A stretch of DNA of 64,000 bases from an uncultured Flavobacteriaceae bacterium. GTDB taxonomy: Bacteria > Bacteroidota > Bacteroidia > Flavobacteriales > Flavobacteriaceae. The notes below the pieces were generated by a model. That model was not told the DNA's origin and did no database searches. It saw only the letters and a list, made by a program, of their open reading frames with translations. Position 1 is the stretch's first letter. Every line of letters begins with the position of its first letter. The stretch is taken from positions 13,252-77,251 of the forward strand of contig CAYSVY010000012.1 of assembly GCA_964434705.1 (NCBI GenBank), given 5' to 3'. Shown here piece by piece: positions 1-64,000 of the stretch. The translations under genes and the position numbers were made by a program.

Positions 1-381
1 ATGGCGGCATCATCAAACTCAGGAATTAACGAACTTCGTTTTGGTGGTGCCAATTACGCTCCTACTGCAGACTTCGGTCTATTTAAAAAAGCTATTGCCA
101 TCGCAGATCAAAAAAACATTGACGTAAAAGCAGGCAACATTTTGTCTTCAGATCAATTTTATGAAGATGACATGGAATCGTACAAACTATGGTCTAAATT
201 TGGTGTGCTTTGTGTAGAAATGGAAACCTCAGGTTTATATACCGTAGCGGCAAAACATAATGCCAAAGCTTTGACGCTACTTACCATTTCGGACTCTTTG
301 GTAACAGGAGAAAGCACAACAAGTAAAGAACGTGAAAGAACTTTCAGTAATATGGTTGAAATTGCTTTAGAACTAGCTTAA
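1..381 (+). CDS. deoD: Purine-nucleoside phosphorylase DeoD-type (5'-truncated by window edge)
   Basis: Motifs SSDxFY, CVEMETSGLY, LTISDSLVTGE...ERERTF typical of DeoD. Confidence 0.92.
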   Translation: MAASSNSGINELRFGGANYAPTADFGLFKKAIAIADQKNIDVKAGNILSSDQFYEDDMESYKLWSKFGVLCVEMETSGLYTVAAKHNAKALTLLTISDSLVTGESTTSKERERTFSNMVEIALELA

Positions 382-403
382 CTACGACTAAATATATTTT
401 AAA

Positions 404-1294
404 ATGAAATTTATATTCAAACTAATTCTACTTCTATTCACCTTAACTGTATTTAGTCAAAAAGTTACAGATAAGACTCAAATTGAAACAACCTTAAATT
501 TATACATCGATGGTTTTTATGAAGGTGACACTACAAAACTAAAAGCCGCATTAAAACCCAGGTTATACAAATTTGGCTATTTAAAAGATAAAGAAACTGG
601 CAATTACAAGTATTATCAGCATTTACCGTATAATGACGCTTTATCTTTGGCGCAACGTATTAAAAATCAAGGCTTAACACGAACTGAAACTAAAATGCGT
701 AGTGTAAAAGTCTTAGAAATTGCAAACCATATTGCCACGGCTAGAGTTACTGGTGCTTGGGGTTTAGATTATGTGCTATTGTCTAAAGATGATGGTAAAT
801 GGATGATAGAACAAGTCATTTGGGAAGGACCATATCTATCAGAATATGCCACAGATAAATCTACAACCACCTATTACCTTATAAGACATGCCGAAAAAGA
901 CCAAAGCGACAAAACCAACAGAAATCCGCATTTAACCGAAAAAGGTTTAGAACGTGCAGAAAATTGGGCAAAAACTTTTCAGAATATCAAATTTGATGCA
1001 GTCTATTCCACAGATTATAACCGCACAAAAGAAACAGCCTTGCCCACAGCAAAAGCCAATGATTTAGAATTAAAATTGTACGACCCGAGACGCATTGATA
1101 TCTCAGAATTTTTAAAAGAAACCAACGGTAAAACTGTACTCATAGTTGGGCATAGTAATACAACGCCTGGTTTTGCCAACGGTCTTTTGGGTGAAAAAAA
1201 GTACGAAATGATTGAAGAAGATAATAACGCCAATCTTTACATAGTAACGATTGCAAAGGGCGAAAAAACGTCATCTTTGTTGCGGATTAATTAA
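404..1294 (+). CDS. Secreted fusion: NTF2-like (putative lumazine-binding) domain + histidine phosphatase (SixA/PGM-like) domain
   Basis: Signal peptide; N-half NTF2-like (YIDGFYEGD...AWGLDYVLLSK..GKWMIEQVIW); C-half RHAEK, YST..RT..TA, LIVGHSNT. Confidence 0.7.
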   Translation: MKFIFKLILLLFTLTVFSQKVTDKTQIETTLNLYIDGFYEGDTTKLKAALKPRLYKFGYLKDKETGNYKYYQHLPYNDALSLAQRIKNQGLTRTETKMRSVKVLEIANHIATARVTGAWGLDYVLLSKDDGKWMIEQVIWEGPYLSEYATDKSTTTYYLIRHAEKDQSDKTNRNPHLTEKGLERAENWAKTFQNIKFDAVYSTDYNRTKETALPTAKANDLELKLYDPRRIDISEFLKETNGKTVLIVGHSNTTPGFANGLLGEKKYEMIEEDNNANLYIVTIAKGEKTSSLLRIN

Positions 1295-2047
1295 AGTAAC
1301 CTCAATATTTTCCAAATCAATTTTTGAAAGCAATTGCAATTGGTTGTTCTCAAAAGCTTTTCCTAAATCGCGTAGTTTTGTAGAATTGTTTTCAGGTTTA
1401 AAGTTATTGTAATCCACAAAACGTAAGCCTTCAATGTAGCGTTCATTATAAGCTTCGCGAAAGCGCATACCTTTACCATCATCTTCATTATATAAATAGG
1501 CTAAATAATCTGGTTTAAAGCTTGTTTTGTTTATCCAATAAATGAACACATCTTCAAAATCTTCGCCACCACCAACTTCATCAAATGTTACTTCAATTTT
1601 GTAATAGGCTTCATTTTTTATCTGCTCCTCGCCTATCAGTTTTTTGTTTACTGCTTTATCATTTAAGCCATGTGGCAAAACTGAAAAATAATGAACGGAG
1701 TTTACGGAAGCCGAATATTTCACAACCATAGAATCAGGTACTTCAACAACTTTATTGTTTGTAATTCGCTCAAAACCATCATTAGAAAGTATATCAATTA
1801 TAGAATCTGTCTCGTTTTTAATCGATATTCTCAAAAGCGAAAATTCACCTTCATTATGCTTGGCTTCATAAAATTTATCTCTAAAATTGAAAGAAATTTT
1901 AGAACTTTCAAATTGTGAACCACCAGCAACTTCAATAGATTTATCAATAATTTCTTGAACTGTAAAAGACTTGATTTCTTGTGATTTAGTTTCAGTTTTA
2001 CAAGACAGCAGTAATAAACCAAAGGTTAAAACATATAAAAATTTCAT
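1271..2047 (-). CDS. DUF6503-like lipoprotein
   Basis: Lipobox LLLSC; conserved SVNSVHYFSVLP, GGGEDFEDVFIYWI, GMRFREAYN. Confidence 0.7.
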   Translation of the reverse strand: MKFLYVLTFGLLLLSCKTETKSQEIKSFTVQEIIDKSIEVAGGSQFESSKISFNFRDKFYEAKHNEGEFSLLRISIKNETDSIIDILSNDGFERITNNKVVEVPDSMVVKYSASVNSVHYFSVLPHGLNDKAVNKKLIGEEQIKNEAYYKIEVTFDEVGGGEDFEDVFIYWINKTSFKPDYLAYLYNEDDGKGMRFREAYNERYIEGLRFVDYNNFKPENNSTKLRDLGKAFENNQLQLLSKIDLENIEVTLINPQQR

Positions 2048-2070
2048 AGTTCAAAAATTAAATATTCAAA

Positions 2071-2096
2071 GTCGTTTACATTCAACTTTAATTACA
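2071..2096 (-). promoter_or_regulatory. Candidate ECF-sigma promoter TGTAAT-N16-CGAC for the DUF6503-like gene
   Basis: Minus-strand match 24 nt upstream of the start; same spacing as three other sites in window. Confidence 0.35.
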
Positions 2097-2142
2097 AAAA
2101 GAAACATTTTACAGGTAAAAAAATTAAAATACCATTAGCTAC

Positions 2143-2182
2143 ACTTCTTACTTCTCACTTGATACTTCTAACTTTAAAAACT
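2143..2182. repeat. Degenerate heptamer tandem array (ACTT core, 5 units)
   Basis: ACTT at 2143, 2150, 2157, 2164, 2171 (exact 7-bp period). Confidence 0.8.
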
Positions 2183-2189
2183 ATCTTTG
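2182..2189 (+). promoter_or_regulatory. Bacteroidota housekeeping -7 box (TATCTTTG) of smpB
   Basis: Matches TAnnTTTG consensus, 6 nt before ATG 2196. Confidence 0.7.
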
Positions 2190-2195
2190 CCCACC

Positions 2196-2654
2196 ATGCA
2201 AAAAACGGTTAACATACTCAATAAAAAGGCAAAATTCCAGTACGAGATATTGGATAAATACACGGCTGGAATTGTATTAACCGGTACGGAAATAAAATCC
2301 ATACGTATGGGTAAAGCTTCTATTGCCGAGAGTTTTTGCGAGTTTAATGACCGTGGCGAACTCTTCGTAATCAATATGACCGTTGAAGAATATGCTTTCG
2401 GTAACTATTATAACCACAAACCTAAAGCTGAACGTAAGTTATTACTTAATAAACGTGAACTTAAAAAGCTGGAAAAAGAAGTTAACGTTAAAGGAAATGC
2501 TATTATTCCACTTCGCTTATTCATTAACGATAAAGGCTTGGCAAAACTTGAAATTGCTTTGGGTAAAGGAAAAAAACTTTACGACAAACGCGAAACTATT
2601 AAAGATCGTGACAATAAGCGCAACTTGGACCGCATTAAGAAAAATTTCCGCTAA
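2196..2654 (+). CDS. smpB: SsrA-binding protein SmpB
   Basis: NKKAKFQYEI, AGIVLTGTEIKSIR, RKLLLNKREL, GKGKKLYDKRE; start moved to ATG 2196 because TTG 2187 lies within the -7 box. Confidence 0.97.
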   Translation: MQKTVNILNKKAKFQYEILDKYTAGIVLTGTEIKSIRMGKASIAESFCEFNDRGELFVINMTVEEYAFGNYYNHKPKAERKLLLNKRELKKLEKEVNVKGNAIIPLRLFINDKGLAKLEIALGKGKKLYDKRETIKDRDNKRNLDRIKKNFR

Positions 2655-2712
2655 GTTTTAAGACTTAAATAACATATTTGCTATAGAATTTGGGCTAAGT
2701 TTGTTTGTGTCA

Positions 2713-2738
2713 TGCAACAAAGCCTTTTTAAAGTCGTC
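2713..2738 (+). promoter_or_regulatory. Candidate ECF-sigma promoter TGCAAC-N16-CGTC
   Basis: 30 nt upstream of ATG 2769; same architecture as motif upstream of the ECF sigma gene. Confidence 0.5.
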
Positions 2739-2768
2739 TGACAAGAAAACCATCAAAACCAATTCTTC

Positions 2769-5222
2769 ATGCTTAAAAAATTAGTTGCCCTACAACTTTT
2801 TCTACTTCCACTTTTTACCATTGCTCAAATTACAGGTACGGTTACCGACGAAAAAAATAACCCTTTACCTTTTGTGAATGTGTTTATTGAAAACACAACA
2901 AAAGGCACAACCACCAATGATGCTGGTTATTATGAGCTCGATGTTTCCGAAACAAAAACTTACAATTTGGTATTTCAGTATTTGGGCTATAAAACGATAA
3001 AAAAAGAAATTACCGTTAACAAGTTTCCTTTCACCTCAAATATTATTTTGAAAGAAGAACAGCTTTCTTTAGAACAAGTGGTTATAAACGCCAACGAAAA
3101 TCCAGCTAATGCCATCATAAGAAAAGCCATAGATAAGCGAAAGGAAAATCTTGAGAAAATAAACGGTTACAAAGCCGATTTTTACTCACGTGGCTTGATA
3201 AAAATTAAAGATGCACCAGAAAAGTTTTTTGGCGAAGAAGTAGAAATTGATGGTTTGGACTCTACACGCAGTGGTATTTTGTATTTATCAGAAACCATCT
3301 CGAAAATTGAATACCTTCGTCCAAACAAACTAAAGGAACGCATCACGGCATCCAAAGTAAGTGGTGACAATACAGGTTTTAGCTTCAATAATGCTATTGA
3401 TGTTGACTATAATTTTTACAACAATACCATTGAATTTGGAAACGAAATTATTTCGCCAATAGCAAATAATGCCTTTGGGTACTACCGCTATAAGCTTGAT
3501 GGTGTTTTTTATGATGACCGTGGCAATCTTATCAATAAAATTAAAGTGACGCCTAAGCGCGAAAATGATCCCGTATTTTCAGGTTATGTCTACATTGTTG
3601 AAGACCAATGGACGTTTTATGCTATTGAGCTTGATATCACTGGTGTTCAAGCTAGAATTCCACCGGTAGAGATTATTACCTTAAAACAAACCTTTTCATA
3701 TTCTGACACAGACAAAATCTGGGCGTTAATATCGCAAAGTCTAGATTTTGAGTACAAAATTTTCGGATTTAAAGGTGACGGACGTTTTACGGCTGTTTAC
3801 AGCAACTACGAATTTAATCCACCTTTGACCAAAAAAGACTTTGGCCCAGAATTGGTGTCGTTTGAAGACAAAGCCAACAAAAAGGATTCTTTATTGAACA
3901 AGTTGCGCCCAGTACCATTGACCAGCGAAGAACTTACGGATTATATTAAAAAGGATAGTATTAGGCTCGTTAAGGAATCAAAACTATATATGGATTCTGT
4001 TGATCGAGTGAAAAATATATTTAAGCTAAGTAATATTTTTAGCTACACGTATCAAAATTCACACAAAGATATTAGCGTTGGTTACTCATTGGCAGATAAA
4101 TTTAGTTTTAATACTGTACAGGGTAATGTTATAGGTGGCAGTATATTTTTCAGAAAAAACTATGACGATTTTAAACGCTACCTTGATGCAAACGTTGATT
4201 TCAATTACGGGTTTTCGGATGAGCGCTTTAGAGCAACAGGTGCGCTCACTTATAAGTTTAATAATACAAGTAGGGCGTTTTTAACCTTATCAGGCGGAGT
4301 GGAAACTGCACAGTTTAACCCAAGCAACCCAATAACAAATATTGGAAACACCGTAGCGTCATTGTTTTTTATTGAAAACTACATGAAACTTTATGAACGT
4401 CAGTTTGCTGAACTCAGGTATTCTGAAGAATGGTTTAACGGCTTTCGGTTTTTCTCCGGTTTAAGTTATGAGCGCAGAAATGCTTTGTTTAATACTACAG
4501 ATCAGACGTTTTTCCCAGAAGATGATAAAAACTACACCAGTAATAATCCATTAGACGAAACCGCTTTTGGCGTTGCACCTTTTGAAAATCATAACATTGT
4601 AAAACTAAATGTAGGTGCTAGGATTAATTTTGGTCAACAGTACCTAAGCTATCCCGATAGCAAGTTTAACATCAATAGCGACAAGTACCCAACTTTGGTA
4701 CTTAGCTACGAAAAAGGGATGGGCGCCACAAATTCGGACTATAACTTTGATCAGGTCAAAGCACGATTGTACCAATCTTTTGATGTAGCTAATAAAGGCC
4801 GATTTTCATATAACATCAGAACAGGGAAATTCTTCAATGCAGATGATATTGCCTTTATGGATTTTCAGCACTTTAACGGCAATCAGATCAATGTGAGCCG
4901 TCGTGGCAACTACACGGATGTGTTTAACAATTTGCCCTATTACGCATTAAGTACAAATGACAGCTATTTGGAAATGCATGCCGAACATGATTTTAATGGT
5001 TTTATACTTGGCAGGATTCCATTAATAAATAAATTAAATTTCAATCTCGTTGTTGGTGCGCATAATTTGGCTACGCCAGATAATAAACCTTATCAGGAAT
5101 ATACCATTGGCTTGGACAATATTGGTTGGGGCAAGTTTAGGTTTTTACGGGTAGATTACGTGCGCTCTTATCAAAGCGGTTACCAAGGTGATGCTATTGT
5201 TTTTGGGTTGAAATTCTTTTAG
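2769..5222 (+). CDS. DUF5686 + carboxypeptidase regulatory-like domain outer-membrane protein
   Basis: Signal peptide, N-terminal CarbopepD_reg-like (ITGTVTD...LPFVNV...GTTTNDAGYY), C-terminal aromatic barrel ending LKFF. Confidence 0.8.
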   Translation: MLKKLVALQLFLLPLFTIAQITGTVTDEKNNPLPFVNVFIENTTKGTTTNDAGYYELDVSETKTYNLVFQYLGYKTIKKEITVNKFPFTSNIILKEEQLSLEQVVINANENPANAIIRKAIDKRKENLEKINGYKADFYSRGLIKIKDAPEKFFGEEVEIDGLDSTRSGILYLSETISKIEYLRPNKLKERITASKVSGDNTGFSFNNAIDVDYNFYNNTIEFGNEIISPIANNAFGYYRYKLDGVFYDDRGNLINKIKVTPKRENDPVFSGYVYIVEDQWTFYAIELDITGVQARIPPVEIITLKQTFSYSDTDKIWALISQSLDFEYKIFGFKGDGRFTAVYSNYEFNPPLTKKDFGPELVSFEDKANKKDSLLNKLRPVPLTSEELTDYIKKDSIRLVKESKLYMDSVDRVKNIFKLSNIFSYTYQNSHKDISVGYSLADKFSFNTVQGNVIGGSIFFRKNYDDFKRYLDANVDFNYGFSDERFRATGALTYKFNNTSRAFLTLSGGVETAQFNPSNPITNIGNTVASLFFIENYMKLYERQFAELRYSEEWFNGFRFFSGLSYERRNALFNTTDQTFFPEDDKNYTSNNPLDETAFGVAPFENHNIVKLNVGARINFGQQYLSYPDSKFNINSDKYPTLVLSYEKGMGATNSDYNFDQVKARLYQSFDVANKGRFSYNIRTGKFFNADDIAFMDFQHFNGNQINVSRRGNYTDVFNNLPYYALSTNDSYLEMHAEHDFNGFILGRIPLINKLNFNLVVGAHNLATPDNKPYQEYTIGLDNIGWGKFRFLRVDYVRSYQSGYQGDAIVFGLKFF

Positions 5223-5250
5223 AGATCAGATGATTTTTTAATTTTATAGA

Positions 5251-5827
5251 ATGCGAATTAAAAGACTGTATATCATTTTATTTTTTTTAGCAATAAACTT
5301 AATGTCTTGTAATTACATAGCCGGAAAATCAGATGTTGAATTATATACAGAAAAATCGAATGAATTAATTATTCAAATAATCGAGCATAGGTTTAGTGAT
5401 AAGACTTGTTTTGTAGAACCCTATGATCTGAATCTAATTGAAGAGAAAAAATCATCAATTCCTGACTTTTTTTCTACTAGATTAAAAAGTGATATCCTAA
5501 ATACTCTTAATTATGAAAACGATTCGATATTTGAAATAGCCTTTAACCTTTCAAATTCATTTACATTTGACTTCTCATCATTATCTGACAGAGAAATAAA
5601 TTCTATTAAACGAAAAGAATACGAAGAAATTATTAATCAAAAAGGTTACGGAGATGCTCTAATCTATTTTTCTAACGACAAATGTAGCAAAGGAGTTATT
5701 ACTTTTTCAAAACCAATTTTCAACAGCAATTATTCAATTTGGTGATATTATGAGTAGTTCTATTATGGTATATAAAAAAGTTGATAATAAATGGGTGAAG
5801 CATAAAAAAATATGGTCATGGATTTAA
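5251..5827 (+). pseudogene. Hypothetical lipoprotein, probably frameshifted near 5720-5745 (ORF 5251-5745 continues in +1 frame to 5827)
   Basis: Lipobox NLMSC; +1 frame reads TAIIQFGDIMSSSIMVYKKVDNKWVKHKKIWSWI*, a plausible C-terminus. Confidence 0.5.
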
Positions 5828-5842
5828 TAAATCACAAAGCAT

Positions 5843-6379
5843 ATGAAAAAAATATTCTTCTTTTTCTGCACATTTTTTACAATTAACCTAATTGCACAAA
5901 CCAACACACAACCTAATTATGACAAATATGTATCATCGCTAGACAGTACGATCAAAACACTCTATGATGTCATTTCTGGCGATGCCGGCGAAAATCGTAA
6001 TTGGGAATTATTCAAATTTTTATTCAAACCAGAATCCAAATTAATCCCAACAGGGAAAGACAAGAATGGAAACACTGTATCTAAGTTTATGTCACCTGAA
6101 GACTACATCAAATCCTCAGGAAAATGGCTTGAAGAAAATGGCTTTCATGAGGTCGAACTCTCGCGGAAAACAGATACTTTTGGGCATATTACCCAAGTAT
6201 TCAGCACATATGAATCTTATCGCTCTAAAGAAGCCCAAAACAACAAACAACCCTTTATGCGCGGTATAAACAGCATTCAATTATTTAATGATGGTAAGCG
6301 TTGGTGGATACTAAATGTATATTGGATGCAGGAAACTGAATACTTCCCTATTCCTAAAAAGTACCTTCAAGGAACTTAA
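5843..6379 (+). CDS. Secreted conserved hypothetical protein (NTF2-like)
   Basis: Signal peptide; LYDVISG, FGHITQVFSTYE, RGINSIQLFNDGKRWWI. Confidence 0.7.
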   Translation: MKKIFFFFCTFFTINLIAQTNTQPNYDKYVSSLDSTIKTLYDVISGDAGENRNWELFKFLFKPESKLIPTGKDKNGNTVSKFMSPEDYIKSSGKWLEENGFHEVELSRKTDTFGHITQVFSTYESYRSKEAQNNKQPFMRGINSIQLFNDGKRWWILNVYWMQETEYFPIPKKYLQGT

Positions 6380-6390
6380 ACTATTCTAAA

Positions 6391-6530
6391 CCCCTTTGAA
6401 TTCGGACAAAGTCGGAAGCAACGATTTGCAGAAATAATGAATGAAGAAGCGGAAGTGCTAAGCGGAGCTTTAAGCATGCAGCTTTGAGAATGAATGTTGC
6501 TTTAGCAATTTCCTCAAATCGTTTTGAATT
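6391..6530. repeat. GC-richer structured intergenic element (nested inverted repeats; MITE/REP-like or ncRNA)
   Basis: 14/16 IR 6420-6435 vs 6508-6523 plus internal hairpins. Confidence 0.5.
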
Positions 6531-6554
6531 TTTGATTTTTATATTTAAAAGATC

Positions 6555-6577
6555 ATGTCTACTAGACATCTTTTTTT
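6555..6577 (+). terminator. Probable intrinsic terminator
   Basis: ATGTCT-ACT-AGACAT hairpin followed by T7 run. Confidence 0.5.
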
Positions 6578-6680
6578 AAATAGTGTTTCAAGACAAAATG
6601 AATATAAAGATATCTTAAACGCATTTGAAATCTTAAATCTTCGTCTTACATTTAGCACTAACTAAGATAAATTCATATTC

Positions 6681-8507
6681 ATGTACTATTCATTTTTAGC
6701 AAAAATAGTATTGCTATTCATCACTTCAACTTCATTATTATTTTCACAAGAAAAAGCAGTTCCAGTTTTCGAAAACGGCGAAGCACAAATAGTTGAAGCA
6801 TTTTCAAATCCTTCAGACTGGATTCGTCACGATTTATGGGTAGAAACTGAATTCGATACTGATGGCGATGGTAATTTAGACAGAATGCATGTCGCTGTAA
6901 CGCGTCCCAAACAAACAGATACCGAAGACCTAAAACTTCCGATTATTTATATAACTAGTCCTTATTTTGCAGGTGTTGCCAGTAATATTGATGGTATCAT
7001 GTGGAACGTAGAACACGAGCTTGGAGATATTGGTCCAGAGCGTGTACATCCTGAAGTTAAACGTCGGGGAAAACGACCAATTATTTCAAATTCGCATATC
7101 AAAAAATGGGTGCCAAGAGGTTATATTGTTGTGCATTCATCCTCACCAGGAACTGGATTATCTGATGGTGCGCCAACTGTTGGCGGACAAAATGAATCTT
7201 TAGCACCAAAAACGGTTATTGATTGGTTGTGCGGACGTGCAAAAGGCTATACGGAACGAGACGGAAACGAAGAAATAAAAGCCTATTGGTCAACAGGAAA
7301 AGTTGGTATGACCGGAACCTCGTATAACGGAACATTGCCTTTAGCGACCGCAACCACTGGTGTTGACGGTTTGGAAGTCATCATTCCTATTGCACCAAAT
7401 ACCAGTTATTACCATTATTATAGGTCTAATGGTTTGGTATGTTCACCAGGTGGATATTTAGGTGAAGATATTGATGTACTTTATGATTTTATACATAGTG
7501 GCAACGAAGCCAACAGACCATACAATAATAAATTTGTACGTGATACCGAACTGAAAAACGGAATGGACAGGCAAACTGGAGATTATAATGATTTTTGGGC
7601 TAGTAGGGATTATCTAAACCAAATGGATAATATCAAATCAGCTTTGCTTATGGCACATGGGTTCAACGACTGGAACGTTATGCCTGAGCACAGCTATCGT
7701 ATTTATAAAAAAGCCAAAGAAATGGGCTTGCCTGCACATATTTATTATCACCAAAATGGGCATGGCGGTTCACCACCACTAGGTATGATGAACAAGTGGT
7801 TTACGAAATATCTACATGGTATTGATAATGGTGTAGACAAGGAAGAATACAAGGCTTACATTGTTAGGGAAAATGATAAAAAAGATGAACCCACAGCTTA
7901 TAAAGACTATCCAAATCCTGAGGCGAAAGATGTAAAACTGAACCTCGTACCTAGCGGAAATACAATTGGAAGTCTTGGATTTAATAAAGTTGCTAACATA
8001 ACGGAAACATTAATAGACGACGTCAACTTTTTCGGCAAGGATTTAGCCAAGGCCAAAACATCTAAAAACAGATTGCTTTATGTCACAAATCCTTTAAAGG
8101 AAGATATCCATATTTCTGGAGTGCCAAGAATTTCAATAAGTGTTAGTGCCGATAAGCCATCAGCAAATCTTTCGGTTTGGTTGGTTTCATTACCATGGAA
8201 AGGTTTAGGTGCAAAAATTACGGACAATATCATCACTCGTGGTTGGGCAGATCCAAAAAACCATAGTTCCATAACCAATGAAGAACCTTTGAAACCTGGT
8301 GAGTTTTACACTGTAAATTTTGATTTACAACCAGATGATCAGATCATAAAAGCTGGGCAACAGATAGGTTTAATGATATTTTCAAGTGACAAACAATTTA
8401 CACTTCATCCAAAACCCGGTACAAAATTATCTATTGAACTTGATAAAACTACATTAACTTTACCTATTGTTGGAGGTGAAGAGAAATTGAAAAAAGCTAT
8501 CGATTAG
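6681..8507 (+). CDS. Xaa-Pro dipeptidyl-peptidase (peptidase S15/CocE-NonD)
   Basis: Nucleophile GTSYNG, DTDGDG..DRMHV, HGFNDWNV, C-terminal PepX-like domain; signal peptide. Confidence 0.88.
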   Translation: MYYSFLAKIVLLFITSTSLLFSQEKAVPVFENGEAQIVEAFSNPSDWIRHDLWVETEFDTDGDGNLDRMHVAVTRPKQTDTEDLKLPIIYITSPYFAGVASNIDGIMWNVEHELGDIGPERVHPEVKRRGKRPIISNSHIKKWVPRGYIVVHSSSPGTGLSDGAPTVGGQNESLAPKTVIDWLCGRAKGYTERDGNEEIKAYWSTGKVGMTGTSYNGTLPLATATTGVDGLEVIIPIAPNTSYYHYYRSNGLVCSPGGYLGEDIDVLYDFIHSGNEANRPYNNKFVRDTELKNGMDRQTGDYNDFWASRDYLNQMDNIKSALLMAHGFNDWNVMPEHSYRIYKKAKEMGLPAHIYYHQNGHGGSPPLGMMNKWFTKYLHGIDNGVDKEEYKAYIVRENDKKDEPTAYKDYPNPEAKDVKLNLVPSGNTIGSLGFNKVANITETLIDDVNFFGKDLAKAKTSKNRLLYVTNPLKEDIHISGVPRISISVSADKPSANLSVWLVSLPWKGLGAKITDNIITRGWADPKNHSSITNEEPLKPGEFYTVNFDLQPDDQIIKAGQQIGLMIFSSDKQFTLHPKPGTKLSIELDKTTLTLPIVGGEEKLKKAID

Positions 8508-9145
8508 TTCTTATCTTCCAATAAAGGTACAAACCGAAACTCACCAAACTCGTGTTGTTCAAACTCCTTTTCATCTTTTCGAATGAATAAAGTCATGATT
8601 TGAGAATCCTCACCAACAGGAATCACCAACCTGCCATCAATGGCCAATTGGCTCAATAAAGGTTTGGGTACAAATGGCGCACCGGCAGTAACAATAATAC
8701 TATCAAAAGGTGCTTCCTCAATTAAGCCTTTATAACCATCGCCAAAAATGAGTTTTTTAGCACGGTAACCTATTTTGGGTAAAAACTTAGTCGTTTTTTT
8801 AAACAGTTCTTTTTGCCGTTCAATGCTGTAAACTTTGGCGCCAAGCTCTATCAACACCGCAGTTTGGTAACCACTTCCAGTACCAATTTCTAAGATTTTG
8901 TCGTTGGGCTGTATTTGTAACAATTCAGTTTGGAAAGCTACCGTGTAAGGTTGCGAAATAGTTTGATCTGCACCAATAGGAAACGCTTTATCTTGATACG
9001 CATGGTCAATAAAACCCGAATCCATAAATAAATGGCGTGGTATTTTACCAATGGCTTTTAACACCAATTCATCAGTAATTCCTTTATTTTCAAGCGTCTT
9101 AACCAATTGTTGACGCATGCCTTTATGCTTAAACGTATCTTTCAA
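8504..9145 (-). CDS. pcm: Protein-L-isoaspartate(D-aspartate) O-methyltransferase
   Basis: QTISQPYTVA, LEIGTGSGYQTA, APFDSIIVTAGA, FRFVPL; TTG start. Confidence 0.95.
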   Translation of the reverse strand: MKDTFKHKGMRQQLVKTLENKGITDELVLKAIGKIPRHLFMDSGFIDHAYQDKAFPIGADQTISQPYTVAFQTELLQIQPNDKILEIGTGSGYQTAVLIELGAKVYSIERQKELFKKTTKFLPKIGYRAKKLIFGDGYKGLIEEAPFDSIIVTAGAPFVPKPLLSQLAIDGRLVIPVGEDSQIMTLFIRKDEKEFEQHEFGEFRFVPLLEDKN

Positions 9146-9285
9146 AAAAGCGCTTTTAGTTGCGCTAATTTAGAGTAAACAATTTCAAATTGCAATCCTA
9201 AATTGGGTATAATTTACGTAGCATTTCTATTAAAGAATTCTTAGTATTTTATAGTTTCATTTTATAATTTCTGAAGCAAAACAAT

Positions 9286-9293
9286 TATTTTTG
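9286..9293 (+). promoter_or_regulatory. -7 box (TATTTTTG) of the Gfo/Idh/MocA-hbd operon
   Basis: TAnnTTTG consensus 16 nt before ATG 9310. Confidence 0.55.
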
Positions 9294-9309
9294 TTAAAAA
9301 CGAAATAAC

Positions 9310-10269
9310 ATGCTAAAAGCTGGTGTTCTTGGTGCTGGTCACCTTGGTAAAATTCACTTAAGATTACTCAATCAATCCAATAAATATGAGCTTGTTGGCT
9401 TTTATGATGCCGATCCTGAAAATGCCAAAAAAGTAGTTGATGAGTTCGGTTATACATACTTTGATTCTATTGATACACTTATTGACGCCGTTGATGTGGT
9501 AGATATTGTAACACCAACATTATCGCATTATGAGTGTGCCAAAAAAGCCATAAAAAAAGGTAAACATATTTTTATTGAAAAGCCCATTACCAACACGGTT
9601 GAAGAAGCTGAAACTATTAGAACCTTGGTTGCTGAGCATGGTGTAAAAGGCCAAGTTGGACACGTAGAGCGTTTTAATCCGGCATTTATTGCGGTTAAAG
9701 ATCAGCTTGAAAACCCAATGTTTATTGAGACACATCGCTTGGCAGAATTCAATCCTCGTGGAACCGATGTGCCTGTGGTTTTGGATTTAATGATTCATGA
9801 TATCGATATAATTCTGAGTGTGGTAAATTCTCCTGTAAAAGATATTTCGGCAAGTGGTGTTTCGGTTATTAGCGATACGCCAGATATTGCCAACGCTCGT
9901 ATCGAATTCAAAAACGGTTGTGTAGCCAATTTAACAGCAAGCCGAATTTCATTAAAAAATATGCGCAAAACGCGTTTCTTTCAAAAGGATGCTTATATCT
10001 CTGTAGATTTTTTAGAAAAGAAATGCGAAGTAGTAAAAATGAAAGACGCACCAGAAAATCCGGGCGATTTTGATATGATTTTGCAAAATGCGGAAGGTTT
10101 AAAAAAGCAAATCTATTTTGACAATCCTGAAGTGGAAAACAACAACGCCATTTTAGATGAGTTGGAAACCTTTGCAGATGCTATCAATAACAACACAAAA
10201 CCCATTGTAACCTTACATGACGGCACTGAAGCGTTGCGCGTGGCAAACATGATTATTAATCAGTTTTAG
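9310..10269 (+). CDS. Gfo/Idh/MocA family oxidoreductase
   Basis: GAGHLG Rossmann motif, EKP, VGHVERFNPA, DLMIHD. Confidence 0.9.
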   Translation: MLKAGVLGAGHLGKIHLRLLNQSNKYELVGFYDADPENAKKVVDEFGYTYFDSIDTLIDAVDVVDIVTPTLSHYECAKKAIKKGKHIFIEKPITNTVEEAETIRTLVAEHGVKGQVGHVERFNPAFIAVKDQLENPMFIETHRLAEFNPRGTDVPVVLDLMIHDIDIILSVVNSPVKDISASGVSVISDTPDIANARIEFKNGCVANLTASRISLKNMRKTRFFQKDAYISVDFLEKKCEVVKMKDAPENPGDFDMILQNAEGLKKQIYFDNPEVENNNAILDELETFADAINNNTKPIVTLHDGTEALRVANMIINQF

Positions 10270-10345
10270 TCCATAATGGACATTTGGCATAAAATAATTT
10301 ATAAATATTAAAATTTCTCTTCTTTGGAGAGATTAAGAAAAGCTT

Positions 10346-11233
10346 ATGAAAAACATAGCAGTTATTGGTGCTGGTACTATGGGAAATGGTATTGCACACA
10401 CCTTTGCACAATCTGGATTCAAGGTAAATTTAATAGACATTAGTGAAGCGTCACTAGAACGTGGATTGGCTACCATTTCTAAAAATTTGGATAGAATGGT
10501 TGCTAAAGAAAAAATAAGTGAAGCCAACAAAGCAGAAACTTTAAATAACATTACCACATTTACCGACTCAACAGCTGGCGTTACCAATACTGATTTGGTG
10601 GTGGAAGCGGCCACGGAAAATTTAGACCTAAAGCTTAAAATATTTAAACAACTTGATGACGTTTGTGCAGAAGACACCATTCTGGCTACAAACACATCAT
10701 CAATATCTATTACGCAAATTGCTTCGGTAACATCGCGACCTGAAAAAGTGATTGGCATGCACTTTATGAATCCAGTTCCTATAATGAAACTGGTAGAAAT
10801 TATTCGTGGTTACAATACGTCGGACGACGTAACAAATACCATAATGGAACTCTCCAAAACCTTGGGCAAAGTGCCTACGGAAGTTAATGATTACCCAGGT
10901 TTTGTCGCCAATCGTATTCTAATGCCAATGCTCAACGAAGCTATTGAATCATTGTACAATGGCGTTGCTGGTGTTAGTGAAATTGATACCGTAATGAAGT
11001 TAGGAATGGCGCACCCAATGGGACCACTACAATTGGCAGATTTTATTGGTTTAGATGTGTGTTTGTCTATTTTAAACGTGATGTACGATGGTTTTAAAAA
11101 CCCAAAATATGCGCCATGTCCGTTGTTGGTAAATATGGTTATGGCAGGTAAACTCGGTGTAAAATCTGGTGAAGGTTTTTATGATTATTCCGAAAGTCGA
11201 AAGGCTGAAAAAATTTCGAAGCAGTTTGTCTAG
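10346..11233 (+). CDS. hbd: 3-hydroxybutyryl-CoA dehydrogenase
   Basis: GAGTMGNGIA, VEAATE, ATNTSSISI, GMHFMNPVP, PMGPLQLADFIGLD. Confidence 0.9.
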   Translation: MKNIAVIGAGTMGNGIAHTFAQSGFKVNLIDISEASLERGLATISKNLDRMVAKEKISEANKAETLNNITTFTDSTAGVTNTDLVVEAATENLDLKLKIFKQLDDVCAEDTILATNTSSISITQIASVTSRPEKVIGMHFMNPVPIMKLVEIIRGYNTSDDVTNTIMELSKTLGKVPTEVNDYPGFVANRILMPMLNEAIESLYNGVAGVSEIDTVMKLGMAHPMGPLQLADFIGLDVCLSILNVMYDGFKNPKYAPCPLLVNMVMAGKLGVKSGEGFYDYSESRKAEKISKQFV

Positions 11234-11309
11234 TATGCAGTAAGCAGTTGCAGTTGACAGTTTATTAAAAATAGTTGACTGATGACTGCAAACTAAAAAC
11301 TAAAAGCTA
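11231..11309. repeat. Two-armed degenerate heptamer array (CAGT arm / ACTG arm, inverted)
   Basis: YAGT at 11231, 11238, 11245, 11251, 11258; ACTR at 11278, 11285, 11292, 11299. Confidence 0.8.
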
Positions 11310-12547
11310 TGGCCAAAGTAAAACCTTTTAAAGCAGTCCGTCCAACTCGCGCTATTGTGGGTTTGGTGGCGTCGCGTCCGTATGACAGCTATACTGTTGA
11401 TGAACGCGAATCGCGGATGGATTACAACCCGTATAGTTTTTTGCATATTGTAAATCCTGGTTACAAATATGACCAAGTGATTACTGGTGAAGAACGCTAT
11501 AAATTAGTACGAAACAGGTATTTGGAATTTAAAGAAGATGGCGTTTTTGTTCAAGATGAAAAACCGTCGCTTTACGTTTATAAAATTGTAAATCGTCATG
11601 GGCAAGTGTTTAATGGTATCATTGGCGCCACAAGTGCTGAAGATTATAAAAACAATGTCATAAAAAAGCACGAAGATACTATTGCCAAACGCGAAGAAAC
11701 CTTTAAAACCTACCTAAAAACAGTTGGCTTTAATGCAGAACCTGTGCTTCTTACCTATCCGGATAATACAGTTATTGCACAAATTATATCGGACGTACAA
11801 AAACAACATGCCGAGTTTGAGTTTACCATGACTTACCGTGATACGCACTATTTATGGAAAATCGACGATGACGAACAGTTGAAAACAATTCAACAGGAAT
11901 TTGAAAATATAGCAACGCTATATATTGCCGATGGCCATCATAGGTCGGCATCATCGGCTTTATTGGCGCAAAATGAATCGGAAGCAAACCCAAACCATTC
12001 AGGTTTGGAATCTTATAATTTCTTTATGTCGTATTTAATACCGGAATCGGATTTGGTAATTCATGAATTTAGCCGATTGGTGAAAGACTTAAACGGACTT
12101 TCAAAAGAAGAATTTTTAATTCAGTTAGACGCTGTTTTCAGAATAGAAAATCGCGGAGCTGTTCCGTATCATCCATCAAAACCGCATCATTTTAGCATGT
12201 ATTTAGATGGTGAGTTTTATTCGTTATACCTCAGAAAAACCCGTTACACGTTTGAAAACGCCTTAGATAAATTAGATGCGCAATTGCTATACAAAACAAT
12301 ACTGCAACCCATTTTGGGCATTGAGGATTTACGTAACAACAACCGTATTGAATACGTTAATGGCAGGCACGAAATGATTACAATTAAAAGCAGTGTCGAT
12401 TCGGGAAATTTTAAAGTGGGCTTTGGTATGATTCCTGCAACGGTAAACCAAATTAAACAAATTGCTGATGAAGGTTTAAAAATGCCACCAAAAAGCACTT
12501 ATATTTTGCCAAAGCTTAGAAGTGGTATTACGATATATGAATTTTAG
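11309..12547 (+). CDS. DUF1015 family protein
   Basis: PFKAVRP, IKKHEDT, YIADGHHRSAS, MPPKSTYILPKLRSG. Confidence 0.9.
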   Translation: MAKVKPFKAVRPTRAIVGLVASRPYDSYTVDERESRMDYNPYSFLHIVNPGYKYDQVITGEERYKLVRNRYLEFKEDGVFVQDEKPSLYVYKIVNRHGQVFNGIIGATSAEDYKNNVIKKHEDTIAKREETFKTYLKTVGFNAEPVLLTYPDNTVIAQIISDVQKQHAEFEFTMTYRDTHYLWKIDDDEQLKTIQQEFENIATLYIADGHHRSASSALLAQNESEANPNHSGLESYNFFMSYLIPESDLVIHEFSRLVKDLNGLSKEEFLIQLDAVFRIENRGAVPYHPSKPHHFSMYLDGEFYSLYLRKTRYTFENALDKLDAQLLYKTILQPILGIEDLRNNNRIEYVNGRHEMITIKSSVDSGNFKVGFGMIPATVNQIKQIADEGLKMPPKSTYILPKLRSGITIYEF

Positions 12548-12611
12548 ATTAGACTTTTAGACCGCTTTGCTTTTAGATTATTAGACAAAAGACTATAAAC
12601 AGACGATTAGA
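12544..12611. repeat. Degenerate TTAGA short-period array
   Basis: TTAGA at 12544, 12549, 12557, 12573, 12581, 12607; irregular 5-8 bp spacing. Confidence 0.55.
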
Positions 12612-12627
12612 AAAAATATCTGTAAGT

Positions 12628-12649
12628 TGTCACCTTGAGCGCAGTCGAA
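12628..12649 (+). repeat. REP-like element TGTCACCTTGAGCGCAGTCGAA
   Basis: Near-identical to copies at 42038-42063, 49171-49192 and 49222-49243. Confidence 0.8.
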
Positions 12650-12684
12650 TGGTCTTATTAGCTTGATTAATATTTTAGAACAAA

Positions 12685-13353
12685 ATGTACATAAAACAAA
12701 ACCTTAATAACATAAAATCTTCCATTCCTGAAAACGTTACACTTGTAGCGGTTTCCAAAACAAAACCCGTTAGCGATTTAATGGAAGCCTACAATTCTGG
12801 TCAGCGCGTATTTGGCGAAAATAAAATTCAGGAAATGACTGAAAAATATGAGCACCTACCAAAAGATATTGAGTGGCATATGATTGGCCATGTACAACGC
12901 AACAAGGTAAAATATATGGCAGAGTTTGTAAGTTTAATTCATGCTGTAGATAGCTTAAGATTACTACAAGAAATAAACAAACAAGCTCAGAAACATAATC
13001 GGGTTATCAATTGTTTACTTCAAATAAAAATAGCGCAAGAAGACAGCAAATTTGGAATGGAAGCCAATGAAGCTTCTACTCTACTACAATCCGAAGCATT
13101 AACTGAATTTCAGAACATTAAAATAGTTGGGCTTATGGGCATGGCAACATTTACCAAAGATATGGCTCAGGTTAAATCTGAATTTGAGTTTTTGAAAAAT
13201 ACATTCGATGAGCTTAAACAACTCAAAACTCAAAACTCAGAACTCAGAACTCTAAGTATGGGCATGAGTGGCGATTACCAATTGGCTATTGACTGTGGAA
13301 GCAACATGATTCGCGTTGGAAGTAGTATATTTGGATCAAGAAATTATTCTTAA
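12685..13353 (+). CDS. yggS: YggS family pyridoxal-phosphate homeostasis protein
   Basis: LVAVSKT, FGENKIQE, WHMIGHVQRNK, LSMGMSGDY, MIRVGSSIFG. Confidence 0.95.
   Translation: MYIKQNLNNIKSSIPENVTLVAVSKTKPVSDLMEAYNSGQRVFGENKIQEMTEKYEHLPKDIEWHMIGHVQRNKVKYMAEFVSLIHAVDSLRLLQEINKQAQKHNRVINCLLQIKIAQEDSKFGMEANEASTLLQSEALTEFQNIKIVGLMGMATFTKDMAQVKSEFEFLKNTFDELKQLKTQNSELRTLSMGMSGDYQLAIDCGSNMIRVGSSIFGSRNYS
13220..13254 (+). repeat. Intragenic heptamer array (AACTCAR x5) in yggS
   Basis: AACTCAA AACTCAA AACTCAG AACTCAG AACTCTA. Confidence 0.9.
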
Positions 13354-13433
13354 GTAAGTAGTGTAAAGTAGTTAGTTTTGCTAGTCGTCAAAAACTTTTT
13401 ACTTTACACTTTTAAACTTTACACTATTCAGCT
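13353..13433. repeat. Two-armed degenerate heptamer array (AGT arm / ACT arm, inverted)
   Basis: AGT at 13353, 13360, 13367, 13374; ACT at 13394, 13401, 13408, 13416, 13423. Confidence 0.75.
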
Positions 13434-14795
13434 ATCTACGCAATACTCGACATAGAAACCACTGGCGGAAAGTACAATGAAGAAGGCATTACCGAGATTG
13501 CTATTTACCAATTTGATGGTCATAAAATCACTGACCAATTTATTAGCTTAGTAAATCCTGAACGTGACATTCAACCTTTCGTTGTTAACCTTACAGGTAT
13601 CAACAATAAAATGTTACGCAATGCACCAAAATTTTATGAGGTAGCCAAACGTATTGTTGAAATTACCGAAAACTGCATCATAGTTGCACACAATTCGGAA
13701 TTTGATTATCGGATATTAAAGACTGAATTTAAACGACTTGGCTTTCCGTTTAAACGCAAAACATTGTGTACGGTTGAACTTGCAAAGCAGTTAATACCAG
13801 ATATGCCATCGTACAGTTTGGGCAAATTATCGCGTGCGTTAGGTATAGCCATGAGCGACAGACATCGCGCTGATGGTGATGCTAAAGCAACCGTTAAACT
13901 CTTCAAATTATTACTAAGTAAAGATTCAAAAAAAGAAATAATTAAAGCTTCGGTTAAGGTTGAACAGAAATCAAAAATAGCTTCAAACCTCAGAACCATT
14001 ATTGACGAAATGCCATCGGATACAGGTGTGTATTACATTCATAACGACGCTGGCGATATTATTTATATTGGCAAAAGCAACAATATTAGAAAACGCATCA
14101 CGCAACACTTTACCAATTCAAACTCAAAATCAAAAAAAATTCAGGCATTAGTGGCATCAGTTTCCTTTGAAAAAACTGGGAGCGAACTCGTTGCTCTTTT
14201 AAAAGAAAGTGAAGAAATAAAGAAAAACAAACCCATTTTAAACAGAGCTTTAAAACGAAATAAATTCACCCAAGGTTTATATAGTTTTACAGATGATAAT
14301 GGTTATGTAAACTTACGCATCAATCACCTTAAACAAAACGAAAAACCAATTACAACCTTTACCAACAGGCAAAGTGGTATTTCGTTTATAAACCGAATGA
14401 TTGAAGATTATGAACTTTGCCCAAAATTGTGCGGTATTCAAAAATCGGAAACCAGTTGCTTTAACTACCACATAAAAGAATGTCATGGTGCTTGTATTAA
14501 AGAAGAATCTGCTGAGATATACAATAAACGCGCAAACGCTGTTATTCAAAAAAATAGCTACGACAATAAAAATATGGTACTCATAGATCGTGGTCGTGAT
14601 ATCGAGGAAAAAAGTGTAATACTAGTTGAAAATGGTACGTTTAAAGGTTTGGGGTTTTATGACTTAAATCATCAAATAAACAATATAGAGATATTACATT
14701 CGCTTATAACTCCGATGCAAAATAACAGAGATACGCAACATATTATTCAGAGCTATATGCGAAGAAATAAAAGACTCAAAATTATACAATTATAA
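13434..14795 (+). CDS. DEDDh 3'-5' exonuclease (Pol III epsilon-like) + GIY-YIG (UvrC-like) domain protein; inferred non-canonical ATC start
   Basis: In-frame IYAILDIETTGGKYNEEGITEIA upstream of ORF-track ATG 13611; AHNSEFD, HRADGDA, GVYYIH...YIGKS. Confidence 0.85.
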   Translation: MYAILDIETTGGKYNEEGITEIAIYQFDGHKITDQFISLVNPERDIQPFVVNLTGINNKMLRNAPKFYEVAKRIVEITENCIIVAHNSEFDYRILKTEFKRLGFPFKRKTLCTVELAKQLIPDMPSYSLGKLSRALGIAMSDRHRADGDAKATVKLFKLLLSKDSKKEIIKASVKVEQKSKIASNLRTIIDEMPSDTGVYYIHNDAGDIIYIGKSNNIRKRITQHFTNSNSKSKKIQALVASVSFEKTGSELVALLKESEEIKKNKPILNRALKRNKFTQGLYSFTDDNGYVNLRINHLKQNEKPITTFTNRQSGISFINRMIEDYELCPKLCGIQKSETSCFNYHIKECHGACIKEESAEIYNKRANAVIQKNSYDNKNMVLIDRGRDIEEKSVILVENGTFKGLGFYDLNHQINNIEILHSLITPMQNNRDTQHIIQSYMRRNKRLKIIQL

Positions 14796-16751
14796 ATGAG
14801 AAAACTACTTCAACTTATTTTAATATTACTACCTGCGGTTCTCTTTGCTCAGGAATTTGATTTGAGCATGAATGTAACCAGATCAGAACTTGCAACAACA
14901 AAATTCCCAAAAGATTCCACAGCAGATGCACTGATGATCTATGATTATGGCAACGCCTATTTTGATGAAGACACATGGAAACTCACCTTAAAATATAAAC
15001 AGAAAATAAAAATACTCTCTAAAGAAGGTTTAGATAGAGGCGAAAAATTTATTCGGATATATAATGATGGCCCAAATAAAGAGAAAATAACGAATATCAA
15101 TGCTGTAACATACAACCTAGAAGGTAATTCTGTTGTAACCTCAAAACTCAATGAAGATGATATTCTTATTGAAGAGGTAGATAAAAACTGGTCCATTGTA
15201 AAACTGGTATTGCCAAATGTAAAGGTTGGTAGTATTGTTACCTTCAGCTACACAAAGACAACAGATTATATAAGGAATTTTGCACCATGGTATTTTCAAA
15301 CTTCCGACCCAGTTCTCTACAGCGAATACAATACCAGTATTCCTGGCAATTACCAATACCACACAAAACTTGTTGGGTATTTACCACTTAAAACTAATAC
15401 TAGCAGAATAAAAAAGAGCTGTCTTGAAAGCGGAGATGCCTATGCAGACTGCATAGTATCAAAATATGTTATGGTGGATTTACCAGCATATAAAGAAGAA
15501 AGCTTCACAACGACTTCTGAAAATTATATTTCTCACATTTCTTATGAATTGAGCGAAACCAAAAATTTTATTGGAGATGTAAAACGCTACACAAAAAGTT
15601 GGAGAGATATTGAAAAGGAATTCAAATACGATAAAAATTTTGGTAAGCAACTTGGAAAAACCAATCTCATAAAAGATGTTTTGCCATTGGATATCGCTAC
15701 TAAGAATAAAGATTTAAACAAAGCAAAAGCGATTTACCAATTTGTATTGGACAACTACAGCTGGAATGATGAATATGGACGTTCCGATGCTTCAGTAAGT
15801 AGACTATTAAAGGATAAAGGCGGTAATGCTTTTGAGCTCAATTTGCTTCTCGAGAATTTGCTAACAGATTCAGGATTCAAAGTTTACCCTGTATTGGTAT
15901 CGACGAGAAATAATGGATTTGCAACAAAATTATTCCCCAACATAACCGAGTTTAATTATTTTGTTTTAAAAACCACTATTGATGGTAAAAGTTATTTTTT
16001 AGATGCCACTAACCCTTACTTAGCTTTTGGTGAGCTACCATATAGATGCCTTAATCACTATGGAAGACTTTTGGATTTTGAAAATAAAAAAAGCAAGTGG
16101 ACAGATATAAATGCAACCGGCTATTCTACCGTACAAGTTGGTACCAAATTAAAACTAAATGAAGATCTTGTACTAACAGGAACACTTAAAAGGAACTTAT
16201 CTGGTTATTTTTCTCATGGCAACAAGCGGAAATATTCTGAAAATCCTGACGATTATTTAAATGAATTGAAGAGTGATTTTACATTTGGGACTATTAAGAA
16301 TCATAAAGTAATAAGCGAGAAAAAGAATAGCCCAAGATTCAAGGAAGAAATGGAAATTACTCTTGAAGATGAATTTATTGGAGATAAAATATACCTGAAT
16401 CCATTTGCTGAAAAGTTTTACGATGAAAATCCGTTTAAGCTTCAAGAAAGAACCTACCCCATAGATTTTGGGTTTAAACAAGTTTTTATGTATGCCTATG
16501 AGGTTGAATTGGGCAATAAATTAAAAGTTTCAAAACTCCCTGAAAACGTTTCACTTGCGTTACCAAACAAATCGGGGTCTGCAATTTTCTCCTGTACATC
16601 TAACGAAGATAAACTATCGGTCTTTATCAAAATAAAGTTAGATAAAGCTGTTTATGCTCCAGAATATTACCAGAGCTTAAAGTCTTTTATTGGTCAGGTT
16701 GTTGATATCCAAAAAAACACAATTGTAGTTCTTGAAAAGAATAATATATAG
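14796..16751 (+). CDS. DUF3857 / transglutaminase-like domain protein
   Basis: Signal peptide; PNVKVGSIV, PWYFQ, VLVSTRNNG, YFLDAT, ERTYPIDFG. Confidence 0.8.
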   Translation: MRKLLQLILILLPAVLFAQEFDLSMNVTRSELATTKFPKDSTADALMIYDYGNAYFDEDTWKLTLKYKQKIKILSKEGLDRGEKFIRIYNDGPNKEKITNINAVTYNLEGNSVVTSKLNEDDILIEEVDKNWSIVKLVLPNVKVGSIVTFSYTKTTDYIRNFAPWYFQTSDPVLYSEYNTSIPGNYQYHTKLVGYLPLKTNTSRIKKSCLESGDAYADCIVSKYVMVDLPAYKEESFTTTSENYISHISYELSETKNFIGDVKRYTKSWRDIEKEFKYDKNFGKQLGKTNLIKDVLPLDIATKNKDLNKAKAIYQFVLDNYSWNDEYGRSDASVSRLLKDKGGNAFELNLLLENLLTDSGFKVYPVLVSTRNNGFATKLFPNITEFNYFVLKTTIDGKSYFLDATNPYLAFGELPYRCLNHYGRLLDFENKKSKWTDINATGYSTVQVGTKLKLNEDLVLTGTLKRNLSGYFSHGNKRKYSENPDDYLNELKSDFTFGTIKNHKVISEKKNSPRFKEEMEITLEDEFIGDKIYLNPFAEKFYDENPFKLQERTYPIDFGFKQVFMYAYEVELGNKLKVSKLPENVSLALPNKSGSAIFSCTSNEDKLSVFIKIKLDKAVYAPEYYQSLKSFIGQVVDIQKNTIVVLEKNNI

Positions 16752-16768
16752 TTTTGTAAATTTAAGCA

Positions 16769-17641
16769 ATGGAAGCTACTACAAAACACAATTGGCGGTC
16801 TCGATTACACGAGCTTATTTACGAAGCTGATACAAAAGCAGGAAAGTTTTTTGACGTTGTTTTATTCCTAGCCATACTTGCTAGTATTATTCTGGTAATG
16901 CTAGAAAGTATTAATAGCTTTGATGAAAAGTATCATGCCTTTCTTGATGTTGCAGAATGGATTATCACTGTTTTATTTACTATTGAGTATATAGCAAGGG
17001 TTATTTCTGTAAAACAACCACTTAAATATATTTTTAGCTTTTATGGCATTGTAGATTTATTAGCAACCATTCCGAAGTATTTATCATTACTACTAGGTGG
17101 TGCTCAAGCATTAGCAACATTGCGTGCATTACGGCTTCTCCGCATATTCCGAATTTTGAAGCTAGCGAGATATTTAGGCGCATCTAACCAATTAGCAATA
17201 GCTATAAAGGCAAGTCGTGCAAAAATTGCTGTGTTTCTATTTGCGGTACTCATAGCATCAGTCATTTTTGGTTCTATTATGTACTTGGTAGAAGGTGAGG
17301 AAAATGGATTTACTAATATACCTAAAAGTGTATATTGGTGTATAGTAACCCTAACAACAGTTGGATTTGGAGATATTGCGCCTGTAACCCCATTTGGCCA
17401 ATTTATAGCCACAATTATCATGATTTTGGGTTATGGTATTATTGCAGTACCGACAGGTATTGTCTCAGCGGAATATACCAAAGCCTCAAAAGATGATAAA
17501 GAAAAGCTAACTGACGAAGAGCATGAGCAACTGAAAACGGTAGTCTATAATACCCAATGCTGTGAAAACTGCCTCACCAACGAGCATAGAGATGGTGCTC
17601 ACTTCTGTTACAGATGTGGACACGAATTGCATCATGAGTAA
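16769..17641 (+). CDS. Ion transporter (voltage-gated K+ channel family) with C-terminal CxxC..CxxC
   Basis: S4-like LRALRLLRIFRILKL; filter TLTTVGFGD; CCENC...CYRC. Confidence 0.9.
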   Translation: MEATTKHNWRSRLHELIYEADTKAGKFFDVVLFLAILASIILVMLESINSFDEKYHAFLDVAEWIITVLFTIEYIARVISVKQPLKYIFSFYGIVDLLATIPKYLSLLLGGAQALATLRALRLLRIFRILKLARYLGASNQLAIAIKASRAKIAVFLFAVLIASVIFGSIMYLVEGEENGFTNIPKSVYWCIVTLTTVGFGDIAPVTPFGQFIATIIMILGYGIIAVPTGIVSAEYTKASKDDKEKLTDEEHEQLKTVVYNTQCCENCLTNEHRDGAHFCYRCGHELHHE

Positions 17642-18542
17642 ATACCTTATCAATATAGTTGGGCCAACGGCAATTGGGAAAACCGCTTTGAGCATTAAAC
17701 TAGCTCAGCATTTTAATACCGAAATCATATCATCAGATTCCAGACAGTTTTATAAGGAAATGACCATTGGTACTGCTGTGCCATCCAAAGAAGAATTAGC
17801 ATCTGCTAAGCATCATTTTATTCAGCACATTTCGGTTAAAGATGATTATTCCGTTGGCAACTTTGAAGTTGATGCTCTAAAAACAATCAAAAAAGTGCAT
17901 CAAACAAATGATTATGTCATTATGGTAGGAGGTTCAGGATTGTATTCCAAAGCTGTAACAAACGGATTGGACGAATTTCCTGCGGTGGATAAAAAGGTTA
18001 GAGAAAATTTGAATACTATCTTAAAATCCCAAGGAATAGTAGCACTCCAGCAACAATTAAAAAATCTTGACCCTTTGGCCTATAATAATATTGCGATTGA
18101 CAATCCGCAACGTGTTATCAGGGCTTTGGAAATATGTTTGGGAACTGAAAAGCCATACTCCGCTTATTTAACAAAAACCAGTAAAAAAAGAAATTTTAAA
18201 ACCATCAGCATTGGACTAAATGCCGAACGAGAAATAATTTACGACAGAATCAACAAACGTGTAGATATTATGGTTGAAAACGGTTTGCTTGATGAGGCAA
18301 AACAACTTTTGCCATACAAACACTTAAACGCCTTAAATACGGTTGGTTACAAAGAACTATTTAAATATTTTGAAGGTAAATGGGATTTAGATTTTGCCAT
18401 TTCAGAAATTAAGAAAAATACACGTCGTTTTGCGAAACGCCAACTCACTTGGAACCGAAAAAATGACACCATAAAATGGTTTGATTACATGACACTATAT
18501 GCCGAAATCGCAAAACACATTAATGGTATTGTTGAAAAATAA
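17634..18542 (+). CDS. miaA: tRNA dimethylallyltransferase
   Basis: GPTAIGKT, SDSRQFY, VGGSGLY, NTRRFAKRQLTW; start reassigned to ATG 17634. Confidence 0.96.
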   Translation: MSKYLINIVGPTAIGKTALSIKLAQHFNTEIISSDSRQFYKEMTIGTAVPSKEELASAKHHFIQHISVKDDYSVGNFEVDALKTIKKVHQTNDYVIMVGGSGLYSKAVTNGLDEFPAVDKKVRENLNTILKSQGIVALQQQLKNLDPLAYNNIAIDNPQRVIRALEICLGTEKPYSAYLTKTSKKRNFKTISIGLNAEREIIYDRINKRVDIMVENGLLDEAKQLLPYKHLNALNTVGYKELFKYFEGKWDLDFAISEIKKNTRRFAKRQLTWNRKNDTIKWFDYMTLYAEIAKHINGIVEK

Positions 18543-18567
18543 AAACCGGCAATTAAGCCGGTTTTTT
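18541..18567. terminator. Bidirectional intrinsic terminator
   Basis: AAAAACCGGC-AATTAA-GCCGGTTTTTT between convergent miaA and rprY. Confidence 0.85.
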
Positions 18568-18587
18568 CAATTAACACTATTAATCAC

Positions 18588-19292
18588 TTATTTATTAATG
18601 ACCAAGCGGAAACCTTCTCCATGAATATTCAGGATTTCAACATCTGGATCTAATTTTAAGTACTTCCGCAACTTAGCAATATATACGTCCATACTTCTTG
18701 ACGTAAAGTAATTATCATCACGCCAAATTTTTGTCAATGCTAATTCTCTTGGCATTAAATCGTTTTCATGCAATGCTAAAAGTCTTAACAATTCGTTCTC
18801 TTTAGGTGATAATTTTTCAGGTTCTCCGCCATCAAAAGATAAAAATCTTAGTTTAGAATTTAGATGAAATTTTCCAATTTCAAATTCAAATTGCTTACTG
18901 TCTGCAACACTGTCCGAAGCTTTACGTTGCATAATAGCTTTTATTTTCATTAACAACACTTCACTGTCAAAAGGCTTGTTCAAATAATCATCAGCACCAA
19001 CTTTATAACCTTTTAGGACGTCTTCTTTCATTGCCTTAGCAGTTAAAAATACGATTGGCACATCTGTATTTTTTTCTCTGATTTCCTTAGCTAGTGTAAA
19101 ACCATCTTTATAAGGCATCATGACATCTAAAATACAAAGGTCATAATCGTCTTTTTTAAACTTTTCAAAGCCTTCCATTCCGTTTTTGGCATGGACAACG
19201 TCATAGTCGTTCATGATTAGATAATCTTTTAAAACGGTCCCAAAATTTGGGTCATCTTCAACTAATAATATTTTTTTGTTTACTTCTTCCAT
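18588..19292 (-). CDS. rprY: OmpR/PhoB-family response regulator, RprY-like
   Basis: LLVEDD, LDVMMP.KDGFTLA, FLTAK, IW.DDNYF.SRSMDVYIAKLRK, NIHGEGF closely resemble Bacteroides RprY. Confidence 0.8.
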   Translation of the reverse strand: MEEVNKKILLVEDDPNFGTVLKDYLIMNDYDVVHAKNGMEGFEKFKKDDYDLCILDVMMPYKDGFTLAKEIREKNTDVPIVFLTAKAMKEDVLKGYKVGADDYLNKPFDSEVLLMKIKAIMQRKASDSVADSKQFEFEIGKFHLNSKLRFLSFDGGEPEKLSPKENELLRLLALHENDLMPRELALTKIWRDDNYFTSRSMDVYIAKLRKYLKLDPDVEILNIHGEGFRLVINK

Positions 19293-19296
19293 AATT

Positions 19297-20871
19297 TTAT
19301 GATATTAGAGGAAGTTTTATTGTAAAAACACTTCCTTTTCCTTTTTCACTTTCTACTGATATATGACCTTGATGGTCTTCTACTATTCTTTTTACGTAGG
19401 CCAAACCTAAACCGTGACCTTTTACATTATGCACATTTCCTGTATGTTCTCTATAAAACTTTTCAAAAACCCGTTTTTGTACTTGTTTTGACATTCCGTT
19501 GCCCTGATCTGCAATTTTTAGCAATACATTATTTCCCACATTTTCAGTGTATACATCTATTTTAGGTGCATCACTAGAATATTTTATAGCATTATCAAAC
19601 ATATTTACGACGACATTTGTAAAATGCGTTTCATTGGCCAATACCGATGATTTGGCAGCCTTTAAATGCAGGTTGATGTACCCTTTTTTATCCTCAACAA
19701 TTAACTGAACGTGTGTAACCGCATCCTCTATTAGGTCGTGTAGCTTAATACGTTCCTTACTGATATTGAGCTCATTTTTTTCTAACTTGGATATTCTGAG
19801 CACGTTTTCTACTTGAGCGTGCATGCGTTTATTTTCATCTTTTATCATTCCCAGGTAACGCAGTACCTTTTCTTGATCATTTAGAATTTTTGGATTTTTG
19901 ATAGAATCTAAAGCCAGATTAATTGTTGCAATAGGTGTTTTAAACTCATGAGTCATATTATTTATAAAATCAGTTTTTATCTGGGATATCTGACGTTGCT
20001 TTATCAACTGGTAAATGGCACTAGAGTATGCTACTATTATGACGCTTGTAAAAACAATTGAAAGCACTATCATCCATAAAATGGTTGACAATAAAAACTT
20101 GTTACGCTTTGGAAAATCTACCCATAACGTGTAAGGACTTTCATTATTATTATCTAAAAGTACCTTTACGCCAAGTGATTGATCTGTGATTTCAAAATTT
20201 TCTGAGCGTACTTTAGTAGCTAAGTCATTGTCATAAATGGCATATTCAAACTCAAGTTCTACGCCTTCGTTTTTGAGGTTTTTTTCCAACAAGGCCTTTA
20301 CTGTTTTTGAACTTATCCTATTATAAATAGGGTAATTTGAAACTGCCATCAATTGCTTAAAGGTTTCCTTTTGAAGGTACTTTTGTGCATCGGTTGGCAT
20401 TGTATTTACTTGCCTAAATTGTTTTATAGGTCTTGCTAAACCGTCATCTAATGCACTTTTACTAAAAATCTGAGTGACACTTTCGTTAGTGAGCTTGCTT
20501 ATGCTCATACTATCTGCATCTATTTCAAAGAACAACGATGGTATTTTGAAGCGCTCTTCTAAAATTATGTTCCTATGGACTATGGTTTGATCACTATCTT
20601 CATCATCCATAGCTACAAAAAGTCTTTGTATCAGTGTTGAATCTGGTTCATTTGAATTAACGAGATATGGCTGAATTTTTTCGAAATAATTTCTAAACTC
20701 ATAATCTTCAATTTGCTTAGAAACAAAACTTAAGGAGCGTTTTACGTTTAATGTAAACTGTTGGCGCTCGTTCTCCAAACTCTTATTAATAAAAAAAGAC
20801 TGAACGAAAATGATTCCAATGAGCGATAAACTCATTAATACCACTAATAAGACGAATAGCTTTTTACCCAT
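19297..20871 (-). CDS. rprX: Sensor histidine kinase, RprX-like
   Basis: Two TM segments, H-box DFINNMTHEFKTP, N/G boxes NAIKY, DQGNG, GHGLGL. Confidence 0.8.
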   Translation of the reverse strand: MGKKLFVLLVVLMSLSLIGIIFVQSFFINKSLENERQQFTLNVKRSLSFVSKQIEDYEFRNYFEKIQPYLVNSNEPDSTLIQRLFVAMDDEDSDQTIVHRNIILEERFKIPSLFFEIDADSMSISKLTNESVTQIFSKSALDDGLARPIKQFRQVNTMPTDAQKYLQKETFKQLMAVSNYPIYNRISSKTVKALLEKNLKNEGVELEFEYAIYDNDLATKVRSENFEITDQSLGVKVLLDNNNESPYTLWVDFPKRNKFLLSTILWMIVLSIVFTSVIIVAYSSAIYQLIKQRQISQIKTDFINNMTHEFKTPIATINLALDSIKNPKILNDQEKVLRYLGMIKDENKRMHAQVENVLRISKLEKNELNISKERIKLHDLIEDAVTHVQLIVEDKKGYINLHLKAAKSSVLANETHFTNVVVNMFDNAIKYSSDAPKIDVYTENVGNNVLLKIADQGNGMSKQVQKRVFEKFYREHTGNVHNVKGHGLGLAYVKRIVEDHQGHISVESEKGKGSVFTIKLPLIS

Positions 20872-20875
20872 CGTT

Positions 20876-20938
20876 CAAATTTAACATTTTAACATTTAGC
20901 TTAAATTGTGTTTAACCTTACCTTAACACAAATGTTAA
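20876..20938 (-). promoter_or_regulatory. rprXY promoter: -7 box (TAAATTTG, 20883-20876) plus TTAAC direct repeats
   Basis: TTAACA 20881, 20889; TTAAAT 20901, TTAACC 20912, TTAACA 20923 (11-bp period); TGTTAA 20933. Confidence 0.55.
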
Positions 20939-20941
20939 AAT

Positions 20942-21550
20942 CTAGTTTTTCAAAATATGTGCCAGTATTTTATTGTGTATTTCTTGTACTTGTGGCTCTA
21001 ATCCTTCGATGGAATTGTTATGTATTATGAAGTGAGATTTTTTTATCTTTTCCTTATCTGGCAACTGGTTATTAATAATATTTAAGACTTGGTCTTGAGT
21101 TTTATTATCTCTAGCCATAACGCGTTTTACCCGTTGCTCTTTATCTGCTACAACAGTGATAATTAAATCGTATTGATTTTCTAATTTATTTTCAAAAATA
21201 ATTGCCACCTCTTTTAATATATAAGGCGTATTTTGTTTTTTGAGCCATCGTTTAAAATGTGAGCCTACTTTAGGATGTACAACAGCATTCATCTTTGCCA
21301 ATAAGGTTTGGTTACTGAATATTTTATTGGCGACAAATTCCCTGTTAAGACCATCAATGTTATAAGCATTTTGTCCAAAAAGAGCAACAAGTTTTCTCTT
21401 GATAACTTTTGATCTGTTCATCAATGCCTTTGCCTCATCATCGGCAAAATATATGGGTACACCTAGTTTATCAAAATACTTAGCAACAGTAGTTTTACCA
21501 CTACCTATGCCACCTGTAATACCTACTACAATTGGTGAGCTAACTTGCAT
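20942..21550 (-). CDS. coaE: Dephospho-CoA kinase
   Basis: GITGGIGSGKTT, ADDEAK, VHPKV. Confidence 0.95.
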   Translation of the reverse strand: MQVSSPIVVGITGGIGSGKTTVAKYFDKLGVPIYFADDEAKALMNRSKVIKRKLVALFGQNAYNIDGLNREFVANKIFSNQTLLAKMNAVVHPKVGSHFKRWLKKQNTPYILKEVAIIFENKLENQYDLIITVVADKEQRVKRVMARDNKTQDQVLNIINNQLPDKEKIKKSHFIIHNNSIEGLEPQVQEIHNKILAHILKN

Positions 21551-22519
21551 TTAATTGAGAATAATATATTCGATATTGGTTTGATTGAGACGTATTGATT
21601 TGATAAAGTTTGATTTTGACTCTATTTGGATGGGCAAATAGCGATTGTCATCTATATTAACATCAGCAAAATCTACATAAAGCTCAAAATCTTCTTGATC
21701 AACGTTTTTATAATGCTCTAAATCTACATAATAAAATAATTCTACATCTTTCGGAAAATAATTTATTTTAGTTTCCAAGGGTAAATTCCGTATGCTTATA
21801 GGTAGTTTTAAGCTTCCTTCTGTAAATTGTTTTACTTCTCCGTAAACATCAACACTTTCAGGCATAACAGATATGGGAGAATTATTACTGTACTTAAGAT
21901 TAAGGCGCAATTCAATATCTTTCTTTACTTCGTTTAGGGTCAGTAGTTCTGTCTCAATATAATTTATATCTGCAAGTAAATCTTTTGGACCAACTAATTT
22001 TACAGAGTCGGTTGAGAGTTCAAAATCTTTTGATAAATCGTAGCCCTTTGCAAAGTTAATATCCTTATCTACTACTACCGGCACTCTTTTGGAAGATAAT
22101 GTGATATATTGAATTGCAAGTGTATCTGGTTTAACAGATAGAATATCAATTGAATTTGAAATCACCGAACGTAAAAGATGTCTGTTATTTGAAGCATCCC
22201 AATACAAATAAGCGTCATTTTTGAAAGTATCCTTTCCAGCTCTTAATTTTATGGTTTTAGAATTATAAAACAAGTATGGCAACAAACTAAACCCTTTCCC
22301 CTTTAAAACAACTTCTAATTGTGATGTTGAATCTTTTTGTAAAACAACTTCGTCCTTTAAGTTTTCTACTTCAACATTAAAAAGAAATGACTGCGTGTAA
22401 GTTTCAGAGAATTTTGTAAGAAGCAAGAACAGAAATGCAACAAGTAAAAAGATAGAAAATCGTTTCAGCTTACTACTTGTTATATATTGCCTTATACCTG
22501 TTTTACCATCTTTTTTCAT
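21551..22519 (-). CDS. YbbR/CdaR-like domain protein
   Basis: N-terminal TM; KRVPV, PDTL, V.LVGP; usual position upstream of coaE. Confidence 0.7.
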   Translation of the reverse strand: MKKDGKTGIRQYITSSKLKRFSIFLLVAFLFLLLTKFSETYTQSFLFNVEVENLKDEVVLQKDSTSQLEVVLKGKGFSLLPYLFYNSKTIKLRAGKDTFKNDAYLYWDASNNRHLLRSVISNSIDILSVKPDTLAIQYITLSSKRVPVVVDKDINFAKGYDLSKDFELSTDSVKLVGPKDLLADINYIETELLTLNEVKKDIELRLNLKYSNNSPISVMPESVDVYGEVKQFTEGSLKLPISIRNLPLETKINYFPKDVELFYYVDLEHYKNVDQEDFELYVDFADVNIDDNRYLPIQIESKSNFIKSIRLNQTNIEYIILN

Positions 22520-23520
22520 TTAAAAAAAAGTTTTGGGAACAACTGCTCCGGAGCTTTATTTGAAACCATTAATTTCATGGTTGAAACTAAAAACCCTTTT
22601 CCATAGCCATAAAATTGAATAGTTACGGCAAAAACTGCCATAGTTCCTATTATTAGGCTTTTAGTTGAAATGACTGCTATTATGAATACCAAAAGAAAAT
22701 AAAAAAAATACATTAATAAAACCCATAGGTGTCCTAAACACGATAATACTAATGCCAGTAAAAAGCCTATTGAAAACAAAGTGGGAAACCAAAACACAAT
22801 ACTTTTTGATTTTGGGTGCCAACAATTTAATATTGGCCGTACCGACCCAAATTTATTAACCTGTTTGTAAAATTTAGACCAAGATATACGTCGTTTATGA
22901 TAGACCTTAGCCGTATTAATAAGTACGGTTTTATAGCCTAAACTTTGTAATCTTAGTGCTAAATCTGGATCTTCACCTGGATGTATTTTACCAAATCCAC
23001 CACTATTTTTAAACGCTTCTTGAGATAGTCCCATATTGAAACTCCTAGGCTGAAAATCTTCTATTAATTCTCCACCACCTCTAATTCCACCAGTGGAAAT
23101 AAATGACGTCATTGCAAAATTAATAGCCTTTTGAAGCAGTGTAAAAGAAGTATGTGCTGTATCTGGCCCGCCAAAACAATGGTAAAAGTTTTGGTATAAG
23201 AAGGCATCCACATTGCTTAAATAGTCTTTTGGTAACAGAACATCAGAATCTAAGATAATAAAATAGTTTCCCTTTGCTTTTCGCATTCCAAAATTACGGG
23301 AATCTCCAGGACCAGAATTCTCTTTAGAATAGTATGAAATTGATAGTTGAGTATTGTATTTAGACACAATATCTTGTGAGCTTATCTGAGATCCATCTTC
23401 GACAATAACTATTTCGAAATCTCGATCATAGTCCAAATTACAGAAACTCTCAAGCAACTCATCGATTTCATTTGGCCTATTGTATACCGGTACAATAAAA
23501 GAATACATTAAATCTACCAT
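22516..23520 (-). CDS. Glycosyltransferase family 2
   Basis: SFIVPVYNRP, VEDGS, GPGDSRNFG, ILDSD, GEDPD; start ATG 23520 or 23508. Confidence 0.9.
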   Translation of the reverse strand: MVDLMYSFIVPVYNRPNEIDELLESFCNLDYDRDFEIVIVEDGSQISSQDIVSKYNTQLSISYYSKENSGPGDSRNFGMRKAKGNYFIILDSDVLLPKDYLSNVDAFLYQNFYHCFGGPDTAHTSFTLLQKAINFAMTSFISTGGIRGGGELIEDFQPRSFNMGLSQEAFKNSGGFGKIHPGEDPDLALRLQSLGYKTVLINTAKVYHKRRISWSKFYKQVNKFGSVRPILNCWHPKSKSIVFWFPTLFSIGFLLALVLSCLGHLWVLLMYFFYFLLVFIIAVISTKSLIIGTMAVFAVTIQFYGYGKGFLVSTMKLMVSNKAPEQLFPKLFFK

Positions 23521-23549
23521 CTTAAGCAAAAGTAACCAAAGTACATAAA

Positions 23550-23574
23550 AAAAGCCACCGTTAAGGTGGCTTTT
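23550..23574 (-). terminator. Intrinsic terminator of T9SS cargo gene
   Basis: AAAAGCCACC-GTTAA-GGTGGCTTTT. Confidence 0.85.
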
Positions 23575-23594
23575 ATAGTATTACATAACTTTAA

Positions 23595-26540
23595 TTATTC
23601 CTTAATAATGCGTATGGTTTGAATAGTATCATTAATAGATACTCTTACAAAATAAGCACCAGGATTTAAGTTTGTCATATCAACTTCAGTAGAAACTGTG
23701 TTAGGTGCAAGCTTCATAACTTGTTGACCTAGCATATTGTACATAACAACGTCTGTAATGTCCTGCTGTGCATTTAAGTTTAAAGTATTCTTAACTGGGT
23801 TTGGATAGTAGGTAAAACCTGTTTCACTATCAAAATCACCATTTGAGAAAGTAGTTTCGCTTACTGTTAGTGTAAATGGACCATCAGCTGCACGAGTAAC
23901 AGTACCATCATTATAAACACGTACAAAATAAGTAACGCCATCAGTTAATGAACCAACCTCATCTCCATCACTTCCACAACCAACTTCAGTTCCTCCACAA
24001 GAATCGTACACCACAACAAATTGTGCTGTAGTTGCTATTGTAATTGACTCAGAAGTAGGTGCTACAAAAGAATACCATAAGTCATTACCTGTACCTGTTG
24101 CGTCACATACAGTAGTGCCAACACCTGAGTCCGTAGCTCCTACGGTAGTACCAGACACTTGAGCGCCTAGGGTTAATTCAATAGCGCCAGCACAATCGTC
24201 GTTAGGTAGTGGTGAATATGCCGAAGTAAACCATGTACCAAAGGCATTATTACTATATTCAAAAACTCTTACATAAAGTAATTGACCAGCTAATGCACTA
24301 TCCGCACCATCTAAATCATACTCAATTAATGCATGTGCACCATCTGGACTATCATCGTCATCACAACCTTCAAGCACAAAAGCACCAATTGCTCCAGAAT
24401 ATACAGCCATTCCTGTATCTCCAATAACAGGTGTAGAAGATAGATCTCTGTTTGTTTCTATTATTAATGTACCGCTAGCTGGAGCCATAACTGTATACCA
24501 TACATCGCCGCCAGAATATGAACTACAACCTGGTGCAGGAATTGAAGAATCAGTATCCTCAGAGGCAGTAGCACTTATGTTAGTTGTAGTAACCTGATTG
24601 TCTGAAAACTGAACACCTACAGTCAGTGCTTCAGCACCTGAAGGATCATCATTAGCAGGTGGTGGTGGCGGTGGCAGTGGTGACGTTACACAAACATCAA
24701 AAGACGATCTTGTTGCTGTATTACTACTCCAAGTATATATTCTGAAAAAATATTCATTTCCACTGCTTAATCCTGTTAATTCAATAGGAGAATTTGGTGT
24801 ATCTTGACAAGTTATTTGTGTTCCTCCACATGCGTCAAATACCTGTGTCACTATATCAGACGAACCACCTGAATTAGTAACAACTATATTATGAGCTGAT
24901 TGTGTAGCCGTAAATCGATACCAAACATCATCATCGGCAGTTCCCAAACATCCTGATGGACCCGCGGTAGCATCAATAGTGGTACCTGCAACTGCTCCTG
25001 TACAAGTATCGTCCACACTTGGTGTTAATTCAGTAGCAGTAGAGCAATTATCATTTGCCGGTGGACATGCATCTATTTGGTATGTACCCAACTCAAAATC
25101 ACAAGCTGAATTGCCGTGAACTACAGTTAAAGTTCTTGAGTCACCAAAGTTATATGGACCAGCCGTAGCAACTCCTCCAGAAATTGGATATGTAGTGGTT
25201 CCATCATTAACTCCAATAGCGTCATTTTCTTCACTAAAGGTAACTACAACATCAAACATATCTCCAGGAGAAGGACAATTTGTTGTTGTCTCAGCAGTAG
25301 CTACACCTGATGTACATGATAAGAAATAACCACAAAGATCGAATGTACCAGTGTCATTGTTGCCAAAATCCCAAAGTCTTAAATAATAGGTTTCGCCTGA
25401 AGTAAGACCTGTTAATTCCCAAGGCCATCCTAGATTAAAATCTCTACAGCCTAAATCAACAAAACTACCTGGAGTGCCTGAATAATAAGTCCCAGCAATA
25501 GAAGATATCCCGGTTACATTTTCAGTATTTAGAGTAACTATACCAGATGCTGGAGCAACAAAAGTATACCACAGATCACCGCCATTATAGGCACCACAAG
25601 TAGGCGCAATCTCACCAGAGTCTGAAGTAAACTCATTAGAAATACCCGTAATACTATTAGCGCCACACGCTGTACCCTCATCTAAGGTTAATGGCAAAGC
25701 ACCGCTTGGCAAATCATTAACTGGAGGTGTTAGGGTAGTAAAAGTCTGTTCTGTACACCCAGTAGCAACACCATTAGCGTTATAAGGTGTAATAGTTACA
25801 TAATATGTAGTTGCAGGCATTAAAGTGCCTAAAGCGTAAGATGATACATTACCTACATCTACATTATCTGCTAAATCATTTCCTCCCATGGATGACCCAG
25901 CTGTAATTCTATAGCCCGTTGGAACACCAGTAGCACCAGTCCAAGAAATTGTACCATCTATTGGTACGTTGGTAGTTTCAACTAAAACTGAGTCACAGTT
26001 TGGTGGAGTTGTCGCTACTTGGTTTGCTTGAAAATTATCTACATAAAACCAATAATCACCAGTTGCCCAAGTATTTAAAATACGAAGTTGAACATCTGAA
26101 TTCATTGGCAAATTAGCCCCAGGAATTGTTGTCGAAATTGGCGCACAACTTGCAGAAGAAACATGATTTGAATCATCAATAATCAAGACAGTTATCCAAT
26201 TAGAACCGTTATCTGTTGAATATTGTAACTCAGCCGTACCCCAACCTGGAGCTGTAGCACCGTAAAAATAGTAATCTACAATCCTATAGTCAAAACTAAT
26301 AGACAAATCAGTTTCATTAGAAATACCTACTTGATTATCCGTTGTTAAGTTGGCACTTTGAACACCACCGTAAATATTAGCGAGAAAAGAAGTTCCCTCA
26401 CAGGCTTGGAATGTACTACCAAAATATTCATCTGTAGACCATCCAGTTGGCAATCCGGTCTCGAAATCCGCACTTATACCAACTTGGGCATAAGTTAAAG
26501 ATAGAGACAAAAGCATAAATAAAAATGTAATTTTTTTCAT
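23595..26540 (-). CDS. T9SS type A sorting domain protein with FN3 and four ND(x)xxxA...D(L/V)WY repeats
   Basis: Signal peptide; CTD TYYPNPVKN...GAYFVRV...IRIIKE; repeats start PPVNDL, PPANDN, PPANDD, PLPNDD. Confidence 0.88.
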   Translation of the reverse strand: MKKITFLFMLLSLSLTYAQVGISADFETGLPTGWSTDEYFGSTFQACEGTSFLANIYGGVQSANLTTDNQVGISNETDLSISFDYRIVDYYFYGATAPGWGTAELQYSTDNGSNWITVLIIDDSNHVSSASCAPISTTIPGANLPMNSDVQLRILNTWATGDYWFYVDNFQANQVATTPPNCDSVLVETTNVPIDGTISWTGATGVPTGYRITAGSSMGGNDLADNVDVGNVSSYALGTLMPATTYYVTITPYNANGVATGCTEQTFTTLTPPVNDLPSGALPLTLDEGTACGANSITGISNEFTSDSGEIAPTCGAYNGGDLWYTFVAPASGIVTLNTENVTGISSIAGTYYSGTPGSFVDLGCRDFNLGWPWELTGLTSGETYYLRLWDFGNNDTGTFDLCGYFLSCTSGVATAETTTNCPSPGDMFDVVVTFSEENDAIGVNDGTTTYPISGGVATAGPYNFGDSRTLTVVHGNSACDFELGTYQIDACPPANDNCSTATELTPSVDDTCTGAVAGTTIDATAGPSGCLGTADDDVWYRFTATQSAHNIVVTNSGGSSDIVTQVFDACGGTQITCQDTPNSPIELTGLSSGNEYFFRIYTWSSNTATRSSFDVCVTSPLPPPPPPANDDPSGAEALTVGVQFSDNQVTTTNISATASEDTDSSIPAPGCSSYSGGDVWYTVMAPASGTLIIETNRDLSSTPVIGDTGMAVYSGAIGAFVLEGCDDDDSPDGAHALIEYDLDGADSALAGQLLYVRVFEYSNNAFGTWFTSAYSPLPNDDCAGAIELTLGAQVSGTTVGATDSGVGTTVCDATGTGNDLWYSFVAPTSESITIATTAQFVVVYDSCGGTEVGCGSDGDEVGSLTDGVTYFVRVYNDGTVTRAADGPFTLTVSETTFSNGDFDSETGFTYYPNPVKNTLNLNAQQDITDVVMYNMLGQQVMKLAPNTVSTEVDMTNLNPGAYFVRVSINDTIQTIRIIKE

Positions 26541-26942
26541 AAAAATAAATTAAAGTTAGTAGGCATTAAAAATATGTTAATTTTTTAAGAATTTGATTGA
26601 CAATAAACGACCAATCGACAAAATGTATTTTTTAACGTTAAAGTACGTATTCATATACATTGCTAATCCAAATTTTTTATGAGCGACCTAAAAAAATGAC
26701 GATGGTTGATGAACTTTTGGTATTAATAAAATGGGAAAACGTTTAAGAGAAGTATAAAATAGATAGCTATCTAAAACATTTTTTAATTGTATTGGTTTAG
26801 ATTAAATTTAAAATCTGGAAAAGTTGCATCTACGAAAATTTTGAGATAAAAAATTATTACATTCACGTTTTTAATCAAACTCACACTGTGAAATCCAAAA
26901 TATAATGCGTAGGCGTGAGTTTCTATATCTATGATCTTTTTT

Positions 26943-28586
26943 ATGAAAAAAATTTTTCTTATAGTTAATTTCTTATTAACAACAATTGTCTTTAGCGAAA
27001 ATACTGTTGGTACTATTGTAGCTGAAGACGGCATTTATGAAGGATTTACATTATTTTCAATACATAAAAGTGTATTTCTAATAGATAACTGTGGACAAAT
27101 AATTAACCAATGGCAAAGCGATTATCTTCCTGGAAATTCTGTGTATTTGTTGGAAGATGGCAGTATTTTAAGAGCTGGTAGATTAGAAGACGGAAGTAGT
27201 ACTATAAGTTTTGGTGGGCGCGGTGGTATTGTAGAAATATTCAACTGGGATGGCGATTTAACATGGTCTTTTACTTACAGTAGTAGTGAATATCGTCAAC
27301 ACCATGACGTATATCCAATGCCAAATGGCAATGTACTAATTTTAGCTGCCTCTATAATCGATGGTGAGGATGCTATTCAAGCTGGTAGAGATCCATCAAC
27401 AATTGTAAATGACCAACTATATAATGAACGTATTATAGAGGTTAAAAAAGCAGATCTCACTAGTGGTGATATTGTTTGGGAGTGGAACTTAATTGACCAT
27501 GTTGTTCAGGATTTTGATCCAACAAAGGATAATTATGGCGTTATCTCTGAAAATCCAAGAAAGTTAGATATAAATTTCTTAAATGATTCAAGCCCATCGA
27601 GTAATTGGCTACATGTAAATTCTATACAATATAACGAAGAACTCGATCAAATAGTTTTAAGCTCACGAAATATGAGTGAAATTTGGATTATAGAACATAC
27701 TGAGAGTACCGAAATAGCCTCTGGTAGTAATGGTGGCAATTATGGCTATGGCGGCGATTTTTTATACCGATGGGGAAATGAACAAGCATATGACAGAGGT
27801 ACAAATAGGCAATTATATGGGCAACACACACCTTACATTATACCATCGGGATTTCCAAATGCTGGAAAAATTATGTTATACAATAATGGATTGGGTCGAA
27901 CCCCTCAATACTCAGAGGTCTTTATTATAGATCCTCCAACTACAAGTGCAGGTGAATATATATTAAATGTAAATTCAAGTTTTGGCCCAAACAATGTAGA
28001 TTTCAAATATCCAGAGACTGTTCCAACTACCGACTCTGACTTTTATTCACCTATAATTAGTAGCGCTCAACAATTACCCAACGGAAACATACTTGTTTGT
28101 GAAGGAGCTGGAGGTAGATTTTTTGAACTAAATGAAAACAACGAGATAGTTTGGGAGTACATAATTCCAGTAAACTCTACAGATGGATCATTTTCAGATC
28201 AGTTCGATAACCCACCTTCTCAAAATTTAACTTTCAGAGCTACTAAATATGGTAGAGATTATGAGGCTTTTAATAATAGAAATATTAATCCTAGCAATAC
28301 TATTGAGCAAAATCCAAATATATCAGGTTGTCTATCATTATTAAATAACAATAATTTTGAAGTTTCAGAACTAAAAATTTATCCAAATGCGACAAAAGAT
28401 TTTATTTACCTTGAAACAATAGACAATATTCTAGAATTAAGAATATATAATATCAATGGTGTGCTAGTAAATGAATTCAAAAGGGGAACAAAAAAAATAG
28501 ATTTGACTAATCTAGCCAATGGAGTTTATTTTCTCAGAGTGAATATTGGAAACAGGTTACTAAACAAAAAGATTATAAAAATTTAG
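26943..28586 (+). CDS. Aryl-sulfate sulfotransferase-like protein with T9SS CTD
   Basis: QHHD, WLHVNS, LSSRN, YGQH catalytic-type motifs; SSAQQLPNGNILVCEG; CTD IYPNAT...GVYFLRV...KKIIKI; start ATG 26943. Confidence 0.82.
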   Translation: MKKIFLIVNFLLTTIVFSENTVGTIVAEDGIYEGFTLFSIHKSVFLIDNCGQIINQWQSDYLPGNSVYLLEDGSILRAGRLEDGSSTISFGGRGGIVEIFNWDGDLTWSFTYSSSEYRQHHDVYPMPNGNVLILAASIIDGEDAIQAGRDPSTIVNDQLYNERIIEVKKADLTSGDIVWEWNLIDHVVQDFDPTKDNYGVISENPRKLDINFLNDSSPSSNWLHVNSIQYNEELDQIVLSSRNMSEIWIIEHTESTEIASGSNGGNYGYGGDFLYRWGNEQAYDRGTNRQLYGQHTPYIIPSGFPNAGKIMLYNNGLGRTPQYSEVFIIDPPTTSAGEYILNVNSSFGPNNVDFKYPETVPTTDSDFYSPIISSAQQLPNGNILVCEGAGGRFFELNENNEIVWEYIIPVNSTDGSFSDQFDNPPSQNLTFRATKYGRDYEAFNNRNINPSNTIEQNPNISGCLSLLNNNNFEVSELKIYPNATKDFIYLETIDNILELRIYNINGVLVNEFKRGTKKIDLTNLANGVYFLRVNIGNRLLNKKIIKI

Positions 28587-28602
28587 CGCTTATATGAATT
28601 GA

Positions 28603-28634
28603 AAAAAACCATGATTGTTGGATCATGGTTTTTT
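28603..28634. terminator. Bidirectional intrinsic terminator
   Basis: AAAAAACCATGAT-TGTTGG-ATCATGGTTTTTT between convergent genes. Confidence 0.85.
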
Positions 28635-28655
28635 ATTTAGTGTCATTTAATTTAA

Positions 28656-29474
28656 TTAATTGTCATTAACAAAAGCCTCCATGACGGCATCACTTACGCC
28701 CATATTACTAAAACCTCCGTCGTTGTATAAATTTTGAAGTGTTACACGTTTTGTTAAATCGCTAAACAAGGTCACTGTGTAATTGGCACAGTCTAAAGCT
28801 GTGGCGTTTCCTAATGGAGACATTTTTTCTGCGTAGGCTATAAAACCATCGAAGCCTTTTACACCTTGGCCAGCAGTTGTTGGCGTTGGCGACTGAGAAA
28901 TTGTATTGACCCTTACTTTTTTATCGCGACCAAAGAAATAGCCAAAACTACGGGCAATACTTTCTAAGTAGGCTTTGTTATCCGCCATATCATTATAATC
29001 TGGAAATACACGTTGCGCCGCCATGTAAGATAAGGCTACGATACTTCCCCATTCGTTCATGGCATCAGCTTTATACAGTGTTTGCATGACTTTATGAAAA
29101 GACATGGCCGATACGTCAGTTCCTTTTTGGGTCCAATCGTATTTTTGGTCGGTGTATGCTCTGCCTTTACGTACGTTAACGGACATACCAATGGAATGTA
29201 ATACAAAATCCAGTTTTCCACCTAAAATTTCCATAGATTTTTCTACTAAATTTTGCAGGTCTTCTTCGGAAGTTGCATCGGCAGGTATAATTTGCGCACC
29301 TGTTTTTTCGGCCAATTCGTTAATCTGCCCCATACGCATAGCTATTGGCGCATTGGTCAATACAAATTCGCCACCTTCTTCGTGAACGCGCTCAGCGGTT
29401 TTCCATGCTATAGAATTGGCGTCCAACGCGCCAAAAATTATTCCTTTTTTACCTTTTAATAAGTTATATACCAT
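28656..29474 (-). CDS. fabI: Enoyl-ACP reductase (FabI-type SDR)
   Basis: GALDANSIAW, LDFVLHSIG, YNDMADNK, RVNTISQSP. Confidence 0.9.
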   Translation of the reverse strand: MVYNLLKGKKGIIFGALDANSIAWKTAERVHEEGGEFVLTNAPIAMRMGQINELAEKTGAQIIPADATSEEDLQNLVEKSMEILGGKLDFVLHSIGMSVNVRKGRAYTDQKYDWTQKGTDVSAMSFHKVMQTLYKADAMNEWGSIVALSYMAAQRVFPDYNDMADNKAYLESIARSFGYFFGRDKKVRVNTISQSPTPTTAGQGVKGFDGFIAYAEKMSPLGNATALDCANYTVTLFSDLTKRVTLQNLYNDGGFSNMGVSDAVMEAFVNDN

Positions 29475-29537
29475 TTTTTGGATGATTTTTATTGTTCAAA
29501 TATAATTGTTCTATTTGTTTCTAGGTACATAATATAG

Positions 29538-31190
29538 TTAATTGAGTAACTGTTTTGCATGCGCAATAGCAGACTCCGTAATATCTGTTCCACCAAGCAT
29601 TTGGGCTAACTCTACAATACGTTGTTCTTGGCTCAAAAGTATCATTTTTGTTTGTGTCACATTATTGGTGTCTTCTTTAAAAACTTTGTAGTGCCAATGG
29701 CCTTTGGATGCAATTTGAGGTAAATGTGTTATGGAGAACACCTGCATCTGTTTGCTCATGGTTTTCATGATATCCGCCATTTTATTTGAAATTTCCCCAG
29801 AAACTCCTGTATCAATTTCATCAAACATAATGGTAGGCAACTTTATGTAATTGGCCAAAATAGATTTTATGGCCAGCATAATACGTGACAGCTCACCACC
29901 TGATGCAGATTTTTTTAACGCTGTAAAATTACCGCCTTTATTAGCTAAAAATAAAAACTCCAACTTATCCATACCGTTGGGCAAAAAATTGGCACTCCGT
30001 TCTAATTCTATTTTAAATTTTGCATTGGGCATGCCTAAACCAGACAGTATTTTTTGGAGATTTGCTACAAATCCTGAAATAACACTTTTACGTTTTTTAT
30101 GAATTGCATCAGCAGTTTTCACAAGCCTCTTCTCAACTGTTTCTATTTGCTTTTCAACAGCTTCGATTTCGGTGTCTAGATTTTCAGCATTGTTGATTTT
30201 TAATTCCAATTCATCCTTAATCTTCAATAAATCTGAAATTTCCAATACGGAATGCTTATGTAATAAGTTATTTAACACCTGTAATTTAGAGCTAATGTGT
30301 TCCAGTTCTTGTGGATCTAAGACGAGGTTTTCAGAAAAATTTTCTAGTTCTGCATTTATATCATCTAATTCAATGATTGTGCTTGCAATACGCTCTTCAA
30401 TGGTTTTGTAGGTTTTAGAAAAACCTGAAATGTTTTGTAACTGCTTTTTTATTTCATTGAGCCTATCCATAACACCGATACCTTCAACATTCAAAAGCCC
30501 TCTAGATTGGTTAATGGCATCTTGTATACTTTCTATATTGCTCAGTTGCTCATAGCTTTCTTCCAAATTTTGGAGCTGACCAACTTCTAATTGAGCTTCT
30601 TCTAATTCTTTTAATAAAAAGAGATTATAATCGTATTCACGTTTCGCTTCTACCCTATTTGATTCTAACTGCTCCTTTTGTTTTTGTAAAGCTTTATAAT
30701 CCTTTAAGTCTGATTTATATGAACTTATTAATGCGCTGTTATTAGCCAAAGCATCAATAACCATAAATTGATAATTGTCGTTCACCAGTTGTAAAGTTTG
30801 GTGTTGCGAATGGATGTCTAACAAATGAGAACTTAAAGTCGAAAGGTTTTCAAGGTTTACAGGCGTATCATTGACAAAAGCACGAGATTTACCAGATGGC
30901 AGTATTTCACGCCTTATAATGGTTTGTGGTTCATAGTCCAAATCCGAGGCATCGAAAACAGGCTTCAAATCATAATTTGCAATGTTGAAAACCGCCTCTA
31001 TAATGCATTTTTTTGTACTGTCCTTTATTTGACTTAAATCCGCACGTTTGCCCAAAACGAGGCTCAACCCACCAAGAAGAATGGATTTTCCTGCTCCAGT
31101 TTCGCCAGTAATAATAGAAAATCCATCATTAAAACTTACCTGAAGTTCATCAATTAAAGCGTAATTTTTTATACTTAAAGCTGAAAGCAA
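29538..31190 (-). CDS. recN: DNA repair protein RecN
   Basis: GETGAGKS Walker A, ASGGELSR, FDEIDTGVSG, ITHLPQ. Confidence 0.96.
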   Translation of the reverse strand: MLSALSIKNYALIDELQVSFNDGFSIITGETGAGKSILLGGLSLVLGKRADLSQIKDSTKKCIIEAVFNIANYDLKPVFDASDLDYEPQTIIRREILPSGKSRAFVNDTPVNLENLSTLSSHLLDIHSQHQTLQLVNDNYQFMVIDALANNSALISSYKSDLKDYKALQKQKEQLESNRVEAKREYDYNLFLLKELEEAQLEVGQLQNLEESYEQLSNIESIQDAINQSRGLLNVEGIGVMDRLNEIKKQLQNISGFSKTYKTIEERIASTIIELDDINAELENFSENLVLDPQELEHISSKLQVLNNLLHKHSVLEISDLLKIKDELELKINNAENLDTEIEAVEKQIETVEKRLVKTADAIHKKRKSVISGFVANLQKILSGLGMPNAKFKIELERSANFLPNGMDKLEFLFLANKGGNFTALKKSASGGELSRIMLAIKSILANYIKLPTIMFDEIDTGVSGEISNKMADIMKTMSKQMQVFSITHLPQIASKGHWHYKVFKEDTNNVTQTKMILLSQEQRIVELAQMLGGTDITESAIAHAKQLLN

Positions 31191-31263
31191 AGCGCTACAT
31201 TTAGTTATACAAAACTACAATTTTGCAGTATTATATGTTAAGAATACTGTGTTGAAATTTAAG

Positions 31264-32151
31264 CTAGAATTTTATTTTATTCCATTTGGAAGCTTGAGTG
31301 GGCGAAATTCTGTTTAAGGTTTCAACCAGTCTGGAAATATTGACATTTGGGCCACCACTAAACACCTGCTGTATTTCGTTTGCCTTGGCATCAAAAAATA
31401 CACGCATTAAAAATGAATTTGGTCTTCGGCTGTGCATTTTTTGAAGGCCCATGATAGATTCGCTAATCTTAGATTTCCCTTCTTTTAAATCTTTGTTCAT
31501 CACATCCAAACCTTCGCGATGGTACTTATATAGCGATTGCCTAAATTCTTTGTATAATGGCGATAACACGTTATCAATAATAGCAAAGCGTGTGTTAAGC
31601 CCATCTTCCAAACGCCAACCCGTAGCGTTGCCTTGTTGCGAATAATTTGCTATGGTTTGTGCTTGTCGGTAAAACTCATCGCCGCCATTTGGTGTAAAGG
31701 TATCGGCATCCATACCAAGAATCATATAAATATGAAAGGTAATAACCGATATCAAATTAGATTCAAACTGAACAGGATTGTACACCATATTCTGAAACTC
31801 TAGATAAATGAACTGAAAGTCTCTGTCATTAAAAGTGTAAACTGGCGTGGCATAGGAAGAATTAAAAACAGGTCTGGACGCCTGTACTTGCAAGGTCGCC
31901 GAAAAGCTGTCATTATTGTATGCTTGGACGTTAAGCACCATACTGCAATCTATACGTTCTTGCGCTTTAAACTTTTTGTCGGTCCACTGCGTATTGTTAA
32001 TAAACTCATTGAGCTGACGTTCCAACGTTTGAAACACCACGTTATTGTCGTTACCTGTAAGCTGGGATACAACGGATACCGTACAATTTAACTCCTGAGA
32101 GTAATTGAATGTTATTACAAAAAATAAAAGTATAGCTAAATATTTACGCAT
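31264..32151 (-). CDS. DUF4835 family protein (PorD-like)
   Basis: QELNCTVSV, QERIDC, RPVFNSSY, FFDAKANEI; usual position between coaBC and recN. Confidence 0.8.
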   Translation of the reverse strand: MRKYLAILLFFVITFNYSQELNCTVSVVSQLTGNDNNVVFQTLERQLNEFINNTQWTDKKFKAQERIDCSMVLNVQAYNNDSFSATLQVQASRPVFNSSYATPVYTFNDRDFQFIYLEFQNMVYNPVQFESNLISVITFHIYMILGMDADTFTPNGGDEFYRQAQTIANYSQQGNATGWRLEDGLNTRFAIIDNVLSPLYKEFRQSLYKYHREGLDVMNKDLKEGKSKISESIMGLQKMHSRRPNSFLMRVFFDAKANEIQQVFSGGPNVNISRLVETLNRISPTQASKWNKIKF

Positions 32152-33355
32152 CTATTTGCTTTATAATTAATTGCATCAAATCCTTAGCCACTTCGGCCTT
32201 GGATTTGAGTTCGTCTTCTATGGTCTGACCTGATTTGTCGATAAATGTAACCTTATTTGTGGATACTCCAAAACCAGCACCTTTATCATTCAACGAATTG
32301 AGCACTATTAAATCAAGATTTTTAGAGCTTAGCTTGCCTTTTGCATTTTCCAATTCGTTATTAGTCTCAAGTGCAAAGCCCACTAAATACTGGTCTTTTT
32401 TAATTTCCCCTAAAGATTTTAAGATATCTGTTGTTTTTTCCAACTCAATAGAAAACGTTGCATCTTTCTTTTTTATTTTTTGTTTGGCAACATTTTTTGG
32501 TCTGTAATCTGAAACCGCTGCGGAAAGTATTGCAATATCTGATGATTTGAAGTGTTTATGCACTTCATTGTACATATCATTTGCAGTGACAACAGGCTTA
32601 ACATTGATATGGCTATGATCTGTTTTTTGATGCGTTGGTCCGGTTACCAAAATCACATTTGCCCCTAAGCTTGCTGCAGCATTTGCTATTTCAAAACCCA
32701 TTTTACCACTTGAGTGGTTTCCTATAAAACGCACTGGATCAATGGGTTCATAAGTTGGACCAGCAGTAATGAGAACCTGTTTTCCCTTTAATGGCAACTG
32801 GCTCAAAATATCCGATTCTATGAAGAAAATAATATCTTCTGGCTCAGCCATTCTGCCTTCACCAACCAAGCCACTAGCTAACTCACCACTTGTAGCAGGT
32901 ATCATAGTATTCCCAAAACTTTGCAGTTTTTCAAAGGATGATTTTGTTGATGGATGTTTGTACATGTCCAAATCCATTGCTGGCGCAAAATACACTGGGC
33001 ATTTTGCAGACAAATAAGTAGCCATCAATAAATTATCGCAGACGCCATTTGCCATTTTAGACATTGTGTTTGCCGTTGCAGGAGCTATAACAAAAATATC
33101 TGCCCAAAGTCCCAACTCAACATGGTTGTTCCAAAGCGCATTATCATCATCTTCATTTGTAAACGATGACACAACAGGGTTTTTGGATAGCGTTGAAAGC
33201 GTTAACGGCGTAACAAACTCCTTTGCCGTTGGCGTCATTACAACTTTTACATTAGCACCAGCTTTAATAAACAAACGTAATAATGGTGCAGTTTTGTAAG
33301 CCGCAATTCCTGCGGTTATGCCCAATAGTACGTTTTTGTCTTTAAGAAGAGACAT
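32144..33355 (-). CDS. coaBC: Phosphopantothenoylcysteine decarboxylase/ligase CoaBC
   Basis: [43 protein letters not shown]; start reassigned to ATG 33355. Confidence 0.96.
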
Positions 33356-33362
33356 AGAAATT

Positions 33363-33692
33363 TTACTCTTGCTCTGTCTCGTTTGTGTTTCTGTGGTAAA
33401 TTTTATCTTCAAGCCATTCTTTTACGGCAAGTGCGTGTGGCTTTGGTAATTTTTCGTAGAATTTTGAAACTTCTATTTGCTCTTTGTTTTCGAAAATTTC
33501 TTCTAAACTGTCGTTATAGGTTGCAAATTCTTCGAGCTTGTCTACCAATTCTTTTCTGATATCGGTATTGATTTGTTCTGCACGTTTTGAAATAATAGAA
33601 ATGGCTTCATAAATGTTGTTTGTTGGAGCATCTATTTCATTTCTGTTATAGGTCAGTGTTGTTACTGGTGCATCTGTTTTTTTTAAGTCCAT
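33363..33692 (-). CDS. rpoZ: RNA polymerase omega subunit (Bacteroidota type)
   Basis: NIYEAISIISKRAEQI, EQIEVSKFYEKLPKP. Confidence 0.85.
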   Translation of the reverse strand: MDLKKTDAPVTTLTYNRNEIDAPTNNIYEAISIISKRAEQINTDIRKELVDKLEEFATYNDSLEEIFENKEQIEVSKFYEKLPKPHALAVKEWLEDKIYHRNTNETEQE

Positions 33693-33713
33693 ATTGTGCT
33701 TTTTAAACTTATT

Positions 33714-34505
33714 TTAAATCTGTGTTTTTTCAGTCTCTAATTTTTCTTTTAAAATTGTGGCTTCTTCTTTGTATTTTGTTTCGGGATATGCCTTTAATAA
33801 GGTATTGTAATCGTCAAGAGCAACTTGAATACGCTCTTGCTTTTTACTTTCAATACTCAATATTGCTAAATTATATTCAGAATTAAAACGGTAATATAAG
33901 GCATCTTCTCGCAAGGTTGAACCTGGAAAGTCCAACAAAAAATTATTGAATGATTTTATTGAAGCTTTATAATCGTAAATTCTGTTGTATTGCTTTGCAA
34001 TTTCAAAAGCTTTTTTCTCAAGTTTAAAATCTAATTCCTTTATGAGTTTATTAGCTTCTGGCAAATATTCGGAATCTGGAAATGCATTGATAAATAATTG
34101 CATTTTTTCCAAAGCCTTTACTGTTTCTTCTTTGTCTTTTGAAAAAATTGGTGATTCAAAATAGTAACTCTTTGCCGATAAGAATGAGGCTTCTTCTACT
34201 TTCTCACTTTTTGAATACGAATTTGCAAACTGTTCAAATCTGTAACTAGACAGGTAATACTGCTCTAAATTGTAAAAGCACATAGCATGCATGTACATTA
34301 GCTTTTCAGCTTGTGGTTTACCTCTGTAAGCTGGTACTATTTGCTCAAACAATCTATTGGCTTTGCCCCATTTCCCTGCGTCAAACAGTTCTGTTCCCAT
34401 TTTAAATTTAAGTGCAGTATCTTCAGATTTCATAGCCTTTTGAAAATCAGAGCACGAGAACAGTGTAGCAATTGCTAATAATAAAATATAATGGGCTTTT
34501 TTCAT
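33714..34505 (-). CDS. bamD: Outer membrane protein assembly factor BamD
   Basis: Lipobox LFSC, TPRs, P.YRGKPQAE, P.SEY; context rpoZ-coaBC. Confidence 0.88.
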   Translation of the reverse strand: MKKAHYILLLAIATLFSCSDFQKAMKSEDTALKFKMGTELFDAGKWGKANRLFEQIVPAYRGKPQAEKLMYMHAMCFYNLEQYYLSSYRFEQFANSYSKSEKVEEASFLSAKSYYFESPIFSKDKEETVKALEKMQLFINAFPDSEYLPEANKLIKELDFKLEKKAFEIAKQYNRIYDYKASIKSFNNFLLDFPGSTLREDALYYRFNSEYNLAILSIESKKQERIQVALDDYNTLLKAYPETKYKEEATILKEKLETEKTQI

Positions 34506-34610
34506 AAACAAAAACAGTTTGCAAAATTACAAATTAATAACGTTTTATAAAAATGTTATTTGTGCCAAAATACTTCATAATTTGGAGCAAGTTTAATGAT
34601 TACAAAAAGT

Positions 34611-35495
34611 TTAACTATTTTGAATGATTTTGAGCTCTTGTGCTATGCCTTTTTTAAGCTGGTCAGTAGCTTGAACAAGTGGTAATCGGACATTGGCGGC
34701 ACAAATACCTATATTTTCCAACACTGCCTTTATACCTGCGGGATTGTTTTCACTAAAAATTAAACTTGTAATGTCCATTAGTTTAAAATGCGCTTCAAAT
34801 GCTTGCTTGGCATCTTTGGCAATACCTTGCCTTACCATATCTGAGAATTGCCTAGGCAACGCCTGACCTATTACAGATATTACACCAGAACCACCAGCTA
34901 ACACAATTGGTAACGCCAAATCATCATCGCCAGAAATAATATGAAAACCATTAGGCTTATCTTTTAATAATTTTAAGTATTGGGCAACATTATTACCAGC
35001 TTCTTTTACACCTATGATATTATCAAAATCCCTAGCTAAACGCAAGGTAGTTTCTGGCAACATGTTTTTTGATGTTCTACCAGGAACATTATAGACTATA
35101 ATTGGAATTGGTGAAACTTCTGAAATTGCCTTAAAGTGTTGATAAATACCTTCTTGAGTAGGTTTACTGTAATATGGCGAAACGGACAGCAATGCATCAA
35201 TTCCTGATAAATCTGTTGTTTTGATTTCATTAATTACAGCATTTGTGTTATTGCCACCAATTCCCAAAACCAAGGGCAATCTTTTATTATTGACTTTAAT
35301 GATGTGTTTGGTAATGGCCACTTTTTCTTCATTAGTAATTGTTACACTTTCGCCTGTAGTGCCACTAATAACTAAGTATTCAATACCATTTTCAATATTG
35401 TATTCTACTAAATCCGTAAGCGCATTATAGTCAACAGATAGGTCGTCTTTAAAAGGTGTTACCAAGGCTACGCCTGTTCCAACAAATTGGGTCAT
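34611..35495 (-). CDS. dapA: 4-hydroxy-tetrahydrodipicolinate synthase
   Basis: ALVTPF, GTTGES, YNVPGRT, GVKEA, SGDD, NPAGIK. Confidence 0.96.
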   Translation of the reverse strand: MTQFVGTGVALVTPFKDDLSVDYNALTDLVEYNIENGIEYLVISGTTGESVTITNEEKVAITKHIIKVNNKRLPLVLGIGGNNTNAVINEIKTTDLSGIDALLSVSPYYSKPTQEGIYQHFKAISEVSPIPIIVYNVPGRTSKNMLPETTLRLARDFDNIIGVKEAGNNVAQYLKLLKDKPNGFHIISGDDDLALPIVLAGGSGVISVIGQALPRQFSDMVRQGIAKDAKQAFEAHFKLMDITSLIFSENNPAGIKAVLENIGICAANVRLPLVQATDQLKKGIAQELKIIQNS

Positions 35496-36010
35496 TATAT
35501 TTTGTTTAATAGTGTTAAATATTTTTTTAGTTCTTTTTGAAAAAGATTAAAGTTTTCAGGCTTTACATTAATGATCAAATCGAAAAGCCTTTCATCAGCA
35601 TCTGAAATACCAACTTTAAAATTTGCCTCAGACATTGCGGCAATTTGGTACAATTCATTATTATTCCCTAAAAAGTAACAAATTAAAACATCAAACTTAT
35701 GTTCTGTGAAATGTTTTACATTTTCATTTTTAATCTTACCACGCCATCCAAGAGCCTTTTTGGTAAATACGTTATTGGGCAGTTCTTGGTCTTTAACTCT
35801 GGGATTATAAACTAAAGTGCTAATATTTTCAGCTTTAAAACCCATACTTGACAGGTAATTTTTCATGCTTGACTCATCAACCTGATTCTCAGAATGTAAT
35901 AACACGCCAATATATTTTGCTTTTTTGACCGAGAAGTTAGGTTTTCTGTTAACCAATAAACGGTTAACAAATTTTTGATTGGATTTTAATTTTAAAGCTT
36001 CTAAAAACAT
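35495..36010 (-). CDS. Conserved hypothetical protein (DUF6913-like)
   Basis: FDVLICY, ANFKVG, LKKYL; usual position upstream of dapA. Confidence 0.65.
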   Translation of the reverse strand: MFLEALKLKSNQKFVNRLLVNRKPNFSVKKAKYIGVLLHSENQVDESSMKNYLSSMGFKAENISTLVYNPRVKDQELPNNVFTKKALGWRGKIKNENVKHFTEHKFDVLICYFLGNNNELYQIAAMSEANFKVGISDADERLFDLIINVKPENFNLFQKELKKYLTLLNKI

Positions 36011-36078
36011 TTATATTTATATGCGTTTACAAATGTAGTAAAAGCACTCTTTATTGTTAACCAACTTCAACCTGTTTT

Positions 36079-36837
36079 ATGTTTTTTAGATTCATAATTC
36101 TCATAGCCTCAATAATGGTTTTTGCATCATGCGACGACTCCAAAAAACTTAGCCAGATAAAAGGCAAACGCATTGAGATAAATGACACTATACCTGTAAA
36201 TGCTGAAGTTGAAAAATTTATTGTGCCTTACAGAGAAAGGGTAAACAAGGATATGGACAAGGTTATTAGTTATAGCCCAGACACCTATTCTAAAAACGAC
36301 GGTGAGCTCAATACAGCCATTGGCAATCTTATGGCCGATGCGGTATTTGAGCAGTCCAATCCTATTTTTCAAAAACGTACGGGCAATCAAATAGACTTGG
36401 TTTTATTGAATCATGGTGGTATTCGATCTATAATTTCAAAAGGAAATATTACAACCAAAACGGCATATCAAGTTATGCCCTTTGAAAATTATGTTGTTGT
36501 GGTGGCATTAAAAGGCAGACAAGTTGTTGAAATGGTAAAGTTTTTATCAAAAAAGAAAAAAGCGCATCCCATTTTTGGGTTACAAATAACACTCAATGAT
36601 GATTATTCCTTATCAAAGTTCACTGTAAACAATTTACCTGTGAACCCTAAAAAAACATATTATGTAGCCACAAACGATTATCTGTACAAAGGTGGAGACA
36701 ACATGTCTTTTTTTAAACCAAATGACAGTCTATACCAATTAAACTACAAAATTAGAAATGTTCTGTTAGACTATTTCAGTGAAAGAGATACGATAGCTCC
36801 ATCAATTGACAACAGGTTTATAAGATTAAAAAGCTAA
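36079..36837 (+). CDS. 5'-nucleotidase C-terminal domain lipoprotein
   Basis: Lipobox FASC; IGNLMADA, NHGGIRS, MPFEN, ATNDYL..GGD. Confidence 0.88.
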   Translation: MFFRFIILIASIMVFASCDDSKKLSQIKGKRIEINDTIPVNAEVEKFIVPYRERVNKDMDKVISYSPDTYSKNDGELNTAIGNLMADAVFEQSNPIFQKRTGNQIDLVLLNHGGIRSIISKGNITTKTAYQVMPFENYVVVVALKGRQVVEMVKFLSKKKKAHPIFGLQITLNDDYSLSKFTVNNLPVNPKKTYYVATNDYLYKGGDNMSFFKPNDSLYQLNYKIRNVLLDYFSERDTIAPSIDNRFIRLKS

Positions 36838-36839
36838 TT

Positions 36840-37754
36840 ATGAAGCGTAGAGAATTTGTTAAAAAAACCGCTGTTTCAGCATCTTTAATTGGATTGGGGT
36901 TTCCAACGCTTACAGCTTTTAAGACGGCCAAAGCCACCAAAATTACAATTTTGCACACTAATGATGTGCATAGCCATATAGATCCTTTTGGGCCAGATCA
37001 TAAAATAAACCCCAACCAAGGTGGCGTAGCCAGACGTGCCAATATTATTGAAACAATTAGAAAAGAAAACCCAAATACACTTCTAATGGATGCTGGTGAT
37101 ATTTTTCAGGGTACGCCATATTTTAACTATTACGGAGGCGAACTGGAATTTAAGCTGATGAGCATGTTAAAATACGATGTGGCTACGATCGGAAATCATG
37201 ATTTTGATAATGGCATTGATGGTTTACACGCACAATTGCCACATGCCGAATTCGATTTTATTTCCGCCAACTATAACTTTTCAAATACTGTGTTAAACGG
37301 TTTGGTAAAACCCTATAAGATTTTCATAAAAGACGGCGTGAAAATCGGTGTTTTCGGCTTAGGAATTCAACTAAAAGGCTTGGTAGGAAAGGAACAATAT
37401 AAAGAAACCCTTTATTACGATCCTATTGAAATTGCCCAAGATATGGCCAAGATCTTGAAACAAGATGAAAAGTGCGATTTGGTGATATGCCTATCCCATA
37501 TTGGTTATCATTACAAAAATGCGCCACAAAAAGTATCAGACTTAATCCTTGCCCGCAAAACAAAAAATATAGATTTAATAATCGGAGGTCACACCCATAC
37601 GTTTTTGAAAAAGCCAACAATTGAAAAAAACAGTGTGGGCAAAAATGTCTTGGTCAATCAAGTTGGAGCTTATGGGCTGTATCTTGGAAGAATTGACTTT
37701 TATTTCGAATCTGGAAAAACATCCGCCAAAGAACATCCTTCAATTATTGTTTAA
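36840..37754 (+). CDS. 5'-nucleotidase N-terminal metallophosphatase domain (Tat signal)
   Basis: MKRREFVK; LHTNDVHS, DAGDIFQG, GNHDFD, LSHIG, IIGGHTH. Confidence 0.9.
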   Translation: MKRREFVKKTAVSASLIGLGFPTLTAFKTAKATKITILHTNDVHSHIDPFGPDHKINPNQGGVARRANIIETIRKENPNTLLMDAGDIFQGTPYFNYYGGELEFKLMSMLKYDVATIGNHDFDNGIDGLHAQLPHAEFDFISANYNFSNTVLNGLVKPYKIFIKDGVKIGVFGLGIQLKGLVGKEQYKETLYYDPIEIAQDMAKILKQDEKCDLVICLSHIGYHYKNAPQKVSDLILARKTKNIDLIIGGHTHTFLKKPTIEKNSVGKNVLVNQVGAYGLYLGRIDFYFESGKTSAKEHPSIIV

Positions 37755-37758
37755 AAAG

Positions 37759-37784
37759 TGTAAGCGTCATAAATAGCATACGTC
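37759..37784 (+). promoter_or_regulatory. Candidate ECF-sigma promoter TGTAAG-N16-CGTC
   Basis: 32 nt upstream of the DoxX start. Confidence 0.45.
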
Positions 37785-37816
37785 TAAGTTAGCATTAACT
37801 TAAAAATCAATTAGTA

Positions 37817-38197
37817 ATGCAAAAGAAATTGACGCTCGCTTTAAGAATTATAGTCGCAATTATCCTAATTCAAACTTTACGCTTTAAATTTACAGCACAT
37901 CCAGATAGTGTATACATTTTCGAAACCGTAGGACTTGAACCCTTTGGTAGAATTGGCATTGGTATTTTAGAACTTATAGCCGGTATATTATTATTAATCC
38001 CAAAAACAGTTTGGATTGGTGCAGGTTTAACTTTAGGAATTATTGGTGGTGCCATTATGATGCACCTAACCCAGTTGGGCATTGAAGTAAAAGGCGATGG
38101 CGGTGTTTTATTTTACACCGCAATTTTAACCTTTACAGTTAGTGCGGTTATATTGTATAGGGAACGTAAAAATATTCCGTTTTTAAAATTGAATTAA
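37817..38197 (+). CDS. DoxX family membrane protein
   Basis: QTLRFKFTAHP.SV.IF, G+EP.GRIG.G..ELIA, GAIMMHL. Confidence 0.82.
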   Translation: MQKKLTLALRIIVAIILIQTLRFKFTAHPDSVYIFETVGLEPFGRIGIGILELIAGILLLIPKTVWIGAGLTLGIIGGAIMMHLTQLGIEVKGDGGVLFYTAILTFTVSAVILYRERKNIPFLKLN

Positions 38198-38928
38198 GAG
38201 TGTAGTTGATTCTCAAAATATGATGCTCTCGGAGCCTCTAGTTTTAACTGAGACTGAACATAGAATATAGCAAAGGCGCTGACCAGAAAAACCGAATAAA
38301 TAGCAGCCAAAAATTCCAATTCTGCTATATAGTAATATGCCATTTGAATCATTTCTGAAAAGAAAATAAACATAGATGCTATGAAGAACAATATGGCTTT
38401 CTTACTATCTCTGTACATGTAATTGATTAATGACAATGACAATAATATCATTATAATAGCATTGTAAACAAATTCCAGTAAATATTCAGAAAAGTTGAAT
38501 ATAGATTGCGTAGTTTCCGTAATTAATGTAACACAGAACACGCCCAAAACAATAAGTATAGCAATAGTTACAAAGAATTTTGATAAAACTACTTTCATAT
38601 TCATTGAGCTTATACACTGAATAATTAAGAAAGTATAAGACAGCATATATAAACCATTTGAAATGTAATATCCGTAATCAGGTTCACTATTCACATCTAC
38701 AAAAACATAGGTGTAGGCTTCCAGAATTTTACCTAAACTGAATGCTATTAGAAATAAAAGAAAGTACCGCCTTTTATCGAAAGTGGTAATATGATACAAA
38801 TATGTAAGCAATATAAACATTGTCGCTGCTACAACAGAAGCTGAAACCTCATGCTTTAACACCTCAAGTATGATATAAGATATACCCAAGAGCACCAATA
38901 TCACTTTTATCAATCTACTCAACAACAT
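38194..38928 (-). CDS. Hypothetical polytopic membrane protein
   Basis: About 8 hydrophobic segments; -7 box TATGTTTG at 38958-38951. Confidence 0.65.
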   Translation of the reverse strand: MLLSRLIKVILVLLGISYIILEVLKHEVSASVVAATMFILLTYLYHITTFDKRRYFLLFLIAFSLGKILEAYTYVFVDVNSEPDYGYYISNGLYMLSYTFLIIQCISSMNMKVVLSKFFVTIAILIVLGVFCVTLITETTQSIFNFSEYLLEFVYNAIIMILLSLSLINYMYRDSKKAILFFIASMFIFFSEMIQMAYYYIAELEFLAAIYSVFLVSAFAIFYVQSQLKLEAPRASYFENQLHS

Positions 38929-38980
38929 TCAAAAGTTCATTTATATGGACAAACATAATCAAAAATTACAATTAAACGAA

Positions 38981-39016
38981 AAAAAACAGCGTTTTATCGA
39001 TAAAACGCTGTTTTTT
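38981..39016. terminator. Perfect 36-bp palindrome; terminator-like and/or operator
   Basis: AAAAAACAGCGTTTTATC|GATAAAACGCTGTTTTTT. Confidence 0.6.
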
Positions 39017-39087
39017 ATGTAAGATTAATATTTCATTTTGAAGAGAGAAAGCCAAAAACTGTATCAAAAACTAGTAATTATTCTCCC

Positions 39088-39402
39088 TTAGAAACGACTC
39101 TTATAAATTTTAACAAATCGAATAACAAGTATTGAAAATCCAATGGTGTAAAGTATTAAGGAAAACAAATTATACAAACTAGAAATCAATTGAAACTGTT
39201 GCATATTTAATAACCCATTAACAAATCTTTTAGAAGGTAAGCTATCTATGGGTGTGTATAAAATTGACAAAAGTGCTGCCAAAAAGAGAAGTATACCTTC
39301 AATGTACTTTGTTTTTAAATAGTAATAGGCACAAAAACCAAGTATAATTAACTGTATGAAAATGCAAAGACCAGTTAGTCCATAATCTATTAAAAACTCC
39401 AT
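39088..39402 (-). CDS. Small hypothetical membrane protein
   Basis: 104 aa, three hydrophobic helices, AT-rich. Confidence 0.55.
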   Translation of the reverse strand: MEFLIDYGLTGLCIFIQLIILGFCAYYYLKTKYIEGILLFLAALLSILYTPIDSLPSKRFVNGLLNMQQFQLISSLYNLFSLILYTIGFSILVIRFVKIYKSRF

Positions 39403-39423
39403 AATTCATTCAAAACAAAATTA

Positions 39424-41427
<2,004 letters not shown>

Positions 41428-41435
41428 CTAATTAT

Positions 41436-41462
41436 GAGATTTCTCACTGCGTTCGAAATGAC
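41436..41462 (-). repeat. REP-like element GTCATTTCGAACGCAGTGAGAAATCTC (variant)
   Basis: Shares GTCA..CGA.CGCAGT.GA.AA core with other copies; internally palindromic. Confidence 0.7.
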
Positions 41463-41483
41463 TGAAACATATTTTAAAATAAC

Positions 41484-41511
41484 AAATCGTTAATCATAAA
41501 TCGTCAATCTT
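41484..41511. repeat. Heptamer array (AATC x4) overlapping prmC stop
   Basis: AAATCGT TAATCAT AAATCGT CAATCTT. Confidence 0.7.
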
Positions 41512-42420
41512 AGTTCCACTTAACATTCTTTCATTACCATTTAAATCTTTCCGTAATTCTATAGTTTTAAAGTTGAAATCCTTTAATAATTGTTTTGTCT
41601 CATTGCCAAGATACTGATTGATTTCGAAAAACAATTGCCCGTTGGGTTTCAAATATTTTGATGCGAAGTTGGCTATCGCATCATAGAACACTAACGGATT
41701 ATTGTCTTTAACAAAAAGTGCCAAATGCGGTTCGTAGTCTAACACATTAGGTTTAATTTCTGCTTTTTCAAGCTGGCGTACGTATGGTGGATTTGATACG
41801 ATTATATCAAATTCCAAATTTTCAAAAAACAAATTCCAATTTAAAGTATCGCGTATGTCTGCTTTGATAAATTCGATATTTACATTATTTAGTTGTGCAT
41901 TTTGCTTTGCGACTTTTAGGGCTTCGTCAGATATATCCAGAGCATAGATTTTAGCATTGGGCAAATACTTAGCCAAACTTATGGCTATACATCCTGAACC
42001 TGTGCCAACATCAAAAATATTAAGTTGGTTTTGAAGAGACTTCTCGACTGCGCTCGAAGTAACAGCAAACTTTTGACTTTTAACTTTTAACTTTAAACTT
42101 TGAATCATCCAGTTGACTAATTCTTCTGTTTCTTGACGTGGTATTAATACGTGTTTATTTACTTTAAATTTTAAACCATAAAATTCTGTTTCGCCTAAAA
42201 TATATTGAATGGGTTCGTTATTTTTTAGACGGTTAAGTGTTTTAAAAACCGTATCGTATTCGTTTTTTGAAATTGTGAATTCTGGCTGTAAAATCAATTG
42301 AATTCTGGGAAAATCAAAATAAAATTCAGTACAAATAAAAAAGATAGACTCTACTTCTTCTCTACCGTAAATGGCATTCAGTTCGTTATGAAAAATTATT
42401 TTTAAATCCGTAATTTTCAT
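41494..42420 (-). CDS. prmC: Peptide chain release factor N5-glutamine methyltransferase
   Basis: EPIQYILG, VLIPRQETEEL, DVGTGSGCIA, SNPPY, EPHLALF. Confidence 0.95.
   Translation of the reverse strand: MKITDLKIIFHNELNAIYGREEVESIFFICTEFYFDFPRIQLILQPEFTISKNEYDTVFKTLNRLKNNEPIQYILGETEFYGLKFKVNKHVLIPRQETEELVNWMIQSLKLKVKSQKFAVTSSAVEKSLQNQLNIFDVGTGSGCIAISLAKYLPNAKIYALDISDEALKVAKQNAQLNNVNIEFIKADIRDTLNWNLFFENLEFDIIVSNPPYVRQLEKAEIKPNVLDYEPHLALFVKDNNPLVFYDAIANFASKYLKPNGQLFFEINQYLGNETKQLLKDFNFKTIELRKDLNGNERMLSGTKIDDL
42038..42103 (-). repeat. In-frame composite insert in prmC: heptamer array (42069-42103) + REP copy (42038-42063)
   Basis: ACTTTTG ACTTTTA ACTTTTA ACTTTAA ACTTTGA; minus strand GTTACTTCGAGCGCAGTCGAGAAGTC. 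Confidence 0.85.
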
Positions 42421-42424
42421 AGGA

Positions 42425-42916
42425 TTAAATATCTTTCAACATCCATACGTTACATGAATAATGCCCTGTATTTCCCATAGGTTGATCGATAGATTTGAAA
42501 CCAACTTTTCGGTACAATTTCCGAGCGCTATCCATGTACGGCATAGTTTCCAAATAACACTGTTCAAAACCTACTTGTTTAGCAAAGTCCAAACAACGTT
42601 GCATCATTTGTAAACCCAAACCTTTGCCACGTGCTTTGGGTAAAAAATACATTTTTTGAAGTTCGCAAACGTTGCCTTCAAAATTATCTAAGGGCGAAAT
42701 ACCAGCGCCACCCAAAATGGTAGTTTCATTTTCAATAATAAAATAGGCTTTGTTAAAAGCTTTATAGGTTTCATACATACAATCTAAGGCTTTGTCTTCG
42801 TAAGCCGTGCCAACTTTTGGCACACCTAATTCTATTAAAACAGAACGAATTACAGTGGCGATTTTGCCGTCATCTTCGGGTTGAATTTCTCTTATAGTTA
42901 TAGCGGTTTCGCTCAC
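42425..42916 (-). CDS. GNAT family N-acetyltransferase
   Basis: IREIQPEDD, CELQKMYFLPKARGKGLG, YLETMP.M. Confidence 0.88.
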   Translation of the reverse strand: MSETAITIREIQPEDDGKIATVIRSVLIELGVPKVGTAYEDKALDCMYETYKAFNKAYFIIENETTILGGAGISPLDNFEGNVCELQKMYFLPKARGKGLGLQMMQRCLDFAKQVGFEQCYLETMPYMDSARKLYRKVGFKSIDQPMGNTGHYSCNVWMLKDI

Positions 42917-42969
42917 TTTAAAATAGTATTTTTGTGAAGTGAAGATAGTACAAATCTTAACTTTAAACT

Positions 42970-43425
42970 ATGAAGAAATCACTCATTTTATTAACAGTTT
43001 TTACCACAATTTCATCGTGTAAGGTGAAAGAAAAACCAGAATTTATTGGTGTAAATAAAATAAAAATTGTAGAATCTAACCGACAATTTATCACCTTAAA
43101 AGCTAATGCACTATTTAAAAACCCAAACAGTATTGGTGGCGAGTTACAAACCGATGAAATTAAAGTTATGATTAATGGCAATGCTTTAGCAACGGTATCT
43201 TCTGAAGCTTTTAAAGTACCCGCAAAAAATGAATTCACCATACCACTAACTGCAAAAATTGAAACCAAAGAACTTATAAGAGACAAAAATTTAAGCGGAC
43301 TTTTGGGCAGTTTATTTAGTCAGAAATTAGAAGTGCAATACATTGGTGACATAAAATATAAAGTGCTTGGGTTTTCGCACACCTATAGTATTGACAAAAC
43401 GGAATCTGTGAAAATTAAATTGTAA
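42970..43425 (+). CDS. LEA type 2 family lipoprotein
   Basis: Lipobox ISSC; NALFKNPNS.GG, F.IPL. Confidence 0.7.
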   Translation: MKKSLILLTVFTTISSCKVKEKPEFIGVNKIKIVESNRQFITLKANALFKNPNSIGGELQTDEIKVMINGNALATVSSEAFKVPAKNEFTIPLTAKIETKELIRDKNLSGLLGSLFSQKLEVQYIGDIKYKVLGFSHTYSIDKTESVKIKL

Positions 43426-44502
43426 GTGTCGACCAACGAAACTTATATAAAACGTGCGTTGCAGATTGCCAAAAACGGTTTAGGTACTACACGACCAAAC
43501 CCAATAGTTGGCGCTGTTATTGTATATGACGGTAAGATTATTGGCGAAGGTTTTACCAATCCGTATGGCGGACCACATGCCGAAGTTAATGCCATTAATG
43601 CGGTTAAAGATAAATCGCTTTTAAAAAACAGCACGCTCTACGTAACGTTAGAGCCATGCAGTCATTTTGGAAAAACTCCACCATGTAGCGATTTAATTAT
43701 TGCACATAAGATTCCAAAAGTTGTTATAGGTTGTATTGATGATAATCCTGAAGTTGCTGGCAAAGGCATTGCAAAATTAAAAGCTTCAGGTTGCGAAGTT
43801 ATTGTTGGTGTTTTGGAAAATGAATGTAAAGCACACCATAAACGCTTTTTCACATTTCATACAAAAAAACGTCCTTATATTATTTTAAAATGGGCTGAAA
43901 CAAAAGATGGATTTATTGCGCCAACTTCAAAAGAAGGACAACAACCTGTTTGGATTACAAACAGCTATTCGCGCCAATTGGTCCATAAATGGCGTGCCGA
44001 GGAACACGCTATTTTAGTAGGCACCAATACTGCTATTGAAGACAATCCAAGCTTAACGGTTAGAGATTGGACAGGATTAAATCCTACTCGCGTGGTTTTG
44101 GATAGGGCATTGAAATTGGATAAGAGCTATTCTGTTTTTGATGATAAGGCGAAAACGATTGTAATAACTTCCGAAAAAAATAGATTTGAGAAGTTAGAAA
44201 AGAGACATGAGAAAAAAGAGGATATCAAACAGACCTTTAAACCAATTAATTGGAAAGACAAAAATCATATAGCTCAACAAATCTGTGATGTGCTTTATAC
44301 TCAAAACATAAATTCTATCATTATTGAAGGTGGCGCGCAAACACTTCAAACTTTTATTGATGAAAATCTATGGGATGAAGCTCGTGTTTTTAAAGGAAAT
44401 ATTGAATTTAAAAATGGTGTAAAAGCGCCAAAATTAAATGGTGAATTGATTTCTGAGGAACGAATTTTGGATGATGTCTTAAAAGTTTTCATACCTGTAT
44501 AA
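43426..44502 (+). CDS. ribD: Riboflavin biosynthesis deaminase/reductase RibD
   Basis: PNPIVGAV, HAEVNAI, TLEPCSH.GKTPPC, LKWAET.DG, IEGG; GTG start. Confidence 0.95.
   Translation: MSTNETYIKRALQIAKNGLGTTRPNPIVGAVIVYDGKIIGEGFTNPYGGPHAEVNAINAVKDKSLLKNSTLYVTLEPCSHFGKTPPCSDLIIAHKIPKVVIGCIDDNPEVAGKGIAKLKASGCEVIVGVLENECKAHHKRFFTFHTKKRPYIILKWAETKDGFIAPTSKEGQQPVWITNSYSRQLVHKWRAEEHAILVGTNTAIEDNPSLTVRDWTGLNPTRVVLDRALKLDKSYSVFDDKAKTIVITSEKNRFEKLEKRHEKKEDIKQTFKPINWKDKNHIAQQICDVLYTQNINSIIIEGGAQTLQTFIDENLWDEARVFKGNIEFKNGVKAPKLNGELISEERILDDVLKVFIPV
44181..44222 (+). repeat. Intragenic heptamer array (nAGAnnn x6) in ribD
   Basis: TAGATTT GAGAAGT TAGAAAA GAGACAT GAGAAAA AAGAGGA. Confidence 0.65.
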
Positions 44503-44769
44503 ATTCGCTATCACGTTATTAGAAGCTCTAAGAAGCAACACCACCGTTTTACATCATAAATTCAAATAGGTTAAAAAACCAACAGTTCAATTTCTATCAA
44601 AATACACGAAGTGAAGTCCTAAAATCTTTCAAAATCATTATGCTATTCTTAATCTTACAGAAGCATAAACCAATGTCTTAAAGTTGTTATAAAAATTAAG
44701 TTGTTTTTTTAGATATTCTTTTAATTCCGTATCTTTTATTTGATAGTATAATTCGGTTTTATTCAAAGA

Positions 44770-46377
44770 ATGAAAAAATTATTTACACTTGTATTTCTGC
44801 TCATAACAACGACTATTTTAGCACAGTTTAAAGTCGGAAACAACACGCTGAATTTTAGTGAGGCTATACCCAAAGACAAAGGCAATATTATGGCCATTGC
44901 TGGGATTAAAAATGACACTATTTACACTATAAGCAGAACAAAAAAGGAGTTCTTCTTCCAAACGTATGATGCCAAAACAAAAAGTCTAATTTCCACTAAA
45001 CCATTTGAAATTATAAGAGGTTATGAAATAAGGGATTATGTCATGGTTGGTGAAAAGTTGTTTTTAATGCTCTCTTATTATAATGAAACCCTTAATCGGT
45101 ATAGTTTTTTTGCAAGAGAAGTCAAAGACAATGAGATTGCAAATAGCATAAATATATTCTCAAAAACTGTAAAAAACCCATCAGAAAAAGGGGAATTTTT
45201 ATTTAAGATTTCAAATGACAGCACAAAGTATTTGATAACTCATGTCATTAAGAATAATGGGAGTACTACCGCAGAATACAATTTGGTTCTTGTTGACAAA
45301 AATTTAAATAAGGTCTTTACCGACACCAACTCTATAACCTCAGAACAAAAAAGGGTCTGGTCGTTCAAATTTTCAGATACAAAATTCACAAAAAGTGGTG
45401 ATATTGTTTTTACCGTTATAGAAAGTTACAGAGATAAGAGTGAGAAAACTAAGTTTAATAACGTTATTCTATACGCATACGAAGCCAATAACAACTACAA
45501 CCGAAAAGAAACCAAAATAGAAGTACAAGATAATTATCTAGCAGACTGTACCGTAGTTCCAACCAAAGACAACAGGTTGCACATAGCTGGCTTTTATTCC
45601 CCATTAAAAAAAAGCGGTAAACGCCAATGGTACTATGGTGGTTTATATGATATCGTTTTTGATTATAATGAAGGTAAGGTCATAAAGACCAATTTTATTT
45701 CCTTTCCAGATTTCATCTATTTGGCTTTTGGGAGCAAAGATGCCAAAAAATCCAAAGGTTTGTATTATGAATGGTTTAAAAACGTAGCCTTTATAGAAAG
45801 AGATGACGGTGGTATCATTATACTAACGGAAAAAAATTGGAAAGGCGAACCAGATACACTTGGCGTATGGCCTTTAGCTTGGACAACTTATAGTTTTGAC
45901 TCGGGACATGTTTTAGTAACTGCATTAAACCGAGATGGCAAGTTATATTGGAACAATTTTATACCTAAGATACAATGGCTGAGTATTGATGTCTTAGGCA
46001 TACAGTTAATTCCGATTCCAAATTATACACAACCGGGAACTATGAATTTTCCTGTGTCAGAATTGGGAACGGGTGAAGAGTTTATAAGCGTGTTTCCTGT
46101 TTATGAAAACGGAACACTAACGGTTTATTATAACGATCATCATAAAACAACCGAAGAAAACCTAAGAATCCTAGAAGGTTTAAATAGAATGACCACTGTT
46201 GCCTATACCTTTAACGACAAAACAGGTGAAGCAAAAAGAGTAGTCCCCAGAGAATTTAATAAAGGCCAAATTAATTTAAAGCCACTAATACATTATAAAA
46301 TATCAGATAAAAGGTATCTGATTTATGGTGGAAACAAAAAAACCAATGCGCTTGGAGAACTTATAATCAAAAAATAA
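44770..46377 (+). CDS. Secreted hypothetical protein (beta-rich)
   Basis: Signal peptide, 535-aa open frame, no recognisable catalytic motif. Confidence 0.65.
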   Translation: MKKLFTLVFLLITTTILAQFKVGNNTLNFSEAIPKDKGNIMAIAGIKNDTIYTISRTKKEFFFQTYDAKTKSLISTKPFEIIRGYEIRDYVMVGEKLFLMLSYYNETLNRYSFFAREVKDNEIANSINIFSKTVKNPSEKGEFLFKISNDSTKYLITHVIKNNGSTTAEYNLVLVDKNLNKVFTDTNSITSEQKRVWSFKFSDTKFTKSGDIVFTVIESYRDKSEKTKFNNVILYAYEANNNYNRKETKIEVQDNYLADCTVVPTKDNRLHIAGFYSPLKKSGKRQWYYGGLYDIVFDYNEGKVIKTNFISFPDFIYLAFGSKDAKKSKGLYYEWFKNVAFIERDDGGIIILTEKNWKGEPDTLGVWPLAWTTYSFDSGHVLVTALNRDGKLYWNNFIPKIQWLSIDVLGIQLIPIPNYTQPGTMNFPVSELGTGEEFISVFPVYENGTLTVYYNDHHKTTEENLRILEGLNRMTTVAYTFNDKTGEAKRVVPREFNKGQINLKPLIHYKISDKRYLIYGGNKKTNALGELIIKK

Positions 46378-46442
46378 TTTATTTGAAGAAATCAAGTAAA
46401 CCTTCGAAAACTATGGAACGCCATGCCTAGGCTTATTATACT

Positions 46443-47717
46443 TTACTTTACAAATAGAGGTCTATCACTCATTAAGGCATTTACCTTTTCGGCCACAGCT
46501 TCAAGTACGGTTTCGTTTTCATAGTTATTAATAACCTCATCAATTAAGTCAACAACATAGGCCATATCATCTTCTGTTAGCCCACGTGTTGTAATTGCTG
46601 GTGTTCCTACCCTAATTCCAGAAGTCACAAATGGCGATTGCGTATCAAAAGGCACCATGTTTTTATTTACAGTAATATCTGCCTTAACTAGCGCTTGTTC
46701 AGCATCTTTACCTGTAACATTCTTGTTGCGCAAATCAATAAGCATCATGTGGTTATCGGTACCGCCAGAAATTAGATGGTAATCCTTGGCTACAAAAGCC
46801 TTCGCCATGGCATCGGCGTTTTTCTTAACCTGTAACATGTAGTGTAAAAAGTCATCGGTCAGTGCTTCTCCAAAAGCAATAGCCTTTGCAGCAATAACAT
46901 GCTCTAGCGGACCGCCTTGGTTTCCTGGAAATACTCCAGAGTCTAACAATCCTGACATTTTACGTAGGTTTCCATTTTTAAGACGGATTCCGAATGGGTT
47001 TTCAAAGTTTTCGCCCATCATAATCATACCACCGCGTGGTCCACGGAGCGTTTTGTGCGTCGTCGTGGTAACAATGTGGCAATGTGGCAACGGATCGTTT
47101 AAAATACCTTTAGCTATTAAACCTGAAGGATGTGAAATATCGCCTAATAAAATAGCGCCTACATTGTCAGCTACCTCACGAAACTTCTCAAAATCCATAT
47201 CTCTGGAATATGCCGAAGCTCCAGCAATAATTAGTTTTGGCTTTTCCTTTTCGGCGACGTCAGAGAGCATTTCATAATCAATATAGCCCGTATCTTTTTT
47301 TACACCATAAAAAGTAGGCTTGTATAAACGCCCAGAAAAATTTACTGGCGAACCGTGAGTTAAATGTCCACCATGCGATAGATCAAAGCCCAAGATAGTA
47401 TCACCAGGTTTCAAACATGCGTGGAAAACTGCTGTATTGGCTTGACTACCAGAATGTGGCTGTACATTAGCATATGCGGCACCAAATAAGGCTTTTGCGC
47501 GCTCAATAGCAATGTTTTCAACTTCATCTACAACTTCACAACCGCCATAATAACGCTTACCCGGATAACCTTCGGCATACTTATTTGTCAAAACCGAACC
47601 CGTAGCTTCCATCACCTGATAACTGGTGAAATTCTCTGAAGCAATAAGTTCAATTCCATTAGTTTGACGCTCGCGTTCGGCTTGTATCAATTCAAAAATC
47701 TGTTCGTCACGTTGCAT
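46443..47717 (-). CDS. glyA: Serine hydroxymethyltransferase
   Basis: [42 protein letters not shown]. Confidence 0.98.
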
Positions 47718-47831
47718 AATTGTAATTCGGTGTTAAATTGAAAATCAAAAATACGAATTACATTAGTTTTAAATTGAAAATTCATGTAGATTTGAATACC
47801 ATTTAATGAACAATTAATCAACATTATTCCT

Positions 47832-49124
47832 ATGCCGTTATCAGCAAATAATCCAAATAGAACTTCTTGGCTTTATGTCAACAAACATTCAGATTTTCCT
47901 ATACAAAATATACCATTTGGTGTCTTTTTAACCAAAGACGATATTATTACCATTGGTACAAGAATTGGAGATACAGCCATTGACCTTGGAGCGTTGCACC
48001 AGTTGGGTTATTTTGACGGCATTCCGTTAACAGATGATATTTTTCTTCAAGATTCATTAAACGATTTTATTGCTGACGGTCGTAAAACTTGGCGTGCCGT
48101 TAGAAATAGGGTTGCTGAAATATTTGACAACAACAACGAAACCCTAAAGCACAACACAAAGCACAAAGAGATTATTTGTTTTCGATTAGATGAAATTGAA
48201 ATGAAAGTGCCTATACATGTTGGTGACTATACGGATTTTTATGCAAGTAAAGAGCACGCTACCAATGTTGGCACCATGTTTCGTGGTGCAGAAAATGCAT
48301 TAATGCCAAATTGGTTGCACATGCCGGTTGGTTATCATGGGCGTAGCTCATCAATAGTAACAACGCATACACCAATTCACAGACCGCAAGGACAAATGCT
48401 ACCAGAAGGTGCTGAAAAGCCTGTATTTGGTCCAAGTAAGCTAGTTGATTTTGAATTGGAGATGGCATTTATAACCACTGATGCCAATGATATTGGCGAA
48501 CCTATACCTATTGAAGAAGCTGAAGAATACATCTTTGGTTTGGTAGTGTTTAACGATTGGTCTGCAAGGGATATTCAAAAATGGGAATATGTACCGCTTG
48601 GTCCATTTCTGGGCAAAAACTTTGCATCGTGTATGTCGCCTTGGATTGTAACTTTAGATGCACTTGAGCCCTTTAGAGTTGAAAGCCCAAAGCAAGATCC
48701 GAAGCCTCTACCCTATTTAAGTACTACTGGAAAGCATAGTTTTGATATTAATTTAGAAGTTGGTATTCAGCCAAAAGGATCAAAGGAAACTACGGTTTGC
48801 CGTTCAAATTTCAAATACATGTACTGGAATATGGCACAGCAATTGGCGCATCACACTGTTAACGGTTGCCCTGTAAACTCTGGCGATATGATGGGAAGCG
48901 GTACCATTTCTGGCCCAACGGAAGATTCTTATGGCTCCATGCTGGAGCTTACTTGGAAAGGTACAAAACCTTTGAAAATGAAAGACGGTACGGAACGTAA
49001 ATTTATTAACGATTACGACACAGTTGTTATGCGTGGTTATTGTGAAAATGACGACGTACGTATTGGATTTGGTCAAGTAAAAACACAACTCCTACCGGTT
49101 TTTAACCAAAAAAAATCCAAGTAA
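47832..49124 (+). CDS. fahA: Fumarylacetoacetase
   Basis: FPIQNIPFG, GDYTDFY, PVGYHGRSSS, NDWSARDIQ.WE..PLGPF, GSGTISG. Confidence 0.93.
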   Translation: MPLSANNPNRTSWLYVNKHSDFPIQNIPFGVFLTKDDIITIGTRIGDTAIDLGALHQLGYFDGIPLTDDIFLQDSLNDFIADGRKTWRAVRNRVAEIFDNNNETLKHNTKHKEIICFRLDEIEMKVPIHVGDYTDFYASKEHATNVGTMFRGAENALMPNWLHMPVGYHGRSSSIVTTHTPIHRPQGQMLPEGAEKPVFGPSKLVDFELEMAFITTDANDIGEPIPIEEAEEYIFGLVVFNDWSARDIQKWEYVPLGPFLGKNFASCMSPWIVTLDALEPFRVESPKQDPKPLPYLSTTGKHSFDINLEVGIQPKGSKETTVCRSNFKYMYWNMAQQLAHHTVNGCPVNSGDMMGSGTISGPTEDSYGSMLELTWKGTKPLKMKDGTERKFINDYDTVVMRGYCENDDVRIGFGQVKTQLLPVFNQKKSK

Positions 49125-49144
49125 TTTTAAAACAACACTTTTGT

Positions 49145-49277
49145 AGAAGCTGTCTCAAAACCTATTTTAATGTCATTCTGAGCGCAGTCGAAGAATCTTA
49201 TATAATTCATAATCAATACATTTCGACTGCGCTCAATGTGACATAAGACTAAAATTTGAAGTTTTGAGACAGCCTCT
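49145..49277. repeat. REPIN-like nested element: inverted REP pair inside an outer 17-bp IR
   Basis: Outer IR 49145-49161/49261-49277 (16/17); inner REPs 49171-49192/49222-49243 (19/22). Confidence 0.85.
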
Positions 49278-49284
49278 TATTTTT

Positions 49285-49299
49285 TGGCACAGCTATTGA
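49285..49299 (+). promoter_or_regulatory. Candidate sigma54-type -24/-12 promoter TGGCAC-N5-TTGA
   Basis: GG-N10-GA spacing, 33 nt upstream of ATG 49333. Confidence 0.35.
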
Positions 49300-49332
49300 A
49301 TTACATTCATAGATACCAAAACAACTTCGATT

Positions 49333-50508
49333 ATGAGAAATAGTATCACATTGTTGTTTTTAACTATTATGGTTTTCGGTTGTAGCTCAAAACGAAAAGT
49401 TGAGCGTGCCTTGACTTCTGGCAATTATAACGAAGCTATTTATAAAGCCGTAAATCGTTTAAAAAACAATAAAGATGCTAAGCGAAAACAAGATTTCATT
49501 TTACTTTTAAAAGATGCTTACGATAAGGCCAATACCAGAGACTTAAATGCTATTAAAGGCTTAGAAGCATCAAAGAACCCAGAATATTACCAGCGTATTT
49601 TTGAAACCTATAATGCTATGGACCAAAGGCAAAATGCCATAATACCATTATTGCCGTTAAAGGTAAAAAACCGAGAAGTATATTTTGACATTAATGATTA
49701 CACACAAGAAATTAATGTCGCCAGGGAAAACGTATCCAGCCATTTTTACAGTAAAAGTCAAACACTTTTAAATACTGAAGACAAGCTTCAAATTAGAGAT
49801 GCTTATGACACTTTGGAATATATTGAAGATATCAATCCAAACTATCAAAACACCAGAAACTTAATGTTTGAAGCGCATGAAAGAGGTAAATCTCACGTTT
49901 TGGTAAGCATTGAAAATAGAACAAATCAAATCATACCGAAACGACTGGAAAATGCGCTACTGGATTTTGATACTTATGGGTTAAACCAATTTTGGACAGA
50001 ATTTCATTCGCTTGAAAAAGACAGCCTAGAGTTTGACTATGGCATGACGCTCAGACTTGCACAAATAAACATTTCACCAGAGCAAGTGAGAGAACGTGAG
50101 GTGTTGCGCCAACAAGAAATTAGAGATGGATGGCAGTATGTTCTTGACGAAAATGGTAACGTTGCCAAAGACAGTTTGGGTAACGATATTAAAGAAGATA
50201 AGTTTATTAATGTACGTGCAAGACTTTTTGAGGTTGAACAGTTCAAACAATCACAAATTACAGCTAATCTTATTTTGGTAGACTACAACAACAATGAAGT
50301 TATTGAGCAGTTTAATATTGATAGCGGGTTCGTTTTTGAAAATTTTTATGCCACTTTCAGAGGCGATAGGCGCGCACTCACAGCTGATGATATAACATTA
50401 ATTAATGGTGGCCCAATTCCCTTCCCCTATAACGAACAAATGGTGTTTGATTCTGGCGAAGATTTAAAGTTACAACTCAAAGAATTAATTGCAGATTACA
50501 GATTTTAA
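49333..50508 (+). CDS. Conserved hypothetical lipoprotein
   Basis: Lipobox VFGC; helical N-terminus; GD+RAL near C-terminus. Confidence 0.7.
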   Translation: MRNSITLLFLTIMVFGCSSKRKVERALTSGNYNEAIYKAVNRLKNNKDAKRKQDFILLLKDAYDKANTRDLNAIKGLEASKNPEYYQRIFETYNAMDQRQNAIIPLLPLKVKNREVYFDINDYTQEINVARENVSSHFYSKSQTLLNTEDKLQIRDAYDTLEYIEDINPNYQNTRNLMFEAHERGKSHVLVSIENRTNQIIPKRLENALLDFDTYGLNQFWTEFHSLEKDSLEFDYGMTLRLAQINISPEQVREREVLRQQEIRDGWQYVLDENGNVAKDSLGNDIKEDKFINVRARLFEVEQFKQSQITANLILVDYNNNEVIEQFNIDSGFVFENFYATFRGDRRALTADDITLINGGPIPFPYNEQMVFDSGEDLKLQLKELIADYRF

Positions 50509-50517
50509 ATAATGTTA

Positions 50518-51102
50518 ATGAAAATAGTATTCGCCACCAACAACAAAAACAAACTTCACGAAGTAAAGCAAATGCTACCAAAGCACATGCAACTGTTGAG
50601 TTTAGAAGACATTGGTTGCCGTGAAAATATCCCAGAAACACAACCCACAATTGAAGGTAATGCCAAGCAAAAAGCAGATTACATTAAACAACATTACGGC
50701 TATGACTGTTTTGCAGACGATACGGGTTTGGAAGTTGATGCTTTAAATGGCGAACCAGGTGTGTATTCTGCTAGATATGCCGGACCACAGCGCAATGCCG
50801 AGGACAACATGGACAAACTGCTCGATAATCTAAAGGGCAAGTCCAACAGAAATGCCCAATTCAAAACCGTAATTGCATTACATCTCAACGGAAATTACCA
50901 TGAGTTTACGGGCATTTGCCGTGGTAAAATTACTCATGAAAAATCAGGTGACAAAGGTTTTGGGTATGACCCCATTTTTAAAGCAGAAGGCTATACTAAA
51001 ACCTTTGCTGAAATTTCTTTAGAAGAAAAAAATAAAATTGGGCATCGTGGCAAAGCGGTAGAAAGGCTGGTTGAATTTTTACAAAATTTTGATAAAAGCT
51101 GA
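50518..51102 (+). CDS. rdgB: Non-canonical purine NTP pyrophosphatase
   Basis: FATNNKNK, ADDTGL, PGVYSARY, GFGYDPIF, HRGKA. Confidence 0.95.
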   Translation: MKIVFATNNKNKLHEVKQMLPKHMQLLSLEDIGCRENIPETQPTIEGNAKQKADYIKQHYGYDCFADDTGLEVDALNGEPGVYSARYAGPQRNAEDNMDKLLDNLKGKSNRNAQFKTVIALHLNGNYHEFTGICRGKITHEKSGDKGFGYDPIFKAEGYTKTFAEISLEEKNKIGHRGKAVERLVEFLQNFDKS

Positions 51103-51213
51103 AATTATTCTAGAAAACGACACACTTAAAATTCCTTTTGTAAACGGAAAACCCTTTGGAAAATCAGAACCTGTAATAACTGTAACAAGAGAGAACTAAT
51201 CCAAATAAAAGTC

Positions 51214-51362
51214 TATCTTTGCGCCTTGAAATTCAAGCCATTGTATTTCTAGTCCCTCAAGGTGAGGAAAGTGTTATAAGAAGGTTTAGGTTAAAACGTA
51301 TGTCGAGTTACTTCTAAATAGCACATTTAATTTAGAATAACGCCACGTACAAAATTTAAACC
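51214..51362 (+). promoter_or_regulatory. -7 box plus ~135-nt structured 5' leader of DEAD-box helicase
   Basis: TATCTTTG 51214-51221; hairpins at 51225-51237, 51255-51267, 51307-51341. Confidence 0.55.
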
Positions 51363-53138
51363 ATGACTACTTTTCAAGATTTAGGTCTTAATGAAGACTT
51401 GCTCAACGCCATTACCGATTTAGGCTTTACAAAACCCAGTGAAATTCAGGAAAAAGCCATTCCTATTCTTTTACAAGAAGAACGTGATCTTGTTGCCCTA
51501 GCACAAACAGGAACTGGAAAAACCGCAGCTTTTGGATTTCCAATGTTGGAGAACATTGATATAAACAGTCGTACAACACAAGGACTTATTTTATCGCCAA
51601 CAAGAGAGCTTTGTCTTCAAATTACAAACGAGCTTAAACTTTACGGTAAATATTGCAATGGCCTAAACGTTGTTGCTATATATGGAGGCGCTAGCATTAC
51701 CGAGCAAGCCAGACAAATAAAAAAAGGCGCGCAAATTGTGGTAGCCACGCCAGGTCGTATGAAGGATATGATCAGTCGACGCTTGGTTGATATTTCTAAA
51801 ATCAACTATAGTGTTTTAGATGAAGCTGACGAAATGCTGAATATGGGCTTTTACGAAGATATTACGGATATCCTTTCACACACGCCTAAAGATAAAAGCA
51901 CATGGTTGTTCTCAGCGACCATGCCGAAGGAAGTTGCTTCTATTGCCAAAAAATTTATGTTTAATCCTATTGAAATAACAGTAGGAAACAAAAACGAAAG
52001 TACCAGTCAAGTTTCGCATGAATACTATTTGGTTAACGGTCGTGATAGGTATTTAGCACTAAAACGATTAGCAGATGCCAACCCAGATATTTTCTCCGTA
52101 ATATTTTGCAGAACCAAGCGCGATACTCAAAAAATAGCCGAAAAACTCATTGAAGATGGTTACAGCGCTGGTGCACTTCATGGTGATTTAAGCCAAAATC
52201 AGCGCGATTTGGTCATGAAATCTTTTCGCAACAAGCAAATTCAAATGCTCGTGGCTACAGATGTTGCCGCACGTGGTATTGATGTGGATGATATAACGCA
52301 CGTTATCAACTACCAATTGCCAGATGAAATTGAAACCTATACGCACAGATCTGGGCGTACAGGTCGTGCCGGAAAAACGGGTATTTCTATGGTGATTGTT
52401 GCCAAAAGCGAACTACGCAAGATTAAGAGCATTGAAAAAATCATTAAGAAGCAATTTGAAAAAAAAGACATTCCGTCTGGTATGGAAATTTGCGAAGTGC
52501 AACTTATGAGCTTGGCCAATAAGGTACACAATACAGAGGTTAACCATGAGATTGATAAATTTCTTGAAAGCATAAATGAATTATTTGAAGATACCGACAA
52601 AGAAGAATTGATTAAAAAATTCTTCTCTGTGGAGTTTAGCCGTTTTTACGACTATTACAAGAATGCAAAAAATTTAACGGTTTCCAGTGATAGTGGAAAG
52701 GCAGGTGATTTTAAAGTTTCAGAAAATGAAACTCGCTACTTCATCAACGTTGGTCGTAAAGATGGTTACGATTGGATGTCCTTAAAAGATTTCCTAAAAG
52801 CCGTTTTAGAACTTGGTAAAGACGACGTATTTAAAGTAGATGTTAAGGACAGTTTTTCCTTTTTTAACACGGACTCAGAGAATGAAGCCAAAGTATTGGC
52901 CTTCTTCCAAGATTTTAAATACAATGACCGCTATGTCAATGTGGAAATCTCTGAAAACAAAGGCAGAAATAACAGTGGCAAACGCAGACGCGGACGTAAA
53001 AACAATGATGACAGGAGAGACAGAAGACGTAGTTCTGATTTTGGAAACAGAAAAGAACGTCGCAACCGTAGATCTGACCAGCCAAAATCTTCAAAGAAAC
53101 GATCATCTTCAAACAGACCGAGACGTTCAAGGCGTTAA
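51363..53138 (+). CDS. DEAD-box RNA helicase (DeaD/CsdA-like) with DbpA-type RBD and Arg-rich tail
   Basis: Q motif, AQTGTGKT, PTREL, DEAD, SAT, HRSGRTGRAG. Confidence 0.95.
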   Translation: MTTFQDLGLNEDLLNAITDLGFTKPSEIQEKAIPILLQEERDLVALAQTGTGKTAAFGFPMLENIDINSRTTQGLILSPTRELCLQITNELKLYGKYCNGLNVVAIYGGASITEQARQIKKGAQIVVATPGRMKDMISRRLVDISKINYSVLDEADEMLNMGFYEDITDILSHTPKDKSTWLFSATMPKEVASIAKKFMFNPIEITVGNKNESTSQVSHEYYLVNGRDRYLALKRLADANPDIFSVIFCRTKRDTQKIAEKLIEDGYSAGALHGDLSQNQRDLVMKSFRNKQIQMLVATDVAARGIDVDDITHVINYQLPDEIETYTHRSGRTGRAGKTGISMVIVAKSELRKIKSIEKIIKKQFEKKDIPSGMEICEVQLMSLANKVHNTEVNHEIDKFLESINELFEDTDKEELIKKFFSVEFSRFYDYYKNAKNLTVSSDSGKAGDFKVSENETRYFINVGRKDGYDWMSLKDFLKAVLELGKDDVFKVDVKDSFSFFNTDSENEAKVLAFFQDFKYNDRYVNVEISENKGRNNSGKRRRGRKNNDDRRDRRRSSDFGNRKERRNRRSDQPKSSKKRSSSNRPRRSRR

Positions 53139-53247
53139 TTCAGATGTATTCGTAAAATAATAATTATGGCATAAATTGTGTTAAGATATAGTCAAATACA
53201 TATTTTGAAACTGGTAAAATCCCTTTTGTTTAGTACTTTTACAAACA

Positions 53248-54054
53248 ATGTTTAAAACGGCTAATTTATATCTCACTTTTTTGTTTTGTTTATTGAGCTT
53301 TATCTCCATTGCTCAAGAGACAGAAACCAACAATGAGCCTACAAGAGTACAAGCTACGATTATAAGCAGTAGTACCAGAGAACCTTTGGTAGATGCTAAT
53401 ATTGTAAACTTAAATCAAGTTATTGGTACTACAACAAACGATGACGGTGTTTTTGATATCAGAGCAAAGGTGAACGATACGCTACACCTTTCATACATCG
53501 GTTACAAATCCATTAAAGTACGCGTAACCAATGACTGGATAAAATTTGGGAATACAGAAATAGAACTGACAGAACTAGCTTTAGCGCTTGAGGAAGTGGT
53601 TGTCAATCAACTTAAACTAACTGGATATTTGGAGGTTGACATTGCCCAAGTACCCGTAACATCCAACAACAGATTTAGAATTTCAGGCATACCAAATGCA
53701 GGCTATGAAGGCGGACAAACCAACGTTGTAAATAAAGTACTCGGCGCTATTTTTAATCCTGCGGATTTCCTTTATAAAATGTTTGGAAAAAAACCCAACC
53801 AAATGCGGAAACTCAAGGAAATGAAAAAGGATGACGAAATCCGAAACCAACTCGCCAAACGCTTTGACCGCGAAATGCTAACCGTTTTATTACAGATTGA
53901 CAAATACGATTTAGACGAAATTGTTAACCAATGTAACTATTCCAGAGACTTTATACGTACCGCAAACGATCTCCAGATTTTAGATGCCATAAGCCAATGC
54001 TACGAAGAATACAAAGTACTGAATAGAAATAACGAGCGGAAAAAACGCAGTTAG
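53248..54054 (+). CDS. Carboxypeptidase-like regulatory domain protein
   Basis: Signal peptide; GTTTNDDGVF, SYIGY, LEEVVV. Confidence 0.75.
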   Translation: MFKTANLYLTFLFCLLSFISIAQETETNNEPTRVQATIISSSTREPLVDANIVNLNQVIGTTTNDDGVFDIRAKVNDTLHLSYIGYKSIKVRVTNDWIKFGNTEIELTELALALEEVVVNQLKLTGYLEVDIAQVPVTSNNRFRISGIPNAGYEGGQTNVVNKVLGAIFNPADFLYKMFGKKPNQMRKLKEMKKDDEIRNQLAKRFDREMLTVLLQIDKYDLDEIVNQCNYSRDFIRTANDLQILDAISQCYEEYKVLNRNNERKKRS

Positions 54055-54716
54055 TCAACTTGGTTTTCAGATAAATATCTGTTTACAATGGCATCATAAT
54101 CCTTAAGTGTTTTTTTAACCCAGTCAAAACGCTTTTCAATACGCTCTTTATCGGTTAGCTTCCAATCAATATTTGAGTTTCTCAACTTTGATGTAACGTG
54201 TTGTAATATAATTGCGGCCGATACAGATATATTCAAACTTTCCGTAAAACCAACCATTGGAATTTTTAAAAACCCATCGGCATTATCTATCACAGCTTTT
54301 GACAAACCTTCGGTTTCGCGACCAAAAAAGAAACAGGCCTTTTGGGTAATGTCAAAATCAATTAAATCACAATCCTCTTTATGAGGTGTTGTAGCTATGA
54401 TTTTATAACCTTTTGTTTTCAAATCAGAAATACAAGACTTTACGGAATTGAACCGGTTAATATCTACCCATTTTTGTGCACCCATGGCAATTTCCCTATC
54501 AATGCGTTTTGTATTTATTTCTTCAACAACATTAATTTCTTGTATACCAAACACATCACAAGAGCGTATAACGGCACTGGTATTGTGCAGTTGGTACACA
54601 TCTTCCATAGCTACCGTAAAATGCTTGGTACGCTGATTAAGCACCTGCACAAAGCGCTTTCGTCTATTCTCGGTTAAATAATTTTCTAAATGAGATAATA
54701 GTTTTAAATCTTGCAT
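54051..54716 (-). CDS. trmH: tRNA (guanosine-2'-O)-methyltransferase, TrmH family
   Basis: DVYQLHNTSAVIRSCD.FG, FGRETEG, IPMVGFTESLNISV. Confidence 0.85.
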   Translation of the reverse strand: MQDLKLLSHLENYLTENRRKRFVQVLNQRTKHFTVAMEDVYQLHNTSAVIRSCDVFGIQEINVVEEINTKRIDREIAMGAQKWVDINRFNSVKSCISDLKTKGYKIIATTPHKEDCDLIDFDITQKACFFFGRETEGLSKAVIDNADGFLKIPMVGFTESLNISVSAAIILQHVTSKLRNSNIDWKLTDKERIEKRFDWVKKTLKDYDAIVNRYLSENQVD

Positions 54717-54749
54717 AAAACGGTATATTTATTGTCAACATAATAACTT

Positions 54750-55958
54750 ATGAAAACAAAACAAATCCTTACAGTTCTGTTACTGCTTTCCTTGGGTACA
54801 ACAAAATATCACAGCCAAGATAAGGAAACAGAAAACACTTGCAAGTTACTGGAGCAGTCAGAGGAAAACGAAGTTAAAGTCGTAGAACTGGCACAATACA
54901 TTGAGCAATCTTTCCATGAAGGAAAAACCGACGGATTTAATGAAAAGTTTAATATTGATGTGTTCTTAAATATAGTTACCCATAACCAGGACATTGACCC
55001 CAAAGATCCTTATACTCGGGGATTTTTGGATGGTTTAAATAATACTAGCAAAACGCTTTCTAATCAAATATTGAAAGAGATTAAAGATGGTGCTTATTAC
55101 AATTTTATAAACTACCATTATAATATACCCGAGCACACCTATTATTTTACTTTCAGGTTTTATTCTGATGTTACGGGCATAAACTATCACGATTACAAAG
55201 TTTGTTCTGACGGTGAAAATTTATGGTTTAACGACCTGTACATTTATTTAATTGGCGAGCACCTTAGCGAAATGTACCAAAGGTTGTTCTTAACTGTAAA
55301 ACCAGAATCTTCGTCATTGGTAAATCGCAAAGATCGTAACAAAATGAACAATGTATTTACCTTATCCAAAGCGCGTAGCTATGCGGAAAATGGCGAGTTT
55401 GAAAAAGCCTACAACGCCATAAGCAGAATTAAAGGCGATATGAGGAAAGAGAAATTTATTCTTATAGCAAAATCCGGATATGCCAGTCGTTTTGATGAAG
55501 ACATCTACGAGCAAACCCTCGAGGAGTTTGCAGAAATCCACCCCAATCATCCAACACTTTATTTGAAGCAAATAGATTATTTCATTTTAAAAGAGAAGTT
55601 TGATTTGGCGTTGGAGAAAATAGACAAACTCATTTTTGAAACTGGTGACGATTTCCTTAACCTTCTAAAAGCCAATACCTATATTCTTAAAAACGATTTT
55701 GAAAATGCCGAAAGCCATTATGGGTACATGGTTGACAATTACCCAGATTTGATTGATGCCTATTTTGGCAGAATGGTCAGTCTAAGTCTTTTGAATGATT
55801 TTGATGAAACCTTAGAAATAGCCAAAGCATTGGTTGAGAAAGGACTGGATAAAAATGAGCTTATCCTCTTTATTGAAGAAAAAGAACCCGATGGCTCTAA
55901 CCAACTTGAAGATTTTGTAAACTCAGAGGTTTATAAAATATGGAAACAAAAATCTTGA
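54750..55958 (+). CDS. Secreted hypothetical TPR-containing protein
   Basis: Signal peptide; helical repeats (AENGEFEKAY, FDLALEKID, AESHY...DAYFG). Confidence 0.65.
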   Translation: MKTKQILTVLLLLSLGTTKYHSQDKETENTCKLLEQSEENEVKVVELAQYIEQSFHEGKTDGFNEKFNIDVFLNIVTHNQDIDPKDPYTRGFLDGLNNTSKTLSNQILKEIKDGAYYNFINYHYNIPEHTYYFTFRFYSDVTGINYHDYKVCSDGENLWFNDLYIYLIGEHLSEMYQRLFLTVKPESSSLVNRKDRNKMNNVFTLSKARSYAENGEFEKAYNAISRIKGDMRKEKFILIAKSGYASRFDEDIYEQTLEEFAEIHPNHPTLYLKQIDYFILKEKFDLALEKIDKLIFETGDDFLNLLKANTYILKNDFENAESHYGYMVDNYPDLIDAYFGRMVSLSLLNDFDETLEIAKALVEKGLDKNELILFIEEKEPDGSNQLEDFVNSEVYKIWKQKS

Positions 55959-55968
55959 ATTTAAAAGA

Positions 55969-56646
55969 ATGAAAAAAAAGCTGGTTATACTTACGGGTGC
56001 TGGTATGAGTGCCGAAAGCGGCGTAAAAACCTTCAGAGACCACGATGGACTATGGGAAGGCCATGATGTTATGCAAGTAGCCACACCTGAAGGATTTAGT
56101 AAAAACCCAGAATTGGTTTTGGAATTTTACAACCAGCGGCGTCGCCAGCTTAAAGACGTACAACCCAATGAAGCACATATAGCTTTAGCACGTTTGGAGA
56201 ATGATTACGATGTTACCATAATTACCCAAAACGTAGATGATTTGCACGAACGCGCCGGAAGCTCAACTGTTTTGCACCTCCATGGTGAACTCAAAAAAGT
56301 ACGCAGTACAGGTAACCCAAACGATGTTAAAATTTGGACTGAAGATGTGAAACTAGGTGATACGTGCGCTAACGGTTATCAATTGCGCCCACATATTGTT
56401 TGGTTTGGAGAAGATGTACCAATGATGGAAAAAGCCATTTCAATTTGCCAAAATGCAGATATTTTAGTGATTATTGGTACGAGCATGCAAGTATACCCAG
56501 CGGCTGGATTAATGCATTATGCGCCACCAAATACACCTGTTTATTACATAGATCCAAAACCCGCTATAACATCAAATGAAAAGGTTACCATTATTCCTAA
56601 AATGGCATCTAAAGGTGTAGTAGAACTTATTGAGAAGTATCTTTAA
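55969..56646 (+). CDS. cobB: NAD-dependent deacylase (sirtuin, CobB-type)
   Basis: GAGMSAESG..TFR, TQNVD.LHERAG, HG, LRPHIVWFGE, GTS..VYPAA. Confidence 0.9.
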   Translation: MKKKLVILTGAGMSAESGVKTFRDHDGLWEGHDVMQVATPEGFSKNPELVLEFYNQRRRQLKDVQPNEAHIALARLENDYDVTIITQNVDDLHERAGSSTVLHLHGELKKVRSTGNPNDVKIWTEDVKLGDTCANGYQLRPHIVWFGEDVPMMEKAISICQNADILVIIGTSMQVYPAAGLMHYAPPNTPVYYIDPKPAITSNEKVTIIPKMASKGVVELIEKYL

Positions 56647-57880
56647 ATTTGTTTTTGGCTTCAATCCACTTGCTCATATATTTGGTACTCTGCAAAGACT
56701 GGTGTTGCAATATTTGTCCCAAAAAATTGTTCTGTCTGTGTGCCATCAAACTTTTTAAAAGCCCTTCTAATTTTGATGCAAATTCGTCTTTGAAATCAGT
56801 TTCGTCAAAACGCTTAGCAATCACATCGAAACCATCGATTTGCTTTTTATACCACAAATCAGCATTAGTATAAAGCGCAACAGCCTTTTCAGCAAATTCA
56901 TTTTCACTGTCCGCTATAAAACCATTAGGCGATAATTCGTCAAACATACCTTCAGACGCTATGGAAGACATAACACATGGCGTACCGTTTTGCATAGCGT
57001 CTACAAGTTTCCCTTTTAACCCAGCACCAAAACGCAATGGTGCCAAACATACTCTTGCATTTTGCATAACTATATTAACATTATCTGCATAGCCTTTAAT
57101 CACAAAGCCTTCTTTCTCATTATGTAATTGCGATACTTTTTGCGTTGCATAAGCGCCGTAAATGTGCAACTGGGTTATGGGCAACTTTTGTTTTATTAAT
57201 GGCCAAATTTTTTCTTTCAGGTGTAAAACAGCATCGTAATTTGGTGGATGTAAAAAATTGCCAACAGTTATAAAATGTTGCCGTTGTTGAAAAGCTGGCA
57301 ATTGTTTTATAGTTTGTTCTTCAACTGGATTGAGCAGAAACGGAATATAATGCAACAAGCAGTCGTCTATTTTAAAAACTGATTTCAATACATCAACTTC
57401 AGCTTCTGAGATAATCAGGCTTAAATCGCATCTGTAAATACTGGCGATTTCACGTTTTGTAATATCGTTTTGAAGATGAACGCTAGAAAACGACTCTCTC
57501 TTTTTCAAAGCCACTTCTCTACCCTTTCGCAAACCATGAAAGTCTTCGGTATCTAAAATTTTTAAAGCGTTTGGGCAATGCTCATCAACACGCCAACCAA
57601 ATTGTTCTTCGGTCATAAACCTATCAAACAATACAACATCTGGGTTAAGCGCGTTGAGGAATGTATCAAATGAGCTATGATTCAGTTGTATTGAAGCTGT
57701 TTCAATTCCTATTGTATTAAAATCAAATGATCTTTCAGATGTCTTTGCGGCCGATGCAAATACAATTTCAAATTGTAATTCTTTAAATAGTGTAATGAGC
57801 TGAAGCATTCGGCTACCAGCTGCAGAACTTTTAGGTTCGGGCCAAACAAAACCAATAACAAGAAGTTTCTTTCTCAGCAA
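56627..57880 (-). CDS. Glycosyltransferase family 4
   Basis: WPEPKSSAAG, GNF.H.PN, APLRFGAGLKGK..AM. Confidence 0.85.
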   Translation of the reverse strand: MLRKKLLVIGFVWPEPKSSAAGSRMLQLITLFKELQFEIVFASAAKTSERSFDFNTIGIETASIQLNHSSFDTFLNALNPDVVLFDRFMTEEQFGWRVDEHCPNALKILDTEDFHGLRKGREVALKKRESFSSVHLQNDITKREIASIYRCDLSLIISEAEVDVLKSVFKIDDCLLHYIPFLLNPVEEQTIKQLPAFQQRQHFITVGNFLHPPNYDAVLHLKEKIWPLIKQKLPITQLHIYGAYATQKVSQLHNEKEGFVIKGYADNVNIVMQNARVCLAPLRFGAGLKGKLVDAMQNGTPCVMSSIASEGMFDELSPNGFIADSENEFAEKAVALYTNADLWYKKQIDGFDVIAKRFDETDFKDEFASKLEGLLKSLMAHRQNNFLGQILQHQSLQSTKYMSKWIEAKNKFKDTSQ

Positions 57881-57892
57881 ATCACTACACTT

Positions 57893-58375
57893 TTATTGCG
57901 GTTCCTTTAGCTGTAAAGCATAAGCAAAACGGACATGCTTTGCCCATCTGATAACTGCTCCTATTTGCTCTGGTGTAAGATCCGCATCGGTATGCGTCCA
58001 TGTATAGCTTGGCAATGGCATGTGCTTTTCTTTAACTTCTTCAATGAGTTCTTCCAGTTTATGATCTTTCTTTTTCAAATCATACGAATCCCATTTTGAT
58101 ACGTTAAAATGATTTTTTCCATGCTCAATATGGTCTGCCAGCCAATAGTTTACGGGTGTAATATTGTTATACCATGGATAACGTGTATGATTACTATGAC
58201 AATCTAAACAGGCATTTTCTAAAATTAATTTAACCTCTTCAGATGGTTGTGTTTCTTCAAAAAAAGCATCTACAGAAGTGAGATTATCATCATTTTTCTC
58301 GGGACCAAAAAATTGTGCCACTACAAAAGCTATGAGCAATAGTAAAAACAATCTTTTAAGGAATTTTTTTATCAT
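57893..58375 (-). CDS. Heme-binding domain protein (Haem_bd)
   Basis: CLDCH heme-attachment motif, T.YPWY, MPLPSY...H. Confidence 0.85.
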   Translation of the reverse strand: MIKKFLKRLFLLLLIAFVVAQFFGPEKNDDNLTSVDAFFEETQPSEEVKLILENACLDCHSNHTRYPWYNNITPVNYWLADHIEHGKNHFNVSKWDSYDLKKKDHKLEELIEEVKEKHMPLPSYTWTHTDADLTPEQIGAVIRWAKHVRFAYALQLKEPQ

Positions 58376-58416
58376 ATCAATTTAGTTACTTTAGAAGCAT
58401 TAAAAATAACAAACCT

Positions 58417-58986
58417 TTGACAAAAGCAGCGCTTTATAAAGAATTAAATTATGTTAATCATTCCAGAGAAAAACGGCTCCATTATGCCAATCTTTTAATT
58501 GATAACCCCAAACTTATTGCACCGCTTTTAGAGATTTTATTTAATGTTGATAACAAAATTTCGTGTCGTGCGGCATGGGTTTTTGAATTTATGTGTGGTG
58601 ATAAACTTGAAGCTATTATACCACATTTAGACACTTTTACGCAACATATTTCAAAACTACATTTAGATTCTGCAGTAAGACCCGTTGCTAAAGTTTGTGA
58701 ATACTTGGCTAAAGCCTACTATTCTAAAACTAATAATGCCATAAAAAAAGCACTCAATCAAAAGCATAAAGAAAAAATAGTTGAAGCCTGTTTTGATTGG
58801 ATGATTAACGACGAAAAAATTGCGCCAAAAGCTTACGCCATGAACACACTTTTTCTATTTGGTAATGAATTTGATTGGATTCATCCAGAGTTGGCTCTTA
58901 TTTTAGAACGCGATTATCAGATGCAAAGTTCTGGTTTTAAAGCAAGAGCCAAGCATATTCTTAAAAAAATAAACGCTAAAAAATAA
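58417..58986 (+). CDS. Conserved hypothetical helical-repeat protein upstream of purB (not an adenylosuccinate lyase)
   Basis: RAAWVFE, R..AKVCE, CFDWMI, KAYAM; lacks fumarase-superfamily motifs; TTG start. Confidence 0.65.
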   Translation: MTKAALYKELNYVNHSREKRLHYANLLIDNPKLIAPLLEILFNVDNKISCRAAWVFEFMCGDKLEAIIPHLDTFTQHISKLHLDSAVRPVAKVCEYLAKAYYSKTNNAIKKALNQKHKEKIVEACFDWMINDEKIAPKAYAMNTLFLFGNEFDWIHPELALILERDYQMQSSGFKARAKHILKKINAKK

Positions 58987-59041
58987 CCCGAAAGATTAAA
59001 AAACTTCGTGCTTAGCTTTTCGTGCATCAGACTAACTTTTT

Positions 59042-59049
59042 TATCTTTG
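59042..59049 (+). promoter_or_regulatory. -7 box (TATCTTTG) of purB
   Basis: TAnnTTTG consensus 24 nt before ATG. Confidence 0.65.
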
Positions 59050-59073
59050 ATGTTTTCAAAAAAACTCGAATAA

Positions 59074-60417
59074 ATGGAACTTTCCACGCTTAATGCTATT
59101 TCGCCAATTGATGGCCGATACCGAAACAAAGTTGATATACTGGGCAACTATTTTTCAGAAGAAGCTCTTATTAAATATCGCGTACTGGTTGAAATAGAAT
59201 ATTTTATAGCATTATGCGAATGGCCATTACCGCAACTAAAAGACATTGAAACTTCGTTGTTTGAAGATTTAAGGAATATTTATAAATCTTTTACTTCAGA
59301 AGATGCCTTAGCCGTTAAAAATATTGAAAGTGTCACCAATCATGATGTTAAAGCTGTTGAGTATTTTATAAAGGAGAAGTTTGATTGCTTAGGCCTTTCG
59401 GACTACAAGGAATTTATTCATTTTGGTCTCACCTCACAAGACATTAACAATACAGCTATTCCATTAAGTATTAAGGATGCCATGAACGATGTTTATGTAC
59501 CCGAATATTTTAGCTTATTGGAAAAGATTGAAGAATTAGCCAATGAATGGGCGCAAATTCCAATGCTTGCCAGAACGCACGGGCAACCTGCATCTCCTAC
59601 GCGACTCGGTAAGGAAATAATGGTGTTTGCCGTTAGGCTCAAGGAACAATTCAACCTATTAAACGATATACCTAGTGCTGCAAAATTTGGAGGAGCAACT
59701 GGTAATTTTAACGCACACAAAGTAGCTTATCCAGAAATTGACTGGAAGGCGTTCGGAACCAAGTTTGTACAAGAAAAATTAGGACTGCAGCATTCGTTCC
59801 CAACAACACAAATTGAGCATTATGACCACATGGCTGCTTTGTTTGATGCCCTTAAGCGTATCAATACTATCATTATAGATTTTGATAGGGATATTTGGAC
59901 CTATGTTTCCATGGATTATTTTAAGCAGAAAATTAAAAAAGGAGAAGTTGGAAGCTCCGCAATGCCACACAAAGTAAACCCTATCGATTTTGAAAACAGT
60001 GAAGGCAACCTTGGTATAGCCAATGCTTTATTTGAGCATTTGGCTGGTAAGTTACCGATATCGCGATTACAAAGAGATTTAACGGATAGTACGGTTTTAA
60101 GAAACGTTGGCGTGCCTTTTGGTCATACCTTAATAGCATTTAAATCTACTTTAAAAGGTCTAAATAAATTACTACTGAATGAAGCTAAGTTTGAAGAAGA
60201 CCTTGAAAACAATTGGGCTGTGGTTGCAGAAGCGATACAAACCATTTTAAGACGTGAAAACTACCCTAATCCCTATGAAGCCTTAAAAGGTTTAACAAGA
60301 ACCAATGAGGCTATTACCCAAACTTCAATTGCCAATTTTATTGACACACTTAATGTAAGTGCCGACTTAAAAACAGAACTTAAAGCCATTACACCAAGTA
60401 ATTACACTGGAATATGA
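59074..60417 (+). CDS. purB: Adenylosuccinate lyase
   Basis: AISPIDGRY, TNHDVKAVEY, ARTHGQPASPT, GSSAMPHKVNPIDFEN. Confidence 0.98.
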   Translation: MELSTLNAISPIDGRYRNKVDILGNYFSEEALIKYRVLVEIEYFIALCEWPLPQLKDIETSLFEDLRNIYKSFTSEDALAVKNIESVTNHDVKAVEYFIKEKFDCLGLSDYKEFIHFGLTSQDINNTAIPLSIKDAMNDVYVPEYFSLLEKIEELANEWAQIPMLARTHGQPASPTRLGKEIMVFAVRLKEQFNLLNDIPSAAKFGGATGNFNAHKVAYPEIDWKAFGTKFVQEKLGLQHSFPTTQIEHYDHMAALFDALKRINTIIIDFDRDIWTYVSMDYFKQKIKKGEVGSSAMPHKVNPIDFENSEGNLGIANALFEHLAGKLPISRLQRDLTDSTVLRNVGVPFGHTLIAFKSTLKGLNKLLLNEAKFEEDLENNWAVVAEAIQTILRRENYPNPYEALKGLTRTNEAITQTSIANFIDTLNVSADLKTELKAITPSNYTGI

Positions 60418-60641
60418 GAATACCATTGACCAAAAATAGTATTCCATTATACATAATAGCCGTAATTGTTGTTACCCTTTTTGTTTCAGGAATTTTTGAC
60501 GTTTTAGATTATGCTATTATAAAATACGGTTTAATTTGTATGACGTCAATTATAGCTGTTATAGTAGGTTTCGTATTGTTTAAAAGTAGCTTAAAACAAA
60601 ATCGTCCTGAGCAAAACACCCAAGACGATTCTTCCGATTAA
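60414..60641 (+). CDS. Small hypothetical membrane protein
   Basis: Two TM segments; ATGA overlap with purB stop. Confidence 0.55.
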   Translation: MRIPLTKNSIPLYIIAVIVVTLFVSGIFDVLDYAIIKYGLICMTSIIAVIVGFVLFKSSLKQNRPEQNTQDDSSD

Positions 60642-60661
60642 CATTTTAAATAAAGGTCAGT

Positions 60662-61210
60662 TTATTTAAAAAAATTCATAAACTCATTGACTTTAGAGTC
60701 ATCCATTTCCATATCTTTAAATGACATAGCGACTTGTACCAAGTCATTGGCATTCATATCATTTCCTAATACGCGGACTATTGCAAATCCTCTGTCATTG
60801 GCATAGCCAAATAGTATGAGCTCGTCAACGCTTTCTACATCTCCGAGGAATTTGACCATAAATTTCCCATCACTTACATTGCCGCCACGAATAAGCTCTT
60901 CGTATTTTGGGTTTTTAAGTATCGTTTTTACTTTAGCGAGTTCTGTATTAAATTCTTCTGTGTTATCATCAGATTTTACAAAACTCAGCATATTCAACTT
61001 GTCAATAGAGTTATAAGCCTCTTTTTGCTTTTCCGTTAAATTAGTTTGCTCAATGTCTAAAAAGCTGGTTGGTATATCCAAAGACTGAAATCCCGGTTTC
61101 AACTCGTTATCTACATAATAGGTTTGTAATGTTAACCCATTGTTGCAACTGAACACAGTTACAACAACGGCGATTAACATAATTAGTTTTTTGATTGACT
61201 GAAATTGCAT
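60662..61210 (-). CDS. DUF4252 lipoprotein
   Basis: Lipobox VFSC; LQTYYV, GFAIVRVLG.DM. Confidence 0.75.
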   Translation of the reverse strand: MQFQSIKKLIMLIAVVVTVFSCNNGLTLQTYYVDNELKPGFQSLDIPTSFLDIEQTNLTEKQKEAYNSIDKLNMLSFVKSDDNTEEFNTELAKVKTILKNPKYEELIRGGNVSDGKFMVKFLGDVESVDELILFGYANDRGFAIVRVLGNDMNANDLVQVAMSFKDMEMDDSKVNEFMNFFK

Positions 61211-61223
61211 GATATACTAGATA

Positions 61224-61796
61224 TTAATTTTTCTTCTCAGGTACATCTTTAATATACTCACTTCCTTTCAGGTTCATTTTGTTGGTAATCCTAGAAACCT
61301 GTCTTAAATCTACATCTCCAACTATAGATACATAAATGGCTTCTACCTCACGCTTCTTCCCATTAATTTCAATATTAGAGTTTTGAGTAATCTCTTTAAG
61401 ACCATTTACAAACATTAGAAATTCATCCACGTGGTATTCGTCTTTTCCTTCTTTTACATAAAAATTAACCACTTTACCACCATCTTTAAAAGTCATCAAT
61501 TCTTCAAGGTTTGACTTTTTGATGTATTTATTGACATCTGTTTCTAACATTTTTGAAACTTTAGTATTGTCACTGATAAGCATCCTAGCACCTGTTATTT
61601 TCTTTATGGCTTCAAAAATTTCCTGCTCTTCTGGGTTATCTAAATCTATTTCCATACTCGCCAGCATTGAAAATGCTTTCTGTTTAACAGAACCAGATGT
61701 GATACCTTCCATATCTTCATATTTTTCAAAAATACCTTGTCCAAAACCAATTATTGGTAAAAAGGCTAGTGTTATAATTACTACTATTTTTTTCAT
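61224..61796 (-). CDS. DUF4252 protein
   Basis: Signal peptide; FEKYED, LEELM, FYVKEG, VGDVDL.QVS. Confidence 0.75.
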   Translation of the reverse strand: MKKIVVIITLAFLPIIGFGQGIFEKYEDMEGITSGSVKQKAFSMLASMEIDLDNPEEQEIFEAIKKITGARMLISDNTKVSKMLETDVNKYIKKSNLEELMTFKDGGKVVNFYVKEGKDEYHVDEFLMFVNGLKEITQNSNIEINGKKREVEAIYVSIVGDVDLRQVSRITNKMNLKGSEYIKDVPEKKN

Positions 61797-61808
61797 GATT
61801 TGTAATGT

Positions 61809-62297
61809 TTAATTATTGTTAATTATTTTATTATTGATTTTGCTGACCTCAGATAAAACCTGAATTTTGGCTTTACCGTCAGTAATGTTATCAGCAACAA
61901 TGCTAAAGGCATCTGCTGAAGTTTTGCTCTCATTCATTCCTAAGGAAATTAATTTGAACATATCCATAGTTTGGTTATAGGCCAATAGTGCTTCTTGTTT
62001 TTCGGCTTCTGTTGGTCCCATAAGTTGTGGTATTGCAATACCTAACAATAAAACAATACCTGCCGCGACGGAAATCCACTGATACAATCTTTTGTTTTTC
62101 TTGGTGTTTAATGGTACGTCTCCAGTATACTGTTCATTGTGCGCTATTGAAAAATAGTTGAACAACGGTTTATAATGCTCGAGGTGCGGCGCAACGTTGT
62201 TGCCCGTAAAATAGGCCTTTAGCTGTGCTTCTTCCGCAAGCGTGGTTTCTGCGTTGTTGTACTTTTCCAATAGTGTTTCAATATTACTTAATGCCAT
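61809..62297 (-). CDS. Probable anti-sigma factor (single TM)
   Basis: LLEKY...ETTLAEE..L..YF, WISVAA; directly after ECF sigma. Confidence 0.65.
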   Translation of the reverse strand: MALSNIETLLEKYNNAETTLAEEAQLKAYFTGNNVAPHLEHYKPLFNYFSIAHNEQYTGDVPLNTKKNKRLYQWISVAAGIVLLLGIAIPQLMGPTEAEKQEALLAYNQTMDMFKLISLGMNESKTSADAFSIVADNITDGKAKIQVLSEVSKINNKIINNN

Positions 62298-62796
62298 AAC
62301 TATGTGTATTAGTTAATTTTTCTCTTATAGTCTTTCGCGCTCTTGACAGTGCTACCCGTATTGCCGTTTCGTTCATGTCCAACATTTTAGAAATCTCAGC
62401 AAAGTCGTACTGTTCAATATCGCGCAATTGAACTATAATGCGTTGTTGTTCTGGTAAATTTTCAATAATGCTCGAGACCCAGTCAACACTATCTCTTGCT
62501 TCTACTTGTTTTTGTAATGACGAGTGGCTGTTATCTTGATAGTTGCTATGAACAATCTTTAAGTTTTGTGCCTGTTTAGACTTTAACCTGTCTAGACAAA
62601 AATTCTTTGTCATGGTCATAGAAAACGCTTCAACGTTTTTGTATTCGCTGATTTTTTCCTTGTTGTTCCACAATTTCAAAAGTATTTCCTGCGTGGCATC
62701 TTCCGCTTCTTCACGGGAAACCAGCAATCGTTTTGCTAAACGAAATACTTTATCCTTAAATGGCGTCACTAAGCTTACAAAATCTGCCTGTGTCAT
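62284..62796 (-). CDS. ECF (sigma-70 family) RNA polymerase sigma factor
   Basis: EAEDATQEILLKLW, KN.CLDRLK, LPEQQR, EIS, RVALSRAR. Confidence 0.93.
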   Translation of the reverse strand: MTQADFVSLVTPFKDKVFRLAKRLLVSREEAEDATQEILLKLWNNKEKISEYKNVEAFSMTMTKNFCLDRLKSKQAQNLKIVHSNYQDNSHSSLQKQVEARDSVDWVSSIIENLPEQQRIIVQLRDIEQYDFAEISKMLDMNETAIRVALSRARKTIREKLTNTHSYGIK

Positions 62797-62849
62797 TACT
62801 TGGTTTTGATTGGTCGTAAAAATGCGTTTTAATACATCTTCATACTTAC

Positions 62850-62875
62850 GACGAAGTATAACTATTTTTGTTACT
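62850..62875 (-). promoter_or_regulatory. Candidate autoregulatory ECF promoter AGTAAC-N16-CGTC
   Basis: Minus strand AGTAAC-aaaaatagttatactt-CGTC, 53 nt upstream of sigma start. Confidence 0.6.
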
Positions 62876-63051
62876 GAAATTTAAAAATAATTTCTACTCA
62901 ATTCGTTTTCAATACGTTATAAGTTATAATATTTCAAATTAAAATACATTAACTCCAATTGCTCTTCAACTTGTATTTTTTATTCTACAATAATGTAAGT
63001 ATTTTTAGAGTTTAACAGACTAAAATAAACGTATGTCATTTTTTATTTCAT

Positions 63052-63507
63052 ATGAAAACCAAACTTTCAATTAACAATAGGCTTTTATTTTTAATTATTG
63101 CGTTTTGTTTTTCGTGTTCAGCTACTAAGCAAGCTTCCGAAAACGCAGTTCAGATTTTAAAAGATGATTATACTTTTTTAATAAAAGAAATTGCAACGGA
63201 CAAAACCTACGGCTACTCGCCAAAAAACCCAGTTGAAGTTGGTGGCGTTAAAGACTCTGAAGGCCCATTAAACGAAAGACGCTACCTCAATGCATTGGCA
63301 GGACCAAATGGTGAACAAGTGTCGTATTACAGAGCTGGAAGTTGTTGTGCTATAAAAAGCGATAACGATCCTTTTGGTTTTGGCAGCGTTATGTTGGACA
63401 ATTACCGAGTAACTTGGGAAAACGCTAAAGATACCGTTTCCATTTACATAAACATGTACGATTCTGGTAAGCTAAAAGCACCAGTTGGTTTTACCATTAA
63501 ACCATAA
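63052..63507 (+). CDS. Conserved hypothetical lipoprotein
   Basis: Lipobox CFSC; YGYS.KNPV.VGG, RYLNALAGPNGE, IYINMYD; no aldolase motifs. Confidence 0.7.
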   Translation: MKTKLSINNRLLFLIIAFCFSCSATKQASENAVQILKDDYTFLIKEIATDKTYGYSPKNPVEVGGVKDSEGPLNERRYLNALAGPNGEQVSYYRAGSCCAIKSDNDPFGFGSVMLDNYRVTWENAKDTVSIYINMYDSGKLKAPVGFTIKP

Positions 63508-63540
63508 AATTGCTATTTTATAATTGTTATTTAAATTGAT

Positions 63541-64000
63541 ATGAAAAAGATTAAAAATACACTGCTCCTAGTTTTAATTATGGTTTTGGCCGTAAGTTGC
63601 TTTGAGGATAGAGACGACAACATTACGCTAAATTCCAATTTCCTTGAAATCAACGATTTTGTTTGGAAAGGAATGAATGCCTTTTACGTTTACAAAGCCG
63701 AAATTCCCAATCTGGCCAATGATAGGTTTTCATCAAATGAAGAATATACGGAATACCTTAATAGTTTTGACAGACCCGAGGACTTGTTTGGATCTTTATT
63801 ATATCTGCCAGAAACTATTGATGAATTCAGTGGAATAACATCAGATTATATTGCGCTAGAACAACAATTGCAAGGCACAAGAGAAACCAACGGTATGCGT
63901 TTTGAAATCCGTCCACTTGAAAATGGAGATATATTTGGTTACGTGCGTTATGTACTGCCAAATAGTGATGCAGACATCAAAGGTGTTACACGTGGCATGG
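63541..64000 (+). CDS. S41 family peptidase lipoprotein (3'-truncated; missing from ORF track)
   Basis: My translation: MKKIKNTLLLVLIMVLAVSC...INDFVWKGMNAFY...GYVRYVLPNSDADIKGVTRGM, open to window end. Confidence 0.75.
   Translation, partial: MKKIKNTLLLVLIMVLAVSCFEDRDDNITLNSNFLEINDFVWKGMNAFYVYKAEIPNLANDRFSSNEEYTEYLNSFDRPEDLFGSLLYLPETIDEFSGITSDYIALEQQLQGTRETNGMRFEIRPLENGDIFGYVRYVLPNSDADIKGVTRGM

Follow-up and report, generated by a model that had tools for sequence, protein, structure and literature searches.

Heptamer-armed hairpin modules between protein-coding genes of a Winogradskyella operon, and their probable relation to four-helix-bundle cassettes

The four-helix-bundle proteins of TIGR02436/PF05635, the 23S rRNA intervening-sequence protein family, are very common; to our knowledge the family has no known function, and we know of no nuclease or transposase activity in these proteins. 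REP/REPIN elements with their RAYT transposases are short palindromic intergenic repeats, which rely for their abundance on a dedicated gene of the same genome. In the 23S rRNA of Coxiella, a gene of the four-helix-bundle family lies within a 28-bp stem with tandem heptamers that is cut by RNase III (PMC4990558). Paired inverted heptamer arrays (GGGAATC / GGGGA(C/T)T), with the same polarity as those considered here, have been described in Xanthomonas and Nostoc, in a paper that names no associated gene family (PMC4692102). Direct repeats of TAACTGA occur in Beggiatoaceae, Cyanobacteria and a few Bacteroidetes, and other intergenic heptamer repeats have been noted in the Flavobacteriaceae Gramella forsetii and Aequorivita (PMC4679880). 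The origin and function of bacterial heptamer repeats are left open in both papers (PMC4679880, PMC4692102). The former cites Mrazek 2007 for a tendency of slippage by DNA polymerase to favour 7-nt units. A literature search for a link between the PF05635 protein family and heptamer repeats found nothing relevant.

The window analysed here is a 64,000-nucleotide stretch of a Winogradskyella genome (labelled G000; 96% complete), in which a sequence-only reading had reported a dispersed system of short-period arrays, some of them two-armed. We consider it probable that two of these loci, 11231-11305 and 13351-13427 (Table 1), are gene-less hairpin modules of the same system as heptamer-armed four-helix-bundle cassettes, resembling intervening sequences but situated between protein-coding genes. 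Three results join the repeats to the protein family: a series of junction alleles that runs from filled to bare arms, the polarity of the arrays with respect to stops and starts, and array load across 151 genera.

Table 1. Arrays, arms and neighbouring genes in the window
Feature	Position	Strand	Remarks
ACTTCTT x4.6 array upstream of smpB	2143-2174	+	TRF score 36
hbd, 3-hydroxyacyl-CoA dehydrogenase	10346-11233	+	Pfam 3HCDH_N + 3HCDH
hbd TAG stop	11231-11233	+	First unit of junction 1 left arm (sequence)
Junction 1 (hbd/DUF1015) left arm, AGT core, G-bearing	11231-11263	+	Begins within hbd stop codon; AGT units at 11232, 11239, 11246, 11252, 11259 (direct reading)
Junction 1 loop, AT-rich, without gene, 13 nt	11264-11276	+	Congeners: four-helix-bundle gene of 123-126 aa here
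Junction 1 right arm, ACT core	11277-11305	+	Stops just short of DUF1015 ATG (11309); ACT units at 11278, 11285, 11292, 11299 (direct reading); TRF: 11290-11309, AAACTAA x2.9, score 33
DUF1015 gene	11309-12547	+	Pfam PF06245
Solitary left-type arm, TTAGA units about 8 nt apart	12544-12611	+	Unit 1 includes DUF1015 TAG stop
REP copy, core GAGCGCAGTCGA, independent repeat family	12630-12655	+	
yggS-type PLP-binding protein gene	12685-13353	+	Pfam Ala_racemase_N
Translated heptamer array AACTCAA x4.7 within yggS	13220-13252	+	TRF score 52
Junction 3 (yggS/exonuclease) left arm, AGT units	13351-13378	+	Begins within yggS TAA stop; AGT units at 13353, 13360, 13367, 13374 (direct reading)
Junction 3 loop, without gene	13379-13392		
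Junction 3 right arm, ACT units	13393-13427	+	Direct reading, TRF; ACT units at 13394, 13401, 13408, 13416, 13423 (direct reading); TRF: 13401-13425, ACTTTAC x3.4, score 34
Exonuclease (RNase_T) + GIY-YIG gene	13434-14795	+	Begins ATC; no canonical start codon in frame
Weak array overlapping prmC stop	41484-41509	-	TRF score 31; GATT-core units on prmC sense strand
AACTTTT x4.9 array inside PrmC-like gene (minus strand)	42068-42101	+	TRF score 54; adjoins REP copy

Period-7 arrays were counted with TRF over the whole genome and in dinucleotide shuffles. At scores of at least 36, 42 and 50, the genome contained 53, 31 and 20 arrays, compared to 5.8, 0.0 and 0 in the shuffles, and there was no comparable excess at periods 5 and 8. 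Similarly, four ACT units at a spacing of 7 were found at 33 loci genome-wide, compared to 0-2 loci for spacings of 5, 6, 8, 9 and 10, and octamer arrays, used as a control and present in a few other genera, were absent from G000. The short-period arrays reported by the sequence-only reading are thus real, and the lag-7 periodicity that it proposed to scan for lies far above shuffled controls. Most of the arrays are intergenic (40 of the 53 from TRF and 30 of the 33 ACT-spaced loci), with repeat units that vary from locus to locus and contain no G-runs. The small genes that adjoin other arrays in G000 (rplS, crcB, arfB, csaA, msrB, trpG, DUF4286, DUF2147 and an IS1 fragment) are ordinary, with no hidden cargo families among them.

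Not every array in the window belongs with the two modules. The earlier reading had assigned all of them to a single dispersed system, which holds for the paired arms but does not extend to the yggS array, which is partly conserved coding sequence, or to the promoter-proximal smpB array. Shorter versions of the yggS array, with AAAACTC units, are present in four congeners, and an additional 9 nt in G000 preserve the reading frame. Both this array and the one in prmC are translated, lie in tolerant loops and are related to the arms by unit period alone. The position of the smpB array is conserved genus-wide beside a TAnnTTTG -7 box, even in genomes without a four-helix-bundle gene, and this array is a conserved promoter-proximal feature rather than a cassette arm. 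Among the additional arrays listed from the sequence, those at 2143 and 42069 were recovered by TRF, but the array at 41484 has a score at which 129 arrays in shuffles face 188 real ones, i.e., chance level, and the one at 44181 went unreported by TRF even at score 30. Despite its chance-level score, the orientation of the array at 41484 agrees with the polarity rule described below. The irregularity ascribed to the TTAGA run at 12544-12611 was borne out: its spacings are 5, 8, 16, 8 and 26 nt, it does not have period 7 and was unreported by TRF, and we found no complementary right arm for it (fold z -0.2). An association of the arrays with REP was also considered and rejected; three window arrays do adjoin a REP copy, as had been observed, but this adjacency is incidental genome-wide, with 1 of 150 REP cores found no farther than 60 bp from a period-7 array where 4 would be expected.

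The arrays have a strict polarity with respect to the adjacent genes. In G000, 10 of the 13 AGT arrays on the sense strand lie no more than 5 nt from a stop codon, and 8 of the 11 sense-strand ACT arrays lie no more than 8 nt from a start, and the reverse arrangement was never seen. AGT-type, G-bearing arrays begin at stops, and ACT-type arrays finish 5-8 nt ahead of start codons. The background after stop codons has no excess of G (C 15%, G 13%), indicating that the polarity is not explained by composition. Where both arm types are present, as at 11231-11305 and 13351-13427, they form a hairpin. The folds of these two are better than those of shuffled sequences (z -2.5 and -2.4, matched by 2 of 200 and 4 of 200 shuffles, respectively), and the right arm of junction 3 contains two copies of ACTTTACACT, the reverse complement of 13360-13369. 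The claim that two loci carry reverse-complement arms was therefore upheld. In the cassettes of congeners, cognate arms pair at -28.9 kcal/mol and non-cognate arms at -19.1 kcal/mol. Selection of arm pairing on the sense RNA by way of G.U wobbles was tested and rejected: no sense-strand advantage was found (sense and antisense means of -40.9 vs -43.3 kcal/mol), and in a second comparison (-28.9 vs -32.8 kcal/mol) the antisense fold was again as good or better. Given this lack of a sense-strand advantage, an RNA-level role of the stems remains putative. An Rfam scan of the junctions returned only chance-level matches. Hairpins directly after stop codons are also what intrinsic terminators or attenuators between genes would produce, but this explanation is very improbable here, since the stems are GC-poor and have no U-tract, a terminator scan found none at the three junctions, the flanking genes are co-oriented and in relatives stand only 6-8 nt apart, and the right arm reaches up to the next start codon.

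Orthologous junctions in congeners provided the most direct view of what such arms can enclose. Between the arms at the hbd|DUF1015 junction, an intact four-helix-bundle gene of 123-126 aa is found in 7 of 29 congeners (L007, L013, L014, L016, L021, L022 and L024). It was identified as TIGR02436 (E 5.6e-28) and is one of the gene types that the sequence-only reading had predicted for filled alleles. Two further congeners have decayed copies, one in which 15 codons of the gene remain alongside 13 AGTGTCT copies (L009) and one in which it is interrupted by a stop (L019), and a single congener has a scar consisting of the 3' end of the gene and the right arm and nothing else (L020). In another genome (G028), which has no detectable four-helix-bundle gene, only the arms are present at this junction (L017), and in L018 a left arm adjoins an M23 peptidase gene and there is no cassette. 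The number of units varies from 3 to 13 between orthologous junctions. Left and right arms are complementary, and their types vary in concert from one orthologous junction to the next, in line with the covariation check that had been proposed: pairing of the G000 arms with CAGT/ACTG-group right arms is about as strong (-19 to -25 kcal/mol) as their own pairing (-22), whereas they pair poorly with right arms of the AAGTGT group. The series of filled, decayed and scar alleles suggests that at the window junction an intervening-sequence-like cassette is represented by its arms alone. However, the sister species of G000 has an 8-bp hbd|DUF1015 junction without arms, and G000 is placed outside the clade carrying filled alleles, so that an origin as a scar would need insertion followed by loss, or recombinational exchange. 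No gene remnant is visible in the 13-nt loop of the G000 junction. A cassette that lost its gene and an arms-only copy that was never filled are about evenly balanced as descriptions of this module. The earlier suggestion of empty sites or scars thus gains support for 11231-11305, but not for junction 3, where no filled allele was found in 27 congeners.

The same arrangement recurs at other loci. Among the best 30 four-helix-bundle genes of 30 congeners, all but a few lie between such arms, and 3 of the 5 PF05635 genes of G000 are flanked by top-scoring arrays. The cassettes are inherited at fixed loci, with arms and gene together at orthologous positions; every locus has arm units of its own, no arms are common to copies at different loci, and in such copies only the gene core can be aligned (68-75% nucleotide identity). 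An all-against-all nucleotide comparison that included flanks gave no sign that cassettes had recently moved from one locus to another, and the traits of MITEs and transposon-derived elements (conserved terminal inverted repeats, target-site duplication and near-identical dispersed copies) were not found. Neither cassettes of GxxExxY nucleases (PF13366) nor a reverse transcriptase (RVT_1, PF00078) were found in G000. The latter result bears on the proposal that the repeats are synthesized on a template by a reverse transcriptase or telomerase-like activity, with an Avd-like four-helix-bundle protein as accessory. The four-helix-bundle proteins do have weak matches to the Avd model of DGRs (E 9e-9 to 3e-3), but with no RVT_1 domain found in a genome that is 96% complete, hence no candidate enzyme, and no template repeat seen, templated synthesis, as raised in the sequence-only reading, is extremely improbable.

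We compared array load with the number of four-helix-bundle genes, using an ACT-core pattern with overlapping counts. Across 151 Flavobacteriaceae genera, the two were correlated with a rho of 0.73, a statistic that ignores kinship, and the partial correlation was 0.66 once genome size and IS (rve) load were taken into account, while that of rve itself fell to -0.04. At genus level, rho was 0.72 (n = 41), again with kinship ignored. In all seven of seven sister pairs, the genome richer in four-helix-bundle genes was also richer in arrays, and the sister genomes G033 and G035 differ widely in array load. In samples of ~400 kb, TRF reported 0, 1, 0 and 0 arrays for the genomes that have 0-1 genes, and 4 and 14 arrays for those that have 10. 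Genomes without a four-helix-bundle gene had a median of 0 array matches, with at least 10 matches in 2 of 42; one such genome, G125, had 415. Array load therefore tracks four-helix-bundle gene number across the family, in a link that is specific and not tied to mobile-element load. In the genomes inspected, at least 90% of array matches have no adjoining gene; among the matches listed, ~4 of 57 flank a listed four-helix-bundle gene in G007, and none do in G038.

These data also bear on whether the arrays might be plain neutral microsatellites, produced by slippage that favours 7-nt units, with no function or tie to a gene and with positions that reflect tolerance. Among long repeats, those with heptanucleotide units are the commonest in many prokaryotes (PMC4679880), copy number is free to vary between orthologous junctions (3 to 13 units, as above), and contigs break at long perfect arrays, all of which such a process would produce. 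Even so, we regard it as improbable, as it does not predict stop/start polarity beyond background composition, pairing of arrays as complementary arms, the great difference in load between close sisters such as G033 and G035, or a load that correlates with a single gene family but not with IS load. We tentatively propose that PF05635 proteins may act in trans on heptamer hairpins, making, spreading or preserving them in a two-part system like that of RAYT and REP, in which the many gene-less arms, those of the window included, would be dependent, non-autonomous members.

A different order of events is conceivable, in which the arms came first, as self-standing palindromic repeats grown by slippage at stop codons in the manner described in Xanthomonas and Nostoc, and genes landed or survived in ready-made loops; the window modules would then never have been filled, and the correlation would reflect the number of targets. 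At many junctions the stop codon itself serves as the opening repeat unit, as if arrays were seeded locally, and arm units private to each locus, the left arm of L018 without a cassette, the arms of L017 in a genome without a detectable gene and the sister species of G000 without an insert all fit this order, as does L052, in which a gene lies inside a long same-orientation array beside a complete gene-less hairpin. On the other hand, the decay intermediates L009, L019 and L020 show that filled alleles do give rise to arms-only states, arms and gene are co-inherited at orthologous loci, and genomes without a four-helix-bundle gene are nearly devoid of arrays, which is unexpected if arrays form by themselves. 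On balance, we consider an arms-first origin unlikely, if a serious contender.

In the explanation that we prefer, a gene-less module related to four-helix-bundle cassettes, the left part is a G-bearing array of 7-nt units starting in or at the upstream stop codon and the right part a complementary, C-bearing array ending 5-8 nt ahead of the next start. The two pair as a stem, the loop of which in filled alleles holds a TIGR02436/PF05635 gene of ~120 aa co-oriented with the operon, whereas the loops in the window are empty. Replication slippage may alter the number of units, and selection or templated repair within the hairpin may maintain the complementarity of the arms. By analogy with rRNA intervening sequences, the putative stem in the operon transcript might be cut by RNase III, the gene for which (rnc) is present in G000; alternatively, the stem might bring the stop and the next start close together, such that an insert would leave the cistrons coupled.

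Several observations sit uneasily with this explanation. Arms-only alleles and some arrays also turn up where no four-helix-bundle gene is detected (L017 in G028, the matches of G125 and the smpB array, which is present throughout), no cassette movement was seen, and junction 3 yielded no filled allele.

If the trans-acting reading of PF05635 were true, it would account for otherwise unexplained bacterial heptamers and give a role to an abundant protein family. The results raise the questions of whether the protein binds or shapes the arrays, and whether operon transcripts are processed or coupled by way of the stems. On a practical level, the arrays break short-read assemblies and are located in housekeeping operons, even in coding loops.

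Compared to known systems, the arrays resemble REP/REPIN elements with RAYT in that repeat abundance is tied to a gene, a relation hinted at here by correlation, but each REP family has one sequence, unlike the locus-private arms, and the REP family of G000 itself (150 copies) is unrelated to the arrays. Similar to the TAACTGA repeats, ACTGA-bearing heptamers are found just 5' of starts in forward orientation, whereas TAACTGA repeats have one fixed unit, are mostly one-armed, have been suggested to bind a translational regulator and have no link to a cassette (PMC4679880). With the arrays of Xanthomonas and Nostoc, they share an intergenic location, a coding strand that is G-rich 0-50 nt past or overlapping the stop and C-rich before starts, and many convergent pairs capable of forming stem-loops (PMC4692102). 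Those arrays have a single consensus unit with G-quadruplex potential, in contrast with the locus-private, AT-rich units seen here, in which the AGT/ACT core is commonest and G-runs are absent. The ORF-bearing intervening sequences of 23S rRNA, such as those of Leptospira and of helix 45 in Coxiella burnetii with S23p, differ in lying within a 23S helix rather than in operons between protein-coding genes; here, moreover, the arms consist entirely of heptamer arrays, by far the most copies are gene-less, and the gene is absent from the two loops in the window, being present only at the orthologous junctions of 7 congeners. What the two have in common is a PF05635/TIGR02436 gene in the loop, complementary termini that form a long stem, tandem heptamers of variable copy number, and a gene that decays while the RNA element persists (PMC4990558).

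Two of the three consecutive gene junctions in a co-oriented cluster of the window carry paired heptamer arms, a G-bearing (AGT-type) left arm at the upstream stop codon and a C-bearing (ACT-type) right arm ahead of the next gene. The arms at hbd/DUF1015 fold into a hairpin with z = -2.5, matched by 2 of 200 dinucleotide shuffles, and those at yggS/exonuclease with z = -2.4 (4 of 200 shuffles). The DUF1015/yggS junction holds a lone G-bearing TTAGA run at ~8-nt spacing, with the stop codon within its first unit; this run is without a partner arm, and its folding was not above chance. A terminator scan and a search for known RNA families returned no match at the junctions.

Gene cluster and paired heptamer arms, with positions in the window
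Feature	Position	Description
Three consecutive junctions of a co-oriented cluster	11222-13433	cluster genes: hbd, DUF1015, yggS-type PLP protein, RNase_T + GIY-YIG exonuclease
hbd		product 3-hydroxyacyl-CoA dehydrogenase; upstream gene of the first junction
hbd/DUF1015 left arm	AGT at 11232, 11239, 11246, 11252, 11259	first unit within the TAG stop
hbd/DUF1015 right arm	ACT at 11278, 11285, 11292, 11299	ends ahead of the ATG at 11309
yggS/exonuclease left arm	AGT at 13353, 13360, 13367, 13374	from the TAA stop onward
yggS/exonuclease right arm	ACT at 13394, 13401, 13408, 13416, 13423	

The DUF1015 locus was taken from 29 congeners, and all three junctions were read. The sequence-only reading had proposed that the paired arms could be empty sites or scars of a small cassette, and filled alleles do exist at hbd/DUF1015, where in 7 of the 29 congeners an intact 123-126-aa gene is flanked by arrays, on the left by an AGT-type one that begins within the hbd stop codon and on the right by an ACT-type one reaching up to the DUF1015 ATG. 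This gene encodes a TIGR02436 four-helix-bundle protein, a member of the 23S rRNA intervening-sequence family, with a weak Avd match. From these filled alleles the series descends to bare ones: the gene is interrupted by a stop in L019, reduced to 15 codons beside 13 copies of AGTGTCT in L009, represented only by its 3' end and the right arm in L020, and absent from between the arms in L017. The remaining congeners have an M23 peptidase gene instead (6 of 29, with a left arm in one of the six), an armless gap of 6-35 nt (7 of 29, at most 21 nt in six of them), or some other short insert, 60-246 nt long and free of heptamer arms (5 of 29). Because the M23 gene is found in G033 and G027, the closest relatives of a genome with the four-helix-bundle cassette (G035), the junction has been rewritten between close relatives. 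The M23 gene, ~650 bp long and found in L006, L010, L011, L015, L018 and L025, encodes a peptidase-family lipoprotein. Palindromic elements other than heptamers also occur at congener gene junctions, at hbd/DUF1015 in L005 and L026 (for example GATTGCCACGC...GCGTGCAATGAC) and at L119:6800-6870.

As had also been predicted, the arms covary. Arm types at hbd/DUF1015 are clade-specific (CAGTGGT/ACTGAAY, AAGTGTG/ACTTTTC, AGTGTCT and TTAGTC/TCTAAA), and the arms are complementary within each locus despite these differences. The arms of the window's own genome, a Winogradskyella (G000), are of the CAGT/ACTG type. In the DUF1015 tree, G000 falls beside the insert-less G015, outside the clade of filled alleles, and its arms-only state could reflect an insertion that later lost its gene, a recombinational exchange, or a gain of arms only.

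At the other junctions, no filled allele was seen at yggS/exonuclease in the loci fetched from congeners; this junction has a right arm in G019 and a different two-armed module in G035. The DUF1015/yggS gap of L007 and L024 holds a small ORF (~70 aa) whose beginning (MTKKYI...) resembles a signal peptide, and DUF1015 and yggS overlap in ten other congeners. At the start of the exonuclease/GIY-YIG gene (window 13413-13445), neither ATG nor GTG nor TTG occurs in the stretch from an in-frame TAA (13413-13415) to the essential YAILDIETTGG motif, and the conserved exonuclease block opens with ATT, ATA or ATC followed by TAC GCA in all 27 congeners having the junction in the fetched locus (L003-L030). 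Both observations suggest that translation of this gene begins at a non-canonical ATH codon genus-wide.

The same anatomy was found elsewhere in the genus. When 30 congeners were surveyed, each by its best TIGR02436 gene, almost all cassettes had the same build: a stop codon, a G-bearing array, a short AT-rich leader, the gene, a complementary C-bearing array and the next ATG. Pairing averaged -28.9 kcal/mol for cognate arms versus -19.1 kcal/mol for non-cognate ones. Cassettes group by common flanks, implying long residence at fixed junctions; between loci only the gene core was alignable, and no recent movement was seen among these cross-locus copies. Upstream of a thiolase gene, L059 and L067 carry a four-helix-bundle gene that is not orthologous to that of L080, and the flanks align while the genes do not, a pattern that suggests cassette replacement at this site. 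In L052 (positions 1215-2090, genome G017), between gmd and the GDP-fucose synthase gene, a complete gene-less hairpin (GGTGATT/AATCACG) comes first and then a four-helix-bundle gene with long same-orientation arrays on both sides; the array appears to extend into the beginning of the following gene. In G000, top-scoring arrays flank three of the five four-helix-bundle genes, and the remaining arrays adjoin ordinary genes.

Lag-7 periodicity in the G000 assembly (3.17 Mb, 71 contigs, 35.9% GC) exceeded that of block-wise dinucleotide shuffles, as anticipated. Tandem Repeats Finder (TRF) detected 53 period-7 arrays at a score of at least 36 versus 5.8 in shuffles, 31 versus 0 at 42 or more, and 20 versus 0 at 50 or more; periods 5 and 8 showed no excess. 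As a composition-fixed internal control, four ACT at spacing 7 occurred at 33 loci, compared to 0-2 loci at spacings 5, 6, 8, 9 and 10. ACT arrays of 8-nt period are numerous in a few other genera (G099, G054, G057 and G137) and absent from G000, which means that genera differ in the unit length they favour. Perfect heptamer arrays break the short-read assembly of G000, lying at contig ends or scaffold gaps (C1:163591-163652, C15:81372-81426, C23:46825-46879 and C24:46448-46502; units TTGGCTA x8.9, AGCCAAC x7.9 and GTTGGCT x7.9). Since several contigs terminate in them, the true length of some arrays probably exceeds that in the assembly, and the ends of C27 and C5, which share one sequence in opposite orientation, indicate that these two contigs overlap.

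Most of the G000 arrays are intergenic (40 of 53 TRF arrays and 30 of 33 ACT-spaced loci) and strictly polar. Between co-oriented genes, 10 of 13 sense-strand AGT arrays lay within 5 nt of a stop codon and 8 of 11 sense-strand ACT arrays within 8 nt of the next start; the reverse placement never occurred among them. Where junctions lack arrays, the sequence following stops is not enriched in G (C 15%, G 13%), indicating that polarity is a property of the elements.

Array load also tracked the four-helix-bundle gene family. Counting ACT/AGT cores only, with overlapping counts and statistics that ignore kinship, ACT-spacing-7 matches correlated with TIGR02436 gene number across 41 genomes of the genus (rho 0.72; 0.65 with genome size controlled) and across 151 genera of the family represented by one genome each (rho 0.73). 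The family-level partial correlation was 0.66 with genome size and IS (rve) load controlled, while that of rve fell to -0.04. Within the genus, the member with more genes had more arrays in all seven sister pairs on the tree, and ~400-kb samples (TRF score of at least 42) held 0, 1, 0 and 0 arrays in genomes with 0, 0, 1 and 1 genes, and 4 and 14 in two 10-gene genomes. Gene-free genomes of the family had a median of 0 matches, with at least 10 in only 2 of 42. The correlation does not merely count the cassettes' own arms, because few matches flank a four-helix-bundle gene: ~4 of 57 in G007 and none of those listed in G038, counting listed genes, and about one-tenth in G000. One exception, G125 (another genus, 1.9 Mb), has no PF05635 match yet 415 ACT-spacing-7 matches. 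All 415 belong to one conserved dispersed repeat (ACTATCA ACTAAAA ACTAATA or ACTCATA ACTCACA) recurring at ~84-bp spacing on many short contigs (e.g., C17:3038-3242 and C49:1-199), which is a different, sequence-conserved repeat made of heptamers.

The sequence-only reading had grouped eight arrays of the window into one system, of which the junction hairpins stand. Two other members are translated: the near-perfect AACTCAA x4.7 array (TRF) inside yggS, where (AAAACTC)n read across three frames encodes KTQNSEL and which is shorter in four congeners, G000 having 9 extra nt in frame, and the array at 42068 within a PrmC-like gene. The ACTT array upstream of smpB (within window 2143-2195; L202-L229) is a promoter-side element, conserved in position across the genus beside a TAnnTTTG box, and it persists even where four-helix-bundle genes are few or absent. 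Just ~7 nt separate this conserved box from the smpB start downstream, which suggests that the mRNA is nearly leaderless. The array listed at 44181 was not detected, that at 41484 had a score reached nearly as often in shuffles, and REP copies, a separate palindromic family lying beside three arrays of the window, proved unrelated to the arrays.

As to mechanism, unit number would be altered by slippage, arm pairing may be kept by selection or by templated repair inside the hairpin, and the stem would act within the operon transcript. Given that the stem joins the nucleotides right after one stop to those right before the next start, it could keep cistrons coupled across an insert. No sense-strand pairing advantage of the arms was found, which counts against a purely RNA-level role. 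Templated repeat synthesis, another suggestion of the earlier reading, lost ground as no reverse transcriptase gene was found in G000; no GxxExxY gene was found there either.

The nearest worked example is the rRNA intervening sequence of Coxiella, in which a 28-bp stem carrying tandem heptamers holds a gene of the TIGR02436/PF05635 family and is cleaved by RNase III at the first of the repeats (PMC4990558). RNase III is present in G000. The stop/start polarity of G000 matches that of the GGGAATC arrays of Xanthomonas and the GGGGA(C/T)T arrays of Nostoc, which follow an identical rule and frequently form convergent pairs (Rehm et al., PMC4692102). Our literature search turned up no study that connects intergenic heptamer arrays with the four-helix-bundle (TIGR02436/PF05635) gene family. 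Heptamer over-representation, paired polar heptamer arrays and the rRNA intervening sequence with a four-helix-bundle gene are already in print, and to these the present results contribute an allele series at one junction, polarity statistics and a family-wide, IS-controlled correlation.

Follow-up and report, generated by a model that had tools for sequence, protein, structure and literature searches.

The prmC gene of an uncultured Winogradskyella bacterium carries, in frame and side by side within its interdomain loop, a copy of a dispersed hairpin repeat and a five-unit heptamer array. In the account that we consider likely, a dispersed TGTC hairpin and an array grown by slippage occupy a tolerant PrmC loop, the hairpin was inherited, its candidate partner enzyme is a nuclease of the Ssn kind, and the methyltransferase is most likely unaffected.

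Two Repeats in the Interdomain Loop of PrmC

The host is a marine Winogradskyella species represented by a metagenome-assembled genome (MAG) of 3.17 Mb that is 96% complete. Within the window (the whole 64-kb stretch of DNA that was analyzed), the gene and its parts are the following.

41494-42420, minus strand: prmC (peptide chain release factor N5-glutamine methyltransferase), 308 aa, intact (ORF and TIGR03534)
42068-42101, minus strand: heptamer tandem array, period 7, 4.9 copies, 88% matches, score 54 (Tandem Repeats Finder)
42036-42064, minus strand: hairpin repeat copy, 29 nt, with tag TGTT, stem ACTTC, core GAGCGCAGTCGA (42044-42055), stem GAAGT and tail CTC
42025-42035, minus strand: linker remainder LQNQ, between the hairpin repeat and strand beta-1 (pairwise DNA alignment with congener L072)

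The ORF product scores 264 bits against the equivalog model TIGR03534 (cut-off 199), which assigns it to PrmC/HemK. The NPPY (N210-P-P-Y213) and DVGTGSG (D137/T140/G141) motifs are invariant in the PrmC alignment, and HemK structures in the PDB match the protein at 1e-22. The translation reads ...ETEELVNWMI QSLKLKVKSQKF AVTSSAVEKS LQNQ LNIFDVGTGSG, and the loop so encoded connects the N-terminal helical domain to strand beta-1 (motif I) of the methyltransferase fold. Alignment of orthologues gives a linker of 35 aa here, compared to 16-21 in most relatives; four of the five outgroup families have 16-17 aa. T. maritima HemK aligns with an 18-residue gap precisely at this loop. An assembly artefact was rejected as the source of the insert: positions 41800-42400 are assembled identically in four metagenome runs, though these belong to one study and are possibly the MAG's own source.

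Both repeats are read in frame. The array (consensus AACTTTT on the plus strand; coding-strand units AAAGTTT, AAAGTTA and AAAAGTC) encodes SLKLKVKSQKF, residues 108-118, which AF2 models as an extension of helix 96-117. The hairpin copy, with an exact core (12/12) and a perfect stem (5/5 bp), encodes (A)VTSSAVEKS(L), residues 119-129, modeled with pLDDT below 50; residues 118-130 are the sole stretch below this value in a model whose mean pLDDT is 87.6. Its TGTT tag, found in 4 of 67 family members, departs from the consensus TGTC, and the hairpin is thermodynamically weak (RNA -5.9, DNA -2.7 kcal/mol; no better than shuffles). The LQNQ remainder appears to match, in a shifted frame, the tail of the heptamer-type linkers of congeners. 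An earlier note on this DNA had described a hairpin and heptamer array in frame inside prmC, and the ORF, the 264-bit TIGR03534 score, the 4.9 array units and the peptide as written all bear this out.

We propose that the interdomain loop would tolerate almost any sequence over a wide range of lengths, and that the array may have grown to five units by replication slippage, extending the preceding helix. The enzyme itself is most likely unaffected by the insert.

The Hairpin Belongs to a Dispersed Family

The 26-mer singled out in the earlier note, located at 42038-42063 on the minus strand, has no second occurrence in the window, even when three mismatches are allowed. The family was accordingly defined anew on the basis of core and architecture, TGTC-stem-GAGCGCAGTCGA-stem, in which a 12-nt core is flanked by a complementary 5-bp stem that varies between copies. 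The genome contains 67 exact cores, versus 0 for the reversed core used as control. A perfect stem is present in 50 of the 67, drawn from 30 different stem sequences, and the TGTC tag in 60. Together, the core counts and paired stems place the family match far beyond chance. The view that the prmC segment is a chance resemblance, or a convergent peptide without an origin in repeat DNA, has the shortness of the element in its favor and nothing else. It is already refuted by the 67 copies versus 0, by the perfect stem, tag and tail of the prmC copy, by the same DNA being read in two frames in different species, and by a 7-nt periodicity that is not derivable from codons, and we regard its probability as negligible.

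Three further members in the window are intergenic.

12628-12655, plus strand: family member tgtcACCTT-GAGCGCAGTCGA-ATGGTc, core 12637-12648; the ORF before it ends at 12547 and the next one starts at 12685
49171-49243, both orientations: inverted pair of family members, cores 49180-49191 (plus) and 49223-49234 (minus), tags outward

A 13-bp inverted repeat (49149-49161 and 49263-49275) surrounds this pair; the preceding ORF ends at 49124 and the next one starts at 49333. Recurrence of the prmC element at 12628, 49171 and 49222, as previously claimed, thus holds for the family: all three (cores at 12637, 49180 and 49223) are intergenic members with the same core, TGTC tag and 5-bp stem, but the exact 26-mer is not repeated and the stem sequences differ.

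Genome-wide there are eight inverted pairs, spaced 30-43 nt, with tags outward in all eight. Canonical TGTC hairpins with an 8-bp stem and a 4-5-nt loop also exist elsewhere in the genome, and a search of the whole window with Rfam matched no family. Thirteen of 82 hairpin copies (16%) are in frame within 12 Pfam-confirmed intact genes, including mfd, leuS and rnr, and the earlier statement that REPs are nearly always extragenic is therefore too strong for this genome.

Period 7 is favored among tandem arrays of at least four copies (24 arrays, versus 6, 5, 2 and 1 at periods 5, 6, 8 and 9). Of the 82 hairpins, the prmC copy is the only one with a period-7 array no more than 100 nt away. The proposal that prmC directly links two repeat classes consequently fails genome-wide; what hairpin and array have in common is a tolerant site, not a general link.

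The prmC Hairpin Is Shared with Congeners

Hairpins of this family were found in 89 of 97 Winogradskyella species, with the highest copy number in the present genome and a 12-nt core that is invariant across the genus. A recognizable core occupies the linker spot in 29 of 94 genus orthologues of prmC, and about 12 congeners share the allele described here, with stem ACTTC/GAAGT in identical frame and position. Three allele/frame classes occur at this spot, which read SVTSSAVEKSL, CHSERSEESQ and CHTKRSRSAHEN. In three congeners (L002, L004 and L035) a second, inverted copy is nested inside the first, and one of these, L035, shares with the present genome the T-for-C tag variant GTTACTTC. Hairpin alleles can also differ between close relatives, as in L007 and L047, whose PrmC proteins are 89% identical. 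Array-type linkers free of the hairpin are present in at least seven congeners and can be aligned with the present linker; the DNA of the array aligns to shorter heptamer-type linkers in L065, L066 and L072. In most of the genus the linker derives from a REP or from heptamers. In many congeners the hairpin is degraded or gone, and outgroups from other families are without the VTSSAVEKS peptide.

A maximum-likelihood tree of PrmC was poorly resolved, with an outgroup that was not monophyletic and 16 rows dropped by N-terminal trimming. It was used for close pairs only, with pairwise identities used instead, and would be compatible with one independent gain at this spot or with several. The best relative available has 71% PrmC identity, and there is no filled/empty pair by which to date the heptamer array.

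These comparisons are consistent with inheritance of the prmC hairpin allele from an ancestor common to about a dozen congeners, and the array probably derives from a linker type present in other congeners. What is peculiar to the present genome is only the combination of hairpin and array and the length of 35 aa. The earlier idea that selfish repeats are generating new peptide sequence survives insofar as two kinds of repeat are translated in a conserved methyltransferase; the REP part, shared as an allele by about 12 congeners, is not new here.

Alternatively, the REP and an attached heptamer array might have transposed together into prmC as a recent insertion private to this lineage. Among the 97 species sampled, no other has a 35-aa linker or pairs an intact hairpin with a five-unit array, and the present genome has the highest hairpin count of the genus. 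However, the hairpin part of this scenario is already largely refuted by the dozen or so congeners with the same stem, frame and position, hairpin-less array-type linkers in at least seven congeners align with the present one, and hairpins and arrays are unassociated elsewhere (1/82). We therefore consider a joint private insertion quite unlikely.

Another possibility is that the hairpin (as DNA or mRNA) or its peptide is a selected element serving PrmC expression or function; it might be a flexible tether, a site of RNA processing, or a signal for a nuclease or for recombination. It has persisted at a single position through much of a genus in which PrmC identity is only about 65%. The genus-wide invariance of the core and a compensatory stem change in rnr (see below) also fit this reading, as does the report (PMC11893778) that in Neisseria motifs of this kind modulate transformation via SsnA. 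Yet the hairpin has decayed or been lost in many congeners and outgroups are without it, its fold is no stabler than shuffles, the segment that it encodes is predicted to be disordered (AF2), and the same family is found in unrelated genes and spacers. Moreover, codon identity at identical residues is not significantly higher in the hairpin segment than in the remainder of the gene. The shared allele is accounted for by inheritance under ordinary constraint on the protein; no DNA-level force is needed. A selected function is, in our assessment, unlikely.

The Same Loops Are Reused in Other Proteins

The same protein loops are reused by hairpins across species. In leuS, a hairpin replaces sequence at equal length in the present genome, and different hairpins occupy the same site in two congeners (G014 and G010). 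In rnr, one loop is occupied in at least six species, and there the stem ACGCT/AGCGT has become ACACT/AGTGT, a compensatory change. An inverted hairpin pair adds 39 aa to mfd in the present genome, while four congeners have other hairpin inserts and ten sites are empty. We propose that the loops of PrmC, RNase R, Mfd and LeuRS have been written, and overwritten, by different hairpin alleles across the genus.

Hairpins cause no net length change in LeuRS, nor among most congeners in RNase R. This pattern suggests, as the mode of spread, gene conversion from other copies or templated patch replacement, with the reading frame acting as a filter, in preference to simple cut-and-paste insertion. 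In a stronger version of this idea, patch replacement would be the mode of spread in place of insertion, and the PrmC linker a recurrent target, struck on a separate occasion in Rickettsia as well. Gene conversion or template switching, which the single-stranded DNA (ssDNA) nuclease introduced below might initiate, would let a copy take the place of a similarly long stretch wherever there is micro-homology to its tag or arm. This would explain the absence of length change in leuS and in most rnr genes, the reuse of loops, and the differing alleles and frames in close relatives. We consider this stronger version possible but doubtful.

A GIY-YIG Nuclease Gene Is Bracketed by Hairpins

A candidate for the partner enzyme of the family lies elsewhere in the genome.

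G000:C21:37246-37593: GIY-YIG ORF, 116 aa (PF01541, 65.6 bits)

Hairpins flank this ORF on both sides, with cores at C21:37258 and 37606; one core lies 13 nt upstream and the other over the stop codon. In 22 of 26 species the close homologue has hairpins on both sides, and in 25 of 26 at least one copy is adjacent; these bracketed genes occur in at least seven genomic contexts. The median hairpin copy number is 24.5 in genomes with a homologue and 8 in those without. Of 29 genomes with 20 or more copies, 17 have a close homologue, compared with 1 of 31 genomes with at most 5 copies (Spearman 0.51, for genomes that are related and so not independent). None was found in the other 12 repeat-rich genomes, among them G111 with its 44 copies. 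The nearest solved relatives of the protein are the UPF0213 proteins 1ZG2 and 1YWL (PDB), and it matches no NCBIfam model. A complex model of the nuclease with hairpin ssDNA, in which the protein was poorly folded, scored 0.00 (controls at most 0.07).

On this evidence the hairpins probably have an Ssn-like small GIY-YIG nuclease as their partner instead of a RAYT, and we infer that the enzyme would be specific for the hairpin. Mobilization as a classical REP/REPIN by a RAYT (IS200-like tyrosine transposase) would suit short palindromes that often form inverted pairs 30-43 nt apart (eight pairs). Nevertheless, the RAYT family PF01797 has no match in the 96%-complete MAG, whose missing 4% could hide one, whereas control genomes do match; the tag is TGTC, not GTAG; and REPs with CGTC or TGTC tags are reportedly without a dedicated transposase (PMC3733652). 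We judge this origin highly improbable. The search for a cognate RAYT or nuclease suggested by the earlier note has thus yielded the second as a candidate and not the first.

Implications

Intragenic CGTC/TGTC REPs and Rickettsia palindromic elements make the phenomenon itself already known; what is added here is a likely partner nuclease and a loop that has been repeatedly refilled in congeners. In-frame selfish hairpins in housekeeping genes are extended from Rickettsia and proteobacteria to marine Flavobacteriaceae, and a bracketed GIY-YIG gene, resembling those of the recently described Ssn system, is now linked to the hairpin family, although no copy fits the published search motif. A 97-genome genus with different alleles in the same loops of PrmC, RNase R, Mfd and LeuRS offers a natural experiment on element movement and is relevant to the origin of new sequence in surface loops of conserved enzymes. 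There is also a warning for annotation: odd peptides in flavobacterial proteins, such as VTSSAVEKS and CHSERSEES, are repeat-derived.

Comparison with Known Systems

The analogy to the Rickettsia palindromic elements (RPEs), reportedly described by Ogata and colleagues in 2000, proved apt. As with RPEs, a dispersed palindrome lies in frame in 12 intact conserved genes, and the segment encoded in prmC, in a flexible surface loop, is the only low-confidence part of the AF2 model.

Intragenic CGTC/TGTC REPs without a dedicated transposase were catalogued by Di Nocera et al. 2013 (PMC3733652). Their list includes R. conorii RC1314, a 524-aa PrmC/TrmB protein with a REP at residues 109-117 ('CHSRESGNP'), which by NF002421 coordinates is probably the same linker as here. 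With these REPs, including Rickettsia RPE-4 and RPE-6, the Winogradskyella family, which we regard as related to the CGTC/TGTC superfamily, shares an unpaired TGTC tag, a stem beginning with A, a short tail, inverted pairs, the lack of a detected dedicated transposase (no PF01797 in the MAG) and in-frame copies in conserved genes such as those for tRNA synthetases and repair. It differs in having five Watson-Crick pairs of variable sequence rather than an 8-9-bp stem beginning A-T, an invariant 12-nt center rather than a 4-5-nt loop, and a CTT/CTC rather than a CCA tail; a 9 + 4 + 9 geometry is possible only with G.A/A.G and C.T mismatches. Tags point outward in 8/8 pairs, whereas CGTC REPs are reportedly mostly head-to-head, and the host, unlike those of the earlier REP and RPE cases, is a marine flavobacterium.

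Hairpins flanking a small single-domain GIY-YIG gene are the architecture of the Ssn/SRM system (Chenal et al. 2025, PMC11893778). Like Ssn (SRM/NTS/dRS3 with SsnA), the present system has such a gene bracketed by inverted hairpins in 22/26 species, a copy number that may go with presence of the nuclease gene (with exceptions, and among related genomes that are not independent), a (C/T)GTC tag followed by A, and catalytic Tyr/Tyr/Glu at Y5-7, Y17 and E65 (Y6, Y17 and E64 in SsnA). Unlike Ssn, none of the 67 copies fits the published SRM pattern HGTCWYN(0-2)YYVSBRHN(0-5)WNVSBRGN(0-2)RNCYNB, which has 2 matches in the whole genome and 2-6 in shuffles. SsnA belongs to cd10448 and cuts only ssDNA, just upstream of its motif; the Winogradskyella nuclease is likened to it by gene architecture and residues. 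PMC11893778 mentions neither Bacteroidota nor in-frame copies.

The gamma-proteobacterial REP/REPIN-RAYT systems likewise have short dispersed palindromes, frequent inverted doublets and mostly intergenic copies. Unlike in those systems, the tag here is TGTC rather than GTAG, no RAYT gene was found in the 96%-complete MAG, and 16% of copies are intragenic.

Heptanucleotide simple-sequence repeats, of which the cyanobacterial STRR are another case, provide the parallel for the array: an excess of period 7 over other periods, locus-specific units, and growth attributed to polymerase slippage. An excess of heptamer repeats in bacteria is noted in PMC4679880, which cites Mrazek 2007. In contrast to these other repeats, the present array is translated within an essential-type gene, where only frame-preserving states survive.

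Repeat DNA Is Read as Protein within prmC

The prmC gene in the window encodes a product that matches the PrmC equivalog model TIGR03534 at 264 bits (cut-off 199). The linker between its N-terminal helical domain and motif I reads VNWMI-QSLKLKVKSQKF-AVTSSAVEKS-LQNQ-LNIF, flanked by the conserved ETEEL helix start and by motif I itself (DVGTGSG). The relevant features are as follows.

41494..42420, minus strand: prmC open reading frame, 308 aa
42068-42101: heptamer array in prmC, period 7, 4.9 copies, 88% matches (Tandem Repeats Finder)
42038-42063, minus strand: the 26-mer that the earlier note called a REP element
42036-42064: prmC hairpin with tag and tail, TGTT-ACTTC-GAGCGCAGTCGA-GAAGT-CTC

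Four metagenome runs of a single study gave contigs that show zero differences from positions 41800-42400; these runs may be the source of the metagenome-assembled Winogradskyella genome (G000). Thus, the repeat sequence in prmC is no one-off assembly error. The in-frame translation of both repeats proposed in the earlier note is real: repeat DNA is translated within a loop that tolerates it.

The insert was sized on PrmC orthologues, and its loop was modelled. Five genomes representing other families of the order were compared, and in four of these the stretch from ETEEL to D-I/V-G-T-G spans 16-17 aa; it is mostly 18-22 aa across the genus, and 35 aa in G000. Aligned with HMMER, Thermotoga maritima HemK (1NV8, 1SG9) has 18 gap positions exactly at the linker. 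In an AlphaFold2 model built from an alignment of 32 sequences (mean pLDDT 87.6), helix 96-117 continues through the heptamer-coded residues, the hairpin-coded residues 118-130 form the sole segment with pLDDT <50, and strand beta-1 then occupies 134-138. This model predicts that the extra sequence lengthens the helix and adds a floppy loop on the surface, placed between the two domains and away from the NPPY site. We infer that the insert is neutral.

Probable Inheritance and Recurrent Occupation of the Linker Site

Linker DNA was taken from 94 genus orthologues and five outgroups, 99 in total. With a threshold of at most three mismatches in the 12-nt hairpin centre, or at most two in its 11-nt variant GAGCGAAGCGA, 29 genus orthologues keep the centre at this site, and in further linkers beyond this strict set the hairpin is recognisable by eye. 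Three classes occur.

Hairpin classes at the prmC linker (DNA; peptide)
Class A: tct GTC ACT TCG AGC GCA GTC GAG AAG TCT; SVTSSAVEKS
Class B: TGT CAT TCA GAG CGA AGC GAA GAA TCT; CHSERSEES
Class B2: TGT CAC ACC AAG CGC AGT CGA AGT GCT; CHTKRSRSA

Class A, with stem ACTTC/GAAGT, is carried by G000 and about 12 others (including loci L008, L013, L031, L034, L036-L038, and L047). The insert is not private to G000, which speaks against the recent insertion implied by the earlier note. Class B is read in a different frame, with a start 2 nt earlier and a centre of 11 nt; class B2 linkers are 22-24 aa long. Loci L002, L004, and L035 carry a second, inverted hairpin copy nested within the first, and the tag variant GTTACTTC is common to L035 and G000. 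Orthologues L007 (B2) and L047 (A) belong to different classes though 89% identical outside the linker, and the linkers of L045 and L061 measure 32 and 21 aa despite 96% identity.

Codon identity in the class A segment shows no significant excess over the gene average, so plain inheritance suffices for the shared allele. A tree of PrmC alone is too weak for counting events. Our reading is that the hairpin in the prmC of G000 is inherited, and that the linker in general is a site on which repeats land repeatedly.

A Dispersed Hairpin Family in the Genome and Genus

The earlier note also stated that the element recurs between genes in the window. The exact 26-mer has no second copy there, even when three mismatches are allowed, but family relatives do lie at the sites it named, with the 12-nt centre of prmC and a complementary stem of other sequence. 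In the G000 assembly (3.17 Mb, 36% G+C, 71 contigs, 96% complete), 67 copies of the centre GAGCGCAGTCGA are present and none of its reversed control. The consensus is tGTC-A-NNN-Y-GAGCGCAGTCGA-R-NNN-T-c(t), the tag being TGTC in 60 of the 67 copies. Five perfect Watson–Crick pairs are formed by 50/67 copies, 30 different stems are found, and the three inner stem pairs covary freely. Nearest-neighbour energies indicate weak folding of the single hairpin, no better than that of shuffled sequences, which argues that pairing is kept by something other than stability. Eight inverted pairs with tags outward and a spacing of 30-43 nt are present, and inclusion of four one-letter centre variants brings the count to 82 copies. 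No Rfam family matches the repeat. Across Winogradskyella, 89 of 97 species genomes contain the centre (range 0 to 67 copies), with the highest count in G000.

At 49149-49275 in the window, an intergenic hairpin pair is framed by the arms of an inverted repeat of 13 bp without mismatch, gctgtctcaaaac / gttttgagacagc. The complete unit recurs in near-identical form at G000:C10:~103100 and C5:~47200, and it may be a composite MITE-like element around the pair.

Heptamer Arrays Are Not Coupled to Hairpins

Another class of congeneric linkers, including those of L061, L065, L066, L072, L082, L088, and L044, consists of three to four TCAAAAT-like heptamers, read as peptides such as DSKFKVQSS and DSKLKSQNS. 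In pairwise alignment, the array and the post-hairpin sequence of G000 prmC match these linkers, compared to which G000 has about one extra unit and a central hairpin-bearing block. Other linkers reach 32-36 aa: in L005 (from G024), a separate (CAACACC)n array, read as HPTPNTLHLTPNPQHP, accompanies a decayed class B hairpin, and L045 (G056) and L078 (G080) carry (AATCGTC)3, read as KSSIVNRQ.

Period 7 is over-represented in G000, with 24 arrays of at least four units compared to 6, 5, 2, and 1 at periods 5, 6, 8, and 9. A summary of Mrazek 2007 within PMC4679880 ascribes heptanucleotide repeat excess in bacteria to polymerase slippage. Among the 82 hairpins, the prmC copy alone has a period-7 array no more than 100 nt away. 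The direct link between the two repeat classes drawn in the earlier note thus fails; the two meet since the prmC loop tolerates both, and they are not mechanistically coupled.

A second heptamer array in the window (13220-13252; AACTCAA, 4.7 units, 96% matches) is in frame in a yggS-like gene, read as KQLKTQNSELRTL directly before LSMGMSGDY. Long arrays with 100% matches elsewhere in G000 include TTGGCTA x8.9 (C1:163591), AGCCAAC x7.9 (C15:81372), and GTTGGCT x7.9 (C23:46825), and several long arrays are found at the 5′ edge of an open frame.

In-Frame Hairpins in Other Genes

Thirteen of the 82 copies in G000 are in frame, within open frames of 249-2149 codons. By Pfam, the hosts are Mfd (an inverted pair), a sortilin/BNR protein, diphosphomevalonate decarboxylase, RNase R, LeuRS, an FAD monooxygenase, a chorismate-binding enzyme, peptidase M3, alpha-2-macroglobulin, an E2 acyltransferase, a GT2 glycosyltransferase, and PrmC. 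The SAVE frame is used by seven of the eight sense copies. Sites in LeuRS, RNase R, and Mfd were compared with relatives.

In LeuRS (L193, G000:C9:90752-91171), the hairpin substitutes 18 nt with length unchanged, converting VVSNEKINNKT to VVSSSAVENKT and retaining the ancestral GTNGTCAGT at its left edge. Among congeners (L194-L216), G014 and G010 carry different hairpins at this site and 12 carry none. A genus-specific loop of RNase R holds the hairpin in G000, G005, G014, and G012, with a compensatory stem change from ACGCT/AGCGT to ACACT/AGTGT. The same loop that is occupied by the GAGCGCAGTCGA-type hairpin in G000 contains in G003 (L223) a canonical CGTC-1-like unit, TGTC-ATTCCTGC-aaag-GCAGGAAT-ctc, read as VIPAKAGIS, which resembles peptides that PMC3733652 gives for Erythrobacter and Coxiella; the stem in G011 is different again. 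The inverted pair in Mfd adds 39 aa in G000, and this site has other hairpin-type inserts in G003, G011, G013, and G014 and is empty in ten congeners. Re-use of the same loops and replacement without length change prompted the idea that hairpins may spread by patch replacement.

A Candidate Partner Nuclease

The earlier note suggested a search for a cognate REP-associated tyrosine transposase (RAYT) or nuclease. No Y1/RAYT domain (PF01797) was found in the 96%-complete G000 assembly, and control genomes do match. A different type of partner is known for Ssn-related motifs (SRM). SsnA, a GIY-YIG protein of 94 aa, binds the single-stranded DNA form of the NTS/dRS3 hairpin and cleaves a few nucleotides upstream of it; copies of the motif typically stand on either side of its gene, and it is usually encoded where the genome is repeat-rich (Chenal et al. 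2025, PMC11893778). In G000, the candidate is the following.

G000:C21:37246-37593: GIY-YIG nuclease open reading frame, 116 aa, PF01541 at 65.6 bits

In this protein, Tyr, Tyr, and Glu occur close to where SsnA was mutated. One hairpin centre precedes the start of the gene by 13 nt, and another, inverted, overlaps the final codons. The nearest PDB chains of the protein are UPF0213 proteins, and NCBIfam yields no match. Close homologues (E of 1e-35 or better) are encoded by 26 other genomes. Hairpins flank both sides at 22 of the 26 best loci (that of G000 and 25 congeners), at least one copy is present at 25 of these, and none was found at loci fetched with more distant homologues (L302-L305). 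The unit occupies at least seven different genomic contexts across the genus. Median hairpin copy number is 24.5 in genomes with a close homologue and 8 in those without (Mann–Whitney p about 2e-6, Spearman 0.51), related genomes being non-independent. Exceptions include G111, with 44 copies and no nuclease homologue found.

The published SRM search pattern is matched by 0/67 hairpin copies. By its architecture, the combination of hairpin family and putative nuclease resembles an SRM/Ssn pair and may work like one.

Six further TGTC hairpins, in region G000:C41:1120-1680 outside the window, flank a second small GIY-YIG gene (C41:1390-1617). They have stems of 8 bp that covary (ATGCTGAA, ATTCCGAA, ACCCTGAA) and loops of 5 nt, such as cttgt and tttat; gene and hairpins may be a second nuclease/motif pair. 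The GIY-YIG domain at 14025-14234 of the window (42 bits), inside a 459-aa exonuclease open reading frame, is unrelated to the small bracketed nucleases.

Comparison with Known Repeat Systems

CGTC-tagged REPs, whose tag is often TGTC, have stems of 8-9 bp with A-T first, loops of 4-5 nt, short tails, and no known dedicated transposase; intragenic units occur in many species, and Rickettsia RPE-4 and RPE-6 are members (Di Nocera et al. 2013, PMC3733652). The Winogradskyella family resembles them in its tag, leading A, lack of a transposase, and intragenic habit. However, it differs in its short variable stem, invariant 12-nt centre, and pair orientation. The intragenic table of the same paper places a CGTC-1 unit (CHSRESGNP) at residues 109-117 of Rickettsia conorii RC1314 (524 aa, annotated as ‘trna-GN7-methyltransferase’). 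Because positions 39-306 of the 524-aa PrmC/TrmB model NF002421 align to residues 38-304 of G000 PrmC, the RC1314 unit very probably sits in the same linker, judged by coordinates rather than by alignment.

Our literature search found no report of such elements in Winogradskyella or other flavobacteria, and the main text of the Ssn paper (PMC11893778) mentions neither Bacteroidota nor in-frame copies. The interpretation in the earlier note is right in kind, and errs in three respects: how recent the insertion is, whether the repeat classes are linked, and which enzyme to expect. The prmC hairpin belongs to a kind of element that is already known, to which our analysis adds a GIY-YIG nuclease as the candidate cognate enzyme, the re-use of the same protein loops across the genus, and hairpin replacement without change in length.
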